Below are positions 1 through 26,342 of a stretch of 26,342 bases of DNA, in pieces. The notes under the pieces were generated by a model, which saw only the letters and a list, made by a program, of their open reading frames with translations, made no database searches and was not told where the DNA came from. Made by a program: the position numbers and the translations under genes. Numbering within the stretch: the stretch's first letter is position 1; the number at the start of each line of letters is the position of its first letter. This DNA comes from Flavobacteriales bacterium (lineage in GTDB: Bacteria > Bacteroidota > Bacteroidia > Flavobacteriales > BACL11): NCBI GenBank assembly GCA_018675825.1, contig JABGXK010000130.1:1-26342 (forward strand), written 5' to 3'.

Positions 1-558
1 AATAAAAATTAGTGTAGAAAGAAAAATTAAGATAGAAATAGGGTCTTTAAATACCATCTCTAATGCCCCCATAATTGACCATTCAATCTCAACCAAGTCA
101 GTCGTCATTCTTGCTGTTAGATCGCCTCTTCTTTTTGAGCCAATAAATGAAAGAGGTAAAGACATTATTTTTCTCTGAAGATCTATTCTAATATCATGAA
201 TTATTCCATTACGAATAGGAGTTAAAAAGAATAATGCTTGATATCTAAAGAGATTTTTTAGAAAAAACATGATTAAAACTAAAATACAGATGAACATTAA
301 AGCTTCTATTTTACCATTACTTTCAACTGTTTTTGTAATAAAAGAATAAAAATGCTCTTTTATAGAACTTGCATTAAATGTGAGTTGTGTAGATTGATAA
401 ACTTTTTCTTGAGTTCCAAATAATATTCCTAAAAATGGAATAACCATTGTTAGTGAAAACAAAGAGAAGAGAACACTAAGTATATTTGAAGTTATATTTA
501 AAAGAACATAAGAACTATAAGGTTTTATGTATCTTAATATTTTTAGAAAATAACGCAT
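1..558 (-). CDS. ABC transporter permease/ATP-binding protein, MsbA-like exporter (N-terminal part; runs off the window)
   Basis: Not in the ORF track. Manual translation from ATG at 558 gives MRYFLKILRYIKPYSSYVLLNITSNILSVLFSLFSLTMVIPFLGILF..., the typical N-terminus of a Bacteroidota ABC exporter TM domain, with further hydrophobic segments towards base 1. A TAnnTTTG box lies just upstream. Confidence 0.8.
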   Translation of the reverse strand, partial: MRYFLKILRYIKPYSSYVLLNITSNILSVLFSLFSLTMVIPFLGILFGTQEKVYQSTQLTFNASSIKEHFYSFITKTVESNGKIEALMFICILVLIMFFLKNLFRYQALFFLTPIRNGIIHDIRIDLQRKIMSLPLSFIGSKRRGDLTARMTTDLVEIEWSIMGALEMVFKDPISILIFLSTLIFI

Positions 559-562
559 AATG

Positions 563-570
563 CAAAGATA
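563..570 (-). promoter_or_regulatory. Bacteroidota sigma70 -7 box (TATCTTTG) for the ABC transporter
   Basis: Exact TAnnTTTG match on the minus strand, 4 nt upstream of the ATG at 558. Confidence 0.65.
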
Positions 571-583
571 TGAAAGGATTGTT

Positions 584-591
584 TACTTTTG
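584..591 (+). promoter_or_regulatory. Bacteroidota -7 box (TACTTTTG) for rbfA
   Basis: Exact TAnnTTTG match 7 nt upstream of the rbfA ATG. Confidence 0.65.
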
Positions 592-598
592 CTAACAT

Positions 599-937
599 AT
601 GGAATCAACAAGACAAAAAAAAGTTGCACGTTTAGTTTTAAAGGAATTATCTCAGATTTTTAATAAGGAGTCAAACAATATTTTAGGACGAATCATGATC
701 AGTGTAACTGCAGTAAGAATTTCTCCAGATTTAGCATATGCCAATGTGTATTTAAGTATTTTTCCTGTAAAAGACCCAATTGATGCTCTTAATAAAATTA
801 AAAAGCAAAGTTCTTTAGTAAGAAAGAAACTTGGAATTATTGTAAGAAATCAACTTAGAATAGTTCCAGAATTAAATTTTTTTATTGATGATTCTGCTGA
901 CTACGCAGAAGAGATAAATCTTTTATTAAAAAAATAG
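599..937 (+). CDS. rbfA: 30S ribosome-binding factor A
   Basis: 112 aa with RbfA motifs (RQKKVARLVLKELS, VTAVRISPDL, LRIVPELNFFIDDS). Confidence 0.95.
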   Translation: MESTRQKKVARLVLKELSQIFNKESNNILGRIMISVTAVRISPDLAYANVYLSIFPVKDPIDALNKIKKQSSLVRKKLGIIVRNQLRIVPELNFFIDDSADYAEEINLLLKK

Positions 938-943
938 AAGTAG

Positions 944-2458
944 ATGAATCTGCCTTTTTTTATTGCGAAACGTTATGGTGATATTAGCTTATTTTCTATA
1001 GTTTATAAGCTTGGAATTATCATTGTTATAGCGGCCTTAATACTAATCCTGTCAGTTTTTAATGAATATTCCATTATGGATATTGTTGAAAGTATATATT
1101 CTAAAGTTGGATTATCTTCCTCATTTTCGAGCTTAGATAATCCTGAAGGAGTTCTAAGTTTAAGAGAGCTATCTCTTAAGCTTTTCCGTTATTCTCTTGC
1201 CTTTTGTCTTCTATTTATTCAGGTTTTCTTTCTAGTTTCATTAATATTACTTCTTTATAAAATTATTTTTTTTGAAATAAAAAAGATAATTGAAAAAGGC
1301 TATGTTGGCTTAGTATCTATGGTCTCTCAGTTTGGAATAGCTGTTGGAACTGCTGCTTTAATATTAATCTTGTCAGTTTTTAATGGTTTTGAAGACCTTG
1401 TATTAAACATGTATAATGTTTTTGATCCTCATCTAAAAGTTACAAGTCATGAGGGTAAAAACTTTGGTCAAGATAAATGTTTAGAGATTATCACTACACA
1501 AAATGGAATCAATGTAATTTCTTCTGTTTTGGAAGAGAAAGTGTTATTAGAATATGATAATCGGCAATATATAGCAACAATTAAAGGAGTTGATCAAAAC
1601 TATAATAGATTAATAAATTTTGACTCCATCTTAGTTACAGGAAACTATATAAGTGGTTATTCAGATGATCAAGTTGCAGTTGTTGGAAGGGGCATTGCAT
1701 ATTATTTATCTATGAATATTGGTTCTGTATTTGATAAGCTTACAGTATACTTACCTAATAGAGAGGCTAATAATTTGTTAAAGATTGATGGCGCATTTAA
1801 AAGATCATCATTATTACCAGTAGGTGTTTTTGGAGTTCAACAAGAAATTGATTCAAAGTATATAGTTACACCAATTACTTTTGTTCAGAATTTAATTAAC
1901 AAAAGTAATACCGTCTCAGCATTTGAAATTAAACTAGATGATACAGCAGACATGTTTAAGATTCAAAGATCTTTAAGTAATAAATTGGGAAAAAATTACA
2001 TCGTTACTAATAGATTTGAACAACAAGAGTTTTTATATAAAATTCTCAGTACAGAAAAATTAGTTGTTTTCTTAATATTACTTTTTATCATTATTATCTC
2101 ATCATTTAATATACTTGGTTCTTTAACTATTCTAATTATTGATAAAAAAAATGATATTAGAAGTTTAGTTAACTTAGGTCTTAGCAACAATGAACTTAAA
2201 AATATTTTCTTTTATAAAAGCATTTTAGGAGTTTTTTCAGGAAGTTTAATAGGCCTTCTTATTGGTTCTTTTATAGCTTTTTTACAACAAAAATTTGGAT
2301 TTATAACAATGGGAGAGGGTAGTTTTGTTATTGATTCTTATCCAGTAATTATTTTATTTAAAGATATGATGACTGTTGAGCTAGTAGTTATATTGATTGG
2401 TTTATTAGCATCATGGTTGCCTTCCAGAATCATTATAAATAAATATTTAAGTAACTAG
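944..2458 (+). CDS. FtsX/LolC-LolE family ABC permease with about 107 extra N-terminal residues
   Basis: MNLPFFIAKRY start, GTAALILILSVFNGF TM1, large periplasmic domain, C-terminal FtsX-type TM region (KKNDIRSLVNLG, DSYPV). Longer than the usual ~400 aa because of a duplicated TM1. Confidence 0.85.
   Translation: MNLPFFIAKRYGDISLFSIVYKLGIIIVIAALILILSVFNEYSIMDIVESIYSKVGLSSSFSSLDNPEGVLSLRELSLKLFRYSLAFCLLFIQVFFLVSLILLLYKIIFFEIKKIIEKGYVGLVSMVSQFGIAVGTAALILILSVFNGFEDLVLNMYNVFDPHLKVTSHEGKNFGQDKCLEIITTQNGINVISSVLEEKVLLEYDNRQYIATIKGVDQNYNRLINFDSILVTGNYISGYSDDQVAVVGRGIAYYLSMNIGSVFDKLTVYLPNREANNLLKIDGAFKRSSLLPVGVFGVQQEIDSKYIVTPITFVQNLINKSNTVSAFEIKLDDTADMFKIQRSLSNKLGKNYIVTNRFEQQEFLYKILSTEKLVVFLILLFIIIISSFNILGSLTILIIDKKNDIRSLVNLGLSNNELKNIFFYKSILGVFSGSLIGLLIGSFIAFLQQKFGFITMGEGSFVIDSYPVIILFKDMMTVELVVILIGLLASWLPSRIIINKYLSN
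977..1384 (+). repeat. Internal diverged direct repeat encoding a duplicated TM1 (copies at 977-1063 and 1298-1384)
   Basis: GDISLFSIVYKLGIIIVIAALILILSVFN vs GYVGLVSMVSQFGIAVGTAALILILSVFN: gapless, 17/29 identical, 321 nt apart. Confidence 0.85.
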
Positions 2459-3441
2459 TATTTGATAAACTTTTCTTGTACTTCTTTTAGAATTTTTAAA
2501 ACCTCATCCTCTGAACTTGAGGTAACCATTCTTGTTCTATATTCTTTAAAGTTTGGTATAGCTTTAAAGTAACTACTATAATGTCTTTTCATCTCAGCAA
2601 TACCTACTCTTTCACCTTTCCAGGTAATGGAATGTTTAAGGTGTTGTTTACATACTCTTACTCTTTCCTGAATATTAGGTTTTTCTAAAAATGTATTTGT
2701 CTTAAGGAAGTGTTTAATTTCATTAAAAATCCAAGGGTAGCCAATTGCCCCTCTACCAATCATTACTCCATCTACACCATATCTATCTCTTACTTGTTTT
2801 ACTTTTTCAGGAGTATCAACATCTCCATTTCCAAATACTGGTATTCTCATCTTAGGGTTATTCTTTACTTCACCAATTAGCGTCCAATCTGCTTCTCCCT
2901 TATACATTTGTTTTCTTGTTCTACCATGAATTGAGATTGCTTGAATCCCAACATCTTGTAATCTCTCAGCTACCTCAACTATATATTTAGAATCTTCATC
3001 CCAACCTAATCTTGTTTTTACTGTTACAGGTATTTTTGTTGATTGTACGATTTCTTTAGTCATAGTAATCATTTTTGGAATATCTTTTAGAATTCCAGCT
3101 CCAGCTCCTTTATTTGCAACTTTTTTGACTGGACATCCATAATTGATATCAATAAATTCTGGGTTTTCTCTAGCACATATTTCAGTTGCTTGACGCATTG
3201 AGGAAATTTCATTTCCAAATATTTGAATTCCAATAGGTCTTTCAAAATCATAGATGTCCAGTTTCTGTGTACTTTTTAATGCATCTCTAATTAAACCTTC
3301 GGAAGAAATAAACTCAGTATACATTACGTCAGCACCATTTTCCTTACAAAGAGCTCTAAATGGCGGGTCGCTAACATCTTCCATTGGAGCTAATAGGAGG
3401 GGGAATTCTCCTATATCAATATTTCCTATCTTTACACCCAT
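2455..3441 (-). CDS. dusB: tRNA-dihydrouridine synthase DusB
   Basis: LAPMEDVSD, IGIQIFG, DINYGCPVKKV, HGRT and VMIGRG motifs of the Dus family. Confidence 0.93.
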   Translation of the reverse strand: MGVKIGNIDIGEFPLLLAPMEDVSDPPFRALCKENGADVMYTEFISSEGLIRDALKSTQKLDIYDFERPIGIQIFGNEISSMRQATEICARENPEFIDINYGCPVKKVANKGAGAGILKDIPKMITMTKEIVQSTKIPVTVKTRLGWDEDSKYIVEVAERLQDVGIQAISIHGRTRKQMYKGEADWTLIGEVKNNPKMRIPVFGNGDVDTPEKVKQVRDRYGVDGVMIGRGAIGYPWIFNEIKHFLKTNTFLEKPNIQERVRVCKQHLKHSITWKGERVGIAEMKRHYSSYFKAIPNFKEYRTRMVTSSSEDEVLKILKEVQEKFIKY

Positions 3442-3463
3442 AATATCTGCTAAAATAATAATA

Positions 3464-4366
3464 TTGACTTTAAAGGGCTATTTTTCAAATACACATCTAT
3501 TATCAAAATTTTTCTTATTATTTGGTTTGATTATTATTTCTTATATAATTCATACTTTACTTGCCATTTTTACCGTTTATTTATCATTTGAAGATGGAGT
3601 TAATCTTTGCTTTCCTCCATATGATCTTTCTTCAGTTGTATCTGTTAATGTTGCAAAGATCATACAGTTTTTAGGATCAATTGGATTTTTCATAACACCA
3701 ATACTGATATATGGATATTTAGTGAATTTTGAGTTTAATTTTAAAAAATCAATTAGTAGACAATCAATATTAATTGTTTTGGTAATCATGGTTTTAATTA
3801 CCCCACTAGTATCATTTTTATTAGAGTGGAATATGGCAATTAATGTTCCTGATTGGATATCAGAATATGACAAGAAATCTGATGATATAGTTTTAGCATT
3901 TTTGAAAATGAATAATTACTGGGATTTAGTATTTAATATAATAATTTTGGCAATTATACCAGCTATTGGTGAAGAGCTTTTATTTAGGGGTTTATTACAA
4001 CAATCTTTAATTAAAAAGATAGGTGATATTCATATTGCAATTTTTATTACAGCTTTGATTTTTAGTGCTTTTCATCTACATTTTAGTGGACTATTTCCTA
4101 GAATTTTATTAGGACTAGTTTTGGGATACCTTTTTTATTGGAGTAAATCTTTATGGATACCTATTATTGCTCATTTTTTAAATAATGCAATGTTTGTTGT
4201 TGTATCATATCCAAATTTTAAATCTTTTAATTTTATTCAAAATGATCAACATTTAGATTCATCCATTGTTAATGATACTAGCATTTATCTTGCTTTTTTT
4301 AGTTTTATATCCGTTATGTTATTAATGTTTCTTTTTTATAAAAATTCAAGAATAAAAAAAGATTAA
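3464..4366 (+). CDS. CPBP (CAAX/Abi/Rce1-like) intramembrane glutamic endopeptidase
   Basis: EELLFRG, FSAFH and AHFLNN motifs and multiple TM helices. The track start (3254) overlaps dusB antisense, so the in-frame TTG at 3464 is the more plausible start. Confidence 0.85.
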   Translation: MTLKGYFSNTHLLSKFFLLFGLIIISYIIHTLLAIFTVYLSFEDGVNLCFPPYDLSSVVSVNVAKIIQFLGSIGFFITPILIYGYLVNFEFNFKKSISRQSILIVLVIMVLITPLVSFLLEWNMAINVPDWISEYDKKSDDIVLAFLKMNNYWDLVFNIIILAIIPAIGEELLFRGLLQQSLIKKIGDIHIAIFITALIFSAFHLHFSGLFPRILLGLVLGYLFYWSKSLWIPIIAHFLNNAMFVVVSYPNFKSFNFIQNDQHLDSSIVNDTSIYLAFFSFISVMLLMFLFYKNSRIKKD

Positions 4367-4386
4367 CAAATTTGTTAATCTTTTTT
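4355..4386. terminator. Probable bidirectional intrinsic terminator (perfect 32-bp palindrome)
   Basis: AAAAAAGATTAACAAATTTGTTAATCTTTTTT is its own reverse complement, gives a T6 tract on both strands, and lies between convergent CPBP and exbD genes. Confidence 0.6.
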
Positions 4387-4407
4387 ACTAGTTATATTTT
4401 ATTGATT

Positions 4408-4875
4408 TTAGTATTCTCCTTTTATTGTAGAATAATTAATTTTTAATGCGTTAGCTTTTCTTAATTCTTGTTTAACGTCAGTTATAATTCCCATTTTTAC
4501 AGTCTCATCAGCTTTAATTGAAGTAGTCATATAAGGAACTTCTTTTTCATCCTTAGCTTCTCTTTCTGTTGCAATGAACTCTTGAATTTCACCTACATTT
4601 GCAAATGCATCATTTAATTGTATTCTAGAAGCAGTTCCATATGAAGCTTGCATTCTCTTAACAGGCGATCCAATATAAATATAGCTAACTAGAGATTTTT
4701 TTTCCAATTTCTTAATTTCAGTTGCCTTAGGAGTTTGTATTGATACAAATAGTGTAGTTTCTCTCATGACTGTGGTAACCATAAAAAAGAATAAAAGCAT
4801 AAAAACAATATCTGGCAAAGATGCTGTAGATATGGCAGGCATACCTTTTCCTCCGTCTTTTTTAAATTTACTCAT
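4408..4875 (-). CDS. exbD: Biopolymer transporter ExbD/TolR family protein
   Basis: SLPDIVFMLLFFFMVTT TM with conserved Asp; C-terminal IKADET...ITDVKQELRKA. Confidence 0.9.
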   Translation of the reverse strand: MSKFKKDGGKGMPAISTASLPDIVFMLLFFFMVTTVMRETTLFVSIQTPKATEIKKLEKKSLVSYIYIGSPVKRMQASYGTASRIQLNDAFANVGEIQEFIATEREAKDEKEVPYMTTSIKADETVKMGIITDVKQELRKANALKINYSTIKGEY

Positions 4876-5426
4876 TATGAATTTCCTCCGATATTTTTTG
4901 GTTCAGCCTCAGATATTTTCTGTGGGTACATTGTTCTAATTTCTTTTTTCTCTGTTTTATTTAGATCTATATATCTTTCTCCAAACATATTAAGAGCTGA
5001 GTTGTTTCTTAATTCATTATATGCTGCGGCTAATTCATTTTGCACTCTTATATACATCTTGTATGAAGTTCCTCTATCATTTTGTAAGGAGATTATAGCT
5101 TTTTCAGGGTTTTCAGAAAGATTTTCTCTTACCCCATTGTTGTCAATGAATTTTTTAGCGCCTTCTTTTAGTTGAGATATATCCATTAATTCTCCTTCAA
5201 CTAACAGTTGGTTACTAGAGTTAATAAGAACAACATAAATATTTCTTGCGTTTATTTGAGAATCATCTTCTGGCTGATCTTCATCAGGCATTGGCGGAAG
5301 CTTTCTAGCTATACCAGTATCTATATCCATAGTTGTAGTAACAAGAAAGAAGATTAATAGCAGGAATGCAATATCTGCCATAGATCCAGCATTGATTTCT
5401 GGTAACCCTCTTCTTTTGCTAGCCAT
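4875..5426 (-). CDS. exbD: Biopolymer transporter ExbD/TolR family protein
   Basis: PEINAGSMADIAFLLLIFFLVTT motif. Confidence 0.9.
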   Translation of the reverse strand: MASKRRGLPEINAGSMADIAFLLLIFFLVTTTMDIDTGIARKLPPMPDEDQPEDDSQINARNIYVVLINSSNQLLVEGELMDISQLKEGAKKFIDNNGVRENLSENPEKAIISLQNDRGTSYKMYIRVQNELAAAYNELRNNSALNMFGERYIDLNKTEKKEIRTMYPQKISEAEPKNIGGNS

Positions 5427-5773
5427 TATTTGCTTAATACTTTTGAGATTTCAGCATATATTACAGAACCTATAGCTGCTGCTGCTAATATGTAAAACAT
5501 AATTATTCCCATACCAACAGCTACTACTTGCTTCACGCTCATTTTGTATTTTAAAGATTCAGCAAGTGTTTCCTCATAAACATCATAATGCAATTTTCTA
5601 GATATGAAATATGATGCAACACCTATAACTATTACTGCTAAAATTTGAAAAAGAGTTTTTTTGGCATTTTTAGGGTTAGAAATCATGTTTATAATAGCAT
5701 ATACAAGTATAATTATGATAGCAACACCTAACATAGCCCAGAAAAGATAAATTCCTACATCAATTATATCCAT
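5426..5773 (-). CDS. Hypothetical 3-TM membrane protein of the conserved Bacteroidota ExbB-hyp-ExbD-ExbD operon
   Basis: 115 aa, three hydrophobic segments, tightly packed between exbB and exbD. Confidence 0.8.
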   Translation of the reverse strand: MDIIDVGIYLFWAMLGVAIIIILVYAIINMISNPKNAKKTLFQILAVIVIGVASYFISRKLHYDVYEETLAESLKYKMSVKQVVAVGMGIIMFYILAAAAIGSVIYAEISKVLSK

Positions 5774-5775
5774 AT

Positions 5776-6570
5776 TTATTTGTTTTTAACTAGTAAGTCA
5801 ATTAATGCGATAGATGCATCTTCCATTGAATTGGTAATTGAATCAATTTTAGCAATTAAGTAATTATAAAAAACTTGAAGGATCATAGCTACTATTAATC
5901 CAAAAACCGTTGTTAATAATGCAACCTTAATACCACCAGCTACAAGTGATGGAGAAATATCTCCTGCTGCCTCAATAGCATCAAATGCTCCGATCATACC
6001 AATTACAGTACCCATAAATCCTAGCATTGGAGCTAGAGCAATAAATAATGAAATCCATGATAATCCTTTTTCTAATAAACCCATTTGAACGCTTCCATAT
6101 GAAATAATAGATTTCTCAACCATATCTATTCCTTCGTTTGATCTATCTAATCCCTGATAAAATATTGATGCTACAGGTCCCTTTGTATTCCTACATACTT
6201 CTTTTGCAGCATCTACTCCGCCATTTTGCATAGCATTTTCTACATTAAGTAGTAGTTTATCTGTATTTGTAGTTGCAAGATTTAGATATATGATTCTTTC
6301 AATACATAGGGCTAATCCTAAAATTAAACAAATAAGAACAATACCCATAAATCCAGGGCCTCCTTGAATAAATTTTTCTTTAATAATTTGATGGAATGAT
6401 TGAGACTCAGTTTGAGTGTCTTCATTTGTAGCATAGTTATCTAAACTTTTAATCGACTCAACTGTATCTACGCTTGATGTATCTAATATACTGTCTGATT
6501 GGGCATTAGTAGTATAGTTTCCTATAAATAATAAGCTAAATAAAGTAATTAGTAAAATTATATTTTTCAT
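5776..6570 (-). CDS. exbB: MotA/TolQ/ExbB proton channel family protein with N-terminal signal peptide
   Basis: APMLGFMGTVIGMIGAF and GGIKVALLTTVFGL motifs. Confidence 0.9.
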   Translation of the reverse strand: MKNIILLITLFSLLFIGNYTTNAQSDSILDTSSVDTVESIKSLDNYATNEDTQTESQSFHQIIKEKFIQGGPGFMGIVLICLILGLALCIERIIYLNLATTNTDKLLLNVENAMQNGGVDAAKEVCRNTKGPVASIFYQGLDRSNEGIDMVEKSIISYGSVQMGLLEKGLSWISLFIALAPMLGFMGTVIGMIGAFDAIEAAGDISPSLVAGGIKVALLTTVFGLIVAMILQVFYNYLIAKIDSITNSMEDASIALIDLLVKNK

Positions 6571-6597
6571 TTTCTTTTTTGTTTAATTTAAGATCCG

Positions 6598-6605
6598 CAA
6601 ATTTA
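6598..6605 (-). promoter_or_regulatory. -7 box (TAAATTTG) for the exbB operon
   Basis: Exact TAnnTTTG match in the 43-bp gap between sodA and exbB. Confidence 0.6.
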
Positions 6606-6613
6606 TAAAAATA

Positions 6614-7213
6614 TTATAAAGCTTCTAAATATAGCTTGTTAACTTTTCTCCAATTAATTACATTAAAGAATGAATTAATATAGTCAGGCCGTTTGTTTTG
6701 ATAATTTAGATAGTAAGCATGCTCCCATACATCAAGACACAGAATAGGTTTTCCGCCACAACCTTCTTGCATTAATGGGTTGTCTTGGTTGGCTGTTGAA
6801 CAAATCGACAATTCTCCATTATTAACACATAGCCATGCCCATCCAGATCCAAATCTAGTTGCAGCAGCTTTTGAAAATTCAGCTTTAAATTTCTCAAAAT
6901 CACCATATTTTCTTACAATAGCACTTCCAACTTCATTCGTTGGTTCTCCACCACCATTTGGAGTCATAATCTGCCAAAAAAGTTGGTGATTATAAAACCC
7001 ACCACCATTATTTCTAACTGCCCCACTAAGTCCTTCCGATTTACATATCTCTTCAATAGTTTTACCTTCGAGTTCTGTTCCTTCTATAGCGTTATTTAGA
7101 TTGTTTGTATATCCATTATGATGCTTTGAATGGTGGATTTCCATAGTTTTTGCATCAATATTTGGTTCTAACGCATTATATGCATATTCTAGTTCTGGTA
7201 ATTCGAATTTCAT
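6614..7213 (-). CDS. sodA: Superoxide dismutase, Fe/Mn family (Mn-type signature)
   Basis: [22 protein letters not shown] and DVWEHAYY. The GGG and NQD pattern is typical of MnSOD; metal preference is an inference. Confidence 0.92.
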
Positions 7214-7225
7214 GATATTTTTTTA

Positions 7226-8059
7226 TTAAATTAATATTTGCCATGCTTCCATTGCTTTTCCCTTGGCAATTAGTTTTTTTGCTAAAGTATGTTTTTCTTC
7301 TCTTTTTAAAGGTATTGTATTATCATTTTTTTTATTTGGAATAGATTCAATAGATGCTAGTATTGCAAGGTCACTTCCAGAAAGTATATTACTCGTTAAA
7401 ATATCTTTAGGTAAATTATCAATTCCAATTCCAATTCTTGATATAGGTTTAATTATTTTATAAATACTATTTTCATTTGTTTTACCATACCAATTAGAAC
7501 CTAATCTTGAGACTATATCTAATTTTAAAGGATCAATATTTCCTTGTTCATCTAAAATATTTCCATTAATATGGATTTTTAAAACTTCACAGATAATAAG
7601 GTTTCCTGAGCCTCCATGATCTCCTAATTCAGTTATTGTATTTACTCTACATTCAAAATTCACAGGAGATTCTTTTATAAGATAAGGCTGGATACATGTT
7701 GCTTTTATTTTACTAAAACCTGCTTTTTTAAACTCATCTTCATCTGCAGAGTAGCCACTTGATGCTAATGATACTTGTTGAGCAATATTCTGATTTACCA
7801 ATGCTATTACACATTCTTTGACTTGAGTAATATTGTTAAGAGTATCTTTTCGTGTGTTATCTCTAACTCTATTAACTGGAGAAAAAATTAAAATTGGAGG
7901 CTTAATAGAGAAAACATTAAAAAAAGAAAAAGGGCTTAAATTGCTATTTCCCTCTTTATCAACAGTGCTTACTAATGCAATAGGACGTGGAGTTATTGAA
8001 GAGGTTAAATATTGATACAGTTCTTTGGTGCTAATTGAATTTACATCTATTTCTTTCAT
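7226..8059 (-). CDS. Flavin reductase-like FMN-binding split-barrel protein
   Basis: PRPIALVST, NLSPFSFFN, KDTLNNI, ESPVNFEC and SRLG motifs. Confidence 0.85.
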   Translation of the reverse strand: MKEIDVNSISTKELYQYLTSSITPRPIALVSTVDKEGNSNLSPFSFFNVFSIKPPILIFSPVNRVRDNTRKDTLNNITQVKECVIALVNQNIAQQVSLASSGYSADEDEFKKAGFSKIKATCIQPYLIKESPVNFECRVNTITELGDHGGSGNLIICEVLKIHINGNILDEQGNIDPLKLDIVSRLGSNWYGKTNENSIYKIIKPISRIGIGIDNLPKDILTSNILSGSDLAILASIESIPNKKNDNTIPLKREEKHTLAKKLIAKGKAMEAWQILI

Positions 8060-8062
8060 ATT

Positions 8063-9040
8063 TTAGATAGTTGAATAGTTAGAATTATTTGCAATAATTT
8101 TATTAGATATTTTCCCTAATCCATCAATTTCCATCTCGACAAGGTCTCCTTCTTTTAACCATCTTTCTTTATAATTAGGATTTGTAAGTTTCTGAGTTCC
8201 GTTTAATTCTAAAAAACATCCTGTGCCAACAGTTCCAGATCCAATAACATCCCCTGGATATAATGTAACTCCATATGAAGCTCTTTCAATGATTTGTCCA
8301 AATGTCCAATTCATATCTTTACTGTTACCTTCAGATAATAATTCTCCATTTACAGAACAGGACATTTTAAGATTATATCTATTGCCTTTGTTTTCTTTTC
8401 CTTTAATTAAATTTTCTAATATTTCATCTGGAGTTACAAGAAAAGGTCCTAGTACGGATGCAAAATCCTTTCCTTTGGCTGGGCCTAAATTTAATTTCAT
8501 TTCTTTAATCTGAAGATCTCTAGCGCTTATATCATTTAGGATCATATATCCAGCAATATATTCATCAGCATCATTAGCTAATATATTTGAACCTTTTTTA
8601 CCAATAAGAATTGCAATCTCTAGTTCATAATCTAATTTATTAAAGTGACTAGGCATACATACGACATCTTCATTTGGACCATGAATTGAATTATGATTAC
8701 TAAAATAAAATACTGGAAACTGATCAAACTCTTTAATCATATCAACACCACGGTTTCTTCTTGATGTTTCAACGTGCTGCTTAAAAGCATATGCATCCCT
8801 AAATGAGTTTGGCTTAGGAATTGGAGATAAGAGACTTACCTCATCTAATTTGTGTTTGGCTAACTTACCACCACCTACTTCCTTTAATACTTTATCTTTC
8901 CATTCGGATATTTGAATAAGCTCAATTAAAGAAATATTACCAAAAGCAGTATTTAAATTTATAATTATATCCTTATCTAATAAACCAATCAACTCTTGAT
9001 TACTATTAGGTATTTTATATGTGCTTAATATCATATACAT
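8063..9040 (-). CDS. fahA: Fumarylacetoacetate hydrolase family protein (probable fumarylacetoacetase)
   Basis: DYELEIA, NDISARD, KGKDF and GDVIGSGT motifs; divergent from hmgA. The second ATG at 9034 fits the promoter spacing better. Confidence 0.85.
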   Translation of the reverse strand: MYMILSTYKIPNSNQELIGLLDKDIIINLNTAFGNISLIELIQISEWKDKVLKEVGGGKLAKHKLDEVSLLSPIPKPNSFRDAYAFKQHVETSRRNRGVDMIKEFDQFPVFYFSNHNSIHGPNEDVVCMPSHFNKLDYELEIAILIGKKGSNILANDADEYIAGYMILNDISARDLQIKEMKLNLGPAKGKDFASVLGPFLVTPDEILENLIKGKENKGNRYNLKMSCSVNGELLSEGNSKDMNWTFGQIIERASYGVTLYPGDVIGSGTVGTGCFLELNGTQKLTNPNYKERWLKEGDLVEMEIDGLGKISNKIIANNSNYSTI

Positions 9041-9041
9041 G

Positions 9042-9049
9042 CAAAGCTA
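9042..9049 (-). promoter_or_regulatory. -7 box (TAGCTTTG) for the FAH / flavin reductase / sod unit
   Basis: Exact TAnnTTTG match, 1 nt before ATG 9040 and 7 nt before ATG 9034. Confidence 0.6.
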
Positions 9050-9105
9050 ATATTTTTAATTTTGTGTAATAAAATTACTTTGCTTTTGTTTTTCTTTAGA
9101 TATAT

Positions 9106-9113
9106 TATATTTG
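9106..9113 (+). promoter_or_regulatory. -7 box (TATATTTG) for hmgA-hppD-bcp
   Basis: Exact match 15 nt upstream of the hmgA ATG, with a TTTG at 9085-9088 as a possible -33 element. Confidence 0.6.
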
Positions 9114-9128
9114 TATAAATAAAAAATT

Positions 9129-10283
9129 ATGCCTAGATATCATAAGTTAGGGAAAATACCTCATAAAAGACATACGGTTTTTCGAAAAAAAGATGGAAGT
9201 ATTCATCATGAAGAATTATTTGGAACTATAGGTTTTGATGGTATGTCTTCCTTATTATATCATTTACATCGTCCAACTCAAGTAAAATCTATTAAACCTG
9301 CTTATTCTGTTGAACCAGAGATTGCTGTTGAGAAAAATTTAAAAGCATATTTAATGAAGGGTTTTGATATACCTAAAGTTTCAGATCATTTAGAGAGTAG
9401 AATATCACTAATGCTTAATAATGATTTAAATATATCCCTCTCTTCACCAACTAACTTAGAAGAAGATTATTTTTATAAAAATACTGATGGTGATGAGGTG
9501 ATTTTTGTGCATAAAGGATCTGGTATTTTAAGAAGCTTTGTAGGGAATCTAAAGTTTTTTCCGGGAGATTATCTAGTGATTCCAAGAGGCATGATCTATT
9601 CATTGAAATTTGAAGAGGGTGATAATAGATTGTTTATTGTAGAATCATATACTCCTGTATATACACCAAAAAGATATAGAAATTATTTTGGTCAAATGCT
9701 TGAAAATTCACCTTACTGTGAAAGAGATATTAGAGTTCCTGAAGAATTAGAAACTCATGATGAGCTTGGTGAATTTGTTATTAAAATTAAGAAAGAGCAT
9801 ATGATTCATGAATATACATACACTTCTCATCCTTTTGATGTAGTTGGTTTTGATGGTTATAATTATCCATATGCTTTTTCTATTCATGATTTTGAGCCAA
9901 TTACTGGGAGGATTCATCAACCCCCTCCAGTTCATCAAACTTTTGAGACATCAAGGTTTGTAATTTGTTCATTTTGTCCAAGGATGTATGATTATCATCC
10001 AGAATCAATTCCAGCTCCTTATAATCATTCTAATATTGATTCAGATGAGGTTTTGTATTATGTAGCTGGAGATTTTATGAGTAGAAATCATGTTGACCAA
10101 GGTTTTATCTCATTACATCCAGCTGGAATTCCACATGGCCCGCACCCTGGAGCAGCAGAAAGAAGTATAGGAAAAAAACAAACTGATGAGTTAGCTGTAG
10201 TGGTTGATACCTTTGCGCCTCTAAAACTTACTAAAGCTGCAATTGAATTGTCAGACGGTAAATATCATAAATCTTGGATATAA
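9129..10283 (+). CDS. hmgA: Homogentisate 1,2-dioxygenase
   Basis: HQPPPVHQTF, PAPYNHSNIDSDEVLYYV and LHPAGIPHGP motifs. Confidence 0.93.
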   Translation: MPRYHKLGKIPHKRHTVFRKKDGSIHHEELFGTIGFDGMSSLLYHLHRPTQVKSIKPAYSVEPEIAVEKNLKAYLMKGFDIPKVSDHLESRISLMLNNDLNISLSSPTNLEEDYFYKNTDGDEVIFVHKGSGILRSFVGNLKFFPGDYLVIPRGMIYSLKFEEGDNRLFIVESYTPVYTPKRYRNYFGQMLENSPYCERDIRVPEELETHDELGEFVIKIKKEHMIHEYTYTSHPFDVVGFDGYNYPYAFSIHDFEPITGRIHQPPPVHQTFETSRFVICSFCPRMYDYHPESIPAPYNHSNIDSDEVLYYVAGDFMSRNHVDQGFISLHPAGIPHGPHPGAAERSIGKKQTDELAVVVDTFAPLKLTKAAIELSDGKYHKSWI

Positions 10284-10287
10284 TAAA

Positions 10288-11445
10288 ATGAGAGAAGATC
10301 TAAATACAATTAATAACATCACTTATAATTTAGAAAAGATATTTCCGGATGCCCAGGATTTTCTTCCATTATTAGGTACAGATTATATTGAGTTCTATGT
10401 TGGGAATGCAAAGCAAGCTGCAATGTATTATAAGACAGCGTTAGGTTTTCAGTCGTTAGCTTATTCGGGATTAGAAACAGGAATTAGAGATAAAACTTCT
10501 TATGTAGTTATTCAAGATAAGATACGTTTAGTTTTCACATCCCCTATGGATAATAATAATACTGAGATTACAGATCATATCATAAAACATGGCGATGGGG
10601 TTAAGGTAATTGCGCTATGGGTTGATGATGCTAAAAGCGCTTGGAAAGAAACAACAAGTAGGGGTGCTGAATCATATTTAGAACCAATTGAAGTTGAAGA
10701 TGAATTTGGTAAAGTTGTAAAATCAGGTATTAAGATATATGGCGACACTGTACATGTTTTTGTGGAGCGAAAAAATTATAATGGAGTTTTCTTACCAGGA
10801 TTTCAAAAATGGAAATCAAAATATAATCCTAAAGATTGTGGTTTAAAATATATAGACCACATGGTTGCTAATGTAGGATGGGGAGAAATGAATAAGTGGG
10901 AAAAATTCTATAATGAAACAATGGGATTTGCTAACCTCATAACATTCGATGATAAAGATATATCTACTCAATATACTGCTCTTATGAGTAAAGTTATGAC
11001 TAATGGAAATGGTAGAGTAAAGTTTCCAATTAATGAGCCGGCCGATGGTCTCAAAAAATCTCAAATTGAAGAATATCTAGATTTTTATAATGGTCCTGGA
11101 TGCCAGCATATTGCAGTAGCTACTAATGATATTGTTAAAACAGTTACTGAGATGAAAGAAAGAGGAGTTGATTTTTTAATTATCCCAAATTCTTATTATG
11201 ACACTGTGGGCGATAGAGTTGGAGAGATTATTGAGGATATGAAAGTTTTAAAAGAGCATGGTATTCTTGTAGATAGAGATGATGAAGGTTATTTACTTCA
11301 AATTTTCACTAAACCTTTCACAGATCGCCCAACATTATTTTTTGAAATAATTCAAAGAAGAGGAGCTCAATCTTTTGGTAAAGGAAATTTCAAAGCTTTA
11401 TTTGAATGTATAGAAGCAGAACAAGCAAGAAGAGGAACGTTATAA
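10288..11445 (+). CDS. hppD: 4-hydroxyphenylpyruvate dioxygenase
   Basis: IDHMV, KFPINEP, GPGCQHIA, LLQIFT and FFEIIQRRG..SFGKGNF motifs. Start set to ATG 10288, just after the hmgA stop. Confidence 0.95.
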   Translation: MREDLNTINNITYNLEKIFPDAQDFLPLLGTDYIEFYVGNAKQAAMYYKTALGFQSLAYSGLETGIRDKTSYVVIQDKIRLVFTSPMDNNNTEITDHIIKHGDGVKVIALWVDDAKSAWKETTSRGAESYLEPIEVEDEFGKVVKSGIKIYGDTVHVFVERKNYNGVFLPGFQKWKSKYNPKDCGLKYIDHMVANVGWGEMNKWEKFYNETMGFANLITFDDKDISTQYTALMSKVMTNGNGRVKFPINEPADGLKKSQIEEYLDFYNGPGCQHIAVATNDIVKTVTEMKERGVDFLIIPNSYYDTVGDRVGEIIEDMKVLKEHGILVDRDDEGYLLQIFTKPFTDRPTLFFEIIQRRGAQSFGKGNFKALFECIEAEQARRGTL

Positions 11446-11458
11446 AAACAATAAAAAA

Positions 11459-11917
11459 ATGACACATTTAAAAAAAGGAGATACCGCACCAGTGATTGTT
11501 TCTGTTAATCAAAATGGAGAAGCTGTTAGTTTAGCTAACTTCAAAGGCAAGAAAATTATACTTTATTTTTATCCTAAAGATATGACGCCAGGGTGTACCA
11601 TGCAATCATGTAACTTAAGAGATAATTATGATAAATTAATTGAATCTGGTTATGTTGTTTTAGGCTGTTCAGCTGATAGTCCTGCAAGACATTTGAAATT
11701 TATAGAAAAGCATAATCTTCCTTTTGATTTAATATCTGATGAGAAAAAAGAAGTTTTAAATAACTATGGTGTTTGGGGGTTAAAGAAATTTATGGGAAAA
11801 GAATATCATGGTATTAACAGAACTACTTTTATTATTGATGAAGATGGTATAATTGAAGAGGTTATTACAAAGGTTAAGACAAAAGAACATACAATGCAAA
11901 TCTTGGAAAAAAATTAA
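11459..11917 (+). CDS. bcp: Thioredoxin-dependent thiol peroxidase Bcp/PrxQ
   Basis: YFYPKDMTPGCTMQSC active site; RTTFIID. Confidence 0.93.
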   Translation: MTHLKKGDTAPVIVSVNQNGEAVSLANFKGKKIILYFYPKDMTPGCTMQSCNLRDNYDKLIESGYVVLGCSADSPARHLKFIEKHNLPFDLISDEKKEVLNNYGVWGLKKFMGKEYHGINRTTFIIDEDGIIEEVITKVKTKEHTMQILEKN

Positions 11918-13269
11918 AAAAGAATCCTAAAAACCTCTTCTATTTTTCCAAATTTCTGTATTTCTATATTAAATTTAGCTCCGCTTAATTTATTATATTT
12001 TGAAATAATAATTTTTTTGTAACCTAATTTTTCAGCTTCCTTGATTCTGTTTTCTATTCTATTAACTGCTCTAATTTCACCTGAAAGCCCAATTTCACCA
12101 GCAAAGCATACAAGCGTGTCTAATGAGATGTCTTGATCTGAAGAAAGTATAGAGCAAACTACAGCTAAATCAATCGCAGTATCATTAATTTTTATTCCAC
12201 CAGTGATATTTAGAAAGACATCTTTAGCTCCAAGTTTAAAACCACATCTTTTTTCTAATACTGCAAGTAGCATATTCATTCTTTTGGTATCAAAACCTGT
12301 AGCTGAACGTTGAGGGTTTCCATAAACAGCAGTACTAACCAGAGATTGAATTTCTACTAATAATGGTCTAGCTCCCTCTATAGTTGCAGCGATTCCAACA
12401 CCGCTAGTTGGAGTGTCTCTTTCGGATATTAATATTTCTGAAGGGTTGCTTACTTCTCTTAATCCATCCTGACTCATTTCATAGACTCCTAATTCTGATG
12501 CAGAGCCAAATCTATTTTTGACTGTTCTTAATATTCTGTATATGTAATTTCGATCACCTTCAAATTGTAAGACAGTATCAACCATATGTTCTAATACTTT
12601 TGGACCTGCAATAGCACCATCCTTGTTAATATGTCCAATTAGAAATACTGCAGTTCCTGTTTCTTTGGCATACCTTATTAATTCAGAGGTACATTCTCTA
12701 ATTTGGGAAACACTTCCTGGAGTAGATTCTAAACTTGCAGTGTGTATTGTTTGAATAGAATCTATCACTAAAATATCTGGCTGGAGTTTTTTTATTTCTT
12801 TAAAAATATTGTTAGTTGAGGTTTCAGTTAAAATGAAGCAATGATTAGAATCCTTATTAATTCTCTCTGCTCTCATCTTGATTTGTTTCTCACTTTCTTC
12901 ACCAGAAACATAAAGTATTTTTTTAGATTTAGAGCTTAAGGAAAATTGTAGTAAAAGTGTAGATTTTCCTATACCAGGATCGCCTCCAAGTAGTATTAAG
13001 GAACCAGGTACTATTCCTCCACCAAGAACCCTATTTAGTTCTTTATCATTTGTAATAATTCTTTTTTCATTACTATAGTCAATTTCACTAATTAATTTTG
13101 GGTGGTTAACTGTAGAGCTTATATACCCATCTTTTCCGGTTTCTTTTTTGGCAGTATGTTCTTCTACAAAGGTATTCCATTCGCTACATGAAGGGCATTT
13201 ACCAAGCCATTTAGGTGATTGAATACCGCATTTTTGACAGAAAAAAGCAGTCTTAATTTTTTTAGCCAT
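11914..13269 (-). CDS. radA: DNA repair protein RadA/Sms
   Basis: N-terminal CxxC...CxxC, Walker A GDPGIGKST, KNRFG motif, Lon-like C-terminus. Confidence 0.96.
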   Translation of the reverse strand: MAKKIKTAFFCQKCGIQSPKWLGKCPSCSEWNTFVEEHTAKKETGKDGYISSTVNHPKLISEIDYSNEKRIITNDKELNRVLGGGIVPGSLILLGGDPGIGKSTLLLQFSLSSKSKKILYVSGEESEKQIKMRAERINKDSNHCFILTETSTNNIFKEIKKLQPDILVIDSIQTIHTASLESTPGSVSQIRECTSELIRYAKETGTAVFLIGHINKDGAIAGPKVLEHMVDTVLQFEGDRNYIYRILRTVKNRFGSASELGVYEMSQDGLREVSNPSEILISERDTPTSGVGIAATIEGARPLLVEIQSLVSTAVYGNPQRSATGFDTKRMNMLLAVLEKRCGFKLGAKDVFLNITGGIKINDTAIDLAVVCSILSSDQDISLDTLVCFAGEIGLSGEIRAVNRIENRIKEAEKLGYKKIIISKYNKLSGAKFNIEIQKFGKIEEVFRILF

Positions 13270-13753
13270 TATTGATTGTATCTAAAATATTTGTTGTAGA
13301 AAATCCTTTTGAGAGTGGTAATATGACTACTTTTCCTCCATATTTAGAAATAAAATCCTTTCCTATTACATCTTCTTTATTATAATCACCACCCTTTGTT
13401 ATAATATTTGGTTTACTTATTTCTATAATTTTTTGTGGTGTTAGTTCTTCAAAAACAACAACTGCATCAACAAAAAACAATGATGCAATGGTTGCTAACC
13501 TGGCTTGTTGTTTTAAAATAGGTCTTGAATTTCCTTTTAATTCTTTAATTGATTTATCAGAATTAACCCCAATGATTAATTTACCACCTAAATCAGCAGA
13601 TTTAGCTAGAATTTCAATATGCCCTAAATGAATTATATCAAAACAGCCGTTACTAAAAATGATTTTCTCACCATTTTTTTTCCATTTTTCTACTATTTTT
13701 TTAATTTCTGAAATAGAATAAATTTTAGACTTTATCTTTTTTAAGTTAGTCAT
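13262..13753 (-). CDS. rfaE2: D-glycero-beta-D-manno-heptose 1-phosphate adenylyltransferase (RfaE domain II) or related cytidylyltransferase
   Basis: FSNGCFDIIHLGH, GVNSDKS..LKG..RP, KGGDY and STTNI motifs. Confidence 0.85.
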   Translation of the reverse strand: MTNLKKIKSKIYSISEIKKIVEKWKKNGEKIIFSNGCFDIIHLGHIEILAKSADLGGKLIIGVNSDKSIKELKGNSRPILKQQARLATIASLFFVDAVVVFEELTPQKIIEISKPNIITKGGDYNKEDVIGKDFISKYGGKVVILPLSKGFSTTNILDTINNG

Positions 13754-14816
13754 TAATAATTTTTTTGTTAATAAACAACATAAATAGGCCTATAGATCCC
13801 ATAATTATTGCAACAAAAGTTTGTCCAGTATGTACAATAATTGGATTTAAAATTGCCGGGTTATATTCATCGTATGTCAGAACACTTATAAACCCTTTAT
13901 CAATATTAAGAGCTACTAATCCAACCATGACAATTACATGATATGAGCCGAAGCCTCCAGGAGTTGGTATCACCATTCCTATGCCACCTATAACAAGTAG
14001 AAATAGCGCATCAGAAATACCTAAATGAGATGTTTCAGGTATTGCATATAAACAGATATATGTCATAAGAAAATACATAATCCAAATACTTAAAGTATGA
14101 AACCAAAAAGACGCTTTATTTTTTATTTTTTTAATGCTTTTAAATCCTAATTTTAAGCCATCAATAAAATCTAGAAATTTTCTTTTATAAAGAGGTATTT
14201 TTTTTCTATTTTTTTTAAAGAAGTATATAAGTAATGATAGGATTACAATAAACCCTAACTTAATTAGATAATGACCATAAACAGGTTCGTCAAATACTGT
14301 TATAATAATACTATTACTCCACGAAGCTGATTCTTCTTTAGGAGGTAGATTTTGATATTCACTTATGGAATCTGTAATTTCTCTTGACTTTAGAACGATA
14401 GCTAATATAACGCCTACTAAAAGAAAAAAAAGATCAATAACCCTCTCAATAAGTATGGTGCCAAAAAGTTTGTCGACAGGAATATTGTCAGAATTTTTTA
14501 ACGAGGTACATCTTGATATTTCTCCAGCTCTTGGTATGAATAAGTTTGTAAAATATCCAACAGAAACTGCAGAGATTGCGTTGATTCTACTTGTAGTATG
14601 ACCTAAAGCATCAATTAGAATAATCCACCTCAAACCCCTGTTTATATAAGCTAAAGCCCCAAAAACCATGGATAATAAAACATAGAAATAATCAACTTTT
14701 AGTAAATCTCGTTTTAAACTATCAGGGTTTTTCCCAAAGAAGTAATAAAGGATACAGATCATAAATACAAATGAAAAAATTATTTTTAAAAATCTGAGGA
14801 CCCTTTCTTTATTCAT
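13746..14816 (-). CDS. Lysylphosphatidylglycerol-synthase-like TM protein (YbhN/flippase-like)
   Basis: RGLRW, GYFTNLFIPRAGEISR, GTILIERVID and PTPGGFGSYH motifs. Confidence 0.85.
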   Translation of the reverse strand: MNKERVLRFLKIIFSFVFMICILYYFFGKNPDSLKRDLLKVDYFYVLLSMVFGALAYINRGLRWIILIDALGHTTSRINAISAVSVGYFTNLFIPRAGEISRCTSLKNSDNIPVDKLFGTILIERVIDLFFLLVGVILAIVLKSREITDSISEYQNLPPKEESASWSNSIIITVFDEPVYGHYLIKLGFIVILSLLIYFFKKNRKKIPLYKRKFLDFIDGLKLGFKSIKKIKNKASFWFHTLSIWIMYFLMTYICLYAIPETSHLGISDALFLLVIGGIGMVIPTPGGFGSYHVIVMVGLVALNIDKGFISVLTYDEYNPAILNPIIVHTGQTFVAIIMGSIGLFMLFINKKIIND

Positions 14817-14825
14817 ATTGTAAAA

Positions 14826-15665
14826 CTATAAAATAATGTTATCTATTAGCCTAACTCCTGAAATATTAACAGCAATACATACCGCATATTTTGTGTTTTT
14901 TTCAAAAATTATTTTTGGTTTAAGAGTTGTAATATCTACAAAATCAAGGTACTCTACTTCAATCTTTTTAGATTTACTTAAGTTGTTTATTGCATTTTTT
15001 TTTAAATCTCGTAATGAAGTTTTTGTATAGTTCTTTTTACATTTTAATAATTGTTGGTATATTTTTGCACTATAAGTTTGATCATTTCTTGAGAGTAGTT
15101 TGTTTCTGGAGCTCATAGCCAACCCTTTTTTATCTCTTATAGTTGGACATCCAACAATCCTAATATCTATTCCATTTTTTTTCACAAGCTGCTTAATTAT
15201 TAAAAGTTGCTGTAAATCTTTTTCTCCAAAAAAAGCATGAGTTGGTCTTATGAGTTTAAATAATTTCTCTATAATCATAGCTACTCCATTAAAATGATTA
15301 GGTCTATACTTACCCTCTAGATATTTTTCAAGATTATTAAATTCATACTTTATTGTCTTTTCATTTTTTTCATATAAATCTTCAGATTTTGGCATGTACA
15401 CAATATCGCATTTTGATTCTTCAAGTAATTTTAAGTCACTTTCAGTAGTTTTTGGGTATTTTATAAAATCATTTAGATTATTAAATTGTTTTGGATTAAT
15501 AAAAATACTACATATTGATATGTCGCATTTTTTTTTACTTTCTTTAATTAGTGATATATGCCCTTCATGTAAGGCTCCCATGGTAGCAGTTAAACCAATT
15601 GTATGGCTATTAATTTTTGAAGCAATATAATCTGCTAATTTTTTTTTTTCTTTAAAGATAATCAT
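14826..15665 (-). CDS. panC: Pantoate--beta-alanine ligase
   Basis: TMGALHEGH, SIFINPKQF, FGEKD, GLAMSSRN and RLIDN motifs. Confidence 0.95.
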   Translation of the reverse strand: MIIFKEKKKLADYIASKINSHTIGLTATMGALHEGHISLIKESKKKCDISICSIFINPKQFNNLNDFIKYPKTTESDLKLLEESKCDIVYMPKSEDLYEKNEKTIKYEFNNLEKYLEGKYRPNHFNGVAMIIEKLFKLIRPTHAFFGEKDLQQLLIIKQLVKKNGIDIRIVGCPTIRDKKGLAMSSRNKLLSRNDQTYSAKIYQQLLKCKKNYTKTSLRDLKKNAINNLSKSKKIEVEYLDFVDITTLKPKIIFEKNTKYAVCIAVNISGVRLIDNIIL

Positions 15666-15703
15666 ACTAATTGCATACTATATATTAGATGTTATATTAC
15701 TAA

Positions 15704-15711
15704 CAAATCTA
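15704..15711 (-). promoter_or_regulatory. -7 box (TAGATTTG) for the panC operon
   Basis: Exact match in the divergent intergenic region. Confidence 0.5.
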
Positions 15712-15745
15712 ATTCAAAATGCCTTATTTACCATATTTTTTTTTA

Positions 15746-15753
15746 TATTTTTG
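15746..15753 (+). promoter_or_regulatory. -7 box (TATTTTTG) for the glycogen-synthase-like / DUF4270 unit
   Basis: Exact match 18 nt before ATG 15772. Confidence 0.5.
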
Positions 15754-15771
15754 TAAACTAATTATTTGCAC

Positions 15772-16593
15772 ATGGAAAAGAAAAAGATATTATATATTTC
15801 CCAGGAAATATTTCCTTATATGAATCAATCAAGTATGGGAGATTTAAGTGGTGTATTGCCTCAATTAATGCAGGAAGAAGGTAAAGAAATAAGAATCTTT
15901 TTGCCAAGATTTGGAACAGTAAATGAGAGAAGACATCAGCTACACGAGGTTATAAGGCTTTCAGGTATGAACCTTATAATAGATGATTTTGATCATCAAC
16001 TAATAATAAAGGTAGCTTCAATTCAACAACAGCGAATGCAGGTTTATTTTATTGATAATGAGGAGTTTTTTCCAAGACGGCAAATGTTTCATGATTTTGA
16101 TGGCAAGTTTCTTGAAAATAACGATGAAAGAATGATATTTTACTGTAAAGGAGTAATAGAGACTGTAAGAAAACTAGGATGGTCTCCAGATATAATTCAT
16201 TGTCAAGGATGGTTTACAGCATTGGTTCCCATGTATATCAAGAAGCTATATTCAGAGGATCCTTTATTTGAAAATACTAAAGTTATTTATTCTGTTTTTG
16301 ATAATGGTTATAAAGGTAAATTAAGAGATACTATTATTGATAAATTACTCTTTGAGAATTTAGAAAAGAGTGATCTTTCTGGTTTAAAAGATTTAAGTGT
16401 AAACAACTTAAATAAATTTGCTATTTCTTATTCAGATGCTATTATTCAAGCCAGCAAAGATCTTAATAAGACCGTTATTTCTAATATTGTAAGTTCTGGG
16501 AAACCATTTTTAGAATTCCCAGGTCATGAGGATTATAAAAAAGCATATATTGATTTTTATAATAATTTTATAGAAGAAGAAGTCAAGGCTTAA
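15772..16593 (+). CDS. Glycogen/starch synthase-like protein (N-terminal Glyco_transf_5 domain only)
   Basis: IRIFLPRFGTVNERRHQLHEVIRLSGMN and WSPDIIHCQGW motifs of the short Bacteroidota family; ATG at 15772. Confidence 0.85.
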   Translation: MEKKKILYISQEIFPYMNQSSMGDLSGVLPQLMQEEGKEIRIFLPRFGTVNERRHQLHEVIRLSGMNLIIDDFDHQLIIKVASIQQQRMQVYFIDNEEFFPRRQMFHDFDGKFLENNDERMIFYCKGVIETVRKLGWSPDIIHCQGWFTALVPMYIKKLYSEDPLFENTKVIYSVFDNGYKGKLRDTIIDKLLFENLEKSDLSGLKDLSVNNLNKFAISYSDAIIQASKDLNKTVISNIVSSGKPFLEFPGHEDYKKAYIDFYNNFIEEEVKA

Positions 16594-16596
16594 TTT

Positions 16597-17862
16597 ATGA
16601 AAAATAGATATTTATATAAATTCTACTATTACATTTTTTTATTTTCTATTTTATTTATTTTTTCTTGCAAAGACACTGATGTTGTTGGTCTTGAGGTTCA
16701 GCCTTCTTCTGATAGAATTGAAATCTCTAGTAGCAACTTTGGTCAAAATGATTCATTATTTAGTATTACAATTTCTACCGAATCTGTAGACTCTTTAAGG
16801 TCAGATGAAACTTCTTCTTTACTTTTAGGAAGTATGTTTGATCCAATTTTCGGGTTTATTCACAGTTCTTTTTTTACACAGATTTCTCTTTCTGAGAGTA
16901 ATATTGATTTAGGTGATAATCCAATAGCAGATTCTGTAGTTTTTTCTTATTCCTATTCTGGATATTATGGTGATCTAACTTCCTTTAATGAACTTGAGGT
17001 TTATTATTGTACAGATAATATATATAAAGATTCAATTTACTATTCAAACTATGCTCAATCTGATTGTGACAATTCCTTAAATGGTTTACTTGCTTCATTT
17101 GAAATAAATAGTGACACATCTATTTCACCAACTCTAAAAATGAATTTAGGTGGTGGTATTGGCCAACAAATTTTAGATATGGGTACTGATGATTTATTAA
17201 TAGACAATGAAACCTTTAAAGATAATTTTGGTTATTTTAAGATAATCCCTAACACTCCTTTTAGCCATAGTATGGCTTTAAACACAATCCTATATCTTAA
17301 TCCATCAGGATCAAATACAGTTTTTACAGTTTATTATCATAATAATTCTAGCGATTCTCTTAGATTAGATTTTGTGTTAGATGGAGAATCGGCAAGAATT
17401 AATATATTTAATGAAAAACCACTTTCTGTTTTGAATTTAGGTGCAGATTTCGCTTATGTTCAATCTATGGCTGGATTTAAAAGTAAGCTTGTTCTTCAAA
17501 ACACTAATCTTTTAGCAGGAGCATTAGAAGGTAAGGCAATTAATAAGGTTACATTATCTTTTGATATTGAAAATGATGAAAACTATCCTGCACATGAAAA
17601 TCTTTCATTGGTAAGAGTTGATAGTTCAGGTAATAATATTTTCCTTTCTGATTATATAACTGAGGGAGTGACTCATTTTGGTGGATCTTTAAATAATGAT
17701 CAATACACTTTTAATATTACAAGATATTTTTATAATTTATTATATGATTCTTCTTTTACATCAGATCTATACTTATTATCTTCTGGGGGATCAATAAATG
17801 CTAATAGAACAGTAATAAACAATAGTTCTCTAAAGATTACTGTTTTGTATTCTGATCTTTAA
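16597..17862 (+). CDS. DUF4270-family lipoprotein
   Basis: Lipobox IFSC; LLGSMFDPIFG, YSGYYGD and YTFNITRY; sits in the conserved position between the glycogen-synthase-like gene and glmS. Confidence 0.8.
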   Translation: MKNRYLYKFYYYIFLFSILFIFSCKDTDVVGLEVQPSSDRIEISSSNFGQNDSLFSITISTESVDSLRSDETSSLLLGSMFDPIFGFIHSSFFTQISLSESNIDLGDNPIADSVVFSYSYSGYYGDLTSFNELEVYYCTDNIYKDSIYYSNYAQSDCDNSLNGLLASFEINSDTSISPTLKMNLGGGIGQQILDMGTDDLLIDNETFKDNFGYFKIIPNTPFSHSMALNTILYLNPSGSNTVFTVYYHNNSSDSLRLDFVLDGESARINIFNEKPLSVLNLGADFAYVQSMAGFKSKLVLQNTNLLAGALEGKAINKVTLSFDIENDENYPAHENLSLVRVDSSGNNIFLSDYITEGVTHFGGSLNNDQYTFNITRYFYNLLYDSSFTSDLYLLSSGGSINANRTVINNSSLKITVLYSDL

Positions 17863-17884
17863 TGGTTTTAGTATTAATTAGTGG

Positions 17885-17892
17885 TAAATTTG
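17885..17892 (+). promoter_or_regulatory. -7 box (TAAATTTG) for glmS
   Basis: Exact match in the 70-bp gap before glmS. Confidence 0.5.
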
Positions 17893-17932
17893 AAAATTAA
17901 AATTATGTTTCTTTAATTAATATTACAATTAA

Positions 17933-19813
17933 ATGTGTGGAATAGTAGCATATGTAGGAGGTAGAAGAGCTTTTCCAATTTTGATAAAAGGTCTTCAGCG
18001 ACTTGAATATAGAGGCTATGACAGTGCTGGAGTTGGATTGATAAACGATAAAAAAATCATAACTTATAAACAAGCTGGAAAAGTATCTGATCTTTTAGAA
18101 TTTATAGGAGATAGTGATACAAGTGGATCAATTGGTATTGGACATACACGATGGGCGACTCATGGCCCTCCTAGTCAAATAAACTCTCATCCTCATTCTT
18201 CTTCAAATTCTCAATTTTCTTTAATTCATAATGGTATTATTGAGAATTATTCTTCACTTAAGAAAGTTTTAGAAGAAAAGGGACATGTTTTTAAAAGTGA
18301 TACTGATTCAGAGGTTTTAATGCATTTAATTGAAGATGTATATAACAATGGAAATGATTTAGTTGATGACCCTAAATGGGATGATGATGATGATAACACC
18401 TTATTTAAAGCAATTAGAGTAGCATTAAACGAAGTAGTTGGAGCTTACGCTATCGTTGTATTAGAAGAGGGAAATCCAAATGAATTTTATGCTGCTAGAA
18501 AAGGCTCTCCTCTAGTAATAGGAATAGGGAATAGTGAGTATTTTGTAGCATCTGATGCTTCTCCAATAATAGAGTATACTGATAAAGTTATATATTTAGA
18601 AGACGGTGAGGTAGCTAAATTAAATAAGAATCAGGATGTTGTTATTAAGACTATTTTAAATGAAGATAAGAGTCCATATATACAGAAGCTTGAGCAGAGT
18701 TTAGAGTCAATTGAAAAAGGTGGTTTTGATCACTTTATGCTAAAAGAGATATTTGAACAGCCCAAAAGTATTACTGATACCATGAGAGGTAGGATTAATC
18801 CTAAAACAAATGATATTATTTTAGGAGGTATTAAAGAATTTGAATCGCAGATAGTAGCTGCAGAAAGAATAATAATTATTGCTTGTGGCACTTCGTGGCA
18901 TGCAGGATTGATAGGAGAATATATTATTGAAGATTTAGCAAGAATCAACGTTGAAGTTGAGTATGCTTCAGAATTTCGTTATAAGAATCCGATTCTAACA
19001 AATAAGGATATTGTAATAGCTATTTCTCAATCTGGTGAAACTGCAGATACATTATCTGCTTTAGAAATTGCTCAAGAAAAAGGGGCTTTAACACTTGGTA
19101 TTTGCAATGTTGTTGGATCATCTATTACTAGAGTAACATCAGGTGGAGTATACACGCACGCTGGTCCTGAAATTGGGGTAGCTTCAACAAAAGCTTTTAC
19201 TGCTCAAGTTACTGTTCTGTCTTTAATTGCCCTTCGTTTCTGCCAGCTTAAAAAGACAGTTCCTAGAGGAAATTATAATTTCTTAATCAAAGAACTTATT
19301 GAAATTCCTAAAAAAATTGAAAAATTATTATCTCTTAATAAAGATATTATGAAAATTGCAATGGTATTTAAAGATGCAAGTAATTTTCTTTATTTAGGTA
19401 GAGGATTTAATTTCCCAGTTGCATTAGAGGGGGCTCTAAAATTAAAAGAAATATCATACATACACGCTGAGGGTTATCCAGCTGCTGAGATGAAACACGG
19501 TCCAATTGCTTTGATTGATGAAGAAATGCCAATTGTTGTGATTGCAACACGCAAAGAAAATTATGAAAAAATAATAAGTAATATTCAGGAGGTAAAAGCT
19601 AGAGGTGGAAAATTAATAGCAATTGTTACAGAAGGAGATATAGAAGTTAAGTCAATTGCTGATTACTGTATTGAGATCCCTAAATGTTTTAGAGAACTTA
19701 CTCCATTAATTAACATTATACCTCTCCAATTATTATCATACCATATTGCTTTAATGAGAAATTGTGATGTTGATCAACCAAGAAATCTAGCTAAGAGTGT
19801 TACGGTAGAGTAG
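17933..19813 (+). CDS. glmS: Glutamine--fructose-6-phosphate transaminase (isomerizing)
   Basis: MCGIV, GHTRWATHG, SQSGETAD, EGALKLKE and PRNLAKSVTVE motifs. Confidence 0.98.
   Translation: MCGIVAYVGGRRAFPILIKGLQRLEYRGYDSAGVGLINDKKIITYKQAGKVSDLLEFIGDSDTSGSIGIGHTRWATHGPPSQINSHPHSSSNSQFSLIHNGIIENYSSLKKVLEEKGHVFKSDTDSEVLMHLIEDVYNNGNDLVDDPKWDDDDDNTLFKAIRVALNEVVGAYAIVVLEEGNPNEFYAARKGSPLVIGIGNSEYFVASDASPIIEYTDKVIYLEDGEVAKLNKNQDVVIKTILNEDKSPYIQKLEQSLESIEKGGFDHFMLKEIFEQPKSITDTMRGRINPKTNDIILGGIKEFESQIVAAERIIIIACGTSWHAGLIGEYIIEDLARINVEVEYASEFRYKNPILTNKDIVIAISQSGETADTLSALEIAQEKGALTLGICNVVGSSITRVTSGGVYTHAGPEIGVASTKAFTAQVTVLSLIALRFCQLKKTVPRGNYNFLIKELIEIPKKIEKLLSLNKDIMKIAMVFKDASNFLYLGRGFNFPVALEGALKLKEISYIHAEGYPAAEMKHGPIALIDEEMPIVVIATRKENYEKIISNIQEVKARGGKLIAIVTEGDIEVKSIADYCIEIPKCFRELTPLINIIPLQLLSYHIALMRNCDVDQPRNLAKSVTVE
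18380..18394 (+). repeat. (GAT)5 in-frame microsatellite within an acidic insertion of GlmS
   Basis: gatgatgatgatgat encoding DDDDD. Confidence 0.8.
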
Positions 19814-19833
19814 TGGCGTATTTTAGGTAATAT

Positions 19834-20076
19834 CTATTCAGTTTGTTTGGTTACTTTGTAGTTAGTTTCTTGTAAACCACCAGGTCGATTCCATTTAACT
19901 TTCTTAATATTTTCAATTTCAGAATGTTTAACACAGTACGTATTAACAGATTCTTTATTTTTCAAGTAGAAGATTTCTTTATAGTCTTCTTTTTCATATT
20001 TGTGGTGGTTAAGTTTTGTATCAATGATACTTCCTCCAAATAACGAAAATGATATAACAAATAGAATTTCTAACAT
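19834..20076 (-). CDS. Hypothetical 80-aa protein with N-terminal hydrophobic anchor or signal
   Basis: ORF with its own TATATTTG box 4 nt upstream; a homologous fragment at 20208-20354 supports real coding ancestry. Confidence 0.7.
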   Translation of the reverse strand: MLEILFVISFSLFGGSIIDTKLNHHKYEKEDYKEIFYLKNKESVNTYCVKHSEIENIKKVKWNRPGGLQETNYKVTKQTE

Positions 20077-20080
20077 ATTT

Positions 20081-20088
20081 CAAATATA
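20081..20088 (-). promoter_or_regulatory. -7 box (TATATTTG) for the 80-aa gene
   Basis: Exact match 4 nt before the ATG at 20076. Confidence 0.6.
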
Positions 20089-20104
20089 TAAAAATTATTT
20101 ATTT

Positions 20105-20170
20105 TCATAAATCATTATATCTTTTTTTGTGTATTAGTCCGGGTAACTCTTCAATTGTGAAGTTTGCCAT
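20105..20170 (-). CDS. Putative 21-aa small ORF MANFTIEELPGLIHKKRYNDL
   Basis: ATG preceded by an A-rich leader and a TATATTTG box 24 nt upstream; no recognisable homology. Confidence 0.3.
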   Translation of the reverse strand: MANFTIEELPGLIHKKRYNDL

Positions 20171-20194
20171 AATTTTATTTTTTGATTATTTACT

Positions 20195-20202
20195 CAAATA
20201 TA
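20195..20202 (-). promoter_or_regulatory. Second -7 box (TATATTTG)
   Basis: Exact match; part of the duplicated promoter module. Confidence 0.5.
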
Positions 20203-20207
20203 CTAAT

Positions 20208-20354
20208 TCATAAAGATTCATAAATTATTATGTCTTTCACAACAGTTTTGAGATTGTACTTTGAAAAAGTGGTTACTTTGTAGATAGTTTTTTGTCCACC
20301 ATTAGGATCATGATACTTTATTTTCTTAATATTTTCCAATTTAGAATATCCCAT
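20208..20354 (-). pseudogene. 48-aa ORF: truncated paralog of the C-terminal part of the 80-aa protein
   Basis: MGYSKLENIKKIKYHDPNGGQKTIYKVTTFSKYNLKTVVKDIIIYESL; residues 3-28 align gaplessly (15/26 identical) with HSEIENIKKVKWNRPGGLQETNYKVT. Confidence 0.65.
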
Positions 20355-21600
20355 CAATAATTTCTACCTTACTTTTATGCATAAATCCATAATTTCCTTT
20401 GTAGCAAATTATCCACCAAGAATCATTTTTAGAAGGATTTATTACTTTAAACTCTTGATCATCATTTATTTCAAAGAGTATTTTTGATTTAGAGTTTGGT
20501 TCATTCCTGACATTTGTATAGCCATCAGCATCATTAATAATAGCTAATCTAAAAAATTCATGATTCTCTTCTTGCATATGAAATTCTTTAGCGTCTAAAA
20601 GTTGCTTTTCATATTCATTATAAGCATCTTTAACAAAAGAAACTTTCACTAAAATATTACACTCAGATTTTTCACCTGTTTGATAGTCTTCTAACCAATT
20701 TCTCTTAATATAGTTAGCTTTAATAGTCTTTCCTTCTATACCTTCAGTGTCGATTGAAATAGTAGTAAAGTCATCTGGGGTATAAAATGACTTAATGTAT
20801 AATTTGAATTCCTCACCTGCAATGTTTTTACAAAGAAGACTATAATTACCATCATACATTAATATCTGTTTTACAACTACAACTTCTTCATACTCATCAT
20901 CTGTACCAATAAGATCGTCCATTTCAGTAACTATAATAGTCTCACTCATAATAACCTCCTCTACCAAAGGCTTGTTAAGATCAACTCTGTCAAAAGTCAC
21001 TCCTTTATTATTTGTCAAGTAAGAATAATCATCGCTAAAAACCCAACTTACAGCTATATTGCTAGCAGAAATAATACCCTCTATATTTTTATTATCAATA
21101 GTATTCCATGATCCAGATAAATCAAATAATTTACTAAAATCTTCTGAGTTGTTTTGGCCATTCATTGAGTATGAAGCTATTCTAAAAATTAAATCATCAA
21201 AAGCTAGTGTCACATAAATCTGAGCTTCAGTATTTATAGACTCCCAAATATAGCCATTTGAGGTTCCAATCTCTGGTGTTAATTTATTGTTTTGGTCAAT
21301 AGCTTCAATTCCACTTTCTTTTGATCCTGTGCATCTTTCTACCAATTCATCCCATTTTACACTTATATTAGGGTTTTTTGACATGTTTATTTTTTCCCAG
21401 TTTTCAACTCCGATTTCTCTACTAATAGCATCCCTACAAGCAACTTCATTATCAATCATGAATTTGGAATTTCCTGGTTCTAAAAGGCATTTACAGACAT
21501 CAATATCAGATTCTAGCTGATTAGTTTGATTTTTTTTGTTTTCAGTTGAGCAGCTAAATACAAATACGCTTGCTAAAAATAATAATGATATTTTGTTCAT
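20341..21600 (-). CDS. Modular lipoprotein with a C-terminal bacterial SH3 (SH3b) domain
   Basis: Lipobox VFSC; C-terminal AIINDADGYTNVRNEPNSKSKIL...WW....GFMHKSKV resembles SH3_3/SH3b. Confidence 0.75.
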   Translation of the reverse strand: MNKISLLFLASVFVFSCSTENKKNQTNQLESDIDVCKCLLEPGNSKFMIDNEVACRDAISREIGVENWEKINMSKNPNISVKWDELVERCTGSKESGIEAIDQNNKLTPEIGTSNGYIWESINTEAQIYVTLAFDDLIFRIASYSMNGQNNSEDFSKLFDLSGSWNTIDNKNIEGIISASNIAVSWVFSDDYSYLTNNKGVTFDRVDLNKPLVEEVIMSETIIVTEMDDLIGTDDEYEEVVVVKQILMYDGNYSLLCKNIAGEEFKLYIKSFYTPDDFTTISIDTEGIEGKTIKANYIKRNWLEDYQTGEKSECNILVKVSFVKDAYNEYEKQLLDAKEFHMQEENHEFFRLAIINDADGYTNVRNEPNSKSKILFEINDDQEFKVINPSKNDSWWIICYKGNYGFMHKSKVEIIDGIF

Positions 21601-21697
21601 TTCTATAAATTAAGTGAATAATTAATGATACTATTAAATTGTATTTTATCTTTCTACGCTTAATAGAAATACATTTTAAAATACTTTTATCTTAACT

Positions 21698-22090
21698 TTA
21701 TAAGTTTTTCTTAATTAATTTGGGGACATTATCTACAATTGCTAGTGATAATAATATCATTAGAACATCTAATAAGTCAAAAGTTCCTATATCAAAGAAT
21801 ATTTGTAAAAACTCAAGAAATACAAACCAAGAACTTAGTATAATTAATTTTTTTCTTTTCAACAGAAAACCTTTTGCTAAAAGCATAAATCCTAGATAAA
21901 AAAGAAAATCTATCAAGTAAAACTTAATAAAGTTGTTTTCTAATGGAATAAGTGTTCCATAATTTACACCTAATAATCTAAAAGCTATGATTTGATCTGT
22001 ATTTCTAAAAAAAACATATATCAGTAGCGCTAGAAATAGAAGTAGTAATGCAAGAAATACAACTCTATAATTAATTTTAGGTATTTCTAT
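21698..22090 (-). CDS. About 130-aa multi-TM protein resembling VanZ-like/DUF2809 proteins (no canonical start at the 5' end)
   Basis: The frame is stop-free from 22090 to 21698: IEIPKINYRVVFLALLLLFLALLIYVFFRNTDQ...YLIDFLFYLG...LEFLQIFFDIGTFDLLDV. The ORF track shows only the last 72 aa. Confidence 0.55.
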   Translation of the reverse strand: MEIPKINYRVVFLALLLLFLALLIYVFFRNTDQIIAFRLLGVNYGTLIPLENNFIKFYLIDFLFYLGFMLLAKGFLLKRKKLIILSSWFVFLEFLQIFFDIGTFDLLDVLMILLSLAIVDNVPKLIKKNL

Positions 22091-22293
22091 TTACCTGTTC
22101 CGTTACAAAATGAACATGTGTTTTCTCCATTTCCATTGCAAAATGTACAATTATAATCATTTGCACAATAGATACAATCAGATTTACCTGTTCCATCGCA
22201 ATAAATACAGCCTCCAGATCCTCCAGATCCTAGTGTTAAAGCACCAGAAGCAATTATCATACATCCAAATAGGTAGTTTTTGAATTTTTTCAT
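22087..22293 (-). CDS. 68-aa protein: signal peptide or anchor, GSGGSGG linker, DnaJ-type CxxCxGxG zinc finger
   Basis: CIYCDGTG, CIYCANDY, CTFCNGNG and CSFCNGTG; 8 Cys in the C-terminal 40 aa. Confidence 0.75.
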   Translation of the reverse strand: MKKFKNYLFGCMIIASGALTLGSGGSGGCIYCDGTGKSDCIYCANDYNCTFCNGNGENTCSFCNGTGK

Positions 22294-22322
22294 ATTTCGA
22301 AATTTAGTTTATTATTTTACCT

Positions 22323-22330
22323 CAAATTTA
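22323..22330 (-). promoter_or_regulatory. -7 box (TAAATTTG) for the zinc-finger / VanZ-like pair
   Basis: Exact match 29 nt before ATG 22293. Confidence 0.5.
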
Positions 22331-22417
22331 AAATATATATTAATAAATAAGTAAAACTGATTAATTCTTAATGCAACTCATTTGCGTTTTTTGTTATTTA
22401 TGATAGAAAAATTTTGC

Positions 22418-23233
22418 TTAATTTTCTTGATTACTAGATTCATTCATGATGATTTGATAATTGTTTAAAATTGCACCAACTAACAAGTTTAGTAATAGAA
22501 AGGCTGATACTACATACCAGAGTACATGAAAAAAAGTAATGATCCATGGTGGGGCAACAACCAAACCTTTATTGCTAGCATCTATTAAATTATATCTAAT
22601 ATCGGTCCAGTCTTCACCTGTTAAAACTCTAAATAAAGTAAACATAGTCTCACTAAGATTACCATATGGATCTGGTGATACTACAGGTGCATTTGGCGTG
22701 TCTTTGAAATACTCTAATAAAGTTATTTTTGTTTTATCATCTGCATTCTCTACAGTCGGAAGTTTAAACAACGAAACTCCAATAATTCCAAATAGATACA
22801 TGAAAATTAGAAAAAATATAAAGTTATAAAAGAGAGCGTTGAGTGATTTCCATAATACCGCTACGATAAGCTTTATTCCTTTATTTGATTTTAATAAACG
22901 CATAACTCTAAATACCCTTAAGATCCTTAGAGTTGTTATTGTTCCTGCATTTTCAAAAAGAGTCTCTGGAACTAAACAAATTAGCACAATAGATAGATCA
23001 AAGCAATTCCATCCACTTTTAAAATACTCACTATTATTTTTGCTTGCTGAATATCTAATAATTATTTCCAAAACAAAAATTATTAGTGCTATAAGCTGAA
23101 TTAGTTGAATTAATGAGTTTGTGAAATATGTTTCAACACCAATAAGAGCACAATTAATTAAAATTACCAGTAATATAGATTGCTCAAACCTATCAGATAA
23201 GATTAATTTTTGGCAAATTCTTTTCATAATCAA
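22418..23233 (-). CDS. Single-domain 6-TM voltage-gated cation channel (Ion_trans; BacNav/Cav-like), filter TGEDWTD
   Basis: S1 INC, S2 LEIIIR, S3 WNCFD, S4 RILRVFRVMRLLK, P-helix TLFRVLTGEDWTD, S6 LLLNLLVGAI. Confidence 0.92.
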   Translation of the reverse strand: MIMKRICQKLILSDRFEQSILLVILINCALIGVETYFTNSLIQLIQLIALIIFVLEIIIRYSASKNNSEYFKSGWNCFDLSIVLICLVPETLFENAGTITTLRILRVFRVMRLLKSNKGIKLIVAVLWKSLNALFYNFIFFLIFMYLFGIIGVSLFKLPTVENADDKTKITLLEYFKDTPNAPVVSPDPYGNLSETMFTLFRVLTGEDWTDIRYNLIDASNKGLVVAPPWIITFFHVLWYVVSAFLLLNLLVGAILNNYQIIMNESSNQEN

Positions 23234-23272
23234 ATTATTTCAACAATAATATAGGATTTTAGTATAATTAGA

Positions 23273-23569
23273 CTAAAAATCACCTTCTTTTATAAATATA
23301 CCATCAGACATTTTTCCTTTACGATCTTTTATGTCATTCCATGCCCTCTCAAGGCACTCTTGAAGACTTAAATTATTTCTTTCTGCAATATTAATTAGCA
23401 CTACAATCATGTCTCCAATATCATCCGCAATATCTTTCCCCCTACAAATGTTATCACTTAATTCACCTGCCTCTTGCATTAGCTTGCAAAACTGGTCTTT
23501 GTCACTTGCGCCTTCAATTAGATTTCTATCGTAGTGCCATTGGGCAACTTTTTCTATTAGATTGTTCAT
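23273..23569 (-). CDS. MazG-like all-alpha nucleoside triphosphate pyrophosphohydrolase
   Basis: WHYDRNLIEG, KLMQEAGEL, DDIGDMIVVL and AWNDIKDRKGKM..GIFIKE match the short MazG-like family common in phages and marine bacteria. Confidence 0.85.
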   Translation of the reverse strand: MNNLIEKVAQWHYDRNLIEGASDKDQFCKLMQEAGELSDNICRGKDIADDIGDMIVVLINIAERNNLSLQECLERAWNDIKDRKGKMSDGIFIKEGDF

Positions 23570-23573
23570 GTTT

Positions 23574-23771
23574 TTAATTATTTTTTTTTGCTAAAAAAAA
23601 GTATAAAACGAAACCTGATAAGAGAGCATACCATCCTTTACGACTTCCTTTAAATATCTCTTCAAAATTCACAAAATCAAATCCAGATTCATTTAACCAT
23701 GATAATACCGCAAACATGATTCCAAAGCTTGAAAGTAATAACCATAAAACCTTACCTATTTTATTTTCCAT
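23574..23771 (-). CDS. 65-aa hypothetical 2-TM membrane protein
   Basis: Two hydrophobic helices with basic termini, its own TATATTTG box, and a 4-nt gap to the MazG-like gene. Confidence 0.7.
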   Translation of the reverse strand: MENKIGKVLWLLLSSFGIMFAVLSWLNESGFDFVNFEEIFKGSRKGWYALLSGFVLYFFLAKKNN

Positions 23772-23786
23772 TTATTTTATATCTAA

Positions 23787-23794
23787 CAAATATA
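23787..23794 (-). promoter_or_regulatory. -7 box (TATATTTG) for the 2TM / MazG / channel unit
   Basis: Exact match 15 nt before ATG 23771. Confidence 0.6.
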
Positions 23795-23846
23795 AATATT
23801 TTTGTAAGATATTTTATTTTTTTCTTTATTTTTTTATTATATATTA

Positions 23847-23854
23847 TAAATTTG
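23847..23854 (+). promoter_or_regulatory. -7 box (TAAATTTG) for the 194-aa ORF
   Basis: Exact match 24 nt before TTG 23879. Confidence 0.5.
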
Positions 23855-23878
23855 CAGTAATTCAATAATTATATAGAT

Positions 23879-24463
23879 TTGAATAAAAAATATTATATAG
23901 AAAAAAAAGATCTTGATTTATTACCTGAATCATATAAGTCTTTAGCTGTTATTTATGCTAGTAATTATGATCTAATACAGTCTAAACAGAAGCTGGTTAT
24001 TGATTTAAATGATAGAATTACACAAGAAAATATTGAATTGTCCAATCTTAATAATGCTAATAATATATTATATAATCAACTAAAATTTATTAAAAAAAGT
24101 TATGTACCTAAAGTGTATTTAAAGGTATACAAGAAGAAAAATAATTCACAATTATATGTTCATGTTATAATAAAATATTTTAATGTTTCTAAAACAGTTT
24201 ATTTGGGAAAGAGAGATGTTATTATTACTAAATTGTCAGATAAGATTAAGTCCTTTAAAATTAATAACTTTTCTAAAAAACTTAAAAGTTATTTGCAGCC
24301 TATTGTAAGGCTTTACTGTACTCGTTTTACTAGTCAATCTAGTTTTATTAATTCTAAAATTAATTCAACTATTCTTTTTACAGATTTTGATAGTTCAGTT
24401 ACTAATGTTGATGATAAATTTAGCTTTAGTGATTATTTAAGATCTTTATCTGCTTCAGATTAA
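23879..24463 (+). CDS. Hypothetical basic protein (coiled coil plus Lys/Tyr-rich beta region)
   Basis: 194-codon open frame in very AT-rich DNA, TTG start, upstream promoter box, and a stop overlapping the S41 peptidase stop. Confidence 0.65.
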   Translation: MNKKYYIEKKDLDLLPESYKSLAVIYASNYDLIQSKQKLVIDLNDRITQENIELSNLNNANNILYNQLKFIKKSYVPKVYLKVYKKKNNSQLYVHVIIKYFNVSKTVYLGKRDVIITKLSDKIKSFKINNFSKKLKSYLQPIVRLYCTRFTSQSSFINSKINSTILFTDFDSSVTNVDDKFSFSDYLRSLSASD

Positions 24464-25998
24464 TTTGATGTTTGCATAATCTCTAATCCTTTTTTGACAT
24501 ATTTGTCATCCTCTATCATTATTCTGTAATAATCTTTATTCCCCCATAAATTTCTTGAAATATTTGCCATAACCTGCTTCTTTATAAATCTCATATCATC
24601 ATCCTTTATATTTTGATTAAAACTAGAATCTTTTTTATTGATATATGCAAGAAATTGATTATAGATAATATCCTCTATTTTGTTTATGTATTCTTTTCTG
24701 TTTGTTATTTTTTTAATATTCTTTCTGTTTAGATCAGAATATTTCATTGAAAATTCTCTAATCCATCCGTTTGCAATAATTTTATTTATTGTTTTATAGT
24801 CTAAGAATGTATCTTTTTCTATAATTATATCTGGATTTATACCGCCTCCACCAAAAACTATCCTTCCTTTTTTTGTTTTAAATTTTAGTGAATCTGGTAG
24901 TATTGAATCGTTTCTTAAATATTGCTCAAGATAATATTCATTTATGTTTCCGCCATAACTTTTTTGTATTGATCTTCCTGATGGCGTATAATATCGTTGT
25001 GTTGTTAATCTAATTGCTGACCCATCTTGAAGTTTAATTTCTTCTTGAACCAAACCTTTCCCAAATGATCTTCTGCCAATAATAGTTCCCCTATCATTAT
25101 CTTGTACTGCTCCAGATATAATTTCAGATGCTGATGCTGAACCTTCATTAATTAAAACTACCAATTTAATATCCTCTAGTAATCTACTACTGCTAGCAGC
25201 TATTTTTGTTTCTTCTCTATTCCTTCCTTTTGTGTATACAATAGGATCGCCATCAATTATGAAATGATCACAAATATTTATTGCTGCGCTTAAATATCCT
25301 CCTGGGTTATCTCTTAAATCAAGTATTAGTTCTTTCATACCTGCTTCTAGGAGTTTAGTCGTTTCTTTAGTAAATTCAGAACTTGTTTTAGCTGAGAATC
25401 TATTTAGCTTTAAGAAGCCAGTTGTTTTTGTAATCATCATAGAGACATCCACACTATTTAATGGAATGGTATTTCTAATAATTTCAAATTCAATTATTTG
25501 CTTTATATTTCTTCTTTTTACTTTGATGTTTACTGTTGTGCCTTTCACCCCCCTAAGTCTTTTGACTACACCGCTATTTTCAATACCTATTCCCGCAATA
25601 TTGATGCTATCCACTTCAATTATACGATCTCCTGAAAGGACCCCTAATTTTTCAGAAGGACCTCCGTTGATAGGAGAGACTACAACTATTGTGTCTTCAA
25701 TAATATTAAACTCTATCCCAATTCCGCTGAAATCCCCTAACATGTTTTCTTTTACTGCCTGATAGTCTTTTTGAGGTATATATGTAGTATGTGGATCTAG
25801 ATCTTTTAAAATAGAATTAATAATATTTTCTTCAAAATCTTCACCTATACTATCAACATAATGAGAATTAATTAGTTGTAGTATAGCATTTATTTTATCT
25901 TCTTCGTGATTCTTATTTTTTTGAGTAATATTATTTCCTATTACTATACCTATAATAATTAATAATGAAATTACTATAGGTTGGTATTTTTTGTTCAT
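24460..25998 (-). CDS. S41A carboxyl-terminal processing protease (PDZ plus S41)
   Basis: LDPHT, GIGIEF, DLRDNPGG, SASASEI, SFGKGLVQ and YYTPSGRSIQ motifs. Confidence 0.93.
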   Translation of the reverse strand: MNKKYQPIVISLLIIIGIVIGNNITQKNKNHEEDKINAILQLINSHYVDSIGEDFEENIINSILKDLDPHTTYIPQKDYQAVKENMLGDFSGIGIEFNIIEDTIVVVSPINGGPSEKLGVLSGDRIIEVDSINIAGIGIENSGVVKRLRGVKGTTVNIKVKRRNIKQIIEFEIIRNTIPLNSVDVSMMITKTTGFLKLNRFSAKTSSEFTKETTKLLEAGMKELILDLRDNPGGYLSAAINICDHFIIDGDPIVYTKGRNREETKIAASSSRLLEDIKLVVLINEGSASASEIISGAVQDNDRGTIIGRRSFGKGLVQEEIKLQDGSAIRLTTQRYYTPSGRSIQKSYGGNINEYYLEQYLRNDSILPDSLKFKTKKGRIVFGGGGINPDIIIEKDTFLDYKTINKIIANGWIREFSMKYSDLNRKNIKKITNRKEYINKIEDIIYNQFLAYINKKDSSFNQNIKDDDMRFIKKQVMANISRNLWGNKDYYRIMIEDDKYVKKGLEIMQTSN

Positions 25999-26342
25999 TT
26001 CAATAAGTCTAATTTTTTAACTTGTTTTATTGTAACTCCAGCTTCTTTTAAAAAATCTAATCCTGATGTGTCTTTGTATTGGTCTATATAAACTAATCTT
26101 TTAATACCTGCTTGGTGAATGAGTTTACTACAATCTTTACATGGTGAGAGAGTCAGATACAATGTAGCTCCAGAGCAGTTGTGGTTTGATTTTGCAGTTT
26201 TTAAAATTGCATTTGCTTCTGCGTGTAAAACATACCAGTGAGAAATACCTTTGTTATTTTCACAAATATTATTAAAACCAGTTGGGGTTCCATTATATCC
26301 ATCAGATATAATCATATTATTTTTTACTATTAGTGAACCAAC
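25995..26342 (-). CDS. dCMP deaminase family protein (5' end outside the window)
   Basis: VGSLIVKNNMIISDGYNGTP, HAEANAI and PCKDC; the frame stays open to the window edge. Confidence 0.92.
   Translation of the reverse strand, partial: VGSLIVKNNMIISDGYNGTPTGFNNICENNKGISHWYVLHAEANAILKTAKSNHNCSGATLYLTLSPCKDCSKLIHQAGIKRLVYIDQYKDTSGLDFLKEAGVTIKQVKKLDLLK

Follow-up and report, generated by a model that had tools for sequence, protein, structure and literature searches.

The origin of Ca2+ selectivity in the voltage-gated channel superfamily is still debated, and to our knowledge CavMr of Meiothermus ruber (selectivity filter TLEGWVD) is the only native prokaryotic Cav that has been reported. We studied a 26,342-nucleotide stretch of DNA from a Flavobacteriales bacterium (the whole stretch is called the window here), in which an original prediction, made from the letters alone, had placed a prokaryotic voltage-gated channel with a filter like that of domain II of eukaryotic Cav channels. 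The locus raises the question of whether its product is a native bacterial calcium channel, and of what its likeness to Cav means for their ancestry.

The channel gene and its voltage sensor

The ORF list and a reading of the reverse strand showed that the predicted ORF, 22418..23233 in the minus strand, exists and is intact. An ATG at 23227 gives a protein of 269 aa whose length and N-terminus agree with those of homologues; an alternative in-frame start, the TTG at 23233 two codons upstream, would give 271 aa. Position 23227 is the likelier start because the 269-aa length and the first Met match the nearest homologues. The gene so defined occupies 22418..23227 (-), i.e., 269 codons followed by the stop codon at 22418-22420, consistent with the ORF list, the translation, the Ion_trans match and the homologue start. 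The Pfam model PF00520 (Ion_trans) matched residues 14-260, spanning S1-S6, with an E-value of 4e-43 and 147.8 bits (cut-off 25). The NCBIfam search gave sub-threshold matches only (TRP and a Methanococcus K channel), and therefore no model specific to this family is present there. The protein-atlas look-up returned "ion transporter, Bacteria" for the channel, and homologues are labelled "ion transporter" or "voltage-gated sodium channel" in the databases. A scan for promoters and terminators showed nothing above the shuffled expectation. The opposite-strand ORF 22539..22829 (+) was rejected as a real gene, its few matches being shadows of the channel gene in related loci.

An AlphaFold2 (AF2) model, obtained with a 57-member family alignment as input, had a pLDDT of 89.5 and presented six transmembrane (TM) helices as well as the helices P1 and P2. 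In it, S1-S4 are followed by the S4-S5 linker with S5; the S5-P1 loop contains an extra helix (164-176), after which come P1 (191-202), the filter, P2 (207-219) and a long S6. Top Foldseek matches in the PDB were NavMs, NavAb, CavAb, NaChBac and a CatSper subunit (TM scores of 0.62-0.72, 20-31% identity). Together with the Ion_trans match and the length of 269 aa, these results define the channel as one 6TM domain with the BacNav fold, complete as a single-domain voltage-gated channel in agreement with the original prediction; with a single domain in its polypeptide it is not a four-domain Cav.

All segments lie in the minus strand. S1 (residues 12-32, 23132..23194), delimited by the AF2 helix and by conservation, has nearly invariant N25 and E32. 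S2 (residues 38-61, 23045..23116) carries F51, E54 and R58 of the charge-transfer centre, as supported by AF2, conservation and the BacNav/Cav alignment, and S3 (residues 65-84, 22976..23035), located by sequence, conservation and AF2, carries W73-N74-C75-F76-D77. In the voltage-sensor helix S4 (residues 94-114, 22886..22948), read directly and supported by conservation, a basic residue occupies every third position; the run R-x-x-R-x-x-R-x-x-R-x-x-K (R101, R104, R107, R110 and K113) falls exactly at 22927..22889. Every element of the predicted sensor was thus found in place: the S4 run, Glu in S2 (E54) and W-N-C-F-D in S3 (residues 73-77). Across the 57-member family alignment F51, E54 and D77 were invariant or nearly so, R101 was invariant, and R104, R107 and R110 were at least 90% conserved; the sensor residues also matched those of BacNav and Cav domains column for column. 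Because the sensor is complete and conserved, the channel is presumably gated by voltage.

A conserved filter and an enlarged turret

The minus-strand codons ACA GGT GAA GAC TGG ACC GAT, exactly at 22621..22601, encode T203-G204-E205-D206-W207-T208-D209, so the filter reads TGEDWTD as the original prediction had it, with three acidic residues and distinct from the Na-type TLESW. Its columns, supported by direct reading, homologue conservation and alignment, line up with TLEDWTD, TLESWSM and the TGEDWNV of Cav domain II. The identity of LTGEDW with domain II of eukaryotic Cav1/Cav2 was confirmed in the supplement sequences of PMC7041947, in domain II of P0224, a four-domain protein of Cav type (TGEDWNV), and in papers quoting LTGEDWN; the AnclNav data set of PMC7041947 has TGEDW in eukaryotic Cavs only and in no bacterial sequence.

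Of the candidates scored in a homology search of 5.8 billion clustered proteins, 922 were homologues at E<=1e-5, and the best 120 (55-99% identity) were examined for the filter. TGEDWTD was present in 110 of the 120, TGDDWTD in seven and single-residue variants in three, with one SGEDWTD; the motif is not a product of chance, given these 110 homologues. When 1.84 billion cluster representatives were scanned exhaustively with HMMER, the motif persisted down to 40% identity as TGEDWTD, TGDDWTD, SGD/EDWTD and TGDDWT/SN, and was lost in two divergent family members. The 57-member alignment showed W207 to be invariant and T203, G204, D206, T208 and D209 to be at least 90% conserved; the S6 Asn (N247) and S-P-D-P-Y-G just before P1 (P187 invariant) were conserved as well. 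This survey of the motif, which the original prediction had proposed, establishes TGEDWTD as the signature of a large family. Two metagenomic members had unusual architectures: P0122 (414 aa) has an extra partial voltage-sensor copy (S1-S4) ahead of the complete domain, and P0125 (428 aa) has lost the TGEDW motif and carries a long, repetitive, acidic C-terminal extension.

The scaffold around the filter also sets the family apart. The S4-S5 linker and S5 (residues 116-154, 22766..22882) form one helix in the AF2 model and are followed by an extended S5-P1 turret (residues 155-190, 22658..22765; AF2 pLDDT 78-91), which includes the predicted helix 164-176 and S-P-D-P-Y-G. After P1 (residues 191-202, 22622..22657, from AF2) and the filter come P2 and the P2-S6 loop (residues 210-226, 22550..22600), where AF2 and residue counts indicate a loop about 8 residues longer than in BacNavs. 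S6 starts at residue 227 (22421..22549) and contains the invariant N247; only 12 residues follow Y257, and conservation, AF2 and counts agree on a tail that has no neck or coiled coil. Residues were counted between aligned anchors in the channel, its family, 34 bacterial BacNav/AnclNav-like channels and single domains of eukaryotic channels. From S5 (F154) to the filter Trp there were 52 residues in the channel and in the family median, against a median of 26 (25-30) in the bacterial channels and 44.5 in eukaryotic domains. The distance from the filter Trp to the S6 Asn was 39 in both the channel and the family median, 31 in the bacterial channels and 37 in the eukaryotic domains. After S6 (Y257) the channel has 12 residues as compared with medians of 31.5 (9-177) in the family, 48.5 (32-82) in the bacterial channels, whose tails include the coiled coil, and 22 in the eukaryotic domains; in turret and tail the protein is therefore not a canonical BacNav. 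The outer loops of the family are of eukaryotic length and have no Cys pairs.

Three traits thus separate the family from the BacNavs: Gly in place of Leu/Phe before the filter Glu, a turret about 26 residues longer and, in this protein, no C-terminal coiled coil, which is often absent in the family. As marks of the family the turret and the missing coiled coil, neither of them noted in the original prediction, count as much as the filter.

Profile searches gave the same division. The comparison set consisted of single-domain channels from 400 sampled Bacteroidota genomes and 400 of a second phylum, presumably Pseudomonadota, with the filters TLEDWTD, TFEDWTD, TLEGWxx, TFDDWAA and TLESWSM. Channels with the NavPp-type filter T[L/F]EDWTD scored 145-165 bits against the family profile and those with the NavAb-type TLESWSM 97-114 bits, both aligning in two pieces; profile positions 160-184 were skipped in every BacNav-like match. 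Single domains of eukaryotic four-domain channels reached up to 120-137 bits in one continuous alignment, and PDB chains repeated this pattern; the best-scoring eukaryotic domain was usually III, not II. Three TLEDWTD AnclNav-like channels from Bacteroidota genomes (L008, L009 and L010, in G164, G023 and G184) have two conserved Cys in their P2-S6 loop, which recalls the disulfide-containing L6 of CavMr. When a TLEGWAD channel of Ignavibacteria served as the seed of a further homology search, all the relatives obtained were above 73% identity.

Ion selectivity of the predicted pore

We propose that the gene encodes one subunit of a homotetrameric, depolarisation-activated channel of NaChBac/NavAb architecture. 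Its pore motif matches animal calcium-channel domain II and makes it a candidate native bacterial calcium channel; the reading that we favour, with a probability of about 0.5, is that it is natively Ca2+-permeable or Ca2+-selective. S1-S4 would act as the voltage sensor through the four Arg and one Lys of S4 and the charge-transfer centre F51, E54 and D77, and S5, P1, the filter, P2 and S6 would make up the pore. We assume that the tetramer assembles without a coiled coil. Its four subunits would then contribute a ring of four Glu at the HFS site, four Asp directly above it (HFS+1) and four Asp at +4, i.e., 12 acidic side chains in the filter, on a Gly that would open extra space at the filter base. 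The likeliest consequence would be high-affinity binding of divalent cations in the pore, with Ca2+ permeation favoured over pure block. The enlarged turret could alter access to the pore. The physiological role might be a depolarisation-triggered entry of cations in marine and gut bacteria.

Strong binding of divalent cations by the filter is likely by analogy, because of what has been reported for NavAb with Asp at HFS+1, for NavPp and for NavAb L176G; on the same analogies we put Ca2+ permeation at about one half. NavAb with Asp at HFS+1 alone (TLEDWSM) had its PCa/PNa raised about 100-fold, the same Asp makes both NavAb and NaChBac Ca2+-selective, and one-domain channels with Asp or Gly at this "beacon" site have been classed as Ca2+-selective (PMC10120453). 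NavPp (TLEDWTD) is Na+-permeable and shows low-affinity block by extracellular Ca2+, which persists in its T6S and T6A filter mutants, and it gained no Ca2+ permeability from the filters of Ca-selective BacNavs (PMC7041947); the original prediction was mistaken in calling it Ca-permeable. NavAb L176G, which has the same Leu-to-Gly change, acquires partial block by divalents/Ca2+ and not Ca2+ permeation because Gly opens a cavity under the filter where hydrated Ca2+ lingers, and Ca2+ selection in the BacNav group does not come simply from added negative charge (PMC10349818). Sequence-based rules therefore conflict (PMC10120453 versus PMC7041947 and PMC10349818), and the accompanying caution that selectivity cannot be read from sequence alone was right.

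The alternative that fares best, possible although less probable than Ca2+ permeation, is a voltage-gated Na+-permeable or monovalent channel whose acidic, Gly-containing filter binds external divalents and is blocked as in NavPp, so that Ca2+ would regulate the current and not carry it. NavPp behaves in this way and resists conversion by Ca-selective filters, NavAb L176G acquires the block, and among bacterial channels those with T[L/F]EDWTD come nearest to the family in profile score. However, the family does not lie inside the T[L/F]EDWTD group (see below) and its pore scaffold differs in the turret and the P2-S6 loop, so the behaviour of NavPp need not transfer; the Ca2+ selectivity that Asp at HFS+1 confers on NavAb and NaChBac also speaks against this alternative.

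Phylogeny, genomic context and likeness to known channels

The phylogenetic tree comprised 84 rows. The family supplied 25 of them and bacterial BacNav/AnclNav-like channels (<70% identity) another 34; the others were the separate domains, four apiece, of six eukaryotic proteins, including one with the classic Cav pattern (TLEGW/TGEDW/TFEGW/TGEAW), and a Kv-like channel of the same genome as outgroup, which had a very long branch. Loop columns filled in fewer than 60% of the rows were dropped, leaving 260 columns for IQ-TREE under LG+C20+F+G4 (PMSF). Eukaryotic sampling was thin (six proteins), and the tree was built without the named NaChBac, NavAb, CavMr, NavPp, CatSper and EukCat sequences and without the Bacillus BacNav group. 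In the maximum likelihood tree the TGEDWTD family was monophyletic (100/100), as were the bacterial group (98/95) and the eukaryotic domains (99/98). The comparison with BacNav/AnclNav-like channels and Cav domains that the original prediction had suggested thus resolved the family as a clade of its own, outside all 34 sampled NavAb-like and AnclNav-like channels of this tree, which excludes the Bacillus group; family and bacterial group were together on one side of a branch supported at 99/98. In this tree, which has no named CavMr or NavPp, the family did not group with the TLEDWTD, TFEDWTD or TLEGW channels of Bacteroidota/Pseudomonadota. An AU test weakly rejected its union with the T[L/F]EDWTD group (p = 0.037), a value to be read with care since that group was chosen after seeing the tree. 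Eukaryotic domains II and IV of all proteins grouped together, apart from the family. Like the TGEDWTD family, domains II and IV have Gly before the filter Glu. In a quick tree the prokaryotic channels attached beside domains II+IV and not beside I or III (SH-aLRT 97), which may be an artefact of rooting on the long Kv branch.

The original prediction had offered the channel as a possible model for Cav ancestry. It is unlikely that, among prokaryotic channels, the whole family stands nearest to the eukaryotic four-domain stem, ahead of BacNav/AnclNav. Grouping it with all eukaryotic domains was not rejected by the AU test (p = 0.27, 10.9 log-likelihood units), and the family has in common with domains II/IV that L5 and L6 are long and that a Gly precedes the filter Glu, but the best tree joins the family with BacNav (99/98), the root depends on one very long Kv branch, and the loops share neither Cys pattern nor sequence with eukaryotic loops. 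The fuller proposal, that the family is both this closest living relative of the Cav/Nav stem and a second, independent native lineage of prokaryotic voltage-gated Ca2+ channels (with a homotetrameric 4 Glu/4 Asp filter on a Gly backbone and a eukaryote-like turret), appears more doubtful still. Specific kinship with Cav domain II, through a bacterial ancestor or a eukaryote-to-bacterium transfer of a single domain, is highly improbable: the identical LTGEDW, the eukaryote-like loop lengths and the full-length alignment of single eukaryotic domains at 120-137 bits would agree with it, but the constrained tree was 33 log-likelihood units worse and rejected (AU p = 0.0155), the free tree places the family with the bacterial channels (99/98), domains II and IV group with each other, and the top-scoring eukaryotic domain is usually III. 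On the same AU test we also rejected a direct origin of the family from Cav domain II. Thus, as regards Cav ancestry, the tie to domain II falls while one to the whole four-domain stem is left unrejected, and the LTGEDW identity is best read as convergence or a shared ancestral character state, not as specific descent.

Relatives of the channel are encoded in 325 stretches among 185,579 species (one genome per species). The closest ones (68-71% identity) were in uncultured marine Flavobacteriales metagenome-assembled genomes (MAGs) from ocean surveys, some sharing neighbouring genes with the window, so that the placing of the channel in a flavobacterium holds broadly. Further carriers were Crocinitomicaceae, many Akkermansia MAGs, Elusimicrobium, Endomicrobia, Dysgonomonas, Alistipes, Rikenellaceae, Prevotella, Muribaculaceae, Paludibacteraceae, Ignavibacteriae, a Succinivibrionaceae MAG and single Gammaproteobacteria and Nitrospiraceae MAGs. 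Members are rare: apart from the window's own genome, one of the 400 genomes sampled from the window's phylum had one, and in the second phylum, where 113 of 401 genomes had BacNav-like channels, none of 400 did apart from the seed genome. Such scattered occurrence in several phyla suggests horizontal transfer.

The window's genome is a 1.7-Mb MAG, 76% complete, and its only other Ion_trans gene encodes a Kv-like 6TM channel (contig C117, 1447-2250 (+), locus L002) with a T-V-G-Y-G filter and, in its C-terminal tail, two C-x-x-C pairs resembling a zinc ribbon. Among 80 related loci no neighbour was conserved with the channel beyond local synteny with the closest Flavobacteriales MAGs, for which reason we do not read the locus as an operon or "system". 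Shared neighbours occur in the four closest loci (L013-L016) alone: the S41 (C-terminal processing) peptidase with a PDZ domain at 24460-25998 (-) and the dCMP/cytidine deaminase at 25995-26342 (-). Downstream of the channel by 124 bases, a 68-aa protein (22087-22293 (-)) shows a hydrophobic signal-like N-terminus and then a Gly-rich linker, with four C-x-x-C-x-G-x-G-like repeats that recall DnaJ-type zinc fingers; Pfam gave no match for it, and none of the 80 related loci has a homologue of it near the channel. There is next to no likelihood that the channel works as one unit (22418-23794) with the 65-aa two-TM microprotein and the 98-aa MazG-like protein encoded upstream at 23273-23771 (-), which lie in the same strand with gaps of 45 and 4 bases, the latter protein with a weak MazG match (E = 3.7e-4, below cut-off), since in the 80 related loci no homologue of either lies within 6 kb of the channel, not even in those Flavobacteriales loci (68-71% identity) where the S41 peptidase and the deaminase recur.

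No paper with TGEDWTD or describing the clade was found in the searchable literature, which covers few subscription journals and leaves absence unproven; to that extent the subfamily is not already characterised, and we regard it as a distinct, so far uncharacterised prokaryotic clade of voltage-gated channels. Hundreds of species fix a filter joining three features that had each been studied only by mutagenesis or elsewhere: Gly at position 2 (NavAb L176G), Asp at HFS+1 (the Ca-converting mutation of NavAb/NaChBac and the "beacon" of Cav domain II) and Asp at +4. This would be of real interest to channel biophysicists, and outer loops of eukaryotic length on a small predicted homotetramer are attractive for structural work on the Cav outer vestibule. 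With carriers among marine Flavobacteriales and among gut MAGs of Akkermansia, Alistipes and Prevotella, one may ask what voltage-gated cation entry does in such bacteria. Some carriers are in culture (Elusimicrobium posterum, E. simillimum, Parelusimicrobium proximum, Hugenholtzia roseola, Dysgonomonas spp. and Flavobacterium sp. PL11), so the question of selectivity is directly testable, and whatever the selectivity proves to be, setting the family beside NavPp singles out what one Leu/Gly position does.

Among known systems, NavPp and the AnclNav channels (Shimomura et al. 2020, PMC7041947) have the same single 6TM domain and the same S4 and charge-transfer residues. Six of the seven filter positions are the same in NavPp (TLEDWTD), position 2 being Leu there (Leu/Phe in the AnclNav type) and Gly, at least 90% conserved, in this family; the predicted ancestral AnclNav filter, T-L-E-D/S-W-T-D, also has Leu at the site of this Gly. 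AnclNav-like channels with T[L/F]EDWTD are the top-scoring bacterial relatives, yet they have 25-30 residues between S5 and the filter Trp instead of 52, a P2-S6 loop 8 residues shorter and a coiled-coil tail that is absent here, and the family forms a clade separate from them. The canonical BacNavs and their derivative (NaChBac, NavAb, NavMs and the engineered CavAb) share the fold (TM scores of 0.62-0.72, 23-31% identity) and the homotetramer architecture predicted here, and CavAb (TLDDWSD) also has three acidic filter residues per subunit. The natural TLESW filter, short turret, C-terminal neck and four-helix coiled coil of canonical BacNavs are all missing from this channel, and these BacNavs reach only 97-147 bits against the family profile, with a poorly aligned pore half. 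The likeness to CatSper is known here from fold matches only. CavMr resembles our channel in being native and homotetrameric (the tetramer is predicted here), with an acidic, Gly-containing filter and an extended extracellular loop L6 (PMC10120453). It differs in having the Gly at position 4 (HFS+1) instead of 2 and eight net negative charges per tetramer as compared with the predicted 12, and CavMr-like TLEGW channels fall inside the sampled BacNav clade, this family outside it, in a tree that has no named CavMr sequence. Domain II of Cav1/Cav2 (LTGEDWN) has the identical LTGEDW, with Gly before the filter Glu and the "beacon" Asp after it (PMC10120453), and similar loop lengths; since it is one of four non-identical domains in one chain, a Cav pore has a single Asp at HFS+1, whereas four are predicted in this channel.
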